Positions 1 through 64,000 of a stretch of DNA of 64,000 bases are shown here, piece by piece. Made by a program: the position numbers and the translations under genes. The first letter of the stretch is position 1; the number at the start of each line of letters is the position of its first letter. The stretch is from Salinispira sp. (GTDB lineage: Bacteria > Spirochaetota > Spirochaetia > DSM-27196 > Salinispiraceae): positions 2,784,001 to 2,848,000 of the forward strand of contig OZ271918.1 in NCBI GenBank assembly GCA_965602015.1. The letters run 5' to 3'. The notes under the pieces are model-generated. The model saw only the letters and a program-made list of their open reading frames with translations, searched no databases and was not told the DNA's origin.

Positions 1-615
1 ATCCCCGACATGTATGCCTACCCGGCAAGCCAGGCCGGTGACGTAAACGTCATTCTTTCCTGGACCGAGAAGAGCTACGACCTCGACCTTCTTGCCACTG
101 TCGGCGGTGTTGATCGGGTTGCAACCGGTGCTACCCTGGTGGGAACCCCAGCCGGTCGAAGCAATCCCACTCCGGTCGAAAACTATGTGGGCAACGGCAT
201 AACCTTGGAGCTCGAACGGGATGTCCAGATTACAACTGCCTCAGATGTACCCCGGGTCGAAGCGATGAAGCTTAAGTCTCAGAGTACGGTGGGCTTCCCT
301 GCAGCACCACTGGAAATCCGCTTTTATGCCGACTATTTCAACAGCGGAACCCCGGGTTCCACAAGCGGACAGAATGGCGATGATTCTCTCACCGGTCTTC
401 TTGACGGCAGTCCCGGCGAACACGAGCCGGCATATGCGCAGATGCACGTAATGTTCGGCGATGAATGGTTCGGAACATGGACCATACCCATCAACAGTTT
501 CGAGGAAACGCTTCACATTTTGAATATCGATGTTGTCGACAATGCTGGACCAGACAACATCACCGTTTCGTCAGCGGGCAACTACGGAGACGACATCTAC
601 CGCTCCATCCGCTAA
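1..615 (+). CDS. Hypothetical protein, probably 5'-truncated by the window edge; YfaP/DUF2135-like C-terminal region
   Basis: Frame is open from position 1; VNVILSW...DLDL motif resembles YfaP-like domains; followed by an intrinsic terminator. Confidence 0.55.
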   Translation: MPDMYAYPASQAGDVNVILSWTEKSYDLDLLATVGGVDRVATGATLVGTPAGRSNPTPVENYVGNGITLELERDVQITTASDVPRVEAMKLKSQSTVGFPAAPLEIRFYADYFNSGTPGSTSGQNGDDSLTGLLDGSPGEHEPAYAQMHVMFGDEWFGTWTIPINSFEETLHILNIDVVDNAGPDNITVSSAGNYGDDIYRSIR

Positions 616-645
616 TCTGCGCAGCGGCACAAACTTGGAATCAAT

Positions 646-679
646 ACGGCGGCGGGGATTTTCCTGCCGCCGTTTTTTT
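646..679 (+). terminator. Rho-independent terminator
   Basis: acggcggcggg-gatttt-cctgccgccgt hairpin followed by a T run. Confidence 0.85.
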
Positions 680-728
680 ATGCGCTAAATTTTCATGCCG
701 GTCAGATGTGATGAATATCTGCTTTCAA

Positions 729-2066
729 TTAAAATGTCCAGCTGTGATCTGAAATGAGCCTGTCCCGGGCTTCTATTGCTGCAGCTGATAGGGGATTACC
801 CGCGGGGGCGGTTATTGGCACATTGTTTTGCACAGCCTGGGATTCCCAGCCGATGACCGTTGCGGACCAATTCTGCTCGTTCATACCATAGTTAAAAGAG
901 AACATGCCATCCATCGTTGTAACGCTCGTCACATCCCAAGTTCCGATATTGCGGTTAAACATATGCTGCTGAGTACCTGCCACGCCCATCCCTGCGAACA
1001 TATTCTCCATCGTAAGGACATTGGCTGTATTCCACCCCCCTATGTCCCGGTTAAAAATCAATGCATTCTGGAACATCCCCCACATGCTTTCCACCGATGA
1101 TGTGTCCCAGTCACTGAGATCTCCGTTAAAAGCAAATGTGTTCCGGAAGGTACCTGCCATGGTGCTGACCGAACTAACATCCCAGGCATTTAAGCTGTTC
1201 GTGTTGAGCAGGACCGCATCCCGGAATGTTCGAAAAAGAGAAGTTATTGTGCTGGTATCCCAGGTTTCCAAACCGTTCGGGTTCGTTAGCGCCCTGGCAT
1301 TGTTGAAGGCGTTTGCAAGGCTTGTTGTATTGGACAGATCCGGGGAGTCGGAAGCGCTAATCACCATGTTTTGCGCCCCGTGAAACTGGCCGCTCGTATC
1401 GCCGAAGCTCAACGCACCCCATTGGCGGACCTCCAAAAGCTTTTGAGCATCACCGCCATTATTAAAACTCCAACCCTCTATAAGCCCGAATATTTCGACT
1501 TCGTAATCCCCCGGGGCCGCATAGGTATGAGTGACCTCATCCTGATTCCAGACTGAAATGATATCGCTGTTGCCATCGCCCCAATCGATGGTGAAATCGT
1601 ATACTCCGTTCGGCACAAGCGGAAGAGTAATCTGATTATCATCGCTTGTCCCGGAGTTGTCCGTTTGCCAGTGGGTAATGAAGGACCCGAGGGGGGTAAG
1701 GGTAATAGTCGCCGAGGGAGACTCGCCCCCGGCATTCCAGGCGACCACGCTGTAGCTGGTTTCGACGCGGCTTTCACCGCTGAAGTTAAGCGTCTCTGAG
1801 GTTATGGAAAAAATATCGGCGTCGGTGGCACCTTCGGGAATACCATCGGGTTGACCTTCATAAATTCGGAACCCCGAAATGTCCCCACCAGACCAGGACC
1901 AGGAAAGGGTGAACGCGTTATCACCGGTAAGGTCAGCACGTAATCCGATTGGGCCGATATCCGGTGCAAGTTCCGCCGGATCACCGGTCCCGCCACCGAG
2001 CAGATTACAACTCAAGGCGGTTATCAGCAACAAAGCAAAAAGCACAACAGTGAATATATTTTTCAT
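729..2066 (-). CDS. BspA-family (DUF285 repeat) surface lipoprotein with FN3-like and PKD-like domains
   Basis: Lipobox TALSC; IDWGDG...HTY PKD motif; repeated WDxSxVxxMxxxF units. Confidence 0.85.
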   Translation of the reverse strand: MKNIFTVVLFALLLITALSCNLLGGGTGDPAELAPDIGPIGLRADLTGDNAFTLSWSWSGGDISGFRIYEGQPDGIPEGATDADIFSITSETLNFSGESRVETSYSVVAWNAGGESPSATITLTPLGSFITHWQTDNSGTSDDNQITLPLVPNGVYDFTIDWGDGNSDIISVWNQDEVTHTYAAPGDYEVEIFGLIEGWSFNNGGDAQKLLEVRQWGALSFGDTSGQFHGAQNMVISASDSPDLSNTTSLANAFNNARALTNPNGLETWDTSTITSLFRTFRDAVLLNTNSLNAWDVSSVSTMAGTFRNTFAFNGDLSDWDTSSVESMWGMFQNALIFNRDIGGWNTANVLTMENMFAGMGVAGTQQHMFNRNIGTWDVTSVTTMDGMFSFNYGMNEQNWSATVIGWESQAVQNNVPITAPAGNPLSAAAIEARDRLISDHSWTF

Positions 2067-2142
2067 ATTTATCTCCGCTCACAGAATAAGGAATCTTTAG
2101 CAGGGTCGCAAATTTAGAGCAAGATTTGCTGCTTAGAATTTT

Positions 2143-3555
2143 CTAGTCGTCAGACAGATCGGCAATCCGGGCGGGAAACTCGATGGTGCATGCCATGCCC
2201 TTCCCGGGCTGCGGGTCAATGACAACCTTCCCCTGCATCAGGTGGTGGACGAGATTGTAGAGTTCGGACATGCCGAGGCCAAGCCGGCCGCGGGACCGGG
2301 CGGTGGTAAAAAACGGTTCGAAGATGCGCCGGCGTTCCTCGTCGTTCAAGCCTTTGCCGTCATCCCGATAGTGCAATCGGATGAGGCCTCGATCTTCCTC
2401 TGCGGAAATATGTATCGTCCCGCCTTCATCCTCGGGGAAGGCGTGCTGAAGGCTGTTCATGACGAGAATGGTAACTATCTGAACCGTGCTCGCCTGATAC
2501 CCGTGAACCGGTATTTTGGCGGGGAATGTGGTTTCGCATCGGATATTCCGCCCGTGCAGCCTGGACGTAAAGGTAATCATCAAATTCGAAATGAGCTCGC
2601 CCAGGTCAAAATCGATGAGCTTCTGCCCGTCGGGGTTTGATGAAAGCAGCTTGAATGCGTCGATGAGCTTGGCTGCGCGGTGCAGATTTGAAATGGTTAG
2701 TTCCAGGGTGTGGCTGCTGTTTTCCACGAACTGAACAAAGCTGCTGCGGCTGAGCATACCAGAGTTGTAGCGCTCATCGAGCTGTTCGAGCAAATTCCGC
2801 ATATGAGAAATCGCGGTAATGCTCGATCCGACAGGCGTATTTATTTCGTGGGCCACTCCCGCAACCAAAGATCCAAGGGAAGCCATTTTTTTCTGCTCCA
2901 CCAGCTGTTCCTGCATCTGATGCAGTTGGGTAATTTTCTCCGACAGCTCGGCGTTTGTCCGGTATAGCTCGGCAGTGCGTTCCTCTACGAGTTTTTCCAG
3001 TTCGTAACTCTGCGAGCTGACAGCCTGATGCAGCCGGGCATTGGATATGGCAATCGCCGCCTGACTTGCAAGCATGCGGACCAATGCCAACTCGTCCTCG
3101 CCGAACTCACCGGGAAGATCCCGGGCAATGTTCATGACGCCGATGACCCGCTGCCGGACTATCAGCGGAACCCCGATTATCGAACCGGTCCATGCCTTCG
3201 GCGCATCGCTGAACAGCGGATGGGTGGTCATATCCTCTACGGCAATCATTTCCCCGGTCTTTCGGACGGTGTTGGTGAGCCCCCCTTCCCGGGGCTGGGC
3301 GAAGGCTTCCCTGGCGGTGCCGTTTCGGTCGTAGGTGGCACCGAACTTGAGACCGCCGGCATCAACCAGGAATATATTTACATCGCTTACATCGGATATA
3401 AGACTAACCGCTTCGGCGGCCACCAACTCAAGAACCTCTGTCAGATCCAGATGGGCGGTGAGCGTGTTGGCGATTTTTTTGAATGCGCCGAGTTCGACGT
3501 CCTTCCGCTCAATGGCGGCTTGAAGCATCTGAAGGCGTTTGTCTACCGGTTCCAC
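2143..3555 (-). CDS. Cytoplasmic GAF-domain sensor histidine kinase
   Basis: GAF domain (VPLIVRQRVIGV, LASQAAIAI); H-box AHEINTP; DDGKG, FEPFFTT and GLGM boxes. Confidence 0.9.
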   Translation of the reverse strand: MEPVDKRLQMLQAAIERKDVELGAFKKIANTLTAHLDLTEVLELVAAEAVSLISDVSDVNIFLVDAGGLKFGATYDRNGTAREAFAQPREGGLTNTVRKTGEMIAVEDMTTHPLFSDAPKAWTGSIIGVPLIVRQRVIGVMNIARDLPGEFGEDELALVRMLASQAAIAISNARLHQAVSSQSYELEKLVEERTAELYRTNAELSEKITQLHQMQEQLVEQKKMASLGSLVAGVAHEINTPVGSSITAISHMRNLLEQLDERYNSGMLSRSSFVQFVENSSHTLELTISNLHRAAKLIDAFKLLSSNPDGQKLIDFDLGELISNLMITFTSRLHGRNIRCETTFPAKIPVHGYQASTVQIVTILVMNSLQHAFPEDEGGTIHISAEEDRGLIRLHYRDDGKGLNDEERRRIFEPFFTTARSRGRLGLGMSELYNLVHHLMQGKVVIDPQPGKGMACTIEFPARIADLSDD

Positions 3556-3617
3556 ATACTTAAGTGTACTAGCGCGTTCCGCGCTTTTCCAGCGCGACGG
3601 TGCTGACTGTGCTCCCT

Positions 3618-6464
3618 CTATTCCTGGGAAAAAAACAGGCTGAATGAGAACGGGGACTCTGGTCTGTTGTAGAGATAGCGCAGTTCGGCGTATAACAAAA
3701 GCTCAATCATGGCAAGAATTCCAATATTAGCAAAAAACCGCTGGGTCGGCCGGAAGAATGTACTGTGCAGGAGCTCTCCGCCGGCATATGAAACCCGCTG
3801 ACCGAAGGCGGCTTCGATTTCACTGAGGTAGATCAGCTGCAAAAACCGCAGGTTCATGGGTATTGTGGGAGAAATCTGGAGCTCCGCCAGTCCGTACAAG
3901 CGATCAGAAGCTGCATCTTCGTAGCCCGGGTGGCCGATAAGCCCGCCGACCGCCAGGGGCAGTCCCCCGGCGAGGGTCAATCCCCCGGGCCCTACTGCGC
4001 TCTCGGGTCCAAGGGCCGATGAGCCAAACAAGCGCATGCGGATGCTCGCGGGAGCAAGGTATCCGTCGAATCGCAGACCGGCGAAACCGCCTGCGAAACC
4101 GGGTCTCCGGTTCGTAAACTGCAGGGAGCTGCTGCCTTCCAGCGCTATGCCTTCGGGACCCCGGGGGTCCAGGGAATTATCCCGCACCGCGGAATATCCG
4201 AGACGTAGGGACAATGGAAACAGGACGCTCTGCAGGGGCCAGCGGTAGACCCCGGCTCCGTCACCATTGTCGAAGTAATACAGTTCTCCTCCGCCTCCGA
4301 CGGCGCCGTAGAATTGCTTCCAGACCGGGAAGAGCGGAAGGTTGCGGCTCGCCGACGCCCGCAGGGACAGGTTTCTCACAACATCGAGACTTTCGACGCC
4401 GTCGAAGAATAAAAGCCGGTCGGAGGCCCCGAGGGTAACCGCGGTCGGGAGGGTATTAATTCCAAAATCGACGGACCACTGGGCGAATGGCCGGTCAAAT
4501 CGATATGAAGCTGAAGTTGATAGACTATAGGAGCCGCCGGGATCTTCACTGATGAAGCCCAGCCCGGCGCTTATCAGGGGATTTCCGCCGTTGAGCACCG
4601 AGCCGACGTCAAGCTGGACGAGGGGATAGCGGAGTTGGGGAAGCAATAGCCAGGGCAGAATGCGGTAATCGCTTTCGGCAACGAAGTCGGGAGTGACGAG
4701 GATAGGAGAAGCATCCCTTCGGCCGGGAAAGACATCATCCACGGCTTCCCAGCGGAGGTCATCTGACCAGAACATCTCGAGACTCGTTTCGTCGGGAAGG
4801 ATCATAAGCTGGGGCCCACGGCTGAAATACGCGACATATGCCGCGGTCTCGCCGAAGGATGCCGGGAATTGCACCCCCCCACTGAGTATTTCCCTTTGCA
4901 GCCCTAGACCAGCATCCGGCGAAAAACGGCCGAGCTTGCTGAGGGTCAGGTCATCATCATAGGTAAAAAGAAGTTCCCGGCGGACCCGGTCAACCGTCAG
5001 ATTGCGGACAGTGGTCAAGGGTGAAGAGCTGACGAGTATCCGGACGTCTGCCTGTGAGTCATGGTTCACAGACCGGCGGGCCAAAAAGTTGTCTCCGTCG
5101 ATTTGGAGGATAAAATACACTTGGTCACCGAGCTGAACCGGCTGGGAGGGAGCAATTCCGTAACTTCCGTCAAATACCAGCTCTATCTCGCCGCTGTCAT
5201 TCACATACACGACATCCCCGCTGTAGCCGTCCAGGCGGACCGCGAAGATACCTCGAGAGTCTTCAGCCCAGCTGGCCTCGGCGAGGGCGACTCCCATCGG
5301 AAGCTCGGTCGGAAAATCCCGGCTATAGCCTCCCTTTGTCAGGTCGAACAGCCGTAATTCGGCGGCGAATTGGCCTTCGGAATCCAGACGAAATCCGCTT
5401 AACAACAGGCGCTGACCGTCAGCCGACAGCGAGAGGCTATTGACCAGGGAATCCGATGGTCCAAGTCGGGTAATAACCGGATCTCCAGCTGCGTCCTTCA
5501 AACTCACCTGATACAAACCGCTGTTGTCGTTAATGAACAGCTGCCTGTCGCCTGCGGCAATAGCGCTGAGCCTCCTGTAGCGGTCTTCAAGATTGGCGGA
5601 ATAGTCTATGACCTCCCGGTCTATGGCCATCCATTGGATGAACTCATCCCACACCACCTGAATGTTCTCTCCGAAGGCCCGGGTGAACGCCCCGGGGAAA
5701 AACACGCCGTCCTGGTAGAGCTGTCCCCTGCCCAGCTCCGCCCAAAACTCTGCATAGGCCTCATGACCGTAGCGTTCCTGGACAAAGCGGGAAAACCAGC
5801 CGCCGTATATGTACCATGCACCGGAGGGGTAGGCTCCGCGGATGCCGTTGCTCTCCATGACGGACATGGGCCGGCCCTCCAAAATATCCTGCTGAATCAC
5901 CGCCGCATAGGGGGTGTCAGCGGCCCGGCCGTAGCCGTCGGCGCTCTCCCGGGCCACCGTTACCCCCTCGATAAAAAACGGCGGAGCCGCAAAAAAGGCC
6001 GGCGAAACAATGTCGCCGATCAGCACTCTGGCAGCGGAGTACAGGGGTCCGGCAATTGTCAGGGATACCGCATGGGTTAACTCGTGGAGAAAGAGCTTTC
6101 CCAGCACATCGTTGTAGCGGGCGAAACCCATGCCCGGCGACAGGTATGCCTGAAATATGCGGATGCGCATGGACGGATACACGGTAAACGAGCCGTTTAA
6201 AAGATCGGTGTCAGGGGTTATGACCACCGGAAAGCGGCGGAACCAGGTGGTGGTCCCCAACTCTGCGGCGACGTCCCGGTACATATCGTCGGCGATGGAA
6301 GCCAGATAGCGGGCCTCGGGAGCCGACTGTTCGGGGTAGATAATGACGAAGTGATCGGTCTCTATCTGCATCATTGTGTGATTTTCGCTGAACAGGTCGG
6401 CCGCCGCCGGCCGGAGAGGAATAAAAAGAGCGACAGCTGCAAGAAACAGAATGGAAGTTCTCAT
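3618..6464 (-). CDS. Large exported protein: gluzincin-like domain, TolB-like beta-propeller and probable C-terminal beta-barrel
   Basis: Signal peptide; HELTH...FIEG motif; SLSADGQRLLL propeller blade; alternating hydrophobic strands at the C-terminus. Confidence 0.6.
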   Translation of the reverse strand: MRTSILFLAAVALFIPLRPAAADLFSENHTMMQIETDHFVIIYPEQSAPEARYLASIADDMYRDVAAELGTTTWFRRFPVVITPDTDLLNGSFTVYPSMRIRIFQAYLSPGMGFARYNDVLGKLFLHELTHAVSLTIAGPLYSAARVLIGDIVSPAFFAAPPFFIEGVTVARESADGYGRAADTPYAAVIQQDILEGRPMSVMESNGIRGAYPSGAWYIYGGWFSRFVQERYGHEAYAEFWAELGRGQLYQDGVFFPGAFTRAFGENIQVVWDEFIQWMAIDREVIDYSANLEDRYRRLSAIAAGDRQLFINDNSGLYQVSLKDAAGDPVITRLGPSDSLVNSLSLSADGQRLLLSGFRLDSEGQFAAELRLFDLTKGGYSRDFPTELPMGVALAEASWAEDSRGIFAVRLDGYSGDVVYVNDSGEIELVFDGSYGIAPSQPVQLGDQVYFILQIDGDNFLARRSVNHDSQADVRILVSSSPLTTVRNLTVDRVRRELLFTYDDDLTLSKLGRFSPDAGLGLQREILSGGVQFPASFGETAAYVAYFSRGPQLMILPDETSLEMFWSDDLRWEAVDDVFPGRRDASPILVTPDFVAESDYRILPWLLLPQLRYPLVQLDVGSVLNGGNPLISAGLGFISEDPGGSYSLSTSASYRFDRPFAQWSVDFGINTLPTAVTLGASDRLLFFDGVESLDVVRNLSLRASASRNLPLFPVWKQFYGAVGGGGELYYFDNGDGAGVYRWPLQSVLFPLSLRLGYSAVRDNSLDPRGPEGIALEGSSSLQFTNRRPGFAGGFAGLRFDGYLAPASIRMRLFGSSALGPESAVGPGGLTLAGGLPLAVGGLIGHPGYEDAASDRLYGLAELQISPTIPMNLRFLQLIYLSEIEAAFGQRVSYAGGELLHSTFFRPTQRFFANIGILAMIELLLYAELRYLYNRPESPFSFSLFFSQE

Positions 6465-7477
6465 AAAAAGCTCCTTAAAACGTCCTCGGCTGCGTCATAA
6501 TCATGGGTCTGCATTATCCGGTCCCGCAGCTCGTCGGCTCCTTCAAAGTGCATGAGGTAAATCTTGAAGAATTTCTTCATCACCTCAAAATTCCGCCGGC
6601 TGTGGTAAACCCTGCGGTACTCCAGTAAATGCTCAATGGCCCACTGCACCTGCTCTGCGGGGAGAAGCTGATGAAATTCGGTTCCGGCAAAAATGAACGG
6701 GTTTGAGAAGATCCCCCGCCCGACCATGACCCCATCCACCCCGTAGCGCGAGGGATACTCAGACAACTGATCAGGGCGGACCACATCCCCGTTTCCGAAG
6801 ATAAGGCTGCGGGGATTGATCTGGTTGCGGACCCTGACCGCACGGGCAATTTCATTCCAGTCCGCCTCTCCCTCGGATTGCTGGGCGGCGGTTCGCCCGT
6901 GAACCGTCAGGAGCGGGATATTCTGTTCCAGCAAAAAACCGCACCAGCTCTCGGTCTGCACCCGGGAAAACCCGATGCGGGTTTTTACGCTCACCGGCAT
7001 GGGCCCGCCGCTCTGCATCCTGCCCGGAGGGCCTTCATGAGCGTCGCCCCGTTCCCGATAGGCGGCCTCGGTTCCTTCCCGGGCGGCGGCTATGAGCTCG
7101 GCGGCCAGAGCCGGGTTCTGAATCAGGGCGGAGCACGCGCCTTTGGCTGTTATTTTTTTCTGCGGACATCCCATGTTGATATCAATGCCGTCAAATCCCC
7201 GGCGGTGCAATTCGACGGCGGCATCGAAATAATTTTGCGGATCATTACCCCAGATCTGGGCCACCATGGGGCGATGGTTTTCCCGAAACTCCAGGCGCCG
7301 GAGGGCTTCCCGGTCGTTGCGCTTCATAGCCCCTGTTGCGACGAACTCGCTGACGAAGACCTGCGGCCTGCCCGCCCGGTGAACAACATCTCGGAATACC
7401 ACATCGGTCACGTCCTCCATGGGAGCCAGCACGGTTACCGGACGCCGCAGAGCATGCCAAAACGAATGCTCAAACAC
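6461..7477 (-). CDS. tRNA-dihydrouridine synthase (DusB/C-like)
   Basis: LAPMEDVT, DINMGCP, SVKTRIG, VHGRT, NGDV and GVMVGRG motifs; GTG start at 7477 overlaps the upstream stop. Confidence 0.9.
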   Translation of the reverse strand: MFEHSFWHALRRPVTVLAPMEDVTDVVFRDVVHRAGRPQVFVSEFVATGAMKRNDREALRRLEFRENHRPMVAQIWGNDPQNYFDAAVELHRRGFDGIDINMGCPQKKITAKGACSALIQNPALAAELIAAAREGTEAAYRERGDAHEGPPGRMQSGGPMPVSVKTRIGFSRVQTESWCGFLLEQNIPLLTVHGRTAAQQSEGEADWNEIARAVRVRNQINPRSLIFGNGDVVRPDQLSEYPSRYGVDGVMVGRGIFSNPFIFAGTEFHQLLPAEQVQWAIEHLLEYRRVYHSRRNFEVMKKFFKIYLMHFEGADELRDRIMQTHDYDAAEDVLRSFL

Positions 7478-8339
7478 CGGTTTTCCCTCCGGGTTTCCGG
7501 GCAGCACACACAAAGCGCCGCTGCCCCTGAAGCCCATGTTCCAATGCGCCCCTTCGAATTCCTTCAAGTTCATCATCGAGCCGACGGCGCAGCTGCGGGG
7601 AAACGTCCAGGCCGAGTTTTGGGTCATCAATGGTGGAAAGGTACCCGGTAAAAAACTCCAGAGCTTTTTCCACGGCCCCGTCCTTCCTGCCGGGGAGAAC
7701 CGGAGCAGCCTGGCTCTCAATGAACCGCTGAGCAAGGCTTTCGTAGCCTCGGGACGTCATCCAGGACCCGATAAAATTCTCAAGCCAGGCCGCGGAAATG
7801 CTGTAAGAGTGGGAAATCCCGTGAAGGCTGTCGATTTGTGCCTTGAAATTATGCAATGCGACGCGCAGTTCCCGGGCCGGCGGATTGCGGCGGTCGACGA
7901 TGTACTCCGAGATAATCATAACTCCCCCGGGAGCGAGGAGCCGGTCAGCATTGTCGAAGTGGGCCTCTATAGCGGAGTGAAGCCCGGCGTCGGGCTGATG
8001 GGAAAAATTTCCTCCGGACAGGTGATGAAGCATATCCTGGAAGCTAACGGTGGTAAAATTATCCCGGGGAAGGCCGGGCGAAAGACTTGAGCCGGTAAAC
8101 AGATAATAGGGGATTTGGGGACCGGCTTTGGTAAAATACCGCTTCGCCTCGGAGACAGCATCCTCATCAGGATCTAACCCCCACACCTCCCGGGCGTCGG
8201 AAATGTTCAACAGCTCGTCGATAAATGATCCGTCGCCGCAGCCGAGGTCAAGCAGGGCACCGAGGTTCCGGCCCTCAAGAACCGATCGCAGGGTTTCTTC
8301 CAGGGGATCCGCCGGGGCCGGTCCCGGGCCGATGGTCAC
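7470..8339 (-). CDS. Class I SAM-dependent methyltransferase
   Basis: LLDLGCGDG motif I, GLD motif II, LHHL and LLAPGG. Confidence 0.85.
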   Translation of the reverse strand: MTIGPGPAPADPLEETLRSVLEGRNLGALLDLGCGDGSFIDELLNISDAREVWGLDPDEDAVSEAKRYFTKAGPQIPYYLFTGSSLSPGLPRDNFTTVSFQDMLHHLSGGNFSHQPDAGLHSAIEAHFDNADRLLAPGGVMIISEYIVDRRNPPARELRVALHNFKAQIDSLHGISHSYSISAAWLENFIGSWMTSRGYESLAQRFIESQAAPVLPGRKDGAVEKALEFFTGYLSTIDDPKLGLDVSPQLRRRLDDELEGIRRGALEHGLQGQRRFVCAARKPGGKTGV

Positions 8340-9424
8340 CGAAGAACCCCCTGGAAAATATTTTCGGCCTCAGCCGGACTGTCCAGATGGTCCGCGGGCG
8401 CCGCGTCCAATCCCCTATTCAGAAACTCGTCGACGCTCATCGCCGCGGGCTTAGGTCCCGAAAGGGCCTGTTTCCACCTGCGGGCACCGGGAAGAGAAGC
8501 GAAGAGCTCAAGCACCGGCCAGATCAGGCTGCGGAAGTTGAGCCCGGGACCTTCAGGGTCGCTCCAGCGGCGTATGTAATCGAAATAGGCTTCGATGACC
8601 TGGCGCCGGGTGGGAGCAAGAAGCTCGGCTTCGGTCGAAGGACTGCCATTCCAGCTGCGCTCGGCGTAGTATCGGCGGTCCATCAGTGCGAACATCCAGG
8701 GACGCTCATAGCTCAAGCGTCCTATCATCACCCCGTTGATGTGACGCAGGTGTTCATCGATTTGCTCATAGGTTTTAATGCCGCCGTTGATTTCGACGTG
8801 GAGACCCGGGTATTCCCGTTTGAGCCGGTACACATCTTCATAGCGGAGGGGCGGAACCGTGCGGTTCTCCTTGGGGCTCAGCCCTTCGAGGATGGCGATC
8901 CGGGCATGAACCGAGTAGCGCATCGCCGGGCCGTCCTTGATGCGCTCGATAAAGTCAACCATGTCCCGGTAATCGCTCAAATCGATGTTTCTGGTCCGGC
9001 TCTCGATGCCGATCCGGTGTTTTACCGTTACCGGTTTGCTTCCCGCCCGGTCCATGGCCTCAAGCAGCTCAGCGACCCGGGGGCCGTCGGCCATGAGGCA
9101 GGCGCCGAAATTCTTATTCTGGACCCGGTCGCTGGGACAGCCCACGTTCAGATTGTATTCGTCATAACCCCAGTCTTCGGCGATGCGAATGGCCTCGGCC
9201 ATTTCATCGGGATCGTCGCCGCCGAGCTGGAGGGCCAGGGGCCGTTCAATGGGGTCGAAATCGAGGAGACGGCTGCGGTCGCCGTGTATAATCGCCGACG
9301 GAGTGATCATTTCGGTGTACAGCAGGGTCTGCCTGGTCATCTGGCGGAGAAACCAGCGGAAATGCCGATGGGTTTTATCGATCATCGGCGCTACCGAGAG
9401 CGGAGCGTGCACAAGGGTTTTCAT
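8336..9424 (-). CDS. dusA: tRNA dihydrouridine(20/20a) synthase DusA
   Basis: SVAPMI, LLYTEM, NLNVGCPSDRVQ, VHARIAILEGLSPKENRTVPPLRY. Confidence 0.95.
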   Translation of the reverse strand: MKTLVHAPLSVAPMIDKTHRHFRWFLRQMTRQTLLYTEMITPSAIIHGDRSRLLDFDPIERPLALQLGGDDPDEMAEAIRIAEDWGYDEYNLNVGCPSDRVQNKNFGACLMADGPRVAELLEAMDRAGSKPVTVKHRIGIESRTRNIDLSDYRDMVDFIERIKDGPAMRYSVHARIAILEGLSPKENRTVPPLRYEDVYRLKREYPGLHVEINGGIKTYEQIDEHLRHINGVMIGRLSYERPWMFALMDRRYYAERSWNGSPSTEAELLAPTRRQVIEAYFDYIRRWSDPEGPGLNFRSLIWPVLELFASLPGARRWKQALSGPKPAAMSVDEFLNRGLDAAPADHLDSPAEAENIFQGVLR

Positions 9425-10836
9425 AAAACCGCCGCCCCTGCGCCGTCCTGGCTGCTGGCGGTCTGATCACTCGCGGACTGGCCGCTGCCGGTCTGGCCGC
9501 TGTCCCCGGTCCCGCCGCCGGTCTGGCCACTGCCGGTCTGGCCACTGTCCCCGGTCCCGCCGCTGGACCCGGTCGCGCCGCTGGCCTGGTCCCCGGTCCC
9601 GCCGCCAGTCTGGTTGCCGCCGTCCTGGCTGCCGGCGGCTTCATCGCCGGGTGTGCCGGCCGAAGCTCCGGCAGGGAGGGTCGATTCATCGGGAAGGGCT
9701 TTTTCTATTTTGCCGCTTCCGATGCACTCGTCATCAAGGTAAAAAACGGCAAATTGGCCGGGGGCAAGTCCCTTGTCGCCTTCTTCCATGGCAACCGCCA
9801 GGCGAAAGTCGCCGTTTTTCCGGACTGCCCTGGGCAGGGATGCCAGGGCCAGGTCCGTGCTCTCGGCTGGCCGGACAACGCAGGCATCCATCCGGGGCCC
9901 GTGCCGCAGTTTGAGGCTGAAGCGGCGCCCCTCGGGGGGCGTGCCGCCGGCAATCCAGTCCGGCCTGACCGAAGAGATCCAGGTAAGCTCAGCGCAGAGA
10001 AAGCGCTTATGAAAGGCATCGCGGATGTCGTCGGCATGGGAGACAAAGACGATGTTATTATCCGGATCCTTGTCGCTGACGTACCAGGGGCCGTTGCCCA
10101 GCCCCAGCCCGCTTCGCTGTCCGATGGTGTGAAACCAAAAGCCCTTGTGGCGCCCCAGCTCTTCCCCGGTTTCCCGGCGGATTATCGGGCCGTCTTTTTC
10201 ACCGAGGTAATGCCGGACAAAATCCGGATACTTTATTTTACCCAGGAAGCAGATGCCCTGGCTGTCTTTGCGGTCCTTGTTCGGCAGGTTGAGCTCGTTC
10301 GCCAGGAGGCGGACTTCGGTTTTTTGCATGTTTCCCAGGGGAAACCACAGGCGGGAAACCTGTTCCTGGCTGAGGTGCGACAGGAAGTAGCTTTGATCCT
10401 TAACGGGGTCCGGGGCCTGGAAAAGATGGTGCTTGCCGTCCTCCCCCAACTCCACCCGGGCGTAGTGTCCGGTCACGACCCGGTCGTAGTGCTCATCGAC
10501 CGAATCAAAGAATGCTCCGAATTTTATCCGCTGATTACAGAAAATATCCGGGCTGGGTGTCCGGCCGCGTTCGAGTTCGGCCAGGGCGTAGGACACGACC
10601 TTGTCGTAGTATTCGAGCTGCAGAGGCAGGATCCGCAGTTCAACACCGGCCTGCTGACAGACCGCCCGGGCATAGGACAGATCTTCCTCCCAGGGGCATT
10701 CGCCCAGGAAGCTGACGTCGTCTTCTAGCCAGATTTTGAGATAGTATGCCGTTACCTGATGGTTCCCGGAGCGCAGCACCTGATGGAGAGCCACCGAGCT
10801 GTCTACACCGCCGGACAGAAGTACCGCGATTTTCAT
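9421..10836 (-). CDS. mnmA: tRNA 2-thiouridine(34) synthase MnmA with low-complexity C-terminal tail
   Basis: SGGVDSSV PP-loop, PDIFCN, TGHYA, KDQSYFL, DSQGICF; start taken as MKIAVLL at 10836. Confidence 0.95.
   Translation of the reverse strand: MKIAVLLSGGVDSSVALHQVLRSGNHQVTAYYLKIWLEDDVSFLGECPWEEDLSYARAVCQQAGVELRILPLQLEYYDKVVSYALAELERGRTPSPDIFCNQRIKFGAFFDSVDEHYDRVVTGHYARVELGEDGKHHLFQAPDPVKDQSYFLSHLSQEQVSRLWFPLGNMQKTEVRLLANELNLPNKDRKDSQGICFLGKIKYPDFVRHYLGEKDGPIIRRETGEELGRHKGFWFHTIGQRSGLGLGNGPWYVSDKDPDNNIVFVSHADDIRDAFHKRFLCAELTWISSVRPDWIAGGTPPEGRRFSLKLRHGPRMDACVVRPAESTDLALASLPRAVRKNGDFRLAVAMEEGDKGLAPGQFAVFYLDDECIGSGKIEKALPDESTLPAGASAGTPGDEAAGSQDGGNQTGGGTGDQASGATGSSGGTGDSGQTGSGQTGGGTGDSGQTGSGQSASDQTASSQDGAGAAVL
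9440..9660 (-). repeat. Degenerate 15/45-bp coding tandem repeat encoding a Gly/Ser/Thr/Gln/Asp tail
   Basis: GGTGDSGQTGSGQ occurs twice, with degenerate flanking units. Confidence 0.8.
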
Positions 10837-10870
10837 AGGGAAGTATTTATGACAGAAAGACTTATATTGT

Positions 10871-11446
10871 TCAAGGTCCGGATGCGCCGCTACCCCTGAG
10901 GTTTCCGACGATGACAAAATCGTTTGATGCGGCGCCGGCGTGACAGGTAATGCATCCCATGAGGCTGCCCTCGGCAATGACCTCGCCGTCCTGGCTGTAC
11001 ACTGCCCAGAACCAGTCGCCGTTTTCCGGATCATAACCAGGCACCTTTGCCATGACCGTGAGGTTTCCCGGCCGCTCGTCTATATCGTAATTATCCTTGA
11101 CGATGATGGTTCCCGCAGGAGCCCGGCCGTCGCCGACGGGAATTGAGGACAGAAGCGCGTCATTCACAAAAATTCGGTGGAAAGCCCCGTGGGGGCTTTG
11201 GCCCAGGCGGAGCCCGTCGTGCTCCGGCCAATAATCATAGCGCCGGAAATCGGTCTCCTGGGTCATCCGCTCCCACAACCGGGCGGCGCTGATTTCCGAG
11301 GCGCTCAGGGGCGGCAGTTCCGGCTCCTGGTATTCGGCGCAGCCGGCCGCAAGGAGGAGCGCCGCCGCTATAACAGCAACCAGCGCCCTGGCTCGCGCTT
11401 TTTTATTTGCATGCGGCGTTTTTCGCCGAATATGCATTGTGTTCAT
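10871..11446 (-). CDS. Cytochrome P460 / c'-beta family lipoprotein
   Basis: Lipobox LAAGC; GTIIVKDNY, VMAK...GDWFW, C-terminal CITCH (10940-10954) followed by NDFV; start overlaps the upstream stop (TAATG). Confidence 0.85.
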   Translation of the reverse strand: MNTMHIRRKTPHANKKARARALVAVIAAALLLAAGCAEYQEPELPPLSASEISAARLWERMTQETDFRRYDYWPEHDGLRLGQSPHGAFHRIFVNDALLSSIPVGDGRAPAGTIIVKDNYDIDERPGNLTVMAKVPGYDPENGDWFWAVYSQDGEVIAEGSLMGCITCHAGAASNDFVIVGNLRGSGASGP

Positions 11447-13689
11447 TATTCTTCTCCCTGCCGGATCTCCGGCGACCGGGCAAATGTAATGGTGAAATGG
11501 GTTCCCCTGCCTTCTTCGGTCCACACGCTGATGCGGCCGCCCAGGGCGGCGACTCCGTCCTGCACCGCGTCGAGGCCGACGCCCCGGCCCGAAAGATCAT
11601 CGGCGGTTTCCCGGGTAGAGAATCCGCTGCTGAACAGCAGGCGGGTCAGCTGGGCGTTATCCGGATTATCACCCTCGGCAATCAAGCCGGCCTTAACGGC
11701 TCGCCGTCGCACTGCAGAGAAATCAATTCCTCCGCCGTCATCGGCGACGATAATCTTGTAGCTGCCGTCGGCCTTTCCGTTGAAGAGGAACTCCAGGGTT
11801 CCGTGTTCGCTCTTGCCGGCGCTTATCCTTTCGAAACGTTCCTCGATACCGTGATCCACCGCATTGCGGACCAGGTGAATCAGCAGGGGCCTGAGCTGCC
11901 GAAACGCCGGAAAATCCCTGAGGTTGCTCCTAAAAGAGGTCTTGATTACCTTTTCCCGCTCGTCCGCCAGCTCGGCGACCATCCGGTCCACCGCCCGGCG
12001 AAACTCAGCCAGGTTGCCACCTCCGGGAGACGAAGCCGGGCTCCCGGCGCCGGTCTGTCCGCCTGCCCGGGAAAAATCCATAAAACGGGACTGAATGTCT
12101 TCAATGCCCCGGATATCGGTCTTCAGGCGTTCAAGTTCCCGCGGGAAGGTCTTCTCTCCATCCCCGCCGCCGGTAAGCGCGGGCAGCGAGTCCTCCAGGG
12201 CGTGAATGCTGTCTCCGATGGCCGCAAAATTCAGATAACGCGCCGTGCCCTTGAGGCTGTGAAGGTCCCGGGAAAGGGAGTTCATATCCGGTTTGCCCCC
12301 ATCGGCGAGCTGCTCCAGCCGTCCGATCAGGTCCTTGGCATCCTCGCTGAACTCGGCAAAGGAACGCGGACCAATGCGCAGCACCGCCGCGATCTGCTCG
12401 AGCTCGGCGTCGCTTCGCTTGCGCTCCCGTTCGAGTTCTTCCTGGACTTCGACGATTCCCGTCCGGTCGGTAAAAATAACCATAACGTTCTCCACCGATT
12501 CCCCGTCCATAATGCGGTAGAACGCCGCGTCGATGACTATCCTCTTTTCTCCGCCCTGATGGTCGGGAACCATGAGCGCCATGTCCTGCAGCGGATTGAT
12601 AGACATTATCATGTCCATTTCAGTGCTCAGGCTCTCAAAAATGACATCGATGAATTCCCGCAATTCCTGACGGGCCTGGGAGTCATCGGATTTATCGGGA
12701 TATACGAACTCATCGAGAAAACGGCCGGCCACTTCTTCGGTACCAAAAAGCCGGGTTATGTATGCCGAATACTGGGAGCTGATTTTCCGGTCCGGCCCGA
12801 TGAGCAGGAGGCCTTCACCGATGTTATCAAGATATTTCTGGTTTTCCTGGTTACGGGCATCGATTACCTGGTTCTCCAGCTCCAGACGGTCCCGGTCCTT
12901 GAGACCGGAAATCATGGTATTGATCTGACCGGCCAGCAGTCCGAACTCGTCCTGGGTGCGGATATCTGCGGCGACGTCCAAATTCCCCTGCCCCACTGTC
13001 TGAACCACGGCGCCGATGCTTCGCACCGGAGAAATTACCACCCGGCGCATAAGACCAAAGAGCACCATGGCAATGACCGCGCCGGTTCCCAGAAAAAACA
13101 GTATGAGGATGTTCCGTCCCCGGTCGATCTGGGTGAACACCCGGTCCAGACTGATGCTGTAATACGCTACCCCTCGCACCAGGTGATCATCGCCGTGGCA
13201 TACCCGACAGTCGGCGGTATTAATAATGGGAAAAAAGAACTCGAGGCGCCGGTCTTCGATGCTCTCCACAACCTGTGGGGTAGAGCTGTTGACCGAACGC
13301 TGGAATGCGGCCTGGCTGACCGGCACGTCCTCCTGCCTGGGCGTTTCATCGAACATCATGAAGTTCTGAAACTCATTCACGAAATCAAGGGTTTCGAAAT
13401 CGCTGAAGGCGACGCTGCCGTCCCTTCGGTAAATCTGCAGCTGATCGACCCCGGGCACCTGCTGCAGATCCTCAATTGTGGATACCGCAAGTGGAGCCTC
13501 GCCGTCCAGCATGATATTGCGGATGACCGCATTGAGAATTTCGTTGGTGATCCGCACGTCCCGCTGGCTGACGTCCAGCAATGCGGTCCGCTGGTTGGCC
13601 ACCGAAATGACAATGGAAAGACTGACGGAAAGCAGCAAGACAGCGACGATTCCCGCAAGGATTTTTAATTGGATCGATACCCTGTTCAT
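11446..13689 (-). CDS. Transmembrane CheA-like histidine kinase: periplasmic c-heme sensor, HAMP, PAS-like, HPt and HATPase; no CheW domain
   Basis: Two TM helices flank PIINTADCRVCH (CRVCH at 13195-13209); HAMP DEFGLLA; HPt LHSLKG; CheA-type HLVRNAVDHGIE, DDGGGID and FSSGFST...SGRGVGLDAV; protein ends right after the ATPase domain. Confidence 0.85.
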   Translation of the reverse strand: MNRVSIQLKILAGIVAVLLLSVSLSIVISVANQRTALLDVSQRDVRITNEILNAVIRNIMLDGEAPLAVSTIEDLQQVPGVDQLQIYRRDGSVAFSDFETLDFVNEFQNFMMFDETPRQEDVPVSQAAFQRSVNSSTPQVVESIEDRRLEFFFPIINTADCRVCHGDDHLVRGVAYYSISLDRVFTQIDRGRNILILFFLGTGAVIAMVLFGLMRRVVISPVRSIGAVVQTVGQGNLDVAADIRTQDEFGLLAGQINTMISGLKDRDRLELENQVIDARNQENQKYLDNIGEGLLLIGPDRKISSQYSAYITRLFGTEEVAGRFLDEFVYPDKSDDSQARQELREFIDVIFESLSTEMDMIMSINPLQDMALMVPDHQGGEKRIVIDAAFYRIMDGESVENVMVIFTDRTGIVEVQEELERERKRSDAELEQIAAVLRIGPRSFAEFSEDAKDLIGRLEQLADGGKPDMNSLSRDLHSLKGTARYLNFAAIGDSIHALEDSLPALTGGGDGEKTFPRELERLKTDIRGIEDIQSRFMDFSRAGGQTGAGSPASSPGGGNLAEFRRAVDRMVAELADEREKVIKTSFRSNLRDFPAFRQLRPLLIHLVRNAVDHGIEERFERISAGKSEHGTLEFLFNGKADGSYKIIVADDGGGIDFSAVRRRAVKAGLIAEGDNPDNAQLTRLLFSSGFSTRETADDLSGRGVGLDAVQDGVAALGGRISVWTEEGRGTHFTITFARSPEIRQGEE

Positions 13690-13697
13690 AAACCGGC

Positions 13698-14165
13698 CTA
13701 CGCGATGTCACGCAGGGACACGTTAACCGAAAACTTGCCAATGTCGCTTTCGAAGGGGATAACGATGACCGGGATTCCTTCTGGCCAGTGGATTTTGTAT
13801 TCCTTGCCGGTGACCACCCCCGGGAGGGATATTTCGATGCGAAATTCCGTGAGACCCTGTTTGGCGTTGCCGGCTATGATATTGATCATTTCGCCCACGC
13901 CGTCTATCACTTCATTGCTCAATGCCCGGTACTGCCGCTGCTCCATTTTGGATACCGCTTCGATTGAGGTTTCCCGGCTGAAACTGAGAACTACCGCCCC
14001 CTTTGTTTCACCGGCGAGTCCGATAATGCCCGAAACTTCCAGGAGATTGCTGTCATCGGTCTTGAGGAATGGCGCCCCGGGAACCACCGGTACCCCGAGA
14101 AACTCGGTGAACAGATTATGCGTGGCTTGAATAAACGGGTTGATGTATTTGGCTTTCAAAGGCAA
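13698..14165 (-). CDS. cheX: Chemotaxis phosphatase CheX
   Basis: YINPFI, VSGIIGLAG, GEMINIIAGNAK (E-x2-N), ISLPGVVTG. Confidence 0.92.
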   Translation of the reverse strand: MPLKAKYINPFIQATHNLFTEFLGVPVVPGAPFLKTDDSNLLEVSGIIGLAGETKGAVVLSFSRETSIEAVSKMEQRQYRALSNEVIDGVGEMINIIAGNAKQGLTEFRIEISLPGVVTGKEYKIHWPEGIPVIVIPFESDIGKFSVNVSLRDIA

Positions 14166-14219
14166 ATCCTTTCTCTTCTCTGCCCGGGACTGGTGCCGGA
14201 GCAGGCTGGCCGGCGGGGA

Positions 14220-14588
14220 CTAGTGAACGTAGTCCTTGATTTTCTCCCACAGGGTGTTGCCCCGCACGGGTTTTACAACGTAGTTGGTGACGCCGGCCTT
14301 GATGGCCTCCATTACATTGTACTTCGCTGATTCGGATGTGATCATGATGATAGGCGTCTTGGCGTACTTGTCGGACGACCGCAGATGCTTGACGAAGCTC
14401 AGCCCGTCGAGCTTGGGCATGTTCCAGTCCACCAGGAAGAGGTCGAAGGTCTTGTCCTCCGCCAGCAGCAGGGCGCTCTTTCCATCCGGCGCCTCGGTGA
14501 TATCGTCCTCGCTGATGTGCTGCTCCAGGAGGGTGTTTTTATGAATGCGGCGCATGACGCCAGAATCGTCGACGATGAGGATTTTCAT
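14220..14588 (-). CDS. cheY: CheY-like single-domain response regulator
   Basis: ILIVDD, LVDWNMP, IIMITS, YVVKP; RBS gggag before the ATG at 14588. Confidence 0.85.
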   Translation of the reverse strand: MKILIVDDSGVMRRIHKNTLLEQHISEDDITEAPDGKSALLLAEDKTFDLFLVDWNMPKLDGLSFVKHLRSSDKYAKTPIIMITSESAKYNVMEAIKAGVTNYVVKPVRGNTLWEKIKDYVH

Positions 14589-14615
14589 TGTTGTCTCCCG
14601 CTTAAGCTTAGCCAT

Positions 14616-14643
14616 TTATCGTCTGGGCGTATAGGTAAATTAG
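14616..14643 (-). promoter_or_regulatory. Putative sigma28 (FliA) promoter
   Basis: Minus strand reads TAAT-N15-GACGATAA against consensus TAAA-N15-GCCGATAA, 27 nt before cheY. Confidence 0.55.
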
Positions 14644-14674
14644 CGGTATTCATGAGAATCAATGGCTATTGACC

Positions 14675-14705
14675 AAAAAAAGGCGCTCCCTCAAAGGGAG
14701 CGCCT
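14675..14705 (-). terminator. Rho-independent terminator of the upstream outer-membrane protein gene
   Basis: aggcgctccct-caa-agggagcgcct hairpin with an A7 run on the left (U tract on the minus strand). Confidence 0.9.
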
Positions 14706-14724
14706 CATTAGGGCAAGCGTCGAA

Positions 14725-16395
14725 TTACTCGAGTCCGACGATAAGTTGAACGTCCAGAGAATCAAACACAAAGAGGTTGGATCCGTTAAGCTGAAGATCT
14801 GCCCGAACACCTTCTCCTAAATCGAAGGTCAGGCCAAAGCTGTGCTGAAAATCAAATGCCCAAAAATGATCCACTTCCCTGGTGGTATTACCGCCGCCAA
14901 CGGTGGTCGTGGGAGTCGTACCCTGACTGACATCGTTGATGTCGAAGGTTTCGACGCTGGAAGCCGCATTGGTATCGTTGCTGACTACCTCACGAGTATA
15001 GCTCATGCTCGCATCGGCGCCCATGATGACTCCGAAAAACCAGCCTTCGGGTTCCACAACTGCGGCCATGGGGATGTTCGCAGCAATTGTCGTACTGACA
15101 GTGGAATCATCCGTAGCGACTTCGGTAAAAGTCGTAGTCTGGTAAGAGACGATGTTGTCATATGCCCCGTCGCCGGTAGTATCTGAAACAGATTTGATGG
15201 CGTTCTCGGTGAGGGTCAGGTTTGTCTCGGGAGTCACATCGAGAAAGAATCCAAGAGACGGCTCAATTCCCACAGTGAGGAATGATGCAGGGTTATAGTA
15301 GAAGCTGTGGCTGGCTCCCACGTTGAAATTCATATCGAGATTGCCGCGATAGGTGAGAGTCTGATCCACACTGGTGCCGCCGGCAACAAAGGTTCCTGCC
15401 GCTCGTCCACCCGCATAGTCATTTACCACTGTCACGTCGTCAATGACAAAATTACGGGAATGCATTGTGAAGCTCAAACCACCGCCGACTTTGAAATCGT
15501 TCATTTCGTGCTCTCCGAAGAGGGCAGGAAGGGTGAGAATGTAGTTGGGACTGATGTTGATTTCAGTCGTAACATCCTTCGTGGAGTCGGTTGAAAGGGC
15601 AAGGCCCGCTGTTGCAATTTCCGGCAGGGTTGTCAACGTCTCTTCGGTAGATGTCGAATTATTTAGCCTGTCGTAGGTGAGGTTAAAGGTTATGAGATGG
15701 GCTAAATCACCGGTTGTCAAAAACACCGGAACACCAAGGGTAATTACCGTCGCGGTACCGCCGGCGTCCCGTTCCTTGGTCTCCTGAACATAATCGGTTT
15801 GCTGTGACGGTGTATCAACCGCCGGGGCGGCGGCGCCGTTGTAATTCTGGGTGAATGTTTCATCGAAGTTGTTGGCTGCCGCAGCATTGTCATCGATAAA
15901 AATATCCAGGTAGGCACCTACGTTCAATCCGCCCAGACCAATGAGGAACTGTGCCTCGGTGCTGAAGGTATTGAATGCCTGTGCCTGAAAGTTGACCGCT
16001 GTATTGCTACCGACGTACTGACCGCCGCCGTCGTTTGCGAGGGTGTCGGTATCAGAACTGATATCTACCGCAGTAATGGTTGTGGCATTCATGGTGCCGA
16101 CTACGGACATGGGCTGCTCGCCGGGCAAATAGAGCCCGATAAACGGCAGATTGCCCCCGGGGCCGAAAGTGTTTGCCCGTAGATCGAGGTTTTCAAGACC
16201 GCCGAAGAAGTACTTCTTCTCCAGACCGCTGAATGACCCTCCATACAGGGTTTCATCAACATTGAGAGAGTAATCCAACTCGTTGCTGAAAATATCGAAC
16301 GTCAACCTTTCCAGCAGCGAACCAGTCACGTACTGGGCTGATAGCGATGCGCCTAAGAGGGCAAAAATCGCCAGAAATAATACAAGTCGCTTCAT
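14725..16395 (-). CDS. Putative outer-membrane beta-barrel / surface protein
   Basis: Signal peptide MKRLVLFLAIFALLGASLSA; Thr/Asp-rich amphipathic strands; GGAGG RBS; own terminator. Confidence 0.6.
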   Translation of the reverse strand: MKRLVLFLAIFALLGASLSAQYVTGSLLERLTFDIFSNELDYSLNVDETLYGGSFSGLEKKYFFGGLENLDLRANTFGPGGNLPFIGLYLPGEQPMSVVGTMNATTITAVDISSDTDTLANDGGGQYVGSNTAVNFQAQAFNTFSTEAQFLIGLGGLNVGAYLDIFIDDNAAAANNFDETFTQNYNGAAAPAVDTPSQQTDYVQETKERDAGGTATVITLGVPVFLTTGDLAHLITFNLTYDRLNNSTSTEETLTTLPEIATAGLALSTDSTKDVTTEINISPNYILTLPALFGEHEMNDFKVGGGLSFTMHSRNFVIDDVTVVNDYAGGRAAGTFVAGGTSVDQTLTYRGNLDMNFNVGASHSFYYNPASFLTVGIEPSLGFFLDVTPETNLTLTENAIKSVSDTTGDGAYDNIVSYQTTTFTEVATDDSTVSTTIAANIPMAAVVEPEGWFFGVIMGADASMSYTREVVSNDTNAASSVETFDINDVSQGTTPTTTVGGGNTTREVDHFWAFDFQHSFGLTFDLGEGVRADLQLNGSNLFVFDSLDVQLIVGLE

Positions 16396-16535
16396 GTGTA
16401 CCTCCGTGGTTTTGTACTCACCTATCATTTTATATCCCAGTCTGAAAAAAACAAGGTCCGGTATCGCCTTTCCGGATTATTTAAAGCATTTGGAATAATT
16501 CTTGAAATTTCTTAATCCCGACCTATTCTCAAAGA

Positions 16536-17858
16536 TTATTCCCTGACAGCGACGACCGCCTCGCTCCCCTCCCGATGGATCACCGGAACAAGGGGAATGA
16601 TTATCGCCATGCCGATGACGTAGATTCCGGCGGTAATGAGGAAGCAGAGGCGGAAGTTGTCGTCGCCGATGAGAAAGCCCCCGAGCAGGGCCGACACGTT
16701 CCAGAACAGGCCCCAGGCAACGGTCTGCAGACTGCTCCAGACGCCGCGCTGTTTCTTGTTCACATAGTCCATGACTATTGACCGGCTCAGGGGGCTGGTG
16801 GCGTTCATCAGGGCTCCCCGGACCAGAAACAGGGGAATCATCAGCCAGAGTGAGGGGTAGAATGCCAGAGCGACCAGGGCGGCGATGGAAAACGCCTGGA
16901 GGATGAGGATCATTTCCGCCCGGCCCCGGCGGCGGGAGAACTTCTGGGCAGCCACGGTGGCGGCTCCGGTGAGCAACAGCCCGGCTCCCATGATTCCCTG
17001 GACCGCGATGGGCTGAAGGCTGTAAATCGCCCGGAAGAACACCGGGAAGAATTTTACCGTCATTCCGGCGCCGAAACCGATAATAAAACTGGATGCCAGG
17101 AAGATATGGGGAATGTACCTGGCGCCCTTGCGGCGAACGGCGTCCATCCGCTGCCGGCGTCGCGAACGGGCGCTGGTGTCCGCCGAGTCGGCAGCCGGGC
17201 CGAATTTCTCATCCTGATGGCCGATATTGGAAAGCAGGGCCTCGCTTTCTGCACCCAGGGATTCCTCGCTTCGCACATTCAGAATGATCAGGCTGGATAT
17301 AAATGAGAACACGATTCCCACCGCCATAACAGAACGGAGAATCTCGATGTCCCAGCGGTCTCCTAAAAAAAGAAAGAGCAGGATGTTTAAAAGAGGACCG
17401 GTGCCCATGCCGAGCTGATCGATCAGGTGGGCCTTGGAATATATGCCCGAGCGGTCGCCACTCACCGTGCTGTTGGCAAGCATGGACTCCGCCGCCGGCC
17501 GGGAAAAACCCTGAAACATGCCCCAGAGGAACAGGCCGACAACTATGCCCGCCAGCTCAGCGCTGAGTAGCAGAACCGTTAGGCCCGCCACCCCCACCCC
17601 GGCGGCCAGTAGCAGGGTTCCCTTGATAGACCACTTGTCCGCCAGAATGCCCCCGGGCAGTACGGAAATGAGCAGGGCAACACCGGTTACCGCAGAGGTG
17701 GCCCCGAGAAGCTCGTTGGGGGTCAGGCCGAGGATGCCGCTGGAGCTTTCGGCGAGAAGGACGATGTACAGGCTGAGGATGTTTCCCATCCAGATGCCCC
17801 GGCCAAGGCTCTGCATTCCCGTGAATGCATAGAAGGTTTTCACATTTCGGTTGGTCAT
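16536..17858 (-). CDS. MFS transporter
   Basis: About 12 hydrophobic segments; GGILADKWS motif A; central loop. Confidence 0.88.
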   Translation of the reverse strand: MTNRNVKTFYAFTGMQSLGRGIWMGNILSLYIVLLAESSSGILGLTPNELLGATSAVTGVALLISVLPGGILADKWSIKGTLLLAAGVGVAGLTVLLLSAELAGIVVGLFLWGMFQGFSRPAAESMLANSTVSGDRSGIYSKAHLIDQLGMGTGPLLNILLFLFLGDRWDIEILRSVMAVGIVFSFISSLIILNVRSEESLGAESEALLSNIGHQDEKFGPAADSADTSARSRRRQRMDAVRRKGARYIPHIFLASSFIIGFGAGMTVKFFPVFFRAIYSLQPIAVQGIMGAGLLLTGAATVAAQKFSRRRGRAEMILILQAFSIAALVALAFYPSLWLMIPLFLVRGALMNATSPLSRSIVMDYVNKKQRGVWSSLQTVAWGLFWNVSALLGGFLIGDDNFRLCFLITAGIYVIGMAIIIPLVPVIHREGSEAVVAVRE

Positions 17859-17972
17859 GGGCGCAAGAATACCCTCCATAGCCAGGACTGACCAGCGGCG
17901 GACGACGACTTTCCTTGCGAAAACGCCGTACAGGACTTTATAATGACATCACTCATCAAGGGGGTATTCTTT

Positions 17973-20357
17973 ATGAAATTACAAACTATTCGCCGCGTAA
18001 CTCTCGCGGCCCTGGCAGCTGCCGCGCTAATATTCGCCGCGGGCTGCGCAAGCGCGCCGGCGGCAGCGGAAACCCGGCTGTCGGTGGCGGAAATCTCATC
18101 GGTAAACCAGGTGGGCCTGCGCTTTATCGGACTGCCGGAAGACATTTCAGGCTGGGAATTCAGTATCGATCCGGCCGTCGAGGTTGTCAGCGTGGAGCGC
18201 AACCGCAACGTGGTGACTCTCACCGGCGCCGCCGATTTCGAGCTCAACACGGCCTACCGCGTAACCGCCGCCGACGCCGAAAGCGGTTTTAGCGCCACCG
18301 TTGCCGCCCGGGCGGACAAGCTCGAGGACCTGCTGTTCAACGAGATGTTCTCTGACAAGCCCATGGGCCACAGTGTTCAAAACGGCAGCAATGCATTCCG
18401 GCTCTTCGTTCCTCGGGGAAAGGCCGTGGAATTGCTCATCTACGATTCGGTGGAAGACGGTCCGTCGGTGGGCAGCGTCGGCTCGCCCAGCGCGGTAATC
18501 GCCATGGAAAACGACGGCAACCAGGTGTTCGAGGCCTTCGTCGACGGCGACCTCATGGGAACTTTTTACGGCTACCGGATAACCGAACGGTACGTGGATC
18601 CCACACCCTTCACCCTGGACATCCCCATGGATACGGTGTTCCCCGATCCCTATTCATATGCCTTGGCCAGCAGCAACGACTATCCGCAAATCGGCCTGAC
18701 GCTGATTATGGACCTGGACTCCTTCGACTGGCAGGGTGTCACGCAGCTCGGGGTTCAAATCCAGGATGCCATCATTATGGAAGCCCACCTGCGGGACCTG
18801 AGCATGGACGACAGCGCCGGCTCGGCCAATCCGGGCAGCTATCTCGGCGTGGTGGATGCCAGGACCGGCGGCCTTGCGTGGCTGGAGAGCCTGGGGGTCA
18901 ACGTTGTCGAGTTTCTTCCCCTGCAGGACTTCGGCAACATCGAAGCGCCGTACAAGGAAGATGCCCTGGGTTATTTCAACACCTGGAACGGATACGAGGA
19001 AAACTACTGGGGTTATATGACCATGAACTTCTTCGCGCCGGAAAGCTACTACGCCACCGGGGGCACCCTGGAACCCGGCACCTGGAACGGTACCGACGGC
19101 CGGCAGGTCGATGAAATGAAGACCATGGTTCGGGAACTGCACCGCTCGGGAATTGCCGTGCTAATGGACGTGGTTTACAACCACACTTCAAAATACGACA
19201 ACCAGCCCCTGTTGATTATCGACCGGGACTTTTACTTCAAGGATCAGGACGGCACGGGAACGGGATACGAGCTTGAATCCCGCCGGAAGATGGCCCGTCG
19301 CCTCATCCTCGATTCGGTGAGGTACTGGATGGAGGAATACCGCATCGACGGGTTCCGCTTTGACCTGGCGGCCAGCCACGACCCGGAAACCATCGCGGCA
19401 ATCTACCGGATGGCCAATGAAATCAACCCCGACGTTATGCTCATCGCAGAACCATGGGGCGGAGAGGGGGCCACCAGCTCTGAACAGTTCCTCGAACTCG
19501 GCTGGAGCAAGTGGAACTCGGAAATTCGCGACGCCGTGCGCTCTCAGAACCGGCCGACGCGGGAGGGCCCGGTCTTTGTCCTGGGCGACACCGACGGCGC
19601 CGCCAACCTCATCCCCTGGTGGGCCGACATCAACCCGGCGGAACCCTGGCAGTACGTCCAGTACATCGAAAGCCATGACGATTCCACCCTGGGGGACAAC
19701 CTGAGGATTCAGTCGGGCTTCTATTCATTTTACGATGAGGACGGCAACATCAACCGCATCGACGATCTGGAAGCCTATCACCGCCTGACTCCCGAACTGC
19801 TGGATGCCAACCGGGTAGCCGCGGCCAGCCTCATGTTCAGCCAGGGACCGGTCATGCTGCACCTGGGACAGGAGTGGGCGCGGGGAAAGGTGACCCCGGA
19901 TCTGGGAGGAAATCCCCCGGAAATTACGGAAAACGGCGGGCTTGGCGCCAGCAGCGACAACATTGTCTACCGCACGCCGGCGCCGAACAGCTACAGCGCC
20001 GATAACGCCACCAACTACATCGACTTCGACCTGGCGCAGGTTAACCGGGAGCTCACGGATTACTACCGGGGCCTCATCGCCCTGCGGCGGGCCGAACCCC
20101 TCCTCGGCGGGGCGACTCAGGTGATTCTCACCGCCATCGAAAGCGAAAACCGCAAAGCAGTGGGGGTCGAAATTGACGGATCCATGTACGCCTTCGTCAA
20201 CGCCGGCAGGGATGAAGATGCAGAGTTCGTCATTCCCCCGGGAAGCTACCAGATCCTGGTCGACAAGACCCGGGCGGGAACCGAGGTACTCGGGACAATG
20301 GAGGGCGGCACCATCAGCGTGGAGCCTGCCAGCGCGCTGTTCCTCAAAAAGCAGTAA
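17973..20357 (+). CDS. GH13 pullulanase / alpha-glucan debranching lipoprotein
   Basis: Lipobox FAAGC; NYWGY, DVVYNH, DGFRFDL, IAEPW and YIESHD catalytic regions. Confidence 0.9.
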   Translation: MKLQTIRRVTLAALAAAALIFAAGCASAPAAAETRLSVAEISSVNQVGLRFIGLPEDISGWEFSIDPAVEVVSVERNRNVVTLTGAADFELNTAYRVTAADAESGFSATVAARADKLEDLLFNEMFSDKPMGHSVQNGSNAFRLFVPRGKAVELLIYDSVEDGPSVGSVGSPSAVIAMENDGNQVFEAFVDGDLMGTFYGYRITERYVDPTPFTLDIPMDTVFPDPYSYALASSNDYPQIGLTLIMDLDSFDWQGVTQLGVQIQDAIIMEAHLRDLSMDDSAGSANPGSYLGVVDARTGGLAWLESLGVNVVEFLPLQDFGNIEAPYKEDALGYFNTWNGYEENYWGYMTMNFFAPESYYATGGTLEPGTWNGTDGRQVDEMKTMVRELHRSGIAVLMDVVYNHTSKYDNQPLLIIDRDFYFKDQDGTGTGYELESRRKMARRLILDSVRYWMEEYRIDGFRFDLAASHDPETIAAIYRMANEINPDVMLIAEPWGGEGATSSEQFLELGWSKWNSEIRDAVRSQNRPTREGPVFVLGDTDGAANLIPWWADINPAEPWQYVQYIESHDDSTLGDNLRIQSGFYSFYDEDGNINRIDDLEAYHRLTPELLDANRVAAASLMFSQGPVMLHLGQEWARGKVTPDLGGNPPEITENGGLGASSDNIVYRTPAPNSYSADNATNYIDFDLAQVNRELTDYYRGLIALRRAEPLLGGATQVILTAIESENRKAVGVEIDGSMYAFVNAGRDEDAEFVIPPGSYQILVDKTRAGTEVLGTMEGGTISVEPASALFLKKQ

Positions 20358-20392
20358 TCTTTTTCGCCGGTGCACCGCCGGCGGTTTTACCA

Positions 20393-20460
20393 CTATCCGC
20401 CGGGTTCTCCCCCGGCGGTATTTCCGCTATCCGCCGGGTTCTCGCCCGGCGGTTTTTTTT
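20393..20460 (+). terminator. Tandemly duplicated terminator hairpin
   Basis: 27-bp unit ctatccgccgggttctc(c/g)cccggcggt at 20393-20419 and 20427-20453; the second runs into a T tract. Confidence 0.85.
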
Positions 20461-20518
20461 GCTCCTAATCTTGCGCAGCCTATTCGCCTGTCATACAGTG
20501 GTACCCACAGGAGCAGCC

Positions 20519-21226
20519 ATGATAGGAATAATCGGAGCGATGGAAGAAGAGGTGGAAATTGTCCGCCGGTCGTTAAGAATCAGCGGCGAGACCCGACGAG
20601 GCGACTATGTGTTTATCTCCGGGACCTTTGCATCCCTCGATGTGGTGCTTCTCCAATCGGGCATCGGCAAGGTTAATGCGGCCATCGGCACCACCCTGAT
20701 GATAGAACTGTTTCATCCCCGATTTATCATCAACACGGGATCCGCCGGAGGACTGGTCCCCGCTCTGGACATCGGAGACGTGGTTCTGGCGACGGAGATC
20801 GGCCATCACGATGTGGATACCACGGCCTTCGGATACGCCAAGGGCCAGATTCCCCGGATGCCCCCCACCTTCCCCAGCGACCGGAAGCTCCTGGGCCTGG
20901 CGCACCGGGTGGTGGAAACCGAACACACGTACAAGGCCATCGAGGGCCCCATCGTTTCCGGAGATACCTTCCTCGATCATCCCGATGAAATTCGCGAACT
21001 GCTGGAAGAGTTTCCCCGCAGCCTGGCGGTGGAAATGGAGAGCGCGGCCATTGCCCAAACCTGCCATCAGTTCGATCTGCCCTTTCTTATCATCCGGTCA
21101 ATATCGGACAAGGCAGACTCATCTTCCGCCGGAGATTTCACCGAGAATCTACACCGGGCCTCGGAAAACTCCGCAAAAACCGTCCTGGAGCTGTTAAAAA
21201 TTTACGATGCCGAACACATCGGATAG
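20519..21226 (+). CDS. mtnN: 5'-methylthioadenosine/S-adenosylhomocysteine nucleosidase
   Basis: IGIIGAMEEE, SGIGKVNAA, AVEMESAA, RSISDKAD. Confidence 0.95.
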   Translation: MIGIIGAMEEEVEIVRRSLRISGETRRGDYVFISGTFASLDVVLLQSGIGKVNAAIGTTLMIELFHPRFIINTGSAGGLVPALDIGDVVLATEIGHHDVDTTAFGYAKGQIPRMPPTFPSDRKLLGLAHRVVETEHTYKAIEGPIVSGDTFLDHPDEIRELLEEFPRSLAVEMESAAIAQTCHQFDLPFLIIRSISDKADSSSAGDFTENLHRASENSAKTVLELLKIYDAEHIG

Positions 21227-21315
21227 GAAAAACCCTCCGCATATCATTTGATTATATTTCCCGTCAATATTATGGTACGAATAAGAAGCACATATCAAAA
21301 TGAATGAGGAAAACC

Positions 21316-21795
21316 ATGGACAAAATACCAAGCTTTACCATCGACCATAACACCCTGCTGAGGGGTATATATGTCTCGCGAATCGACGAAGTAGGTGGCG
21401 ATTTCGTCACCACCTACGATATACGAATGAAGGAGCCCAACCGGGAACCGGTAATGGATGTGCCGGCGATTCACACCATTGAGCACCTCGGCGCCACTTT
21501 TCTTCGAAACCGGGAATCCTGGAAGGACGATGTTGTGTACTTCGGCCCCATGGGTTGCCGAACGGGATGCTACCTGCTGCTCAAGGGTAAGCGCGGCAGC
21601 GGTGAAATCGCCCCCCTGGTGACTGAACTCTTCGAGTTCATGGCGAACTTTTCCGATGAGGTACCGGGCGCCGCGGCGAAGGACTGCGGGAACTTCCTGA
21701 GTCACGACCTGGCCATGTGCCGTTGGGAAAGCAAAAAATTTCTCGATGAAGTTCTTCTAAACCTCAAGGATGAAAACCTCAGGTACCCGGCATAA
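21316..21795 (+). CDS. luxS: S-ribosylhomocysteine lyase
   Basis: SFTIDH, HTIEH, GPMGCRTG, CGN. Confidence 0.96.
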   Translation: MDKIPSFTIDHNTLLRGIYVSRIDEVGGDFVTTYDIRMKEPNREPVMDVPAIHTIEHLGATFLRNRESWKDDVVYFGPMGCRTGCYLLLKGKRGSGEIAPLVTELFEFMANFSDEVPGAAAKDCGNFLSHDLAMCRWESKKFLDEVLLNLKDENLRYPA

Positions 21796-21848
21796 AGAAA
21801 CCCCTGCCCGGCTCAGCCGGGCAATCTGTGAACCATCAGGAGCCCGCT

Positions 21849-22550
21849 ATGAAAAAAACGCTGACGCTCATGTTCCTGCTTTTTATCATGTGCGCCGGAC
21901 TGTCCGCCCAGTCATTCGGCACCGGTTTAACCGTCTGGATTCCGGAGACACTCTGGAAATCCGGCGAAGGCTCGGTGAGCCTGGAAAACGGGGTGGACAG
22001 TTCCCTGGGATTGGGGAGCCTTATCAGCCTGCCCTTCGGACTCACCTATCTCAAGGCCCACGGACTGCGACCCGACGGCAGCAGCCAGGCCTATAATTAT
22101 GAATCCGCCGACGGCTCATGGTATCTGGCTGATGTGCTTGTGGCGCATCTCGGCATACAGGCCAGGGCGGACTTCGCAGGGCTATACTTCAAGGCCCAGG
22201 CCGCGGCTGCGGGCAGCTGGCTGATAAGCCTTTCGCCTTTTTCCGCTAGCATAGAGCAATTCTACAAAAACACCGCTGGCAGCGCAGACGCGCACATTTC
22301 CGGCCTGACGACGGATTACCGCTTCGGATGGGGATGGACCGCCGGCGGAGCCATAGGAATGAGGATCGACGCCCTGGAGGTTGAGATCAGCGCCGCCTAC
22401 CGCAGCATTTCTCATGAGGGCATGTTCCGGGCGGGGCTTCTCCTGCTGGACGACGGAGGGAATGTCACCTCAAACACTGATTTGACCGAACAGGTCGCGC
22501 TGGTACTGCGGGGCTTGAGCATTGGCCTCGGCGGGTCTTTTTCCTTTTGA
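21849..22550 (+). CDS. Putative small outer-membrane beta-barrel protein
   Basis: Signal peptide ending LSAQ; amphipathic strands; C-terminal GGSFSF. Confidence 0.6.
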   Translation: MKKTLTLMFLLFIMCAGLSAQSFGTGLTVWIPETLWKSGEGSVSLENGVDSSLGLGSLISLPFGLTYLKAHGLRPDGSSQAYNYESADGSWYLADVLVAHLGIQARADFAGLYFKAQAAAAGSWLISLSPFSASIEQFYKNTAGSADAHISGLTTDYRFGWGWTAGGAIGMRIDALEVEISAAYRSISHEGMFRAGLLLLDDGGNVTSNTDLTEQVALVLRGLSIGLGGSFSF

Positions 22551-23572
22551 ATTCCGCGGCAGGTCCCTCATACAACGCCAAACAGTCCGACGCAAAGCAG
22601 TCAGGCGGCGCTCTGATCTACCGCCGATGGGGCGGTCCCGGGGAGCTTTCCTGGGAAGGCAGCTTTCCCCCCGGCCGATTGCCCGCCATTCCCCCGGGGT
22701 TTTTACGCGTCAGGGTGGCGGCAATCTCGGTTAATCCGGTGGACTGGAAGATAATGAAAGGGGAGCAGAAGCTTCTCACCGGGAAAAATTTTCCCCGGAT
22801 CTTCGGTTCGGATTTTTCCGGAAGGGTGATAGAGTCGGGTCCCGCTTCGGGCTATAAGCCGGGGGACAGAGTCGCCGGAATGATATCGCCGCTGCACAGC
22901 GGAAGCGGCCAACGCGAAGTGTGGCTTCCCGCCCTTCACTGCATTCCGGTCCCCGACGACATGACCCTGGAAGACGCCGCCGGGCTGCCGGCCGCGGGAA
23001 TCTCCGCCATCCTCGCCTCGGGATTTGCGGACCACAAGGTCACCGGTAGCGCTTTGGTCATCGGAGCCGCCGGAGGCGTGGGCTCGTTGGCGGTGCAAAT
23101 ATTACTGAAGCGGGGCTGGGATGTTCACGCCGTCGCCCGGGAGGGCAGGCAGCGAAGCGTCCTGGAATCCCTGGGGTGCTCGAACTTCATTTCACGGGAG
23201 GCCTGGGAAGATGAACTAAGGGGCGGATCATGGGATGCGATAATCGATGCCCCGGGAGTTCTGCACAAAAAGCATCCCCGAAGGCTCCTGGCTTCCGGCG
23301 GATGGTATGCTCCGGTGTACGTTCCCAACAGCCTCATCATTTCCAATTTCTTGAGCCGCCCGCTGTGGTGGATGACAAACCGGCACCGGTCTCTCTTTCT
23401 TGCAGCCCCCAGCGGCCGGCGAATGACCCGCTTGAGGGAACTGATCGAAAGCCGGGTTATCAGACCGGTGACCGACAGCGTATGGCCGGCCGAACAAGCT
23501 CGGGAAGCAATCAGTCACGCCATGGACGGCCCCCTGACGGGAAAGGTGATCATCACACTGCCCGGGGATTAG
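22547..23572 (+). CDS. MDR-family NAD(P)-dependent quinone oxidoreductase-like protein
   Basis: SVNPVDWK, GSDFSG, GAAGGVG, GKVII. Confidence 0.88.
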   Translation: MNSAAGPSYNAKQSDAKQSGGALIYRRWGGPGELSWEGSFPPGRLPAIPPGFLRVRVAAISVNPVDWKIMKGEQKLLTGKNFPRIFGSDFSGRVIESGPASGYKPGDRVAGMISPLHSGSGQREVWLPALHCIPVPDDMTLEDAAGLPAAGISAILASGFADHKVTGSALVIGAAGGVGSLAVQILLKRGWDVHAVAREGRQRSVLESLGCSNFISREAWEDELRGGSWDAIIDAPGVLHKKHPRRLLASGGWYAPVYVPNSLIISNFLSRPLWWMTNRHRSLFLAAPSGRRMTRLRELIESRVIRPVTDSVWPAEQAREAISHAMDGPLTGKVIITLPGD

Positions 23573-23664
23573 GCTACGGGTGGAGTACCCGGTTAACCGA
23601 CCGGCCTGTACGAGGTTTTCTGTTTATCGCTGGACCGCTTCTACTCCCGGTGTTATTATTTCCG

Positions 23665-23687
23665 GAGTGCCCCAAAGCTTGTTGAAC
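23665..23687 (+). repeat. 23-bp dispersed repeat, copy 1
   Basis: gagtgccccaaagcttgttgaac, identical to 27465-27487. Confidence 0.8.
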
Positions 23688-23733
23688 GTTCCCACATTGC
23701 ACAAGATACAGGGTTTGCAAACGGAGGATAGCC

Positions 23734-24417
23734 TTGAAGAAACACATTTACGCCATAATCGCCCTGCTTAGTTTTGCCGGCCCCTTCGCCATGAGTTTCG
23801 ACCGGAGGGTGTATTTCATCCAGTACCTGGTCCCCATTCTCATAGCCACCCTCAGTATCGGCGCTCTGTACATCATCTGGGATGTGATGGTGACCAAAAA
23901 GGGGCATTGGCGCTTCAACGACGAGACCGTGGGACCCAAAAGGATCGCACACCTTCCTCCGGGAGAGTGGCTGTTTTTCCTTCTAATACCCTATGCCTGT
24001 ATTTTTATCTATGAGGTAATTGCCGCCTATTTCGGAGAAGGCAGCGCGCAACCCTCGCTTGTCTGGCTTCAGTATGCCCTTGCAGGCGTATTTGCCGTCC
24101 TGATCTTCCTTGTTCGGGGTAAGGGATACAGCATGCTCGCCATGACGTCGGCGGTCATCTACTTTCTGGCATCTGCGATTTTTACTCCCGGTATTTTCGG
24201 AGCCTCGGGATTCCTGATTTCCATGCTGTTTATATTCGTCGCATTCGGGCTGATAAACGGCTTGTACACCAGCATACCGACCATTTTTTACAACGAGAAC
24301 GCAATTCTCGGCGTGAGGGTCGGCACCATCCCGCTGGAGGATTTTATCTATAACCTGAGCTATATCGGATTGACCCTTACGGTGTACCTAGAAGCTAAAT
24401 CACTCCTGGGCCTCTAA
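23734..24417 (+). CDS. Membrane lycopene cyclase domain protein (two fused CrtYc/Yd-type domains)
   Basis: WD...GHWRFN, LPPGEWLFF and a second-half IPLEDFIY motif; highly hydrophobic. Confidence 0.85.
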   Translation: MKKHIYAIIALLSFAGPFAMSFDRRVYFIQYLVPILIATLSIGALYIIWDVMVTKKGHWRFNDETVGPKRIAHLPPGEWLFFLLIPYACIFIYEVIAAYFGEGSAQPSLVWLQYALAGVFAVLIFLVRGKGYSMLAMTSAVIYFLASAIFTPGIFGASGFLISMLFIFVAFGLINGLYTSIPTIFYNENAILGVRVGTIPLEDFIYNLSYIGLTLTVYLEAKSLLGL

Positions 24418-24927
24418 GAAGGCCACTGCACTGTCCCGGAATACGGGAAACATGAGCCCGAGAAACTGCGAGTCTATTCGGGCAAATTCCTCCGACTCGA
24501 TGAAACGCCGGTACTCCCCGGGACTTACCAAACCGTCGACATCCGAGGCAAGTGCGTCGCGGTCCACTCCTCGGATATCCAGTTCGGACAGGGCGAATCG
24601 GGAGGCCTCTCCCGCGCTTTGCGGAGGCGAGGCGGAGAAAGCCTCCCAGGCCCGAGTAAAGTCCCGGGTTCGGATTTTTCGAAGCTCTTCAATCGCCTCC
24701 TCCCGCCCGAGCCCGTAACGCTCCAACACGGCCAAAACCCGGTTTGAGGCCTCGGTTATGGCCTGACGGTCGCTTTGCTCCATCATGCTGCTGTCCGGAT
24801 TACTGATGACCGCAGCAATAATATTCGGCACCGCAAGACGGAGAAACAGATATCCCCCCACAACCAGCACTGCGATAACCGCAATAACAATGAGAAATAC
24901 CTTCATTGATGTTCTTCCGTAAGCCAT
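24400..24927 (-). CDS. Hypothetical membrane-anchored protein
   Basis: AGGAG RBS before ATG 24927; single N-terminal TM helix. Confidence 0.65.
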   Translation of the reverse strand: MAYGRTSMKVFLIVIAVIAVLVVGGYLFLRLAVPNIIAAVISNPDSSMMEQSDRQAITEASNRVLAVLERYGLGREEAIEELRKIRTRDFTRAWEAFSASPPQSAGEASRFALSELDIRGVDRDALASDVDGLVSPGEYRRFIESEEFARIDSQFLGLMFPVFRDSAVAFLEAQE

Positions 24928-25019
24928 ATAGTCTCCTAACCATATAAAAAAAACTGGAAGCCCGGCGCAGCCCCATGCCCACAGGTCGAGGCGCGCGTCG
25001 GGCAAAAAGCCTTCCCTTC

Positions 25020-26642
25020 CTACTCTCCGGTTAATTCACCGGCTAATTCCCCGCCGTATCCCAGAAAACCCGGCATGACCGCCAGATATTGCCTGTTGAC
25101 CGAGCTCATTGCCCGGGCCGCCGCGGCGGGGGTAAATGCCGCGGGAAAGACTCCGGCGTAGGGCGAGGACTTGCCTCCCCCTCCCAAAAGCCGGCTCATC
25201 AGGCTGCGCCGGCGCTGGGGTACAAACTCGACGGTCAGCGACTGGGCATCGAGGGTCTTCTTCATCCATTCGACGGCCGAATCCAATCCCCCCAGCTCGT
25301 CGACAAGCCGGTTTTCGAGTGCGTCCGGGCCGGCAAACACATGCCCCTCGCCCAGTTCATGCACTTGTTCAACACTCATGCCGCGGGCTTTTGCCACCCG
25401 CGAGCGAAACATATCGTACAAATCGCGAATGTAGTCCATGAGGAGCTTCCGCTCCTTTTCGGTCAAATCCCGAAGCGCAGACATCAGATCTGCTGATTCC
25501 CCGGTTTTTACCGTTGAATGGGTTATGCCGTGATGCCTGAGAAATTCGGCGATGTTGAAGTGGATATTTATCACGCCGATGGAACCGGTCACCGTGCTGC
25601 GCTCGGCGAAGATGCGCTCAGCCTCGGTGGAAATCCAGTAGCCTCCGGAACCGGCCACCGCGCCCATTGACACCACCACGGGTTTTTTCTCCCTGAGGCG
25701 GGCCAGTTCACGGGCAATGTCTTCCGAGGCGATGGCCGAGCCCCCGCCGGAGTTAACCCGAAAGATGACGGCCTTTACCGACTTGTCCTTGACGAGTTTT
25801 CGTATAACCGGGACATAGTCGTTGGAGCCGATCATTTGGCCGTAGAGCTGACTGTTCTCGTTGTGACCGTCCTTTATGCCCCCCTCGAAAACCAGCACCG
25901 CCACCTTTGGCCCCTTTCCGCTTTTGAGGGGAATCTTTTTTACCCGCGCCGGTTTGCTTTTTGCGTCGCGAAACTCGGCGATGAGGTCATCGAGGCTGCC
26001 TTCCCGATGAGCCCAGCCCTCTTCCACCGCATGCCGGGCGTAGAGTATTCGCCCCGAGCGCAGCTCCTGAAGTTCCTCCGTCGATTTTCCGTAGCCCTCG
26101 GCGATTACCGCTTCGTGCTCGCTCACCACCGAATCGAGGATCGCCTGATACTGCTGTCTGTTGTTCTCATCGATCTCGGCGACCCTGAAACTGTCTCCCG
26201 CAGATTTATAGCGGCCAACCCTGAGAACTTCCGCCTTGATGCGGTGCCGGTCCATGAGATTCTTAAAAAAACGGAATTCCCTACCGATGCCTAAATGCAT
26301 AACTCCGCCCAGTGGGTGAATAACCCGCTCCTGGCAGGCCGAGGCTAAAATGAGTTCGGTCATGCCGTATTGCCGGGCATAAAAAATCAGCGTCTTGCTG
26401 GCTTCCCGCAAGCGCATGAGTTGGCTCCTTATAGAGAGTGCGCCTGAGAGATTGCCCGCAGAGAAATCCATCTCGCAGTTTACCAGTACGCGGTCAATTC
26501 TTTTGTTTTTGACAAGGATTCCCGTTAAGCCGTAGAGCTGGTCAAAGCGCAAGCGGGGTTGAGCATTGATGTTGTTCAACAAACCGCCGGTTTGAGAGCC
26601 GGTTTCATAGTATGTTCCGCTGAGGTCGAGCTGGTAATACAT
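25020..26642 (-). CDS. sppA: Signal peptide peptidase SppA (tandem S49 domains)
   Basis: GRYKSAG, RVNSGGGS, SMGAVAGSGGYW, TGSIGV, LVDELGG. Confidence 0.92.
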   Translation of the reverse strand: MYYQLDLSGTYYETGSQTGGLLNNINAQPRLRFDQLYGLTGILVKNKRIDRVLVNCEMDFSAGNLSGALSIRSQLMRLREASKTLIFYARQYGMTELILASACQERVIHPLGGVMHLGIGREFRFFKNLMDRHRIKAEVLRVGRYKSAGDSFRVAEIDENNRQQYQAILDSVVSEHEAVIAEGYGKSTEELQELRSGRILYARHAVEEGWAHREGSLDDLIAEFRDAKSKPARVKKIPLKSGKGPKVAVLVFEGGIKDGHNENSQLYGQMIGSNDYVPVIRKLVKDKSVKAVIFRVNSGGGSAIASEDIARELARLREKKPVVVSMGAVAGSGGYWISTEAERIFAERSTVTGSIGVINIHFNIAEFLRHHGITHSTVKTGESADLMSALRDLTEKERKLLMDYIRDLYDMFRSRVAKARGMSVEQVHELGEGHVFAGPDALENRLVDELGGLDSAVEWMKKTLDAQSLTVEFVPQRRRSLMSRLLGGGGKSSPYAGVFPAAFTPAAAARAMSSVNRQYLAVMPGFLGYGGELAGELTGE

Positions 26643-26766
26643 GTGTTCTCCTGTTGGGTTGCTTCTGATTGTATGTGTATAGTGCCTGGAAGCTTGTTAA
26701 AAATATAGATAAATACCGGACAAACGGCCAACTGTCGCATCTGCGTTTTAACGGGGACCGGCTTCT

Positions 26767-26818
26767 TTGACAAGCGCCGGCTTCCATAGTACAGTATTGC
26801 GAATTGACCACCCGGTCA
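26767..26818 (+). promoter_or_regulatory. sigma70 promoter of the TetR gene with downstream operator
   Basis: TTGACA(26767)-N17-TACAGT(26790); palindrome TGACC-ACCC-GGTCA at 26805-26818. Confidence 0.8.
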
Positions 26819-26850
26819 CAATTGATCCGGTTCCATCCGGCAGGAGTTGT

Positions 26851-27462
26851 ATGAATCACAGTTTTCTCAGGCTCAGCCCGGAAAAGCGAAACACCATCGA
26901 GCAGGCCGCCCTCGAAGAATTCGCCGAGTGGGGTTTTGACGGTGCCAGTACTAACCGGATAGTTCAATCGGCGGGAATATCCAAGGGCAGCTTGTTCAAG
27001 TACTTCTCTTCCAAGGAAGATTTATATCTGCATCTTGTGGATATCACCATGAAACAGGTAATTCCCGTTATACTCGAAAAATCCCGATCCCTCCCGACGG
27101 ACATCACCCAGCGGGTCGTTCTGCTATCTGAAAATGTCATCGATATCTATATCGCTAATCCGCTGTACTACCGGCTGTTCATGGGTATGCTGGATTCAGG
27201 CGCGCGCAAAGTTCAAGCGGAAATCCTGCATCGCTACGCCGAAAACCTGAGTTTCCTCGATCTGTTCACCGGAGTCGACAACTCCCGGTTCCGCCTCAGC
27301 GGAGAGTCGGTATTTCGGCTCATCAGATGGCTGTTCGCCGGAATCAAACAGGAACTTTTCGAGCTCACCAGCGTTCAGCAGGACCCTGCTGAGCTCAAGA
27401 GGGCCTTTATGGCAAAACTCGATGAGGTAGTTGAGCTGCTCCGCCATGGTATTTATTCCTGA
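26851..27462 (+). CDS. TetR/AcrR-family transcriptional regulator
   Basis: GFDGASTNRIVQSAGISKGSLFKYFSSKEDL HTH; AGGAG RBS. Confidence 0.93.
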   Translation: MNHSFLRLSPEKRNTIEQAALEEFAEWGFDGASTNRIVQSAGISKGSLFKYFSSKEDLYLHLVDITMKQVIPVILEKSRSLPTDITQRVVLLSENVIDIYIANPLYYRLFMGMLDSGARKVQAEILHRYAENLSFLDLFTGVDNSRFRLSGESVFRLIRWLFAGIKQELFELTSVQQDPAELKRAFMAKLDEVVELLRHGIYS

Positions 27463-27464
27463 CC

Positions 27465-27487
27465 GAGTGCCCCAAAGCTTGTTGAAC
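27465..27487 (+). repeat. 23-bp dispersed repeat, copy 2
   Basis: Identical to 23665-23687; degenerate third copy at 26681-26701. Confidence 0.8.
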
Positions 27488-27501
27488 TTTTAAATTTGCT
27501 A

Positions 27502-27556
27502 TTGACCACCCGGTCACTCGGGATTATAGTATTGAATAGCAGTGACCACATGGTCA
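27502..27556 (+). promoter_or_regulatory. sigma70 promoter of the ABC operon with two TetR operators
   Basis: TTGACC(27502)-N17-TATAGT(27525); TGACC-N4-GGTCA at 27503-27516 and 27543-27556. Confidence 0.85.
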
Positions 27557-27590
27557 TTAAATAGCATTTTCACATAAACCCGGAGGTAAG

Positions 27591-28445
27591 ATGATAAGCG
27601 TACGCGATCTCGTCCATGATTATACCGGACAGGGTAATCCTGCCGTAAAAGGCATCAGCTTTGAGGTGACCGAGGGGGAAATCTTCGGATTTCTCGGACC
27701 CTCGGGGGCGGGAAAGAGCACGGTTCAGGGCATTCTGACCGGGCTTCTGGACCTGCAACAGGGCGAAGTTCGCTACGGCGATATGAGCGTAACTGCGCTG
27801 AAGTCCTCGTTTTTTAACCGCATCGGAGTCTCCTTCGAGCACCCGAATCTGTATGCAAAACTGACGGGTCTTGAAAACCTCAGCTACTACGCCGGACTCT
27901 TCGATGTTCCTTGCGAGGATCCCATGCTGCTGTTGGAACGTGTCGGACTTGCCGACCATGCACATAAAAGAGCGGGCAGCTATTCCAAGGGGATGAAGCA
28001 GCGGCTGGTTTTTTGCCGGGCGCTGATCAACAGGCCCGAAATTCTCTTCCTGGACGAGCCCACATCCGGCCTCGACCCCAGCACCGCGGAAACCATCAAA
28101 GGCCTTATCCGTGAACGCCGGGACGCGGGAACCACGGTTTTTCTCACAACCCACAACATGCTCAGCGCTGACCAGCTCTGCGACCGGGTGGCGTTTATCA
28201 ATGAGGGCAGCATTGTCGCAATGGACAGTCCGAAGGCCTTAAAGCTCGCCTACGGAGAACGCGCGGTTGAGCTGGAATTCCTGGACGGCGAGTCGCCGGT
28301 CTCGAAAGTCTTCTCCCTTGATGACGACAGTGAACGGGTGGACCTCAACGCTCACATCAACAGCCGGAAGGTGCTCACCATTCATTCCCGGGAAGCCAGC
28401 CTCGAACAGATTTTTATACAGATGACCGGGCGGGGACTGAACTGA
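27591..28445 (+). CDS. ABC-2 type exporter ATP-binding protein
   Basis: GPSGAGKST, YSKGMKQR, FLDEPTSGLD, TTH. Confidence 0.95.
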   Translation: MISVRDLVHDYTGQGNPAVKGISFEVTEGEIFGFLGPSGAGKSTVQGILTGLLDLQQGEVRYGDMSVTALKSSFFNRIGVSFEHPNLYAKLTGLENLSYYAGLFDVPCEDPMLLLERVGLADHAHKRAGSYSKGMKQRLVFCRALINRPEILFLDEPTSGLDPSTAETIKGLIRERRDAGTTVFLTTHNMLSADQLCDRVAFINEGSIVAMDSPKALKLAYGERAVELEFLDGESPVSKVFSLDDDSERVDLNAHINSRKVLTIHSREASLEQIFIQMTGRGLN

Positions 28446-29509
28446 TGAAAAACCGGTTCTTACCCCTGCTGCGGCAGGATATGGTGCTCAGCTGGCGAAA
28501 CGGCCTTATTCTGGTGACTCTTGTGACAATGGCCATCATCGTAGCCCTGTACTGGACCCTGCCCTTGATGGTTTCCTCGGATCACGAAGGCCCGAATCCC
28601 GTCGCAGTATACGACGCCAGCACGGCCGGCCTCGTCTCGGAACATCTTGCAGGTGAGGGGAATAGGGGTTTGTTTCTCCCGCTGGGAAGTGAACAACAAC
28701 TGGAAGAGTACGTGGAGCAAACCATGGGCTCGGGAATCATCGTCCAGGACAGCGGTTCGCCGGGCGGCGGGGTGGAGTTTATCCTTGTGTTTTCATCTCC
28801 TCCGTCGGGAAGTGCCGAAGCGCGGGTACAGGCGCTGGCCGAAGATTTATACCATTCACTCGGCGATTCCGACCGCTTTAAGGACCTGGGGCATGAAATC
28901 CTCAGACCAGGCTCCCGGCCCATAAACCTGAGCGGAAGGCTGATTCTGGTGACCCTTGCACTGGAGGCCATGATTCTCGGCTTTCTCTTTGTCGCGGTCT
29001 CGGTTTTTCAGGAAAAACAGGAGGGAAGCATCCGGGCATACCGGGTTTCTCCCGGAGGCCTGATATCATACGTGGCGGCGAAGGTTCTAACATTTAGCCT
29101 GATCAGCACCCTTTACGGCCTTCTGATGGTGCTGTTCACCAGAGGGCCCGCAGTCAATTGGATTGGCCTTGCGGCGGTTCTTCTGGCCTCCTGCCTGTTT
29201 ATGACCACCCTGGGCCTGGGCGTCGCGGTCCACTTTAAAAACTTATCCGAATGGTTCGCTCCGGGGGTTGTCCTGCTCTCGGTCAATATGTTGTCCATTC
29301 TGCCCTATCAGCTGCCGGGCTATGCCAACCCATTTATCACCATCCTCCCAGGGTACCAGATGATTTCGGCCATGAGCGGAATTCTGTATCCCGAAGGAAA
29401 TATCTGGGCGCCCGGCGAGACCTTTTTGTACCTGGCAGCATACCTCGCCGTTGCCCTGGCCTTTGCCGTGCCCGCGGTGCGCCGCAATATGCTAAAGGAG
29501 GGTAAATAA
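28445..29509 (+). CDS. ABC-2 type exporter permease
   Basis: One N-terminal TM, extracytoplasmic loop, several C-terminal TMs; EKQEGSI motif. Confidence 0.85.
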   Translation: MKNRFLPLLRQDMVLSWRNGLILVTLVTMAIIVALYWTLPLMVSSDHEGPNPVAVYDASTAGLVSEHLAGEGNRGLFLPLGSEQQLEEYVEQTMGSGIIVQDSGSPGGGVEFILVFSSPPSGSAEARVQALAEDLYHSLGDSDRFKDLGHEILRPGSRPINLSGRLILVTLALEAMILGFLFVAVSVFQEKQEGSIRAYRVSPGGLISYVAAKVLTFSLISTLYGLLMVLFTRGPAVNWIGLAAVLLASCLFMTTLGLGVAVHFKNLSEWFAPGVVLLSVNMLSILPYQLPGYANPFITILPGYQMISAMSGILYPEGNIWAPGETFLYLAAYLAVALAFAVPAVRRNMLKEGK

Positions 29510-30511
29510 ATGAAGCGGATATTCACGTTTATGAAGCTTGACGCCCTGCTTTCAGTCAAGGACAGCATTACGCTGTACAGTCTGCTCAGCCCCCTGGCCC
29601 TGGCGTTCGTGATAACCCTGGTGCTTCCCGGAGTTCAGGAACAGACAATCCGCTTTGCCGCGGAGGCCAGCCTTCCGCAGGAGCTGATCAGCAGCCTCGA
29701 AGAGTACGGGCCGGTGGAACTGCTCGATGACGCGGATGCCGTCCGGCTGCGAGTCGGAGAATTCGACGATGCGGCGGGAATCCTGTCTTCCTCGGAGGGC
29801 ATTCGGGTTGTGCTCGAGGGAAATGAACGGGGCTTTGATGAGCTGCTGATAAAAAGTCTGGTGACATCAGCCCGGGGAACTCCCGAGGGCTTTATCAAGA
29901 GCACCCGGAGCCTCGGCGGAGACGGGGCACCCATTGCCGGGTATGCTGCGGTGCTGATGGTGATGCTGGGGCTGCTAATCGGGGGCCTGCTCATCGGTTT
30001 CTCCATTGTGGAAGAGAAAGAGAGCGGGGTAATCCGCGCCCTGGCAATCAGCCCGATAAAAATCAGGGAATACCTCATTGCCCGGGCTACGTTCGCGCTG
30101 ATAATCGGCGCGGTATCCGGCAGCCTGTCCCTGGTTATTATAACGGGATTCAGCGTGAGCTTTGCTTCGTTCGCTCCGGCGCTGATGATTTCATTACTGG
30201 CTGCCCTGCCCTTTGGGTTTATCATCGGCTCGTTCGCCGATAACCAAATGACTGCCTTTGCGCTGGTAAAACTGCTGATGGGGGTGTTTATGTCACTACC
30301 GTTGGTCAGCATTTTCGTTCCGGCGTCGCTTCAGTGGATTTTCTATCCGCTTCCCAATTACTGGATGTTTGTCCTTCTGAGTAATGCGGTCATTGGTGAA
30401 GCATGGACCCACACGGGCTACCTTGTAAGCGCCATCGCCACGGCGCTGAGCGGCGTACTGTTCACCCTTCTTTTACTGCCGGCCATGCGCAGAAGGCTAA
30501 AAATCCGATAA
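29510..30511 (+). CDS. ABC-2 type exporter permease (paralog)
   Basis: Same topology; EEKESGVIRAL motif. Confidence 0.85.
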   Translation: MKRIFTFMKLDALLSVKDSITLYSLLSPLALAFVITLVLPGVQEQTIRFAAEASLPQELISSLEEYGPVELLDDADAVRLRVGEFDDAAGILSSSEGIRVVLEGNERGFDELLIKSLVTSARGTPEGFIKSTRSLGGDGAPIAGYAAVLMVMLGLLIGGLLIGFSIVEEKESGVIRALAISPIKIREYLIARATFALIIGAVSGSLSLVIITGFSVSFASFAPALMISLLAALPFGFIIGSFADNQMTAFALVKLLMGVFMSLPLVSIFVPASLQWIFYPLPNYWMFVLLSNAVIGEAWTHTGYLVSAIATALSGVLFTLLLLPAMRRRLKIR

Positions 30512-30571
30512 GCGGGAACCGGGGTTTGCAAAAGCGCCCCTGCAATGTGAGAATAGAGGCAGGGGGAACTG

Positions 30572-33061
30572 ATGGACATCCTCAATCTGGGTTCGAGCAT
30601 ACAGAAAAAAACCGTGAAGGCGGGCACGGTTCTTATTCTCCAGGGCAGCACCGTGGATTCCATCCTGATTCTTCACTCCGGTATGGCCGAACTTATGACC
30701 CGCCAGGATTTCCGCCCGGAAATGAAGGATGATCATCAGCGGCTCCTGGAAGACAGTATTCGTGTGGGTCTGGTGAAGGGCCAGTCGGTTTGCGGCATAC
30801 TGGGACTGTACAACGGGAGCCCGCTGGAATACTCGGTAGTCTGCGTGAGCGAATGCATCATCAGCAACACCGTTGTGGAAGACCGGATGATTGTCGCCAC
30901 CCTCCAGAAAAACATGCGTCTGAACATCCAGGTGCTCCAGGCCCTGGTTCAGCGGATCGAGTCGGCGTTTTTCCTGTTCAGCAACTACAAATACCTCTGG
31001 CACAAGCTGGCTTCAATTCAGGACGGCATCGCGCTGGCCGCCGACCTGGGCGACAGCGCCGAGCCCGAAACCATTCCGGACCGCTACACCGCGGGCATGG
31101 AAGAGTACCGCAACTACCTCCTGTATCAAATGGAACAGATCGGCATTCGCAGTCCTGAAACCTGGGATCCGAATGTCTTCCTCGGCAGAATCCAAAACGA
31201 GCTGGACCTCTACATGGAATATGATTCAATGGGTTTCGAACGGATGATCGACAACTCCCAGTACCTCTTTATTAAGCGGATTCTGCGCAAGAACGATAAA
31301 ATCATTGCCGGAATTTTCTATCAGGATGAACCGACGAATTTCTATGTCTTCCAGTTCCTGGGAAACTGCCTTGAGTCGATGATGCGCTATAACCTAGGCA
31401 TTGCCCGACACATCAGCGAACTCAGCGATCAGCTGTATGCCGGCAGCGGGTGGGTCGAGCGGATCTGCGCCTTGAATCTTGAAGATAATCAGGCGTACCG
31501 GCTGTTCCGCCACTATCTGTGGAAATTCAGCTGGAGATGTCATCGGGATGCCATAAAGCTTCTTCATAGGGATTTTACCCTGGACTACCCGGCCTTCAAG
31601 GCCCTGACTGAATTCCGGACGCCGCCCGCCAAGGGAGAGGAATCTCCGGCGGCGAGCGGTGGGGAAAACATCTTTATAGAAGATTCCCAAGGGGGCAGAC
31701 TCGACAAGTACGGCAATGTTCTTGAGCGCATCCTTGAGTTTTCCGAGATGAGCCGGGAATTTTGTACAGAATTCCGCTCCTGCCTCGGCGCTATCCGCAA
31801 TCTACCGGATTACCTCTCCGACGAGGGCGAGCACACTGCCCTGCGCACCCAGTTCACCGCCCTGTACTGGCGGTTATATGAAGTCTGTTTTCTCAAGGTT
31901 ATCGATACGGATCTCAAGGCCTTTATACCGGGCATAATGCTGCATTTCGGACTGGTGGATGAAAGCCTCCTCTCACCAGAACAGTTGGACGTCCTGGACC
32001 GGGCGTACTCCAAAATGCTGTACATCACCGAGCCGGTTCACGTCATGACCCTTCCTTATTTCCTTGAGAAGATTTACACCGGCGAAATCCAGCCGAGCAT
32101 CGATGAAATGGGTAGAAGTTTTCGGGAAGTTCTGGCCAAACAGGACAAGATGAGCAAAAAGGAACGGGACGCCACCGAGCTCTTTTTTACCGACACCCCT
32201 GAGGATCGGGTTCGTTACGAAATCCAGATGGTCTCCCGAGACATGGGCGGACTTCTTTCGGGATCAAAAACGAAAAATCTACCGATTCTCAGCAATCAGA
32301 CGCCTGCGGGAAGCCTGGAACGGCTGTTACTCGATCCGGAAACCTGCGCGGAACATGCAAAATTCTACCGCGACAGGGATATTTCCCTCTTTTACCGGGA
32401 GGTTGTATCTCGTCACAAACTGGGTACCGATATCATCCGTCAGGAGATACTGCCCCATTTCGTTCTTTACCCCCTCTCGGGAAGCCGGATGATGATGTGG
32501 CAGGAGCTTGACGGACCACGGAAGGACACGCCGGCGCGCTTTATGCTCCCCCTGTATTTCACTGAAAATCCCCGGGAGCAGATCGGCAACCTGCTCGGTC
32601 AGTTCCGCTGGGAGATTTCCAGAAGCGCTGCCGGCGCGAATTGGATGGATCCCGTAGAAGGCGGATTGGCCGGGGCATACTACGATTACATCCAATTTTT
32701 TAAGAAGAACCCTAAACTTTCCTCGGCCCATAAGGAAAAAATCCAGCAACTGATAAAAAAAACCCGCTCCGACCGGGACCGGTTCTGCAGCGACTACATC
32801 ACCTGGCTGCTGTACGAATACGAAGGCAAGCTCCGGTTCAACCCGGTGGTCAGGGATATTTTTTACCGTTTTATCCATTTTAGTGCGGAAATGAGGGAGA
32901 CCATGGCCGCCAAACCTCTGTACACGGACCTTGAAACAAAGTTTCAAAACCGGCTGCGCAAAGATCAGCTCAAACTCGAGAGCCGCATAAAAAAGTTCGA
33001 GAAGTCCGGCGTTCCCCTTCCTGACGAGATTGCCGCATACCGTGATTTTCTGGAATCCTGA
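30572..33061 (+). CDS. Cyclic-nucleotide-binding (Crp-like) domain protein with large helical region of unknown function
   Basis: VKAGTVLILQGSTVDSILILHSG cNMP-fold start; no HTH recognised. Confidence 0.65.
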   Translation: MDILNLGSSIQKKTVKAGTVLILQGSTVDSILILHSGMAELMTRQDFRPEMKDDHQRLLEDSIRVGLVKGQSVCGILGLYNGSPLEYSVVCVSECIISNTVVEDRMIVATLQKNMRLNIQVLQALVQRIESAFFLFSNYKYLWHKLASIQDGIALAADLGDSAEPETIPDRYTAGMEEYRNYLLYQMEQIGIRSPETWDPNVFLGRIQNELDLYMEYDSMGFERMIDNSQYLFIKRILRKNDKIIAGIFYQDEPTNFYVFQFLGNCLESMMRYNLGIARHISELSDQLYAGSGWVERICALNLEDNQAYRLFRHYLWKFSWRCHRDAIKLLHRDFTLDYPAFKALTEFRTPPAKGEESPAASGGENIFIEDSQGGRLDKYGNVLERILEFSEMSREFCTEFRSCLGAIRNLPDYLSDEGEHTALRTQFTALYWRLYEVCFLKVIDTDLKAFIPGIMLHFGLVDESLLSPEQLDVLDRAYSKMLYITEPVHVMTLPYFLEKIYTGEIQPSIDEMGRSFREVLAKQDKMSKKERDATELFFTDTPEDRVRYEIQMVSRDMGGLLSGSKTKNLPILSNQTPAGSLERLLLDPETCAEHAKFYRDRDISLFYREVVSRHKLGTDIIRQEILPHFVLYPLSGSRMMMWQELDGPRKDTPARFMLPLYFTENPREQIGNLLGQFRWEISRSAAGANWMDPVEGGLAGAYYDYIQFFKKNPKLSSAHKEKIQQLIKKTRSDRDRFCSDYITWLLYEYEGKLRFNPVVRDIFYRFIHFSAEMRETMAAKPLYTDLETKFQNRLRKDQLKLESRIKKFEKSGVPLPDEIAAYRDFLES

Positions 33062-33070
33062 TATTTTTGA

Positions 33071-33218
33071 ACTGCCCCGAAAACAGCTGATTTTCCGGTG
33101 TTAAAACACCGTGTGAGAATGATATGCCGGAATACTTGCCGATACCTGCAGTGGAGGGCGGGCAAGTCCTGTCTGGTAAGTAATGTAGATGATTTAAATC
33201 AGCTGTTTTCGGGGCAGT
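33071..33218. mobile_element. MITE-like non-autonomous element (148 bp)
   Basis: Perfect 23-bp terminal inverted repeats actgccccgaaaacagctgattt (33071-33093) and aaatcagctgttttcggggcagt (33196-33218); no credible gene inside. Confidence 0.65.
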
Positions 33219-33428
33219 ATGTAATAATTCCCCGCACTGAAGCCCGACCACTGTATTTTCCCTTCGATTTGTGATATATTTTCAAAATATCACGGAGATA
33301 CCACACTTATCACGTTATGTGAATTAACTGCAATTATATTTCATAATGTGAACTTTTTTTGTTGTCGGCTGCAGGATAAGCTGAGTACTTTAGTGGGGTT
33401 ATAAAACGGAGTTCCGGAGGAAGCTTGT

Positions 33429-34706
33429 ATGAAGAAAAACACTGTAGGAATCAGCGATATCGCGCTGTACGTGCCGTCGCCGAAAATCACCCTCGACACG
33501 ATATTTTCGACACGGGTTCAACAGGATCCGGACTTTGAACGCCGTCTGAGACGGGCCATCGACGTCACCGGTCAGAAAGCCATACGTTTTCCCGATGTTT
33601 TTGAAGACAACGCCACTATCGCCGCCAATTCTGCCAAGCGTCTGCTAGATCAAAACAACGATCTGAACCTCGATAATGTCCGCTATCTTACGGTGGGAAC
33701 CGAGACCAGCGTTGACATGAGTAAACCGATTTCCGCCTATGTGGAAGGGATGCTCCAGAGGGCCGGGTACAAACTGCCGACCAAGCTCAGCAGCTTCCAG
33801 GTGCAGCACGCCTGCGCCGGTGGAACCCTGGCCATGCTCTCGGTTTCGGCCCTCTTAAAGGCCAGCCCGCGGGAACATGAAGCGGGCATGGTTATCTGTT
33901 CAGATATTGCCCGTTACGACGCCCCGTCCACCGCCGAAATTACCCAGGGAGCGGGTTCCGCCACCCTTCTTATTGAAAAGAATCCCAAACTGGTCGAACT
34001 GGACCTGGAAACCCAGGGCTATTCCTCGTCGGATGTCGATGACTTTTTCCGGCCCCTGGGGAGCACCACCGCCAAGGTCAAAGGCCGGTACTCGGTAGAG
34101 TGTTATCACACTGCCCTGGACGAGGCCATGGCGGATCATGCGGAACGCCGCGGTATGGATCTCAAGGAAATCATGGGCGAAACCGATATGTTCGTCTTCC
34201 ACGTTCCCTTCGCCCAGATGGCGGTCAACGCGATTAAGCGGCTATTGAACCAGCACCTGGATCTCAGGGAACATGAGGCGGAGAATTTCCTCAACGCCAG
34301 GGGCTTTTATCGGGCTCTGGACGCCACCGCACAGGTGGGCAACATTTACACCGGTGCCATGTATCTCAACCTGGCAGCGCAGCTGGCGGAAAATTACCGG
34401 CTCTACGGCAAAGACATCGTTGGAAAGAAAATCCTGCTCACCAGCTACGGAAGCGGAAATACCATGATCGTCATGTCGGGCACCGTGTCTTCCCAGGCGC
34501 CGGCTCTGCTGGAAAAACGCAACATCCATTCCCAACTGAACCACGATCGTGCCGCCTCCTGGGACGAGTACGAGCGCTGGATTCAGCTGCCCAACGATCC
34601 CGAAACAATTAACGGCATGATTCGGGAATCGAAGCTCCCCGAGGATATCTTCGTACTCGAGGGAATACGGGAAGACGGTTACCGCCAATACAGCTTCAAA
34701 AGATAG
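33429..34706 (+). CDS. mvaS: Hydroxymethylglutaryl-CoA synthase
   Basis: GTETSVD, QHACAGG, DIARY, EITQGAG, DFFRP, FHVPF, GNIYTG, SYGSG. Confidence 0.93.
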   Translation: MKKNTVGISDIALYVPSPKITLDTIFSTRVQQDPDFERRLRRAIDVTGQKAIRFPDVFEDNATIAANSAKRLLDQNNDLNLDNVRYLTVGTETSVDMSKPISAYVEGMLQRAGYKLPTKLSSFQVQHACAGGTLAMLSVSALLKASPREHEAGMVICSDIARYDAPSTAEITQGAGSATLLIEKNPKLVELDLETQGYSSSDVDDFFRPLGSTTAKVKGRYSVECYHTALDEAMADHAERRGMDLKEIMGETDMFVFHVPFAQMAVNAIKRLLNQHLDLREHEAENFLNARGFYRALDATAQVGNIYTGAMYLNLAAQLAENYRLYGKDIVGKKILLTSYGSGNTMIVMSGTVSSQAPALLEKRNIHSQLNHDRAASWDEYERWIQLPNDPETINGMIRESKLPEDIFVLEGIREDGYRQYSFKR

Positions 34707-34713
34707 GACATTC

Positions 34714-37266
34714 ATGAGCAACTCGGACATCTCGAAATCACCCGCAGAGAGCAATCCTGCGGGTGAAAATTTAGGGGCCCGCAAGCAGGCTCACATCGAT
34801 ATCTGCGTAGATCCCCGTCAGCCCGTCGAGGGCGGACGAGGCATGTACGACCAGGTTAGTTTTCTTCACCGCAGCCTTCCAGAAATAGACGTCCATCAGA
34901 TCGACAGCGGCGTGGATTTTTTGGGAATCCGGCTGTCTTCCCCGGTACTCATTTCCTGCATGACCGGCGGCTCGGATGAGGGGTACCAGCTGAACCGCAC
35001 CTTGGCGCGAACAGCCCAACAGCTGGGATTTGCCGTGGGTACCGGGAGCCTTCGCATACTCCTGAGAAAGCCCGAAGTAACCGATCACTTCCGGCTGAAG
35101 GAACTGGCCCCCGATGTGCCGGTAATCGGAAATATCGGCGCGGTTCAGCTTCCAGAGCTCTTCGGCGACGGCGGCAGCGAAATAAAGCGCTTCCTGAAAA
35201 TTATTGAGTCCCTTGGCCTGGACGCCCTGGCAGTCCACCTCAATCCCGGACAGGAGATTTTCCAAAATCACGGGGACCGGAACTTCCGGGGCCTGGTAGA
35301 CCACATAGCCCGGCTGGTTGGGCTGTCTAAGCTTCCGATAATTGCAAAGGAAACCGGCGCGGGCATCGGGCCCGCGGAGGCCGAAACCCTCTTTCGCGCC
35401 GGTGTCCGCTATGTGGATATCGCCGGCGCAGGGGGAACCAACTGGATGTCCGTTGAGGCAATCCGGGAAACCCCCGAGGCCCTTGAAGATGAGCTGGGTG
35501 ACTTTGCACACTGGGGCCTGCCCAGCGCCGTCGCCCTATCGGCCGCGGTAGAGCGCTGCACATCCGCCGGGGTTATTCCGTCGGACGGCGGCATAATCGC
35601 CTCGGGGGGCATTCGAAGCGCCGTGGATTTTGCCAAATCCGTCGCCCTTGGAGCTGATATTGCCGGGGCAGCCCTGCCGTTTATCAGGGCAGCCAAGGAA
35701 GGCGGGTTCGACGGCGCCGTGGCATACGGCGAACGCCTTATGCGGGGAATCCACAAGGCCATGCTGCTCAGCGCTTCCCCGGACATCCCGGCTCTGCGCC
35801 GGGCCCCGCTTATCTACAGCCGGGAATTTACTTATCAGAAGGATCAAATCCTCAGCGCTTCCCGGTCGGTCAACGTGGGCCGGGCTGTCCCTGACGCCGT
35901 TTTATCCGGGCAAACAGAATCCGCCGGTCATACAGGTTCGGCGGATTTAGCCGAGTCCGCGGAACCCGGCAACAACGCATTGGCAGACCGGAAATTCCGC
36001 AAATACTCAATCGCCCGGCGCCGCGAGCTGCTTTCTTCCGACCGGTCTCTTGCCCTGGACAGCGAGGACTTTGCCGCCAGCGGCCACAGTTCGGCACTCC
36101 TCGATCTGGCAGACGTCATGGTTGAAACCGCCGTCGGGTTCATGCCCGTGCCTCTTGGCATTGCCCGGAACTTTATCATCGACGGAGAGACGGTTCACCT
36201 GCCCATGGCCGTGGAAGAACCCTCGGTAATCGCCGCAGCCAGTTACGCCGCGAGCATAATCGGCCGTCACGGCGGTTTTCGAACTGAAGCCGACGAACCC
36301 TTGCTCTCATCCTATGTCTACCTGAGCCTGAAGGGTATTCCCGGAGATGAAGACATTGACCGGGTATGCAAAACGGTTATTCAGGCCGAGCCCGAGTTGG
36401 CAGATGAACTACAGGATATTCTCCAGCCCATGACCCGCCGCGGCGGGGGATACCGGGGGCTGGAGGTCAGCTGGCTGCCCGACAGCCGCTGCCTTCGGGT
36501 CGAAATAACCATAGACGTGCGGGATGCCATGGGCGCCAATCTGGTCAATACCGCCGCGGAGGCGGTGACCCCACTGCTTGAGGAATTGACCGGGGGCACC
36601 AAACTCATGGCGATACTCAGCAACCAGGCGGAAATGCGCACCGCGGCCGCCGAGTTCACCCTGCCCTTCGGCGCTCTTCAGCGGGGACGCTTCAAAGGCC
36701 GGGAACTGGCCGAGCGCATAGTCCGGCTGTGGGAAATAGCCGATGAGGATCCCGCGCGGGCGGTAACCCACAACAAGGGAATCATGAACGGCATCAGCTC
36801 CCTGGCCCTGGCCACCGCCAACGATACCAGGGCGACAGAAGCGGCTGCCCACGCCTGGGCGGCCCGGGACGGCCGTTACCGAAGCCTCAGCCGATACTGG
36901 ATAGAAGGCGAGACCCTCAGGGGCAGGCTTCATCTGCCCCTGGCCTTCGGAACCGTCGGCGGAGGCATATCATTTCACCCGGTAGCCCGGAGCGTGCTAA
37001 AAATCCTTGGAAGCCCCGGGGCTCCGGCGCTTTCCCGCTATGCGGTAGCCCTTGGGCTTGCCCAGAATTTCTCGGCGGTCTCAGCCCTGGCAGGCGAGGG
37101 CATACAACAGGGACACATGAGACTGCACGCCGGCAGGCTTGCATTTTCCGCCGGCGCCCGTGGCGAAGAGATAGCCCGGGTCTCCGCCGCCTTGCAGGAA
37201 TCCGGCACCTTCAACGCCGAAGAGGCCAAGCGACTGCTCTCGGAGCTGCGTGGAGACGGGAAATGA
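34714..37266 (+). CDS. Fusion of type 2 isopentenyl-diphosphate isomerase (Fni) and class II HMG-CoA reductase (MvaA)
   Basis: N-half RKQAHI, MTGG, HLNPGQE, KETG, AGAGGT; C-half EEPSVIAA, DAMGAN, THNKGIMNG, NDTRA, GIQQGHMRLH; one continuous frame. Confidence 0.93.
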   Translation: MSNSDISKSPAESNPAGENLGARKQAHIDICVDPRQPVEGGRGMYDQVSFLHRSLPEIDVHQIDSGVDFLGIRLSSPVLISCMTGGSDEGYQLNRTLARTAQQLGFAVGTGSLRILLRKPEVTDHFRLKELAPDVPVIGNIGAVQLPELFGDGGSEIKRFLKIIESLGLDALAVHLNPGQEIFQNHGDRNFRGLVDHIARLVGLSKLPIIAKETGAGIGPAEAETLFRAGVRYVDIAGAGGTNWMSVEAIRETPEALEDELGDFAHWGLPSAVALSAAVERCTSAGVIPSDGGIIASGGIRSAVDFAKSVALGADIAGAALPFIRAAKEGGFDGAVAYGERLMRGIHKAMLLSASPDIPALRRAPLIYSREFTYQKDQILSASRSVNVGRAVPDAVLSGQTESAGHTGSADLAESAEPGNNALADRKFRKYSIARRRELLSSDRSLALDSEDFAASGHSSALLDLADVMVETAVGFMPVPLGIARNFIIDGETVHLPMAVEEPSVIAAASYAASIIGRHGGFRTEADEPLLSSYVYLSLKGIPGDEDIDRVCKTVIQAEPELADELQDILQPMTRRGGGYRGLEVSWLPDSRCLRVEITIDVRDAMGANLVNTAAEAVTPLLEELTGGTKLMAILSNQAEMRTAAAEFTLPFGALQRGRFKGRELAERIVRLWEIADEDPARAVTHNKGIMNGISSLALATANDTRATEAAAHAWAARDGRYRSLSRYWIEGETLRGRLHLPLAFGTVGGGISFHPVARSVLKILGSPGAPALSRYAVALGLAQNFSAVSALAGEGIQQGHMRLHAGRLAFSAGARGEEIARVSAALQESGTFNAEEAKRLLSELRGDGK

Positions 37267-38294
37267 ACCGCGGGGTACGAGCATCCGCCCATCCCAACCT
37301 GGCATTGGTTAAATACTGGGGAAAAAAGGATACGGAAAAAAATCTCCCGGCAACCGGCAGCCTGGGAATAAGCCTTGACTCCTTTGTTACGGAAACCCGG
37401 GTACGCGCAATGGAAGGCTCGGGCGGCGCTGCTTCCGCGGAATTTGACGGCATCCGGAGCGCTGCCGGACTCTCCTGGACCATCAGCATAAACGGTGAGC
37501 TGCAGTCCGGCGGCAACTTTCCGCCCTTTTTCCACAAGCTCGGAGAACTGTACGCCGGGCCGCCCATGACCCTGAATGTGGAAAGCAGCAATAACTTTCC
37601 CACGGCAGCGGGCCTTGCAAGCTCAGCCAGCGGCTTCGCCGCACTGGCCGGAGCCGCGTCGTCCGCTCTGGGACTGGACCTCAATCCGGCTGAGCTCTCG
37701 TCTCTGGCCCGAATCGGCTCGGGGTCGGCGACCCGCTCGGTATTCCCCGGTTTTGTCGCCTACCCCGAAGGGGCTTCCCGGGCCGAACAGCTGTTTCCCG
37801 CAGAACATTGGCCCGATCTGCGATGCATCATCGTCCGGGTGAGCGACGGGACCAAGGCTGTGTCCAGCCGCAAGGCCATGGAGGCAAGCCGAAGCACTTC
37901 GCCGTATTACGGTTCCTGGATAGAGGACAGCAGGAAGCTCTACCGCCGGGGCATTGAAGCCCTTGAACGCCGGGACATTGAGGCCCTGGGACCGGTTATG
38001 CGCAACAGCTATCTGCGTATGTTTTCCACCATGTTCAGCGCCGCAGAGCCCCTGATTTATTGGCAGCCCGAAAGCCTGCGCATTATCGCCCTCGCCGAAG
38101 ATCTTCGCAGAAAAAATATTCCGGTCTACGAAACCATGGATGCGGGCCCCCAGGTTAAGCTCATAACCCTGGCGGAATTCAGCGACCGGATACTCGAAGA
38201 ATTACGACATACCGGAGCTCACCGGGAGCTGTATGTGAGCTCGGTCGGCGGCGGACTGGAAGTCATCCCGGAGGATCATGATGGAAAAAGCTAG
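37263..38294 (+). CDS. mvaD: Diphosphomevalonate decarboxylase
   Basis: NLALVKYWGK, FPTAAGLASSASG, RIGSGSA, TMDAGP. Confidence 0.95.
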   Translation: MNRGVRASAHPNLALVKYWGKKDTEKNLPATGSLGISLDSFVTETRVRAMEGSGGAASAEFDGIRSAAGLSWTISINGELQSGGNFPPFFHKLGELYAGPPMTLNVESSNNFPTAAGLASSASGFAALAGAASSALGLDLNPAELSSLARIGSGSATRSVFPGFVAYPEGASRAEQLFPAEHWPDLRCIIVRVSDGTKAVSSRKAMEASRSTSPYYGSWIEDSRKLYRRGIEALERRDIEALGPVMRNSYLRMFSTMFSAAEPLIYWQPESLRIIALAEDLRRKNIPVYETMDAGPQVKLITLAEFSDRILEELRHTGAHRELYVSSVGGGLEVIPEDHDGKS

Positions 38295-39285
38295 GGAAAT
38301 CCGCGCAGAGGCGCCGGGCAACCTGCTGATTAGCGGGGAATACGTCATTCTGGAAGACGGCGGCCAAGGCCTGGCAATGGCGTGCGGGCCCCGGGCCACC
38401 GGTCGCAGCTGGGCGGGACGAACCGAATGGTCGGTCATTCACGCAATCACAGGAGAAGGCGCCATAAGCCTGAATACCGCTACCGACGTCAGCGAGCCGC
38501 CGTTTATTATCAAGGCCTTCCGCTCCCTTCAGCGGCAGCTGAGCGAGGCAGGTCATCCCGCGCCGGTTCTCGAACTGGAGATCGACACCCGCAGCTTTTA
38601 TCACCGGGGCCGAAAACTGGGGTTCGGAAGCTCGGCGGCGGCGACAGTTATCCTCAGCGCACTGATATGCGCAGAGAGCCTCCCGGCCGATAAACTCAGC
38701 CGCGATGCAATCCGCCACATGGCAGTAAACGCCCACCGTGATGCCCAGGGTAAGCGGGGAAGCGGCTACGATATCCTCACAAGCTGCTACGGCGCATCGG
38801 GTGTGTTCACCGGCGGGGAGGTTCCCGGGTGGCAGCCCCTCGAAATTAACCACCCCCTGTACAGCATAAAAAAATTCAGCTTCCCCGGTCCCAAGGAGGT
38901 GGACAGCCGTGATGCGGTCCGCCGGTATATGGGCTGGAAAGAAAGCGCCGACGAGTACTACAGCAGTTTTATCCGGCGGTCACAGGAACTGGTACACAAT
39001 CTCTCCTCCAGCACGAGCGAGGAAGACCTCATCAGAAACATCAACGAATCCCGGCTGCTTTCCGCCGAACTGGGTGATTCAATCGGAGTGGAGAGCTGGA
39101 TTTCTCCCCCGAGCCCCTTCTATGAGCGGGCGGCATGGAAGGGCAGCGGTGCGGGAAATGAACTTGGCTTGCTGTTCCTGAGCTCCGCAAGTACATCTAC
39201 GGTGCCCCAAGAGTACGCCCCCCTCGAAATGAGCGATTCGGGGGTTTGCTTGTTCAGTCCCGAAGGCAGTGCTATACTTCAGTAG
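38278..39285 (+). CDS. Phosphomevalonate kinase (GHMP family)
   Basis: APGNLLISGEY, KLGFGSSAA, GSGYD, KGSGAG; position in the operon. Confidence 0.82.
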   Translation: MMEKAREIRAEAPGNLLISGEYVILEDGGQGLAMACGPRATGRSWAGRTEWSVIHAITGEGAISLNTATDVSEPPFIIKAFRSLQRQLSEAGHPAPVLELEIDTRSFYHRGRKLGFGSSAAATVILSALICAESLPADKLSRDAIRHMAVNAHRDAQGKRGSGYDILTSCYGASGVFTGGEVPGWQPLEINHPLYSIKKFSFPGPKEVDSRDAVRRYMGWKESADEYYSSFIRRSQELVHNLSSSTSEEDLIRNINESRLLSAELGDSIGVESWISPPSPFYERAAWKGSGAGNELGLLFLSSASTSTVPQEYAPLEMSDSGVCLFSPEGSAILQ

Positions 39286-39324
39286 CGCTGCCCGGCAGCC
39301 CAACGAACCGCCACAGGAGCATCC

Positions 39325-40368
39325 ATGGCAGCACACGCCGAACCCGTCGAACCTCCGTTGCAATTCTCCAGTTCGGGAAAACTCCTTTTATTCGGTGAAC
39401 ACGCCGCGGTTTACGGCTATCCGGCAGTCGGCGTCAGCCTCGATTGCAGCCTGACCCTGGAAATCAGCCCATCGGATGACCGCGGAGGCACTGCGGCGTT
39501 CCCGGGACTCACAGCCCCGGAACGCGATCTGGCGCTTGCGGTTATGGCAAAGGCGGCTGAACTATTGCCTGAGCTGTCCATACCTTCCGGCGTATACCGC
39601 TTTTTCGGCGATGTGCCCCGCTCCTCTGGCTTCGGTTCCTCGGCGGCCCTGTGTGTAAACCTGGCGCGTTATCTTGTGCACCTTGCCGAGGCGCAGAGCG
39701 CCGATCTGCAGCACCTGCTGCCGAAATTCCAGCATGCAAGTCAGTGGCCCCGGCAGGAGCAGCGGCAGTATCTGCTGTGGTTCATCGCCAACGAACTGGA
39801 AAAGGTCTTTCACGGCTCTCCCTCAGGCATCGATACCGGACTTGCCGCCCTTGGCGGCATTCAGGCGTTCTTCCCCCGGTCGCGCAAACTGCCGGATTCC
39901 ATGGCCCTCTCAAGCGCCGGCGACGGCATATACCTGGTATACGCAGCGGTTCCCCGTCAGGGCAACACCATGGGCTTGGTGGGAGATCTGCAAAAAGCCA
40001 TGCTTGAAGAGACGCCGCGGGTTGTTCAAGCCATGGAAGCGTTGGGTGAGCTGGCTCACCAGGCCATAGAATGTTTTCAGAACTGCGCAGCGGACACCCA
40101 AACCGCATCTTTAGGCGCCTTGGCCGTCAAGGCCAGGGACAGACTGGAAACCCTGAACCTCAATACCGATGACATGGACAGAATTCTCGACCGGGGCCAA
40201 CGCCTGGGCAGCCCGGGCGGCAAGCTCAGCGGAGCCGGAGGGGGAGGCGCCTTTTACCTCTACGCCGCTTCCAGGGAAGCCGCCGGCGAGCTGCAGGAGC
40301 AGCTGACGGTGTTCTGCCGGCAGAAGGCCCTTGAGCTGAGCCAGCCCCTGCGCATCCTCAAAATCTGA
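39325..40368 (+). CDS. mvk: Mevalonate kinase
   Basis: GKLLLFGEHAAVYG, GFGSSAA, HGSPSGID, KLSGAGGGG. Confidence 0.92.
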   Translation: MAAHAEPVEPPLQFSSSGKLLLFGEHAAVYGYPAVGVSLDCSLTLEISPSDDRGGTAAFPGLTAPERDLALAVMAKAAELLPELSIPSGVYRFFGDVPRSSGFGSSAALCVNLARYLVHLAEAQSADLQHLLPKFQHASQWPRQEQRQYLLWFIANELEKVFHGSPSGIDTGLAALGGIQAFFPRSRKLPDSMALSSAGDGIYLVYAAVPRQGNTMGLVGDLQKAMLEETPRVVQAMEALGELAHQAIECFQNCAADTQTASLGALAVKARDRLETLNLNTDDMDRILDRGQRLGSPGGKLSGAGGGGAFYLYAASREAAGELQEQLTVFCRQKALELSQPLRILKI

Positions 40369-40392
40369 ACACAAGCCGCATGGCGCGGCTTT

Positions 40393-41154
40393 TTACACAT
40401 GCAGTCTGCGACGCACCCGGTCGCTGTGGCTCACCAGATATTCGATAATCCAGTACAGCGCGCCGAGGGGAACGAGGCTCGCCGCGACGATCAGGCCCCA
40501 CCCGAAATACTCGCCGGACAGCAGAAACGAGCTGACAAGGGCGTCGATTATTACCACATACGCGCTCATCCAGAGAAACAGCAGGGGACCGCGGCGGACA
40601 GATCCCGGGGGCTGGAGGGTATAAAAGAACGCCATAATCACCCCCAGGGTCGCCAGGGTCAAAAGGCCGCCGAAATCCACCGCCCAGTTCAGCATGTGGT
40701 CCGCATCGACCTGATCGACATACAACAGATATCCCCAGGTGGCCAGGGCATTGAGAAGCATCAGGAGCCAGAATCTCCGTCTGCGGCGGGCGCGCCGGCG
40801 GGATGGCGGACCAGGTTTCGCATTGAGGTAAAAAACCAGCGAAGGCATGCTGATATACAGGAATAACAGCCCCAAGGCACCGACTACGAGAATCGACCAG
40901 CTCGCCCGCTGATTTATCAGCAAATCGACAATAAGAGATATTGCGGCGGGGACAAAAACTACGCCGGCGGTCACCAGGGCGATAATCCAGGGCCGTTTGC
41001 GCACCCGCTCAGCGACTCCTTCATAGCGCAATTCGGGCCGGGCAAGCACATCTGCGGGCACTTCCGGGCGTGATTCCTGGAGAGGGCTGCCGCACAGGGG
41101 ACACAATGGATGATCGCCTTTTACCGCAACAGCGCAATCGGGGCAATAGTTCAC
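40393..41154 (-). CDS. Zinc-ribbon membrane protein (DUF6320-like)
   Basis: CPDC...CPLC at the N-terminus, about six TMs, C-terminal RRRLHV. Confidence 0.75.
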   Translation of the reverse strand: MNYCPDCAVAVKGDHPLCPLCGSPLQESRPEVPADVLARPELRYEGVAERVRKRPWIIALVTAGVVFVPAAISLIVDLLINQRASWSILVVGALGLLFLYISMPSLVFYLNAKPGPPSRRRARRRRRFWLLMLLNALATWGYLLYVDQVDADHMLNWAVDFGGLLTLATLGVIMAFFYTLQPPGSVRRGPLLFLWMSAYVVIIDALVSSFLLSGEYFGWGLIVAASLVPLGALYWIIEYLVSHSDRVRRRLHV

Positions 41155-42482
41155 TGTTCACTCCTCGTGAAGTTCGTCTGGATTTCAACCTGGTGGCCGT
41201 GTTTTGCGAGAAACCGGAAAAACCGGGTCTCGATAGGGGTTTCGCCGATCATCTTGCCGAAGCTGATCGACAGCACATCGCCGCAGCTCACCACGCTGAC
41301 CGCCTGCTTCATCACCGGGCTGGGCGGAGGGTAAAAGTCCACCCAGGCGATCCGCTCCATCCATTGTTCCGGCAGAGCGAAGGCGCCGATGTTGGAAAAG
41401 CTGGTGGTGAACCTGCTGTCGCCCTGACGCTGATAGCTGAGTGACAGCACCAGGTTCTTGATAATCAGGGGGATCATGCGTACCGGCAGGATCCTCTCGG
41501 TACGGGCGTGCCGGGCGAAATGCCGCCGGAGATTCTGCCGGTGCTTTTCGCCGCGCATATAATGGTGAACGTAGGCGCAGATTTCTTCGAATTTGTACTC
41601 CCCCAGCCTCAGGTCGATTTCCGGATCCACATAGACGAAAAAATTCCTCATCGTCCGGCTTCCGAACAGGCCGCGAAGATTCACCGGAACCAAAATGCGC
41701 ACCGGCCGGGAGAGGCGCCTGGGGGTTCGCCGGTTCACCCGCTGGAGGGCCAGCCAGTAATCCTGAAAGGCCATAAAGAGGACCGATACCAGGTACTCGG
41801 TGAGGCTCACACTATGGATTTGGGCTGCACTCCTGAGCGATGAAAGAGCGAGGTGTCCGCTGATGATGCGGTACTCGCCCTTGGAGAGTTTCCTGAATGG
41901 CAGATGAAAGGCCCGCTCGGGAAGCGCTTTGAGCGGCGCGCCTTTGAGACCGTAGTCGAGATACGAATCCTGCCACTCGTCCTCCGGCGGGGCTCCACCC
42001 TCAAGCTGATCAATCGTGGGCGGAGCGGCGGGATCGTTCTTGGCGTGTGAAAGGGCGAAGCGGATTTGCAGGTATTCATACACCAGGGTTCGCAGGAACT
42101 CCATGGCTCCCATTCCGTCGGTGAGAACATGGCTCACTTCAAGGGAAATGCGCCGCCCGTAGACCCGAACCCTCAACAGCTTTCGGTCCTTTATCAGGCT
42201 TGTGTAATCCATGCAAGGCCAATAGCGGTCGTGGGTGAGAAAGTCGGAGAAGTCCTTGAGCTCTTCAAGGTAGTACCAAAACAGACCGCGGTGGAGTTCG
42301 ACCGAGAAGTAGGGGTAGCGTTTTCTGGTGCGCTCCAGAGCCAGCTGCAAATCTTCGAGGACCAAATCGTCTTTCATCACCGCAGAAAGCCGAAAAAGAC
42401 TGGTGAAACGCTGCGACAGCACCGCCGGCCAGATTTTGGCGGAGTGATCGAGGGGATACCAGGCGGGCCGCTGTTCCTTCAT
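41151..42482 (-). CDS. Alcohol acetyltransferase-like (condensation/CAT fold) acyltransferase
   Basis: HVLTDG (HxxxDG), VPVNLR...TMRNF, FSNIG. Confidence 0.8.
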   Translation of the reverse strand: MKEQRPAWYPLDHSAKIWPAVLSQRFTSLFRLSAVMKDDLVLEDLQLALERTRKRYPYFSVELHRGLFWYYLEELKDFSDFLTHDRYWPCMDYTSLIKDRKLLRVRVYGRRISLEVSHVLTDGMGAMEFLRTLVYEYLQIRFALSHAKNDPAAPPTIDQLEGGAPPEDEWQDSYLDYGLKGAPLKALPERAFHLPFRKLSKGEYRIISGHLALSSLRSAAQIHSVSLTEYLVSVLFMAFQDYWLALQRVNRRTPRRLSRPVRILVPVNLRGLFGSRTMRNFFVYVDPEIDLRLGEYKFEEICAYVHHYMRGEKHRQNLRRHFARHARTERILPVRMIPLIIKNLVLSLSYQRQGDSRFTTSFSNIGAFALPEQWMERIAWVDFYPPPSPVMKQAVSVVSCGDVLSISFGKMIGETPIETRFFRFLAKHGHQVEIQTNFTRSEQ

Positions 42483-42497
42483 AAGAGGGAGTATAGC

Positions 42498-42539
42498 AAA
42501 AAAAACGGCGTCCGCGGGATATAATCCTCGGGACGCCGT
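42498..42539 (-). terminator. Rho-independent terminator after fbaA
   Basis: acggcgtcc...ggacgccgt stem with an A8 run on the left. Confidence 0.8.
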
Positions 42540-42611
42540 CGGTAAACCGGGGAATTACCCCGGCCCCGCAGGGCCGTCGCCCGCAATGGAGCGGCGGCAT
42601 TGACGGGAAAA

Positions 42612-43685
42612 CTAGAAGTCGAACTTGTTAACAGCGTTGAGGTCGTCGAAGGCCTGATACATGCGCTTGGCCACGCCCTTCTCCCCGAGGTGGAGCCACC
42701 CGCGGGGGTCGATTTTCTTTTTGTTGGGCTTGTCATCCCCTTCGGGGTTGCCGATCTGGGTCTGGAGGTAGGCTGAGTTTTCTTCGACGTACTTGACGAT
42801 GGGCTGGGTAAATGCCCACTGGGTGTCGGTGTCGATGTTGAACTTGATTGCGCCGTAACCCACAGCCTCGCGGATTTCTGCGCGGCTGGAACCCGATCCG
42901 CCGTGGAAGACGAAATTAACCGGCTTTGCGCCCAGGTTGCGCTCCTTGGAGATGTAGTCCTGGCTGTCCTTCAGGATTGAGGGCTTCAGGACGACGTTTC
43001 CGGGCTTGTACACCCCGTGGGTGTTGCCGAAGGCGGCGGCTACGGTGAACTTGCCCACGTTTACCAGGGCGTCATAGCTCTGAAGAACCTCCGCCGGCTG
43101 GGTGTAGAGCTTGGAATTATCGACGTCGCTGTTATCCACCCCGTCTTCTTCGCCGCCGGTGATGCCCAGCTCGATTTCCAGGGTCATATCGATTTTTGCC
43201 ATGCGCTCGAGCATTTTAGCGGATATTTCCAGGTTCTCTTCCAGGGGCTCTTCGGAGAGGTCGAGCATGTGAGAGGAAAACAGGGGTTCGCCGTGCTGAC
43301 GGTAGAATTCCTCGCCCTCGGCTACCATTCCTTCCACCCAGGGGATGAGTTTCTTGGCGGCGTGGTCGGTGTGAAGAATTACCGGCACTCCATAGAGTTC
43401 GGCCATGCGGCGGATGTGATATGCGCCGGCAACCGCACCGGCGATGGCGCCGCGCTCATTGGTGTTGTCGACAAACTTGCCGGCGTTAAAAAGGGCTCCG
43501 CCGTTGGAAAACTGAATGATTACCGGGGCCTTTGCTTCTTTGGCTGACTGCAGTGCGGCGGCGATGGTATTCGAGCCGATGACATTCATTGCGGGAAGGG
43601 CGCATTCCTGCTCTTTGCAGTATGCGAGGACCTCATCGAGCTGGGCTCCGGTGATGACACCGGGTTTGAGCTTGAGATTTGCCAT
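42612..43685 (-). CDS. fbaA: Class II fructose-bisphosphate aldolase
   Basis: HTDHA, SSHMLDLSEE, EIELGITGGEEDG, FHGGSG, NIDTD. Confidence 0.97.
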   Translation of the reverse strand: MANLKLKPGVITGAQLDEVLAYCKEQECALPAMNVIGSNTIAAALQSAKEAKAPVIIQFSNGGALFNAGKFVDNTNERGAIAGAVAGAYHIRRMAELYGVPVILHTDHAAKKLIPWVEGMVAEGEEFYRQHGEPLFSSHMLDLSEEPLEENLEISAKMLERMAKIDMTLEIELGITGGEEDGVDNSDVDNSKLYTQPAEVLQSYDALVNVGKFTVAAAFGNTHGVYKPGNVVLKPSILKDSQDYISKERNLGAKPVNFVFHGGSGSSRAEIREAVGYGAIKFNIDTDTQWAFTQPIVKYVEENSAYLQTQIGNPEGDDKPNKKKIDPRGWLHLGEKGVAKRMYQAFDDLNAVNKFDF

Positions 43686-43765
43686 GGGATACTCCTGATT
43701 AGCGATTTTGTATGAAAACTGCCCTTATTTTACGCTTCACGGCAGCTTTGTCAATGACGGGGGAG

Positions 43766-43918
43766 CCCCCCCGGCATGCGCCATGCCTCGGCATACACCA
43801 GCTCCCGGCGGGCGGCAGTCCCCTACATCCAACAAGCCCTGGCGAGCGCCAGGCCCCGGCGAGCGGCAGCCCCCGGAATGTACCAGTCCCCGACATGCGG
43901 CAGGCACCGGCGTGCGGC
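43766..43918. repeat. Degenerate 17-bp tandem array (about nine units)
   Basis: Units in exact 17-nt register from 43766, e.g. agctcccggcgggcggc, aggccccggcgagcggc, agtccccgacatgcggc, aggcaccggcgtgcggc. Confidence 0.8.
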
Positions 43919-44005
43919 GCTCCCCCGACCGGCGGGAACAGACCAGCTGGTTTTTTACCGCGGCACCCATTGCCAGGTAGGAGACGCTTCTCTATATTAC
44001 GATCC

Positions 44006-44821
44006 ATGAATCAGGACCAAGTAAAAGAACAGCTTCTCCGCCTCGAATCCGAGGTTGAGGAGTTCAAGGTGATATTTTCCGGCAAGACAAGCAAAAAGGT
44101 TCACGGGCTCTACCATCCGGACACCCGGGAAATCATAATACACAACCGGAACTTCACCCACGACTCCGCGCTGATGTACACCGCGATCCATGAATTCGCC
44201 CATCACATCCATTTCACCGGTAGCGACAGCCCGGTGAGCAACCGGGCCCACACCACCGCGTTTCGAAGCATTTTCCACCGCCTGCTGCAGAAGGCCGAAT
44301 CCATGGGGATTTATGAAAACACCCTGGACCGGGTAGATGAACTGCAGGAGCTGGCCCGATCCATGCGCCAGCGTTTTATCCAGACCAACGGTGAACTGAT
44401 GAAGGAATTCGGACACGCCCTCATGGAGGCGGAGAAACTCTGCCGCAAACACGGTGCCCGCTTCGAGGACTTCGTCGAGCGGGTGCTGCAGCTGCCAAAA
44501 TCCACCGCCAGCACCCTCATGAAGGTCAAAGCCCTCGACCTGCCTCCGGATCTCGGCTTTGAAAACATGAAAACCCTGGCCGGGGTTCGCAACAAAGACG
44601 CCCGGGGCGAGGCCATAGAGTCATTTCGCCAAGGGTACTCGCCGGACATGGTGAAGCAGGGAATCAAGGAGCGGAGTCCCGTGAGGGAAATCGATCCCCA
44701 GAAAAAACTCGAAAGCGAGAAACGGCGCATTGAGAAAAGCCTGACCAGCCTGCGCAGCCGGCTGGAAGAAATTGAACACGAACTGGAACGGATGATGTAT
44801 ACTGAGGAACAGGGAGTATAA
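44006..44821 (+). CDS. Putative zinc metallopeptidase (HEXXH) with C-terminal HTH-like and coiled-coil region
   Basis: GLY...IIIH...TAIHEFAHH...AHTTAF; ATG lies 7 nt after TTGCCA-N17-TATATT. Confidence 0.7.
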   Translation: MNQDQVKEQLLRLESEVEEFKVIFSGKTSKKVHGLYHPDTREIIIHNRNFTHDSALMYTAIHEFAHHIHFTGSDSPVSNRAHTTAFRSIFHRLLQKAESMGIYENTLDRVDELQELARSMRQRFIQTNGELMKEFGHALMEAEKLCRKHGARFEDFVERVLQLPKSTASTLMKVKALDLPPDLGFENMKTLAGVRNKDARGEAIESFRQGYSPDMVKQGIKERSPVREIDPQKKLESEKRRIEKSLTSLRSRLEEIEHELERMMYTEEQGV

Positions 44822-44825
44822 TATC

Positions 44826-45134
44826 ATGAGCTACGTAGAATCAGTGGAGTACAGCAAGGTTGACGGGACGCGCGCTGACCGCCATCTGCGAATCTACGCC
44901 CTTTCCACATGCGCCTTTTGCGAGAAAGCAATGAACTTTCTCAAAGAGCAAAACTATCAATTCGAATATCTTTTTATGGATCTCATAGACCGGGAAGTCA
45001 AACGGAGCATAAAGTCTGAACTCAAGGAGAAACACGGCAGCATCCCCCTCTTTCCCTTGCTGGTAGTCGACGGTGAAACCGCCGTCTCGGGATTCACCGA
45101 AGAAAAATGGCGGGAGCTTCTCAATCTTGGCTAA
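44826..45134 (+). CDS. Glutaredoxin-family protein
   Basis: YALSTCAFC, FPLLVVDG, SGF. Confidence 0.88.
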   Translation: MSYVESVEYSKVDGTRADRHLRIYALSTCAFCEKAMNFLKEQNYQFEYLFMDLIDREVKRSIKSELKEKHGSIPLFPLLVVDGETAVSGFTEEKWRELLNLG

Positions 45135-45471
45135 GAAAGAAAAAACCAGCGAACAGGTGGACCGCTTCGTCAACCAGGTTGCGGACAAGCAGGGCTGGGT
45201 TCTCAACAAAGATAAAGAGTTCCTCAACACCATCAAGGAAGGCCTCAAAACGACCCACAACCGGGAGGGATACTTCCTCTGCCCCTGCAGGGACGGTTCG
45301 GGGGTGAAAAAAGAAGATGAGGATATCATCTGTCCCTGCGTGTACAATGTTCCGGATCAAAAAGAATACGGCCACTGCTTCTGCGGCCTGTTTTTTGACC
45401 CGGAGTACCAGAAGAACGGCGGGGAATTCAACCAGATTCCCGACCGCCGCCCCGAAGATCTCTACGATTAA
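45127..45471 (+). CDS. Ferredoxin:thioredoxin reductase catalytic subunit-like protein
   Basis: CPCR, ICPC, GHCFCGLF six-cysteine pattern; TTG start overlaps the glutaredoxin stop. Confidence 0.9.
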   Translation: MAKKEKTSEQVDRFVNQVADKQGWVLNKDKEFLNTIKEGLKTTHNREGYFLCPCRDGSGVKKEDEDIICPCVYNVPDQKEYGHCFCGLFFDPEYQKNGGEFNQIPDRRPEDLYD

Positions 45472-45508
45472 CAACCTCAGGCCGCGGCGTCTGCCCGGGG
45501 CGTGGACT

Positions 45509-46621
45509 TCAGAGTAACCCGTCCAAATCAGACAGAAACTCATTCACTTCTTTTTCACCGCTGTCCCAGCTGGTCATCAGCCGATAGGAATCCTCATCCC
45601 AGGCATAGAATTTGTATTTCTGTTGTAGCTTTTCGGCGATGGCCGGCGGCATAATGACAAAAACCGCGTTGGCTTCGGGCTCCTGCTTGAGTTCGAGCCG
45701 GTGGCCCGCGGCGGCGAATTGTTCCCGCCGCCCGTCGATTCCCTCTGCCAACCGGCTGGCCAGGGAGTTCGCGGCGAGGGCGTTTCGAAGCCAGAGCGAA
45801 CCGCCGTACATCGCATCAAACTGAGCGGAAATGTAGCGCATTTTGCTTGCCAGCTGGGCGGTCTGCTTTCGGTAGAAGGGCAAGTCGCCGTTTTCCCCGC
45901 AGCCGTTCATCAGAACGATGCCCTCGCCGAACATAAGACCGTTCTTTGTACCTCCCAGGGAAAGGGCGTTAACCCCGGCCTCCACCGTCATGGCGGAAAG
46001 TATTTCCCGCCCCCGCTGAGTGAGGGCCGAGTCGGACAGGCTCTCCCAGCCGGGCTCCCGTTGGACGAGAATTCTGGCGACGGCATTGGCAATGCGGGCC
46101 CCGTCCATATGAAAAAGCAGGCCATGCTCCCGGCAGACCCTGCCGATTTCCTGCAGCTCTTCAACGGTATATACCCGGCCAAGCTCGTTGCTCTGGGTAA
46201 CCGACACCATGGCCGGCTGGACGCTGTGGACGAAACCCAGCCTGCCCAACATAGAGGGAATGTCGGCGGCGCTGATCTTGCCCCCGCTTTCCGGGAGGAA
46301 TTCGATTTTCATTCCGCCCATGGCTTCAAGGGCCCCGCACTCATCTTCTTCTATATGTGAGGTCCTGGGGGCCAATACCGACTGATACCCCTTGAGCAGA
46401 CTGCGGACCGCTACCACATTGGCGGCGGTGCCGTTGTAGACGAACCAGGTCCGGCTCGTACTGCCGAACAGCTCGGCCATGAGCCGGTGGGCAGAGGCGG
46501 TAAAATCATCGTCTCCGTAGCTGATGCGGTGACCGGCCCGGTTGGCGCCGTCCAGCGCAGATATGACCTCTGGATGTACGGAAGAACAGTTGTCGCTTGC
46601 AAAATAACGGGAGATTTCCAT
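45509..46621 (-). CDS. Low-specificity L-threonine aldolase (PLP)
   Basis: FASDN, NGTAAN, HMDGARIAN, GGTKNG, SKMRY. Confidence 0.9.
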   Translation of the reverse strand: MEISRYFASDNCSSVHPEVISALDGANRAGHRISYGDDDFTASAHRLMAELFGSTSRTWFVYNGTAANVVAVRSLLKGYQSVLAPRTSHIEEDECGALEAMGGMKIEFLPESGGKISAADIPSMLGRLGFVHSVQPAMVSVTQSNELGRVYTVEELQEIGRVCREHGLLFHMDGARIANAVARILVQREPGWESLSDSALTQRGREILSAMTVEAGVNALSLGGTKNGLMFGEGIVLMNGCGENGDLPFYRKQTAQLASKMRYISAQFDAMYGGSLWLRNALAANSLASRLAEGIDGRREQFAAAGHRLELKQEPEANAVFVIMPPAIAEKLQQKYKFYAWDEDSYRLMTSWDSGEKEVNEFLSDLDGLL

Positions 46622-46654
46622 GCCCGAGAGTATATAACGCAAGGGCTTCGGCCG

Positions 46655-47899
46655 TCACATGCCTATCTGTGAATTGAGATATTCCCGGAACTTTTTTGCG
46701 TGACGGTTTTCCGAGTCGATATCCAGGACGGCGTCGCAGTCGGCTATGGCGCCGCTGTAGTCACCCAGGGAATGGTAGAGCTGGCTGCGCGACAGAAGGG
46801 CGTCTTCGCTGCGGGGATTGTGCTCGATGCAGCGGTTGAATTCCTGGATGGCTGCCCGGTCATTTCCCCGCTGCCTGAGGCATAGCCCCAAATACAGCCG
46901 CGCCCGCTCCCCTTCAGCGCTGATTTTCAGGGAGGAGCGGAAGTCTTCTTCGGCCGCCTGATACTCCCCGGTGGCAAAGCGCGCCATACCCCTGTGGAGA
47001 AAGACCATGGCCATTATGCTTTCCGGCGCGCTCTCGTCGAGAATTCGGCTGTATATGCTTATGGCCGACTCGTAATGGTGGGCGTTATGGGCGTAGAGGG
47101 CCTTGAGAAGCTGGCTCTCCTGGGTCTCCGTAGAAATGCTGTTGAGCAGTGGATGATCGGGAAATGAGCCCAGGCTGTCGGGTTTCACCGGAGGCAGCTG
47201 TTCTCCGCCGACCATTTCATCGTGTTGAACCATGGACATAAAGGCCACTCTCCGGCGGTCCAGCTGATGCTGAAGCTCCCGCTGATAGACCCGTATCTCG
47301 TGAAAAATCATGTCCGATAGGGAGAGATTCGCGTTTAACGCCGCCAGCTTCCGCCTGAGATTGGCGTCGAACGGGGTAATCTGGGACTTGTATACCATTT
47401 CGTGTTCGACCTCGGCCCAGGCATCTTGAAGAATGGTCCGGAGCTGCACTTCCGCAACCAAATTGCCGCTTAAATGAAAGCTCTCAACCACGTCGCCGGG
47501 CAGCTCGATAAGAAAATGAAGGGAATCGTAGCCGAATTCCTTGAAAGAAAACTCGGCCCCTTTTTTTTCCCGTTCGGTGATGGTGAAATTCTCATCGAGG
47601 AGTTTCTCGGCAGATTCCAGGTCGTCGAGAAAGGGGCAGACAATTCTCAAGCCCAACACATCGCTGATCAGGAGGGTGGTGTCGCCGTTCACCTCGCCCA
47701 TGCGTTTCTGGATTTTCGCATAATAGCTGGCGAAGCTCTTTACCCGGTATTTCACCGTCGCCCGGATTCTGCGCTGCTCCAGCAGCACCCTCAGCCGGCG
47801 ATGGAGCTCGTACATGGCCCGCTCAAAGCTGTCCGCATGCTCCAGATATTCCTGCTCGAGCTCCATTTTGGATTTCGGGGGTAGGCTGACGTGAATCAT
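46655..47899 (-). CDS. Small alarmone (p)ppGpp synthetase with C-terminal TPR repeats
   Basis: YRVKSFAS, DVLGLRI, GYDSLH, EVQLRTILQDAWAEVEH; TPR helices. Confidence 0.9.
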   Translation of the reverse strand: MIHVSLPPKSKMELEQEYLEHADSFERAMYELHRRLRVLLEQRRIRATVKYRVKSFASYYAKIQKRMGEVNGDTTLLISDVLGLRIVCPFLDDLESAEKLLDENFTITEREKKGAEFSFKEFGYDSLHFLIELPGDVVESFHLSGNLVAEVQLRTILQDAWAEVEHEMVYKSQITPFDANLRRKLAALNANLSLSDMIFHEIRVYQRELQHQLDRRRVAFMSMVQHDEMVGGEQLPPVKPDSLGSFPDHPLLNSISTETQESQLLKALYAHNAHHYESAISIYSRILDESAPESIMAMVFLHRGMARFATGEYQAAEEDFRSSLKISAEGERARLYLGLCLRQRGNDRAAIQEFNRCIEHNPRSEDALLSRSQLYHSLGDYSGAIADCDAVLDIDSENRHAKKFREYLNSQIGM

Positions 47900-47906
47900 C
47901 TGCTTT

Positions 47907-48749
47907 TTATTCTACCACATCGCGAAAGGTTTTTGATTCCAAATCATCGATATTTATGATGGACAGGAAGCAGCCCTGAAAATACCCGCTGTCGGGATCG
48001 GAGATGATCTGAGGAATCATGTAACAGACAAACACCCTGCCGCCGTAGGCAATTTTGGTGACGGCGGGCTCGGGACGGAATTTCGTGCCGAAGCGTCTGG
48101 GTGCCCGTGAAGAGTCGAATATCGAGAAGAATCCCTCGAGTCTTTCCGGATCAAGCAGGAAGCTGGAGGCCGGGAGGTTCTGGATGTCTTCAAGGGCACA
48201 GCCCAGGGTCTTGAGAATGTTGATATTCGCATAGCGAACCCCGCCCCGCTCGTCCAGAAGGCAAAAACCCTGATTCATATGCTCCAGCAGGCGCTGAATC
48301 TGAAGCTCCTGGGCGCGGATCCGCCGTTCGGTACGGAATTTGTACATGGCAATGGAAACGGCAGTTGAGAGCTCCCGGTCGGTGAAGGGTTTTGCAAGAA
48401 AGCCGAAGGGCTGGGTTTCGGGTATTCGCCGGAGGATATCCTCCTCTATGACGCCGCTGACATAGACCACCGGAACATCATAGCGGTCCCGAAGAAGGGT
48501 TGCCGCCGAAATGCCGTCAACGGTGCCGTTGATCTCGATATCCATAAGAACCAGGTCGGGCTTATGCCGGTGCATTACCGCTTCCAGCTCATCAGCCCGG
48601 TCAACCACCGCTTCGACGGAATACCCCAGGCGCTGCAGACTTCGCTGAAGGGCGGCGGCGATAATGAACTCGTCTTCCACTATGAGGACGCCGGTTTTTA
48701 TCCCTTCTGTTTCGAGTTCAGTATGCGCGCCCGCCATAGGCATATCCAT
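47907..48749 (-). CDS. Response regulator (REC plus PAS)
   Basis: LIVEDE, VLMDI, AKPF; PAS GFCLLD...YAN. Confidence 0.85.
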   Translation of the reverse strand: MDMPMAGAHTELETEGIKTGVLIVEDEFIIAAALQRSLQRLGYSVEAVVDRADELEAVMHRHKPDLVLMDIEINGTVDGISAATLLRDRYDVPVVYVSGVIEEDILRRIPETQPFGFLAKPFTDRELSTAVSIAMYKFRTERRIRAQELQIQRLLEHMNQGFCLLDERGGVRYANINILKTLGCALEDIQNLPASSFLLDPERLEGFFSIFDSSRAPRRFGTKFRPEPAVTKIAYGGRVFVCYMIPQIISDPDSGYFQGCFLSIINIDDLESKTFRDVVE

Positions 48750-48797
48750 CGGCCGCCTCCCCCGGACCGGTCCGCGGTCCTGGAAACCACTATTGTA

Positions 48798-49907
48798 CTA
48801 CACGTTGAATTTAAAATGTATCACATCGCCGTCCTTGACGGGATATTCCTTTCCTTCCATTCGCAATCGCCCAGCTTCGCGGATTTTCTGCTCACTGCCC
48901 AATTCGAACAGGTCTTCGCAATGGTAGACCTCAGCCTTAATGAACCCCTTTTCAAAATCAGTGTGGATTACTCCCGCTGCCCGGGGCGCTTTATCGCCTT
49001 CATGGAATGTCCATGCCCGAACCTCTTTCTCGCCGGCGGTAAAATAGGTGCGAAGACCCAAAAGTCCGTAACCTTCATGAATCAGGGCGCTCAAACCGCT
49101 TTCCTCCAGGCCCATATCGGCGAGAAATTCGCTGCGCTCCTCCTCGGTTTCCAGATCGGCAATTTCCCGTTCAAGCTGGCCGCAGAGCACAACGACCCCG
49201 GCGCCTTCGGTCTTCGCGATGTCCCTCACGGTTTTTACATAGTCGTTCTCTTTCCCGATTCCGTCTTCATCGACATTGCAGAGGTAGAGCATTTTTTTCA
49301 TGGTGATGAGATGCATATCGTAAATCAGGGCCCGCTGCTCTTCATCGAGATCAAGGCTGCGGGCGGGTTTGCCCTCTTCGAGGACGCTTTTGAGCATGTC
49401 GAGGATTGGGGCCAGGGACTTGGCGGTGGTCTGCACCTTTTTGTCCGCCGACCGGCTCTCCTTCTCCAGGCGGGCCCGCCGTTTGTCGACGGTTTCCAGG
49501 TCCGCGAGAGCCAGTTCGATATTGATGGTTTCGATGTCGCTGGCGGGGTCGATGGCATTGTCCACGTGAACGATATCTTCGTTTTCGAAGCAGCGCACCA
49601 CATGTACGATGACCCCGACTTCCCGGATATGGCTGAGGAACTTATTGCCCAGACCCTCCCCCTTGCTGGCCCCTTTGACAAGACCGGCGATATCGACGAA
49701 CTCCACCACCGCGGGGATGATTTTCTGCGGGGGGATTATTTCGGCGATGCGCTTGAGCCGCTTGTCTGGCACCGCCACCAGGCCCACATTCGGTTCAATG
49801 GTGCAAAAAGGATAGTTCGCGGCCTCGGCAGGGGCCGAGGTCAGGGAAGAAAATATGGTCGATTTGCCGACATTAGGCAGGCCGACGATCCCGCAATTCA
49901 GGGGCAT
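48798..49907 (-). CDS. ychF: Redox-regulated ATPase YchF
   Basis: [31 protein letters not shown] domain ending FKFNV. Confidence 0.98.
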
Positions 49908-50068
49908 GGAGTCTCCTTCATCCGGGACCGAACCCGGCGTATTTAACTATTATAATTCAGGCATGTACCGGTTTGAAAAATTGCTGCAGTGTACCGCGTT
50001 ATGCCGGCCTTATCAATAATGCCGCCCGACTTATTGACTTTATATATGATAATTTATATATATAGTCT

Positions 50069-50407
50069 GTGAATAGAATACTACAGGAATCGACGAGTTT
50101 TGACGATCTTGCCCGGGATATTCAGTCATCCCGCATGCTGCTCGCCTACTTCTCCGCTCCGGATTGCGGGGTATGCGGCGCGTTAAAACCAAAAATCATA
50201 GAAATCCTCGAAGACTACCCTGATATCGAATCCCGGTATATCAACGTCCGGGTTCAGAAAGAAGCGGCCGCCCAGCACAGTATTTTTTCCCTTCCGGGTA
50301 TCCTGGTGTTTGCAGAAGGCCGGGAGAGCATCAGGGAGGCACGCTTCGTCCACATAGATCAGCTGAGGCAGGCTATTGACCGGATTCACCGGATGGTGTT
50401 TGCCTAG
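50069..50407 (+). CDS. Thioredoxin-family protein
   Basis: CGVC active site and FSLP cis-Pro loop. Confidence 0.85.
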   Translation: MNRILQESTSFDDLARDIQSSRMLLAYFSAPDCGVCGALKPKIIEILEDYPDIESRYINVRVQKEAAAQHSIFSLPGILVFAEGRESIREARFVHIDQLRQAIDRIHRMVFA

Positions 50408-50472
50408 GGCTTCTACCGGGAGACCCTTAGCCGATACAATGCAAGCGGGGGGCGAATCTGCATTACTACGAC

Positions 50473-51144
50473 TTGGTACATCCGGAGAACCTCAGTCCCG
50501 AGGCCTTTGACTATCTCCTTTCCCGGGGCTGGTATCCCATGCGCCAGGCGATATTTACCACGTCGCACATCGAAAGCCCGGAAGGCCAGGTCCGGCAGGT
50601 CCACTGGCTGCGCTATCCGGTGGCTGAGATTACTCAGCGCCAGTCCCACCGTCGTATCCGCCGGCGCAATGGGGAATTCTCCGTTGAACTGCTCGACCCC
50701 TTCACTCACTCCGATGAGCTCGACGAGCTGTATTCCCGCTATCTCGACTCGGTGGATTTCGACGGCTACCCCACCATTGCCGCGGCGAGCCTGAATCCCG
50801 GAGAGGCAAACATCTACAGCAGCCGGGCCTTTCTGGTAAGGGATAATCAGCGGATTATTGCATGCGGGCTTTTCCATCAGGGAGACCGGGCACTGGCCTC
50901 CATACTCCATTTCTACGATCCGGGCTACCGGAATTATAGCCTGGGAAAATACCTTATTCTTCTGACGGTGGATTACTGCCGCAACAACGGCATCAGCTGG
51001 TACTACCCGGGCTATGTCATCCGGCAGGATGGCAGGATGGACTACAAACTGTTTCTCGGCCGGGGCCTGGCCCAGTATTACGACCCGGCTCCCCATCCGA
51101 TGAACGGGACATGGCGGAAATTCGAACAGTCAATTTTGGACTGA
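50473..51144 (+). CDS. Arginyl/leucyl-tRNA-protein transferase (ATE1/Bpt-like)
   Basis: LSRGW, FYDP.Y..YSLGKY, YYPGY, MDYK; true start may be slightly upstream (CTG 50458). Confidence 0.8.
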   Translation: MVHPENLSPEAFDYLLSRGWYPMRQAIFTTSHIESPEGQVRQVHWLRYPVAEITQRQSHRRIRRRNGEFSVELLDPFTHSDELDELYSRYLDSVDFDGYPTIAAASLNPGEANIYSSRAFLVRDNQRIIACGLFHQGDRALASILHFYDPGYRNYSLGKYLILLTVDYCRNNGISWYYPGYVIRQDGRMDYKLFLGRGLAQYYDPAPHPMNGTWRKFEQSILD

Positions 51145-51152
51145 CGGCGGGC

Positions 51153-51689
51153 CTATTGGCTTTCATCCAGGTACATCCGGTATCCCCGCTCTTCCAGGCT
51201 TTCTATTTTTTCCCTGACCTGCCCCTCCAGGTCTTCCCGGTAGGCATGTATCTTCGAACGGACCGCCGGGTCCGCTGACCCCACAATCCGGGCCGCCAGC
51301 AGACCGGCGTTCTTGGCACCATTAATCGCCACCGTCGCCACCGGAATGCCCCCGGGCATCTGGACGATGCTCAACAGACTGTCCAGACCGTTGAGGCTCC
51401 GGGTCTTCACCGGCACCCCGATTACCGGAAGGCTGGTGAGGCTTGCCACCATTCCCGGCAAATGGGCGGCCCCGCCGGCGCCGGCGATTATCACCCGAAG
51501 GCCCCGTTCCTCGGCCTGCCGCGCGTAGTCGTACATACGCCCCGGCGTACGGTGGGCCGATACGATGGTCAGCTCATAGGACAGACCGAGCTCATCGAGA
51601 ACCTGGGCCGCATCCTTCATAACCGGAAGGTCTGAATCGCTTCCCATAATAATCCCCACCAGCGGGGAATTGCCGTCTTTGCCCGTCAT
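51153..51689 (-). CDS. purE: N5-CAIR mutase
   Basis: [32 protein letters not shown]. Confidence 0.97.
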
Positions 51690-52909
51690 GACTTATCTCC
51701 TTCAATCCTCACGGTCCGCTCCAGCCTGGCAGCCCGGCTCAGCGCAGACTCGAGGGAGTCGTCGAGTACCGTGAAGTGTCCCATTTTGCGGTTCGGACGC
51801 ACATCCCGTTTGCCGTACCAGTGGAGGAATGCGTTCTTTTCCGCCAGAAGTTCATGGTATCCCCGGATCTGCGGCGTGCCTTCAGCCCCCGCAGCTCCCA
51901 GCAGGTTCACCATGACCGAGGGCCGGATCAGCTCGGTAGAGCCCAGGGGTAAGCCGCAGACCGCACGCAAATGCTGTTCGAACTGACTGGTAACCGCTCC
52001 CTCGATGGTCCAATGACCCGAATTGTGCGGCCGGGGGGCGATTTCGTTTATGAGTATGGCTCCCGATGAGTCGAGAAACAGCTCCACGGCGAAGATGCCG
52101 ACGCCGTTCAGGCTCTCAACGGCGGCCACCGCAATCTCCCTGGCGCGCAGCGCCCGGTCCTCGGGAATCCGGGCCGGGGCGCAAACCGAATTACAGATCT
52201 GGGTGTGGGGATCGAACACCATCTCGATAACCGGATATACCCGGGTCCGGCCCGACGGGCTTCTGGCCAGGAGCACCGCCAGCTCCACCTGGAAATCCAC
52301 CAATTCCTCGAGCATAGACGGACCGGGCAGCAGGGGGTCATCGGGACGGGAGATTTTCGCCACTCCCCTGCCGTCATACCCCCCCCTTCGGGTTTTTTGA
52401 ATGCAGGGCAGCCCGAATTCCGCCAAGGCGGCCCTGGCTTCGTCGCTGTTGGCCGATGGCGCCGATGTGAGAGATTGGGCTTCAGGGGAGCCGCCGCTAT
52501 TCCCGAGAATCCGAGGTCCGGCGAATTCCGTAAATCGGGGAACCGGCAGTCCCGCATCGGAAAGAAGCCTTTTTTGTCGGAGCTTGTCCTGGATGTTCAG
52601 AAGGACGGCGGGATCGGGCAGGATTGTGCTGCCCGAAGCCTGTATGTTCTGGAGCTCCGCGGCGTCTATATGCTCGATTTCGTAGGTGAGAACATCCGCC
52701 CGGTCGGACAGTCGCCTGAGGGCATCGCCGTCGGTCAGGGAGCCCTGGATGCAGTGATCAGCCAGTCCGAAGGCCGGCGGATGAGGGGAAGGGTCGAGGA
52801 CCACCGTCGTAATGCCAAGGCGCCGGGCTTCCCAGCACATCATCCGTCCCAGCTGTCCGCCGCCGATAATGCCGAGAACCGGCCCGGGGTAGCGCGTAGT
52901 CCCGTCCAT
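51686..52909 (-). CDS. purK: N5-CAIR synthase
   Basis: [40 protein letters not shown]. Confidence 0.96.
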
Positions 52910-53011
52910 GGGGCTGCCTCCTGATACTGGCAACTATGATAAATATTTCCACCGGCGTCAACGAAGTCGATTTTCTGGACAGGGAACCGGGCTGACAATA
53001 GAATAGTAAAC

Positions 53012-54346
53012 ATGGCGGATAAAATCCTCATCGGTCACAGCAACATGGATCTGGACTGTTTCGGATCCATGGCCATGGCCCGATACCTGTACCCCGAACA
53101 TCAGCTCGTGAGAAGCGGGCGCATCCACCCCGTCGCGAAAAACCTGTACACCATATACCGGGAACATCTCTCGATGATCAGCGCCAAGGAACTCAAAACC
53201 CTTGATGTATCGGAAATTGTCGTGCTCGACACCCGGCAGTTCGACAGGGTGAAGGAATATTTCCGGTTTATGCCGAACTTCGACGGGAAGATAACGGTGT
53301 ACGACCACCATGACCAGACAGTCTGCGATCTCAAGAATGCCGAGGTTCACTCGGCGGGCTACGGTTCGAATACCAGCATGATGGCCCTTATGCTTCGGGA
53401 ACGGAATATAGCGGTCCACGACATCGATGCGACCATAGCCTTGGCAGGTATTTATGCCGACACCGGTAACTTCACCCACGAGTCCGTAACCGAAGGCGAC
53501 TTCGCCGCGGCATCCTATCTGCTTCACCACGGAGCATCCCTCACCGCAGTGCGAAAGCTCCTGTCCAAGCTGCGGGAAGACCACCAGATGGATATCTTCC
53601 ATCAGCTGCTCAACGCCCTGGAGTTCCGGCAGATTCACGGCTTTTCCCTGATTACCAGCTACCTCAAACTCGAGGGGCAGGTAGCCGGACTTGCGGCGGT
53701 CATAGAGAGGGTATTCGAGGTGGAGGATGCCGATGCGTACATCGCGGTTTTCGAAATGGAAAAGGAACAGTCCCACCTGCTCATCGGCAGGGCGGGAAAC
53801 CGGCGCATCGACCTGAATCTGATTATGAACAGCTTCGGAGGTGCAGGCCATCCACAGGCGGCCAGCGCCCTGGTAAAAAACTCCGGCGGCTTTCCCATTT
53901 ACGGACATCTGGTGAACGTGCTGAATCAGCGCCTCAATCACGCCCTGACCAGCATTGAGCTGATGGGGCCGGCCACCACCATACCCGAGGACTGGAACCT
54001 GCTGCAAACCGCCCTCCACTTGGAGGAAACAAACAACTCCGGGGCACCGGTGATAGACAAGGACATGCGCCTGACCGGCATGATAACCCTACGGGACATT
54101 CAGAAGGGACGGCGGGCCGAGCAGATGAACGCGCCGGTAACGGCTTACATGACCCGGAAGGTAATTTCCGCTGACAACAACACCACCATCAGGCAGATCG
54201 AGAAGCTTTTCTACCAGCACGACATCGGCCACCTGCCCATCGTCCAAAACGACGTGGTCGTCGGAATGGTCACCCGTTCAGACTATCTGCGCTTCCTCCA
54301 CAAGGACTCAGAGCTTTCTCGTCTTGTGCTGCAGCCAGAGCCGTAA
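53012..54346 (+). CDS. DHH/DHHA1 phosphoesterase with C-terminal CBS pair
   Basis: GHSNMDLD, YDHH, DTGNF, GGAGHPQAASA; two CBS domains. Confidence 0.88.
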   Translation: MADKILIGHSNMDLDCFGSMAMARYLYPEHQLVRSGRIHPVAKNLYTIYREHLSMISAKELKTLDVSEIVVLDTRQFDRVKEYFRFMPNFDGKITVYDHHDQTVCDLKNAEVHSAGYGSNTSMMALMLRERNIAVHDIDATIALAGIYADTGNFTHESVTEGDFAAASYLLHHGASLTAVRKLLSKLREDHQMDIFHQLLNALEFRQIHGFSLITSYLKLEGQVAGLAAVIERVFEVEDADAYIAVFEMEKEQSHLLIGRAGNRRIDLNLIMNSFGGAGHPQAASALVKNSGGFPIYGHLVNVLNQRLNHALTSIELMGPATTIPEDWNLLQTALHLEETNNSGAPVIDKDMRLTGMITLRDIQKGRRAEQMNAPVTAYMTRKVISADNNTTIRQIEKLFYQHDIGHLPIVQNDVVVGMVTRSDYLRFLHKDSELSRLVLQPEP

Positions 54347-56083
54347 TTCGCTGTCCAGCAGGGGAGACAATCGGCGCCACACTGTCTGGTGATACTGATT
54401 CAGCCATGCCAGCTCGTCGGAAGTAAGCAGCGAGGAATTGATCAGCTCCAGCTCGATTGGGCAGAGCGTGAGGGTCTCGAACATCAGGAAACCCGAAAGC
54501 TCGGGATGCTCGACCACCGCTTCGAGGTTTTCTATGCGGATGCCGTGGGACCCCTCCACGTAATATCCCGGTTCGTTCGACACGATCATTCCGGGCAGCA
54601 GTTCCTGTTTGATAAAGCGCGTACTGATGCTCTGGGGGCCTTCGTGTACATTCAGGGCAAAACCGACTCCGTGACCCGTGCCGTGGGCGTAATTCAGACC
54701 CCGGCTCCACAGGCCTTGGCGGGCCAGCACGTCGAGCTGAAGCCCGCTGGTTCCCCGGGGGAACACCGCCTGTGAAAGGGCGATGTTCCCCTTGAGGACC
54801 AGGGTAAAATGATCGATCTGGGATTGGCTTACATCGTGTATGCCGAGGGTTCGGGTTATGTCGGTGGTTCCGTCGGCATACTGACCCCCGCTATCAATAA
54901 GCAGCATGCCGTTTTGTTCCACCGGCAGGGAGCTTGTTTCGTTGACCCGGTAATGCACGATTGCCCCGTGTGCCCCGAAGCCGACGATGGCCGGGAAGCT
55001 GTCGCCGATGTACCCCTCTCCGGCGCGTCGTATTTCACTGATTTTGCCGCTAATCATCATTTCATCGAGGGGTTCGCGGTTTTCAACGCGTTTTTCTATC
55101 CAGTGAAGCAGGCGAACCATGGCCGCCCCGTCTCGCTCCATCACCGTCCTGGTGGACTCCAGTTCCACCGTCGTTTTGACCGCCTTCCACAGCTTCACCG
55201 GCGATTCCGCCGGCGCAAAGCCGTCGCCGAGCGCCTGGGCAGCCGCCATATTGATGGTGCCGGGGTCGGCGCACACCTTCCCTTCAATCTTTTCCAGTTC
55301 GGTAATAAAACCGGCATATGGCAAAACGGATATTCCGTCGGCCTCGAGCCCGGCGGCGATCTCCCTGCTCATGTCTTCGCCATGGGTAAAGAGGGAAGCC
55401 TCGTCTGGAGAAACAAGCAGGTAGGCATAAAACACCGGATTGCATTCCACGTCGCTTCCCCGGAGGTTCAACAGCCAGGCGATTTCATCCAGGGCGGTGA
55501 CCAGCACAAAATCCTCAGGCCGGTCGGCCAGCCAGAGCCTGAGCCGCTCCAATCGCCGGGAGCGGGTCTCTCCGGTATGCTTCGACGACGTTTCGTAGAA
55601 GGGCCGGGCGGGAAGAGCGGGCCTATCCTTCCACACGGCTTCCAGAGGATCGATTCCGGCAATCAGCTTCAGCCCGTACCTGACCAGCCGGGCGGCCATG
55701 GCGGAAAACATAGCCTGGGGAAAGGATTCGGCGGAGACCAGAACCTGATCGGATGCGCCGGCTCTTTTCTTGTGCCGGGCGGCGATCCATTCCTCGATTT
55801 CCGGAGTATCGGGCAGTCCCATCTTCATTAACTCAATCCCGGTTCCGGCCAGAACCTCGCCGGCCTCCAGGAAGTATCTGCCGTCGGTCCACAGGGCTGC
55901 TCCGTCCAGGGTTACGACGGCGGTGCCGGCGGAACCGTGAAATCCGCTAATCCACGCCCGCCCTTCCCAGCGAGGAGCCACGTACTCGGACATGTGGGGG
56001 TCGGTGGACGGGATAATCAGGGCATAGGCGTTTCGGTTTTCAAGCTCGGACTGAACTGCGCGAATCCGCTGCGTAATGTTCAT
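54308..56083 (-). CDS. Xaa-Pro aminopeptidase (aminopeptidase P, M24B)
   Basis: [46 protein letters not shown]. Confidence 0.95.
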
Positions 56084-56218
56084 GGGGCCTCCAGGTGCGC
56101 TATTTTTAAAGAAAGGGCTGTTATTGTAATACAGGGCATGATTTCTGTCCAACTTGTGGACTCAATACATTGGCGGCTGGTATCAATTAATACTTATATT
56201 CAATATATTAAACAGCAT

Positions 56219-58318
56219 ATGAAAAACATGAAGCTCACTACTAAAATCGCGCTTATTTTCGGGGTAATGGGATTCCTGCTGCTAAACCTTGCGGGGATGA
56301 ACTTCTACACATCCCAGTTGGTGCAAAGCGGCTACAGAAATCTGTTGGACGGCGCCATGGCAAAATCCGTGGCGGTGGCTAATATATCCTCCCGGATGCA
56401 GGAACTTCTCGCCCTCGACTCCCGATTCGATTTCACCCTTGAAACCAGCTATCACGTCAATGCAGGCCGGGTTTTCCGGTGCCTGCAGGATGAAATAGAC
56501 CGGCTGCGCTCCATAGAATCCGCCATGGCTTCAGGATCGCCTGATGAAAACGCCCTGGAGCAGGTGAACAAGCTCGCCGCTGAGGCCTCCAATTTCCGCA
56601 ATGTGAGTGACGAGATTTATGAAAAAACCCTGGAGAAGGGACTAACCCGGAACGAAGGGCTGTCGGGCAGCCTGGAGACCGCCGCAGCATCCCTCGGCGA
56701 TCTGGTAACCCGACTCGGCGGCTCGGAGCTGGAAAACCGGGTTCTCGCCCTGCGCCTTGCCGAGCGGACGGTCCTGCTGGACCGCAGCGAAGAAAATTTG
56801 TCTCTCCACGGTGGAATCCTCGACAACCTGTTCATCCTCGCGGCGAACCTCCGGGGGCCGGAAGCCGACAGGCTTCAGTTGACCGCCGCATTGGAAAATT
56901 ACCGCGGTGCATTTAACGCCCTGATGAGGTTGCAGGACGATCTGGATTTTCTCTACGACCGGAGGCAGCAGATTCTCACTCTCACGACGGTTTCCCTCGC
57001 CGGGGAACGGCTGCAGGCAGAAGAAACCCTGGCGGAAGCCACTGCCGGGATAGAACAGCTCATCAGCTCCCTAAATGTGTTTTTACTGTCGGTGACCGGC
57101 GCGGTCCTGCTTCTCGCGGGGGTAATCGCTGTGTTCATTACCCGGGCAATTCGCCGGTCGGTTCAAAAGGCCCTTGAGAGCGCCGAGTACCTGTCCAGGG
57201 GCGATTTTACTCATCGGGTAAAAAGCGACCGGAACGATGAGCTGGGAAGGATCATTTCGGGAATCGGCACGGCGGTGAGCAACCTGTCGGTCCTCATTCG
57301 GGAATCCGCCGATCTGGCCAGGGGAAGCGGTGAGCTCAGCCGGGAACTGGCGGCAAACAGTGAGGAAAGCCAGGCGGCCATCATCGAAATACAGGCGAAT
57401 CTCCGTTCAATAAGCGCGATGGCTGAAACCCTCCGCAGCTCAAGCGGCCACAACCTCGATTCAGTCCGGAAGATAGACGAGAGCATTCAGGAGCTCAACG
57501 GCCTGGTGGAGCATCAGTCTTCGGGAATTATTCAAACCACTGCCTCCATCGAGGAGATGATTGCCAATATTCAGAACGTCAGCGGCATTTCCCGCCAGCG
57601 CTCCGAGGGCATCAACACGCTCCTGGAAATGACCAGGAAAAACGGGGTTGAGATTCAGAACACCAACAGCACCGCCGAAGAAATTTCCGGCCTGGCGAAA
57701 AACATCATGGATATCACCTCGGTCATTAACGGAATTGCCGCCCAGACGAATCTTTTGGCTATGAATGCCGCCATCGAGGCGGCCCATGCGGGCGATGCCG
57801 GACGGGGCTTTGCGGTGGTTGCCGATGAAATCAGGAAACTCGCCGAATCAACCGGAGCCAATGCCGGACAGATCAGCCAGATGCTGAAACACATTACTGA
57901 GAGGATCCGCACGGTGGCATCGAGCTCTCATGAAAGCGCGAACACCTTTTATACCATCGAAGGTGAAATTCAAAGTTTTACCCATTCGTTCTCCGAAATT
58001 GTCAGTGCGATGAACGAAATGTCCGTGGGCTCCACCCAGGTTCTCGAAGCCTCCCAGTCGATGAAGGATGAGCTGGAAGCCCTGTCTAGGCGGAGCAGGG
58101 GAATCAGCGGAGAAACCCGGAACATCTTCGACAGCAGCAGGTCCATGGATGACCAGGTATCCAACATCACCCGGGGCATAGAAGAAATCACCCTGGCCAT
58201 CGGTCATATTTCCGACGGATCACAGCAGGTAGCCGTCATCGCCCAGGAAAATCTCCGGGGGATGAGCGGTATCGAAGAGAAACTGGCGAGTTTCAAGCTC
58301 GAAGAGAAGGCAGTGTAA
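56219..58318 (+). CDS. Methyl-accepting chemotaxis protein
   Basis: Two TMs, [42 protein letters not shown]. Confidence 0.95.
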
Positions 58319-58968
58319 TGGGCGAGAGCATTAACGCGGTAATTTTTGATCTTGACGGCACCTTGCTGTATACCCTGGACGATATCCGCAATGCGCTCAA
58401 CCATTCCCTGGAGCTTCACGGCTACCCGCCGCTGGATTTGCAGAAGGTGAGAAGCCTTGTGGGTCACGGTCTTGTGCAGCTTGCCCGGGATGCCCTCCCT
58501 CAGGGGACCGGGGAGGAAACAGCCGATGCGATCTACCGGGAACTGGCGGAACATTACGCCGCCGACCCGGTGGGAGTCAGCCGCCCGTACCGGGGCATTA
58601 TTCCCATGCTCGACACTCTCAAGGACCGCGGTCTGCCGATGGCGGTGTGGAGCAACAAGGATGAGAATCTGGTAAAAACAATCTGCGGAAAGCTCTTTCC
58701 CGGGTATTTTACGGTCTGCGCCGGCCGCCGCCCGGGTCTCCCGGCAAAACCCGCCCCTGAGGCCGGGGCTCAAATCCTGTCACTAATGGGGCAAGAGCGG
58801 GAGTCGGTGCTCTACGTGGGAGATTCGGAAGTTGACGCCATGACGGCGGCAAACAGCGGCATGCCGTTTATGGCTGTGGGCTGGGGCTACCGTGACCGGG
58901 AGTTTTTGGAGCAGAGCGGCGCCCGCTGGATCATCGACGAGCCCGCCGAACTCCCGATTCTTATTTAA
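58318..58968 (+). CDS. HAD-family hydrolase (phosphoglycolate phosphatase-like)
   Basis: FDLDGTL, SNK, KPAP, YVGDSEVD. Confidence 0.9.
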   Translation: MGESINAVIFDLDGTLLYTLDDIRNALNHSLELHGYPPLDLQKVRSLVGHGLVQLARDALPQGTGEETADAIYRELAEHYAADPVGVSRPYRGIIPMLDTLKDRGLPMAVWSNKDENLVKTICGKLFPGYFTVCAGRRPGLPAKPAPEAGAQILSLMGQERESVLYVGDSEVDAMTAANSGMPFMAVGWGYRDREFLEQSGARWIIDEPAELPILI

Positions 58969-59040
58969 GCCCGGCACCGAACCCGATGTAAGCCGGGCGC
59001 CGTATCTGAATTTATCCGGGCCCATGCCGGAAGATATCGG

Positions 59041-60252
59041 CTACCCGGCTGCAGCAGTATAAAAGCGGTGAACAGTCAGCTCTTCATACGCTGTCCCCGG
59101 ACGGAGAATGCACTCGGGGAATCCCGGCTGATTCGGCGAATCCGGATAGTACTGGGCCTCGAGGCACACGCCGGACTGACGGGGAAAAGAAGCCCCGGAC
59201 CTACCGTTTTCTTCATTGAGATAATTACCGGTGTAAAACTGAAGCCCCGGTAGGCTGCTGTAGACTTCCATAACCCGGCGTTCGCCACCGGGGACATCTT
59301 CCGGGGCATAATCAAGGCGCGCCGCCAATCGCGGGCGATGCCGGTCCGCAAGCTCGGCCAGATCACGGGGAACGACGCCGGCGCTTTCCAAGCCCTCCGC
59401 TGAATTGCTCCCGGCTGAAATCAATTTGAGGGGCGCCTGGCTCCGGTCGATCTCGTAGCAGTGGTCGTAGCCCGAGGGCATCAGGGGTTCCAGATCTAGC
59501 CCGCCGGCCATGGGACGCCGGTAGATTCTCGAGGAAAGTTCGACGGGGTAGCTCAGATCCATCATGCCGTTTCCGCAGCCGGCGTCCGCCAGGGTGCCGG
59601 TGGGAATACCGCTCCCGTCCACATCCACATAGCGCCTGGAGGGAATGGCGATCCGATGCCCCCTGAGGCTCCCGGCCCCTTCTCCCGCCAGGTTCCAGTA
59701 AGCGTGATTGGTGAGGTTGACCGGGGTCGGGGCATCGCTTTCAGCCTTGTAGTGCATAAACAGGTAGCTCTCGCCATCCTGACCCGCAGCCAGAATGTAA
59801 CTGACCCGGGCCGTCAGGTTGCCGGGGAAACCGCCGTCGCCGTCGGGACTGAGGATCTCAAAGCTCACACCGGCATACCCCCCCTGAGGATCTTCCACCG
59901 GGAAGGGCGTCCAGCGCCGGTAAGCAAGGTTGGCCGAGCCGCTGTGCAGGCTGTTGGGTCCGTCGTTGGCCTCCAGTTTGTAGTCCGTGCCGTCGATACG
60001 GAATGATGCGCCGGCGATCCGGTTCGCATACGGCCCGGCGGTTGCACCCATGAGCGCGATCTGGTTCTCATAATCTACCAGCTTGTCAAACCCCAGGCAG
60101 ATTTCCCGTCCGCCCCAGCGAAGGGACAGAATGCTCGCTCCGTAGTCCGTCAGGCTGAGGGATTCGATGACCCCGGGGGCGTCATTGACCTCCCAGCGGT
60201 CTATGCCTTCCCCTCCGCCGGTGGTGCCAAAACGCAGTCTCGATAGCTTCAT
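59041..60252 (-). CDS. galM: Aldose 1-epimerase (galactose mutarotase)
   Basis: ANRI, LHSG, NLTNHAYWNL, GYDH, QFYTGN, CLEAQ. Confidence 0.92.
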   Translation of the reverse strand: MKLSRLRFGTTGGGEGIDRWEVNDAPGVIESLSLTDYGASILSLRWGGREICLGFDKLVDYENQIALMGATAGPYANRIAGASFRIDGTDYKLEANDGPNSLHSGSANLAYRRWTPFPVEDPQGGYAGVSFEILSPDGDGGFPGNLTARVSYILAAGQDGESYLFMHYKAESDAPTPVNLTNHAYWNLAGEGAGSLRGHRIAIPSRRYVDVDGSGIPTGTLADAGCGNGMMDLSYPVELSSRIYRRPMAGGLDLEPLMPSGYDHCYEIDRSQAPLKLISAGSNSAEGLESAGVVPRDLAELADRHRPRLAARLDYAPEDVPGGERRVMEVYSSLPGLQFYTGNYLNEENGRSGASFPRQSGVCLEAQYYPDSPNQPGFPECILRPGTAYEELTVHRFYTAAAG

Positions 60253-60312
60253 GTTCCCTCCTGGCTTCAGGCTCGGCCGCCTTTGTCCACCAATACGCCC
60301 GGCCGCTTAGAC

Positions 60313-60342
60313 AAAAAAACGGCAGCGTCGGGTGACGCTGCC
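60313..60342 (-). terminator. Rho-independent terminator
   Basis: ggcagcgtc-gggt-gacgctgcc with an A7 run on the left. Confidence 0.85.
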
Positions 60343-60400
60343 TTAATTATACGAAAAATTGCGCCGCCGCAGGCAGAAATTCCTGTGCGGCCCCTTCGAA

Positions 60401-61414
60401 TTAAATGAGATTCGGCCGTTTTACATAATCGTTGCTGCGAAGAAGCATACGGACGTATTGGGCCCGGCGGTAAGCCATCTTGTCTTCGTTGTTGCGCTCT
60501 GACAGTTTGCCCCGGAAGTCGGCTATTGAGGCATACCCTTTTTTATCCATCCACTCCTCAATGCCTTTGAGTATGACACCGATGTGGTCGAGCTTGTTTT
60601 TGTACACTGCGCTGACAACCTGGAATGAGCCGGCGCCGGCGAGAAGCATGGAAAGAGCGTCATCACCATTGTGAATTCCGTTTGAGGCGCATATGTCTGC
60701 TTTCACCTTGTCCGCCAGCATGCCGACGAAGCGAAGGGGAAGGCGGTTATCTTCCGAGCTGGACAGGTTCCAGGGATACCGGCTGCTTTCTTTATCGATA
60801 TCGATGGACGGATGGAAGAAGCGGTTAAACAGCACCAGTCCGTCCGCTCCGGAATCCGCAAGTTTGGTAATGAACTGAACCGGGCTTGTATAATATGGGC
60901 TCAGTTTGACGGAAACCGGAATCTTGACGGCCTTCTTAACCGCAGCGATGGCCTCAAGCTGATCCCCTTCTATGTCCGCCGCCGGGTCCAGCCGGTCATT
61001 GGGAATTGCGAAAAAGTTGAGTTCGAGTCCGGCAACCCCGGTGTCCTCGAGCTTTTTGGCCCATTCGGCCCAGGTCTTGGTGTTGATTGCGTTCAGGCTG
61101 GCTATGACCGGGATGTTCACAGCTTCGACAGCCCGCTGTGTCCACATGAGGTGCTCGTCGGGACCCGCATGCTCAACCTCGGGGAAAATGCTCTGCATCT
61201 CCGCATGCCAGTTATCGTACATGTGAAGATCTTCATCGTGGCTCTGTTTTTGAAACTGGATCTGCTCTTCGAAGAGGCTTTTTATTATGAGGGCTCCGGC
61301 TCCCTTCTCTTCGATTTTCCGGATTGCATCCATATTGGACGTCAGGCTACAGGCTCCAATGATAAGCGGATTATTCATCGGAATACCCATATAGCTCGTA
61401 TGCAATTTCGACAT
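60401..61414 (-). CDS. Dihydroorotate dehydrogenase-like flavoprotein
   Basis: KSLFEEQI, IASLN, LELN, VKLSPY, VLFNRF. Confidence 0.88.
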   Translation of the reverse strand: MSKLHTSYMGIPMNNPLIIGACSLTSNMDAIRKIEEKGAGALIIKSLFEEQIQFQKQSHDEDLHMYDNWHAEMQSIFPEVEHAGPDEHLMWTQRAVEAVNIPVIASLNAINTKTWAEWAKKLEDTGVAGLELNFFAIPNDRLDPAADIEGDQLEAIAAVKKAVKIPVSVKLSPYYTSPVQFITKLADSGADGLVLFNRFFHPSIDIDKESSRYPWNLSSSEDNRLPLRFVGMLADKVKADICASNGIHNGDDALSMLLAGAGSFQVVSAVYKNKLDHIGVILKGIEEWMDKKGYASIADFRGKLSERNNEDKMAYRRAQYVRMLLRSNDYVKRPNLI

Positions 61415-61540
61415 GGTCGCTCCTTAACGATTTTGGTACAAGGACATTCTAGGGCCATGGTAGTGCAAAGTCAAATACATTGGACCCGGCGGCAACATAA
61501 GATTGTTGATTTCCCGGTCCCCGGCGGGTATAGTGCACTC

Positions 61541-62395
61541 ATGGATCATCCCCTCATTCGATTTAAAAACGTCTCCTTTTTCTATCTGGATAAAGACGCC
61601 CCTCAGGACTTGAAGCAGCTCAGCGAGGACGACCTCAACTTCGTTTTCCAGGATTTGGATATTGATCTGCCGGCGGGAGTGCTCAGCGTAATCGGGGAAA
61701 ACGGCATCGGCAAGAGTACCCTCATGCTCCTGGCGGCCGGCAGGCTATTCCCGGTGAACGGGTCGGTGGAAATTCTCGGAACCGACAGCGCGGAATTCAG
61801 GCAGGCTAATCAGACCCCCGCCCTGGAAGCCCGTCGGAATGCCCTGGCTTCGGTGCTGTATCAGAACATGGAATTCGAAAGCAATGATTCCCTCGGGGAC
61901 ATGATTGACGGGGTGTTTTCCGGAGGGCTTCACGAGGAAGCAGCCAGCTGGGTGCTCACCGAAAGCCGTTCGGTATTCGAACTGGATAACCTTCTCTCCC
62001 GGCGCTTTCAGGAGCTTTCGAAGGGTGAAATGCAGCGGGCCCTCATGGCGATCGCCGTGGCCTACGGCTCCTCCATCCTGTTTATGGACGAACCGGTCTT
62101 CGCACTGGAGGCGTATCAGAAAGAAAAATCCCTGGAATTTCTGAAGAATTACAGCCACCGGACCAGCCGCAGCCTCATTTATTCGGCTCACAACATCCAT
62201 CTGTGCAGGGATTACGCCGACAACACCCTGCTGATGCGAAAGGACGGCAACTTCGTCCTGGGCGCTGCAGCGGATGTCTGCCAGAAAGACGTCCTGGAAG
62301 CAGCCTACCAGGTACCCATGGATTTCCTTCACAAGAAGGAACGGCTGTACCGGGACATGCTGCTCAAGGGAAGTCAGGGCCCCGGTTCCAACTAA
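61541..62395 (+). CDS. ABC ATP-binding protein (no adjacent permease)
   Basis: GENGIGKST, LSKGE, FMDEP, SAH; ATG lies 6 nt after TTGATT-N17-TATAGT. Confidence 0.85.
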   Translation: MDHPLIRFKNVSFFYLDKDAPQDLKQLSEDDLNFVFQDLDIDLPAGVLSVIGENGIGKSTLMLLAAGRLFPVNGSVEILGTDSAEFRQANQTPALEARRNALASVLYQNMEFESNDSLGDMIDGVFSGGLHEEAASWVLTESRSVFELDNLLSRRFQELSKGEMQRALMAIAVAYGSSILFMDEPVFALEAYQKEKSLEFLKNYSHRTSRSLIYSAHNIHLCRDYADNTLLMRKDGNFVLGAAADVCQKDVLEAAYQVPMDFLHKKERLYRDMLLKGSQGPGSN

Positions 62396-62399
62396 AAAT

Positions 62400-62454
62400 A
62401 AACCACGCGCAAACCACGAGCAAACTCAGAGCAGACCAAGGGCGAATCCAGCTA
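62400..62454. repeat. Degenerate 11-bp tandem repeat
   Basis: aaaccacgcgc aaaccacgagc aaactcagagc agaccaagggc gaatccagcta. Confidence 0.6.
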
Positions 62455-62488
62455 GGGGCGGAAAACGAGCAGACCGGGTGACTCGGTA

Positions 62489-63823
62489 TTAGAGCTGGCT
62501 CCGGGTCCGTTGCCGAAGGCGAAAAATCTCCGAGAGCGAACCCTTCAATGTCATGGCTCCCAGGCGCTTCATACGGGCCGACGCGATAAATGCAAGGATG
62601 AGCATCCCTGTTACCCCCGCAAAAAGAACTCTTTGACTCCCCAGCCCATCCAGCCCTGCAGGACCCTGCAGTATGTCCAGGGCGATTCCCGCGGCATTGG
62701 AACCGATCACCCCGCTGATTCCCGTCACAAGAAAATATAAAATACCGTAGCTCATCTGCTGCTGTGGGCTGATCATCCCGAAGAAGTAGGTCTGAACCGT
62801 ATTAAAGGCGCCGGCTATCCCCATGTTGGCCACAAAGAAAAACACCACGGTGTAGGCCACTACCATCCATCCCGACAAGCGCCCGGTGAGCACCGCAGCC
62901 AAGGATGCGCCAAGCATGAGTATGATCCAGATCATCAACATGGGTTTCGCCCCGACCTTGTCCAGGAATCTCCGGCTGAAGAACCCCATGGCAATGGCGC
63001 CGAAGCTGCCGGCCACCGTCAGATACAAAACCCGGTTGTCCGGAAAGGCGTAGATGTCTTTTACATAGACGAGAATAAAGGGCCGAAGAATACCCAGCAC
63101 CATGCTCACAAAAATAAGGGCAGTGAAATATCGCCGGAAACTTTCTTCCGAGAGAATGTCCCGTATACTCTGAATGAGGCCGTGGTCCACGTGCCCCTCG
63201 GGCCGGGATATTTCAGGTATTCTTGACAGGCTAAACACCGCCAAAAAGCCCATGCCGACCCCAAGGGAGAAACTGATGAAGTATCGGATAAACGGGGCTT
63301 CTTCTCCCAGGAATGAGGCCACAGCCAGGGTGCCCAAGAGGATGGCAACATCGGTGACAATTCGGGATTGCGACAGAAATCGCCCCCGGTCATTTCCGTG
63401 ACTCACTTCGGTAAGCACCGGGGAAAAGCTGACTAGGCCGGCGCCCCGCACCATCTGGAAGAGCAGATAGCCTCCGACCACCATGGCGATGGCCAAAGCT
63501 TCCCTTCCAGGAGCAGAAAGGATCACCAGGGGGGCGAACACCACGGGCAAAATGGTGAAATACCGGGCGAACCACGCCCAGGTGAACCCCCTGACTATGC
63601 CGATCCGCGCGGACAGGGCCCGGCCGAGGGGCATAATAAAATACGACAGGTGAAAAAACGATGACACAAAACCGACCAGGGTCTTGCTCGCTCCCAGTCG
63701 AATAATAAACAGCAGGATTACATTCCCCGCCAGGAACTGAAAGGCGAAACTGTTAATAAATGAAAAGGCCATCCACCAACGGCGGCCTTGGGCCTGATCT
63801 TCTACGCTGTAATGGGGTTCCAT
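62489..63823 (-). CDS. MFS transporter
   Basis: About 12 TMs; LDKVGAKP motif A-like; DRGRF. Confidence 0.88.
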   Translation of the reverse strand: MEPHYSVEDQAQGRRWWMAFSFINSFAFQFLAGNVILLFIIRLGASKTLVGFVSSFFHLSYFIMPLGRALSARIGIVRGFTWAWFARYFTILPVVFAPLVILSAPGREALAIAMVVGGYLLFQMVRGAGLVSFSPVLTEVSHGNDRGRFLSQSRIVTDVAILLGTLAVASFLGEEAPFIRYFISFSLGVGMGFLAVFSLSRIPEISRPEGHVDHGLIQSIRDILSEESFRRYFTALIFVSMVLGILRPFILVYVKDIYAFPDNRVLYLTVAGSFGAIAMGFFSRRFLDKVGAKPMLMIWIILMLGASLAAVLTGRLSGWMVVAYTVVFFFVANMGIAGAFNTVQTYFFGMISPQQQMSYGILYFLVTGISGVIGSNAAGIALDILQGPAGLDGLGSQRVLFAGVTGMLILAFIASARMKRLGAMTLKGSLSEIFRLRQRTRSQL

Positions 63824-64000
63824 AGGGTCACTGTACCCTTGCCGGTTCGGTCTGTCCAGAACGATGCCTGCGCGGGCGCACAGGGTTGAACAAAGCCGGA
63901 TGTTACCCAGCCCTGCCTCTCCACGTTGCTGATGAGTTCGGGGCAGACCGGCGCAAAGATCATCTTGTATAAACGTTGATTTCCTACATTCAGCTACCGG

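Follow-up and report, generated by a model that had tools for sequence, protein, structure and literature searches.

Layout of the cassette

Four co-oriented genes on the minus strand of the window, the 64,000-nucleotide stretch of Salinispira sp. DNA analyzed here, are arranged in the order cheY, cheX, sensor kinase and P460-family lipoprotein. The ORFs lie where the original prediction placed them and all four have Pfam matches. The cassette comprises the following features.

14680–14706, minus strand: intrinsic-terminator-like hairpin with a 12-bp stem (8 GC pairs), a 3-nt loop and a TTTTTGG tail
14220–14615, minus strand: cheY, single-domain response regulator (PF00072 Response_reg, E 2.5e-25)
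13698–14165, minus strand: cheX, CheY-P phosphatase family (PF13690, 80.8 bits, cut-off 27, E 7.9e-23)
11446–13689, minus strand: sensor kinase, 747 aa (Pfam HAMP, Hpt and HATPase_c)
10871–11446, minus strand: P460-family lipoprotein, 191 aa (Pfam Cytochrome_P460 PF16694, 43.2 bits, cut-off 27)
10940–10954, minus strand: CITCH, the C-terminal CxxCH of the P460-family protein (residues 165–169)

The hairpin, previously placed at 14675–14705, ends the upstream gene (14725–16428) and sets the cassette apart from it. cheX has a TTG start and lies 8 nt ahead of the kinase ATG, and the anticipated overlap between the kinase stop and the P460 start (TAATG) is read directly in the sequence. The true start of cheY is likely the second Met (14588) because the orthologues are 122–123 aa long. 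The regulator carries the motifs DD, DWNMP and YVVKP, whose meaning we take to be that established in E. coli CheY, and its best NCBIfam match is the CheY equivalog model (96.7 bits, under the 189-bit cut-off of that model).

As had been proposed, there is no cheW, cheR, cheB or MCP gene at the cassette locus. Domain matches across the genome number five for CheW, four for CheR and four for CheB, every one outside the window, and the nearest of 32 MCPsignal matches (window positions 57632–58066) is ~43 kb from the cassette. The same genome contains two further cheY-cheX-kinase cassettes, and one sister cassette adjoins a GGDEF gene.

Architecture and conservation of the kinase

The kinase consists of TM1, an sCache_haem sensor, TM2, HAMP, a PAS-like domain, an Hpt (P1) domain and a CheA-type P4 domain, and it terminates 10 residues past P4. 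This domain order and the motifs quoted for it (CRVCH at 161–165, HSLKG at 477, HLVRNAVDHGIE and SGRGVG) are borne out by the Pfam HAMP, Hpt and HATPase_c matches, structure models and a reading of the sequence.

Residues ~9–31 and ~193–213: TM1 and TM2, which flank the periplasmic sensor
13510–13512, minus strand: codon of Met60, invariant candidate distal haem ligand
13147–13506, minus strand: periplasmic single-Cache (PAS-like) sensor, residues ~62–181 (structure models and Foldseek)
13195–13209, minus strand: CRVCH (C161, C164, H165), conserved motif and predicted haem-c attachment site
12898–13053, minus strand: HAMP, residues 213–264 (PF00672, E 1.6e-9)
12466–12816, minus strand: PAS-like cytoplasmic domain, residues ~292–408 (five-stranded alpha/beta in the predicted structure)
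12064–12369, minus strand: Hpt (P1) helical bundle, residues ~441–542 (Pfam Hpt 445–524 and model)
12259–12261, minus strand: codon of His477 in LHSLKG, predicted phospho-acceptor, invariant in 80 kinases
11479–12018, minus strand: CheA-type P4, residues ~558–737, with N, G1, F and G2 boxes (HATPase_c 602–737)

In relatives, the region aligned to the PAS-like domain matches PAS_9 or PAS_4. The best solved match to P4 is the T. maritima CheA P4 (1i58, E 4.6e-28), and P4 also matches CheA_Halo (E 5.9e-36). A disordered linker of 10–15 residues joins P1 and P4. The full-length model has a pTM of only 0.53, so its domain arrangement is not reliable.

The kinase resembles CheA, the class II histidine kinase of chemosensory arrays, in its Hpt P1 with HxxKG, its CheY and CheX partners, and a P4 closest to those of T. 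maritima and E. coli CheA. Unlike CheA, it lacks P2, P3 and P5, possesses its own transmembrane sensor, HAMP and PAS, and is encoded at a locus without cheW, MCP, cheR or cheB. The originally predicted absence of P5/CheW holds: Pfam scans found no match to CheW or H-kinase_dim in the kinase, even with the C-terminal 218 residues searched alone at E ≤ 10. Berry, Andrianova and Zhulin (2023) describe P1, P3, P4 and P5 in all CheA proteins, and CheA as lacking an input domain.

The missing P3 and P5, which are present in every CheA of a 13,673-sequence survey (PMC10782961), could suggest a cheA that has decayed or been truncated and no longer serves a function, but the conservation pattern contradicts this explanation and leaves it very little credence. 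The full architecture occurs in ~100 clusters (90% identity) from Spirochaetales, Spirochaeta or Spirochaetota metagenome-assembled genomes and is therefore not a chance arrangement. These clusters, at 38–70% identity, keep the same length and the ending just past P4, and their catalytic motifs are intact. CxxCH is found in 101 of 105 kinase sequences and HxxKG in 104, and the alignment of 80 shows no variation in M60, C161, C164, H165 and H477 or in the N, G1 and G2 boxes. All 49 wider relatives scanned likewise have neither CheW nor H-kinase_dim; one wider relative is a REC-Hpt-HATPase-CheX fusion. A genuinely decayed copy looks quite different: the syntenic kinase of genome G006 carries a frameshift, has CxxCD in place of CxxCH and no longer contains the Hpt His, and P460, cheX, cheY and CcsA are missing from this genome as well. 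The complete genome G002, from the same genus, has no sensor, P460 or CcsA, which indicates that the cassette is dispensable.

The kinase belongs to a broad, apparently undescribed family of sensor-fused CheA-type kinases that do without CheW and have their own CheY and CheX. The proposal of a stand-alone receptor-kinase is supported in part. It was drawn too narrowly, since the protein is one of a large family with two more cassettes in this genome.

The haem-motif sensor and its probable P460-family partner

Foldseek places Geobacter haem MCP sensors at the top of the PDB matches to the periplasmic domain (3b42_B, GSU0935, E 5.9e-7; 3b47, GSU0582, E 5.4e-5). The models put CRVCH in a short helix (159–165) between the last two strands, and sCache_heme is defined by a CxxCH in a short helix at this position (PMC12889525). 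The haem of GSU0935 is ligated by Met60 and His144 (PMC8396549). The window domain diverges too far to pass the Pfam cut-offs, with PF21563 at 15 bits (E 0.031, cut-off 27) and no DUF3365 match at E ≤ 10. PF21563 is above cut-off in the relatives L023 and P0082, and the Met, both Cys and the His are invariant across 22 sensor domains of the kinase and cyclase types taken together.

With known sCache_heme sensors (the DUF3365/Tll0287 family, the Geobacter GSU0582 and GSU0935 MCPs, and the Pseudomonas azotoformans Cache_heme-HAMP NO receptor) the sensor has in common a periplasmic domain of single-Cache/PAS-like fold flanked by two TM helices, one CxxCH in the short helix that precedes the last strand, a HAMP domain following TM2 and a Met as candidate distal ligand. 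It differs from them in that its output is a CheA-type Hpt-P4 core rather than HisKA, an MCP or an associated Ser/Thr kinase, and in the P460-family gene that is nearly always adjacent. Fusions of sCache_heme to Guanylate_cyc, MCP or histidine-kinase outputs are listed in PMC12889525, whose main text does not mention P460, CheA, Hpt or Spiroch.

The P460-family protein has a LAAGC lipobox (Cys36). Its Lys117 aligns with the haem cross-link Lys78 of McP460, and this Lys is present in 17 of 18 aligned partners. Thr130 falls at the position of the proton-relay carboxylate, which is Asp102 in McP460 and the equivalent Glu96 in NeP460, and only the L018 partner is acidic there (Asp). His86-Gly87 is invariant in the 18 partners. 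The best solved match by sequence is T. thermophilus c'-beta (7ead), in which Phe replaces the Lys. Relative to the cytochrome P460/c'-beta proteins (NeP460, McP460, Nitrosomonas sp. AL212 P460 and 7ead), the PF16694 match, the C-terminal CxxCH and the cross-link Lys are shared; the lipoprotein anchor, Thr130 in place of the carboxylate and the invariant His86-Gly87 set this protein apart. Its gene also adjoins a signaling receptor, in fermentative-type spirochaete genomes where exported CxxCH proteins are otherwise not seen. Cytochromes P460 oxidize hydroxylamine (PMC12352625), and the earlier suggestion that the protein converts a ligand for the sensor is disfavored because the distal carboxylate for that oxidation is Thr here.

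The P460 gene tracks the sensor domain and not the Che output. The complete cheY-cheX-kinase-P460 set is found in all seven kinase-type loci of the order, which upholds the original kinase–P460 linkage, but the claim was too narrow: P460 is tied to the sensor whatever its output, and the pairs are mostly on cyclases. A P460 gene is adjacent at 14 of 18 sensor-HAMP-cyclase loci (adenylate/guanylate cyclase output). The 99 genomes of the order contain 21 sensor genes, and 19 of these are followed in the same orientation by a P460 gene no more than 2.2 kb away; a contig end truncates one of the remaining two, and the other lacks P460. P460 is not strictly required, given this gene and the four cyclase loci without it. 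Pairwise identities of sensors and P460 proteins correlate (r = 0.83, 120 pairs, reached by 0 of 2000 permutations), a value that shared descent alone could yield. The kinase-linked pair has its closer relatives among distant cyclase-linked pairs, and the cyclase-linked pairs from its own order are further removed. Three points set in advance as able to overturn the original prediction (a CheW domain or truncation, CxxCH conservation and P460 linkage) were examined computationally, and all favored it. The P460 lipoprotein is likely a co-receptor of the sensor for a gas or redox signal.

CcsA (cytochrome-c synthase) is present in 23 of the 99 genomes; these include all 19 with an intact sensor, and P460 is likewise found in all 19. 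ccsB/ccsA directly adjoin the sensor/P460 pair in G031, G444, G460, L025, L026, L028 and L030. ALAD (hemB) was not found in the present 99.7%-complete genome. A fused CcsBA is retained there, although the kinase sensor and the P460-family protein are the only proteins that combine CxxCH with an export-like N-terminus.

Proposed signaling mechanism and output

The explanation we favor, with about an even chance of being right as a whole, is that the cassette is a self-contained signaling unit in which the haem-c-motif Cache sensor, likely with its P460 partner, controls the Hpt-P4 kinase, the adjacent CheY is phosphorylated and CheX resets it. Sensor and P460-family protein would both carry covalent haem, and the latter, with an open, Lys-cross-linked haem and no catalytic carboxylate, would serve as a binding protein and not as a catalyst, docking on the sensor or exchanging electrons with it. 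A diatomic ligand, most likely NO (alternatively O2, or the redox state), may displace the distal Met60, shift the TM2-HAMP-PAS stack and so alter the access of P4 to His477 of P1. Periplasmic haem-c Cache or PAS sensors provide precedent for NO binding. Several observations weigh against the scheme: the sub-threshold Pfam score of the window sensor, the sensor loci without P460, the dispensability of the cassette, the lack of a hemB gene as a haem source, and the missing P3, since the kinase would have to dimerize and phosphorylate P1 in its absence. Phosphotransfer is predicted from P1 to the adjacent CheY, and CheY-P would act on the flagellar switch, bypassing chemoreceptor arrays and methylation, until reset by CheX.

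The P460 protein might instead be an enzyme or scavenger for NO or hydroxylamine detoxification, merely co-expressed with a sensor of the same compound and making no contact with it. Pairing a sensor with a co-expressed sink is a common arrangement. The known hydroxylamine activity of cytochromes P460 (PMC12352625) and the conserved cross-link Lys fit such a role, but the Thr in place of the proton-relay carboxylate, and its near-universal loss among the partners, do not. At these loci, transcription of the P460 gene is shared with the sensor and not controlled by it, and CheY is no transcription factor. The stop/start overlap and the joint gene history across outputs favor a fixed-ratio partner over a free enzyme, and we consider scavenging quite improbable.

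Genes near the cyclase-type pairs bear on the nature of the signal. The oxidative-stress genes for rubrerythrin and desulfoferrodoxin (L019) and AhpC (L026, L028) make O2, peroxide or redox no less plausible than NO; a nitroreductase and a ferric-reductase-like protein are adjacent at L022, and at L029, which has no P460, a different small cytochrome c adjoins the cyclase instead. A redox relay would accommodate these neighbors: the sensor haem would report periplasmic redox potential through a spin/ligand switch, with P460 as electron donor or acceptor or reacting with O2 or peroxide, and the output would be energy taxis or aerotaxis away from oxidants. The invariance of Met60 is consistent with this, and GSU0582 and GSU0935, high spin when oxidized and low spin when reduced via Met60, are proposed redox sensors (PMC8396549). 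However, the neighbors vary from locus to locus among the 18 covered, and apart from ccsBA no conserved redox chain partner adjoins the pair. P460 and c'-beta proteins, moreover, are known as open-site ligand binders or enzymes and not as electron carriers. A relay of this kind is possible but rather doubtful.

Outputs other than the flagellar switch were also considered. The CheY-like regulator and CheX could act on another target, such as cyclic-nucleotide or c-di-GMP enzymes, or draw phosphate away from the main chemotaxis pathway as a sink. Che-like systems often have outputs unrelated to motility; here the sensor pair is mostly coupled to cAMP/cGMP synthesis, a GGDEF gene lies beside one sister cassette and the regulator falls below the equivalog cut-off. 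Against this, the regulator consists of one receiver domain, its DWNMP and YVVKP motifs being read as in CheY, CheX belongs to a chemotaxis phosphatase family and a complete chemotaxis set of the motility type is present in the organism. We regard a non-flagellar output as unlikely and retain the flagellar switch as the proposed target within the favored explanation.

The pairing of a receptor with a separate haem protein resembles H-NOX/NosP and their associated histidine kinases and cyclases, in which a small haem protein is encoded beside, and acts through, a separate signaling enzyme and the outputs include kinases and cyclic-nucleotide enzymes. H-NOX/NosP are cytoplasmic and bind b-type haem, whereas both haem motifs here are periplasmic and c-type, and the receptor has a haem site of its own.

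A receptor-fused kinase with a CheA-type catalytic core

The cassette consists of four minus-strand ORFs at the positions originally predicted, and each product matches a Pfam family.

Genes of the cassette
14220-14615, minus strand: cheY (Response_reg PF00072, E = 2.5e-25)
13698-14165, minus strand: cheX (CheX PF13690, 80.8 bits against a cut-off of 27)
11446-13689, minus strand: kinase, 747 aa (HAMP 213-264, Hpt 445-524, HATPase_c 602-737)
10871-11446, minus strand: P460-family gene (Cytochrome_P460, 43.2 bits against a cut-off of 27)

The end of cheX and the kinase ATG are 8 nt apart, and the kinase stop overlaps the P460 start in the TAATG recognized in the original prediction. The terminator proposed upstream of the cassette is a hairpin at 14706-14680 with a 12-bp GC-rich stem and a T tail that closes the upstream gene, and there is no terminator-like site between the P460 gene and the downstream mnmA. 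CheY is a single receiver domain whose top NCBIfam match is CheY, below threshold (96.7 bits, cut-off 189). CheX exceeds the PF13690 family cut-off and scores only 63.5 bits against the NCBIfam CheX equivalog (cut-off 280). The genome encodes a normal chemotaxis set with 5 CheW-domain, 32 MCPsignal, 4 CheR and 4 CheB Pfam matches and two CheA genes carrying the CheW-like P5 domain. None of these genes is at the locus, which agrees with the claim that the cassette stands apart from cheW, cheR, cheB and chemoreceptor genes.

The flanking genes have features of their own. mnmA (9421-10839) lies directly downstream of the P460 gene, and its product has a C-terminal tail of ~90 residues in which Gly, Ser, Thr and Gln abound; the 413-aa orthologue in compared genome G006 has no such tail. 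The longest mnmA ORF encodes 537 aa from a start at 11034 that overlaps the P460 gene, and the true start is probably near 10839. The upstream gene (14725-16428) encodes a 567-aa protein with an N-terminal signal-like segment that is rich in Thr, Asn, Gly and Asp. Pfam gives nothing for it at E ≤ 0.01, and a location at the surface or in the outer membrane is possible.

A full-length kinase model was built from 80 orthologues (pLDDT 85.4) and contains the following elements, whose relative placing is not reliable (pTM 0.53).

Elements of the kinase model
Start of the kinase: long N-terminal helix including TM1
Residues 66-180: alpha/beta sensor domain
Residues 182-273: TM2 running into HAMP
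Residues 292-408: five-stranded PAS-like domain
Residues 441-542: Hpt helical bundle
Between Hpt and P4: short linker, disordered at 545-554
Residues 558-736: P4, the CheA-type ATP-binding domain; the protein terminates at 747

The kinase has P1, the Hpt domain (PF01627, E = 3.1e-11), and its phospho-acceptor His477 is invariant in the 80 orthologues. P4 is of the CheA type: its top solved relative is the P4 domain of Thermotoga maritima CheA (1i58, E = 4.6e-28), and NCBIfam CheA models cover residues 568-737 (E = 5.9e-36). The absence of CheW claimed in the original prediction holds, with no match to PF01584 and a protein that ends 10 residues past P4. Neither CheW nor H-kinase_dim is matched in the kinase, even by residues 530-747 alone at E ≤ 10. 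P3 (H-kinase_dim, PF02895) is not found, and in the model the last Hpt helix (511-542) leads through the linker to the first P4 helix (558-577). HMMER often overlooks P3, according to the accessible text of PMC10782961; as modeled, the kinase leaves no room for a P3 hairpin of at least 52 residues. The kinase also has its own input, made up of two TM helices, a periplasmic sensor, HAMP and the PAS-like domain; in relatives, the region aligned to residues 292-408 gives a PAS_9 or PAS_4 match. Berry, Andrianova and Zhulin (2023; PMC10782961, accessible text) find P1, P3, P4 and P5 in every CheA and no input domain. P1 and P4 are common to CheA and the kinase, whereas P3 and P5 are missing from the kinase and the input domain is extra, and it is therefore not a CheA by this definition. 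It joins a receptor to a P1-P4 core of the CheA type within one 747-aa protein.

A truncated CheA was considered as an alternative identity for this protein and rejected on the evidence of conservation. The full kinase architecture recurs in ~100 clusters (90% identity) that are 38 to 70% identical, and all taxon-bearing source names are Spirochaetales, Spirochaeta or Spirochaetota. A single-protein contig scan returned only one relative, on a contig titled uncultured Salinispira sp. Gene neighborhoods were counted in two samples, 99 genomes from the order and 401 from the phylum; the organisms are related rather than independent, and several genomes are incomplete. The kinase type is present in seven genomes of four families among the 99 (G000, this genome, and G001, G020, G031, G443, G444 and G460), and all seven have the order cheY-cheX-kinase-P460, with the G001 P460 gene cut by a contig end. 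No further full-length kinase was found in the even sample of 401 phylum genomes at E ≤ 1e-40, and the type is seen only within the order. G006 has a decayed copy beside mnmA and dus (L015:5054-7214, G006:C1), in synteny with window positions 11446-13689. This copy is frameshifted, has CxxCD in place of CxxCH, and no longer contains the Hpt histidine or part of the G2 box.

A library-wide search returned many proteins of 520 to 1100 aa that share only kinase residues ~255-736 and end with P4. Pfam was used to scan 49 of the 150 relatives listed, with longer ones chosen. HATPase_c was present in 49/49 and Hpt in 47/49, and CheW or H-kinase_dim in 0/49. The N termini that include HAMP carry dCache_1, NIT, PilJ, CHASE8 or the haem sensor, others consist of an ammonium transporter, an Fe-hydrogenase-like module or EAL-CBS, and one relative is a REC-Hpt-HATPase-CheX fusion. 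The names on ten relatives are mostly spirochaetes, with one Planctomycetota. This genome contains two more such cassettes outside the window.

Further cassettes in this genome
L036:4470-8122 (G000:C1:2303469-2307121): second cassette, with cheY, cheX and a 929-aa Amt-PAS-Hpt-P4 protein
L037:3904-6407 (G000:C1:1366903-1369406): third cassette, with genes for an Hpt-HATPase_c protein of 556 aa that lacks CheW, for a CheX/CheC-like protein and for a receiver

The 929-aa protein is an ammonium transporter (PF00909, E = 4.8e-124) fused to PAS_9-Hpt-HATPase_c without CheW. The fusion also occurs in other spirochaetes (the P0136 cluster, with one member named from Gracilinema caldarium), and it is a possible counterpart of the haem kinase for ammonium sensing. 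The third cassette is ordered kinase, cheX and single-domain receiver (cheY), with a GGDEF gene upstream. The CheA survey, as its accessible text describes it, sampled the CheA set of a database, and 100% of these sequences had CheW (PMC10782961). A CheW-centered survey could not see a CheW-less Hpt-P4 kinase family either. Our literature search found neither a description of CheW-less, sensor-fused CheA-type kinases nor an account of P460 paired with a sensor, cyclase, kinase or CheA.

The predicted haem sensor and the P460-family lipoprotein

The sensor (residues 25-200) was modeled from 22 sensor domains with a pLDDT of 82.6. Its best PDB matches are the haem-c sensors of the Geobacter chemoreceptors GSU0935 (E = 5.9e-7) and GSU0582 (E = 5.4e-5). 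The structures 3b42_B, 3b47 and 3b42_A rank 1, 2 and 4 in Foldseek (E = 5.9e-7 to 8.4e-5), the Cache domains of WalK and KinD come next, and the high rmsd of 13 to 16 Å against 3b42/3b47 is consistent with swapped dimers in the crystals. Both the sensor and the full-length models place helix 159-165, which contains Cys161, Cys164 and His165, between strands 148-156 and 171-180. The sCache_heme family is defined by a CxxCH in a short helix before the last strand and includes GSU0582 and GSU0935, according to the accessible text of a 2026 preprint (PMC12889525). The window sensor has the same helix placement and resembles the same two proteins. This text describes neither a P460 pairing nor a CheW-less kinase, and its supplementary tables may list Spirochaetota members or such architectures. 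The window sensor is too divergent for Pfam: on PF21563, whose cut-off is 27, it reaches 15 bits (E = 0.031), and of its relatives L023 obtains 28.0 bits and P0082 30.5 bits, both above the cut-off. An assignment to DUF3365 (PF11845) was rejected for lack of a match at E ≤ 10.

The CxxCH on which the predicted haem sensing depends is conserved as a single copy in the same place in 101 of 105 sequences; the four exceptions are three N-terminally truncated fragments and P0244, which has a different N terminus. Met60 is invariant in 80 kinases and in all 22 sensors of the kinase and cyclase types. The haem of GSU0935 has Met60 as distal and His144 as proximal ligand, and the methionine is displaced by NO or CO (PMC8396549, accessible text). 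By analogy, Met60 of the window sensor would be the distal haem ligand.

The P460-family protein has a lipobox (LAAGC, Cys36), and most of 18 aligned partners have a cysteine after an N-terminal hydrophobic stretch. Among solved structures, the profile built from these 18 partners hits those of c'-beta and P460 (7ead, E = 9.9e-14; 6hiu, E = 3.8e-8). The predicted haem site in the C-terminal CxxCH (Cys165, Cys168, His169) and a His86-Gly87 pair are invariant in the 18 partners. The corresponding McP460 residues are Lys78, Asp102, Cys140, Cys143 and His144, and Asp102 is equated with NeP460 Glu96 and tied to a proton relay (PMC12352625, accessible text). Lys117 aligns with Lys78, the residue whose cross-link to the porphyrin sets P460 apart from c'-beta, and is kept in 17/18 partners, whereas T. 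thermophilus c'-beta has Phe at this position. By sequence, the protein thus belongs to the P460 and not the c'-beta type. The hydroxylamine-oxidizing NeP460 and McP460, as described there, have a distal carboxylate that is replaced in the window protein by Thr130, at the Asp102 position; an acidic residue occurs here in one of the 18 partners (Asp in L018). Because the residue for hydroxylamine turnover is missing, the protein is read as probably a binder of ligands or a partner in redox exchange, not as an enzyme, and production of NO from hydroxylamine by P460 for the sensor is less probable than originally proposed. A 313-aa metagenome relative of the partner, P0291, has PF16694 and HATPase_c in one called protein, most likely because the overlap of kinase stop and P460 start was read through, or because of a sequencing error, and not as a real fusion.

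Linkage of sensor, P460 and cytochrome c maturation

The sensor-HAMP module also occurs on proteins of 466 to 580 aa, and 18/18 of those fetched have a class III adenylate/guanylate cyclase domain. A P460-family gene is directly beside the cyclase in 14/18 fetched loci. Its position is upstream of the cyclase in 9/13 loci that belong to other families within the phylum, and all 5 loci of the order have it downstream; none is beside the cyclase in L023, L025, L027 and L029. In L029, a gene for a small Cytochrome_CBB3-type cytochrome c comes right after the cyclase (L029:6268-6675, G320:C13), and this different haem partner may substitute for P460. The proposed linkage of P460 to the kinase stands, with a P460 gene in all kinase-type loci, and as a reading it is too narrow, since P460 follows the sensor onto cyclases as well. 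The P460 gene goes with the sensor and not with the output.

The 99 genomes of the order contain 21 intact-looking sensor genes in 19 genomes. Thirteen are of cyclase size, with the cyclase domain confirmed by Pfam in five. A P460 match lies within 2.2 kb downstream on the same strand for 19/21; one of the others is cut by a contig end (G443:C183) and one is without P460 (G460:C10). These sensor neighbors make up 19 of the 24 P460 matches in the order. Pairwise identities of sensors and P460 proteins correlate with r = 0.83 (120 pairs from 16 loci, a value reached by 0/2000 permutations), which shows co-inheritance rather than contact, since such a correlation can arise from shared descent alone. 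The kinase-linked pair is less close to cyclase-linked pairs of its own order (0.26 for sensor, 0.26 for P460) than to those of distant families (0.37 and 0.39). Because the identities correlate and the kinase-linked pair is nearer to the distant pairs, the sensor and P460 gene have traveled together as a unit.

CcsA (PF01578) is encoded in 23/99 genomes, namely all 19 with an intact sensor plus G014, G022, G036 and G458; the other 76 genomes, which lack CcsA, have no intact sensor. Genes for ccsB/ccsA directly follow the pair in three kinase-type genomes (G031, G444, G460) and four cyclase-type loci (L025, L026, L028, L030). This genome encodes a fused CcsBA (ResB-CcsA) of 1337 aa ~45 kb away (ORF C1:2749510-2753520). 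A crude scan of 3411 ORFs found CxxCH in 15, and only the kinase and the P460-family protein also have an export-like N terminus. G002, a complete genome of the same genus without sensor, P460 and CcsA, and G006, which is without P460, cheX, cheY and CcsA, serve as natural controls, and both fit the link between sensor and CcsA. Covalent haem c on the sensor is predicted on the indirect grounds of CxxCH conservation and the co-occurrence of CcsA in 19/19 genomes. ALAD (hemB) was not found in this 99.7%-complete genome, which counts against this reading. Haem import is possibly needed because ALAD is missing, and the gap points to haem auxotrophy in an organism whose haem-c maturation is retained purely for sensing. 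An identical 120-aa ORF is present in five copies (G000:C1:1730354, 3441832, 3615373, 3790652 and 3860484) with a CPDCH motif near the N terminus; one copy is inside a longer ORF, and the repeat is probably part of an insertion sequence.

A proposed route from haem to motor

We infer the biochemical steps of the route from the anatomy, conservation and gene linkage observed. CcsBA would mature both periplasmic proteins, and the P460-family lipoprotein, made in a fixed ratio through its overlapping start, would work with the sensor domain. The Met60/His165 haem would be altered by a diatomic ligand, most likely NO, or by a redox change. The change would pass through TM2, HAMP and PAS to alter P4 access to His477, and phosphorylated CheY would act on the motor and be reset by CheX. 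An oxidant or redox signal instead of NO is a serious rival, given the oxidative-stress genes that adjoin several cyclase-type pairs: L019 has rubrerythrin and desulfoferrodoxin, and L026 and L028 have AhpC.

A broader reading is offered tentatively, as possible and somewhat doubtful. The P460-family lipoprotein and haem-c Cache domain would form a two-haemoprotein periplasmic receptor, a portable input module that evolved as a unit and was joined to one of two outputs, cyclic-nucleotide synthesis or a CheA-type phosphorelay free of arrays and methylation. In these spirochaetes, cytochrome-c maturation as a whole would survive only for this sensor. The kinase would represent an unrecognized class of one-protein chemoreceptor-kinases, with sisters that have ammonium-transporter, NIT, dCache and hydrogenase-like inputs, and chemotaxis-type output could work without chemoreceptor arrays.

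Surveys present CheA as a kinase without its own sensor, always with P1, P3, P4 and P5 and always in receptor arrays. Judging by the cassette and its wider family, the catalytic core of CheA may be able to connect straight to a transmembrane sensor and a private CheY and CheX, and the path from signal to motor would then be far simpler. To our knowledge, the presence of P460-type proteins outside nitrifiers and methanotrophs has hitherto had no explanation, and these proteins gain a likely signaling role there. Across genomes, sensor, P460 and CcsA occur jointly or are jointly missing, and sensing may thus be the sole reason for cytochrome-c maturation in some anaerobic spirochaetes. One input pair with two outputs, cyclase and kinase, is a natural experiment on how effectors read a HAMP signal. 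At one cyclase locus, genes for a cNMP-binding protein and an RCK-type potassium channel come just after the cyclase-P460 pair (L031:6733-8410, G038:C6), and their products may be effectors of the locally made cyclic nucleotide.
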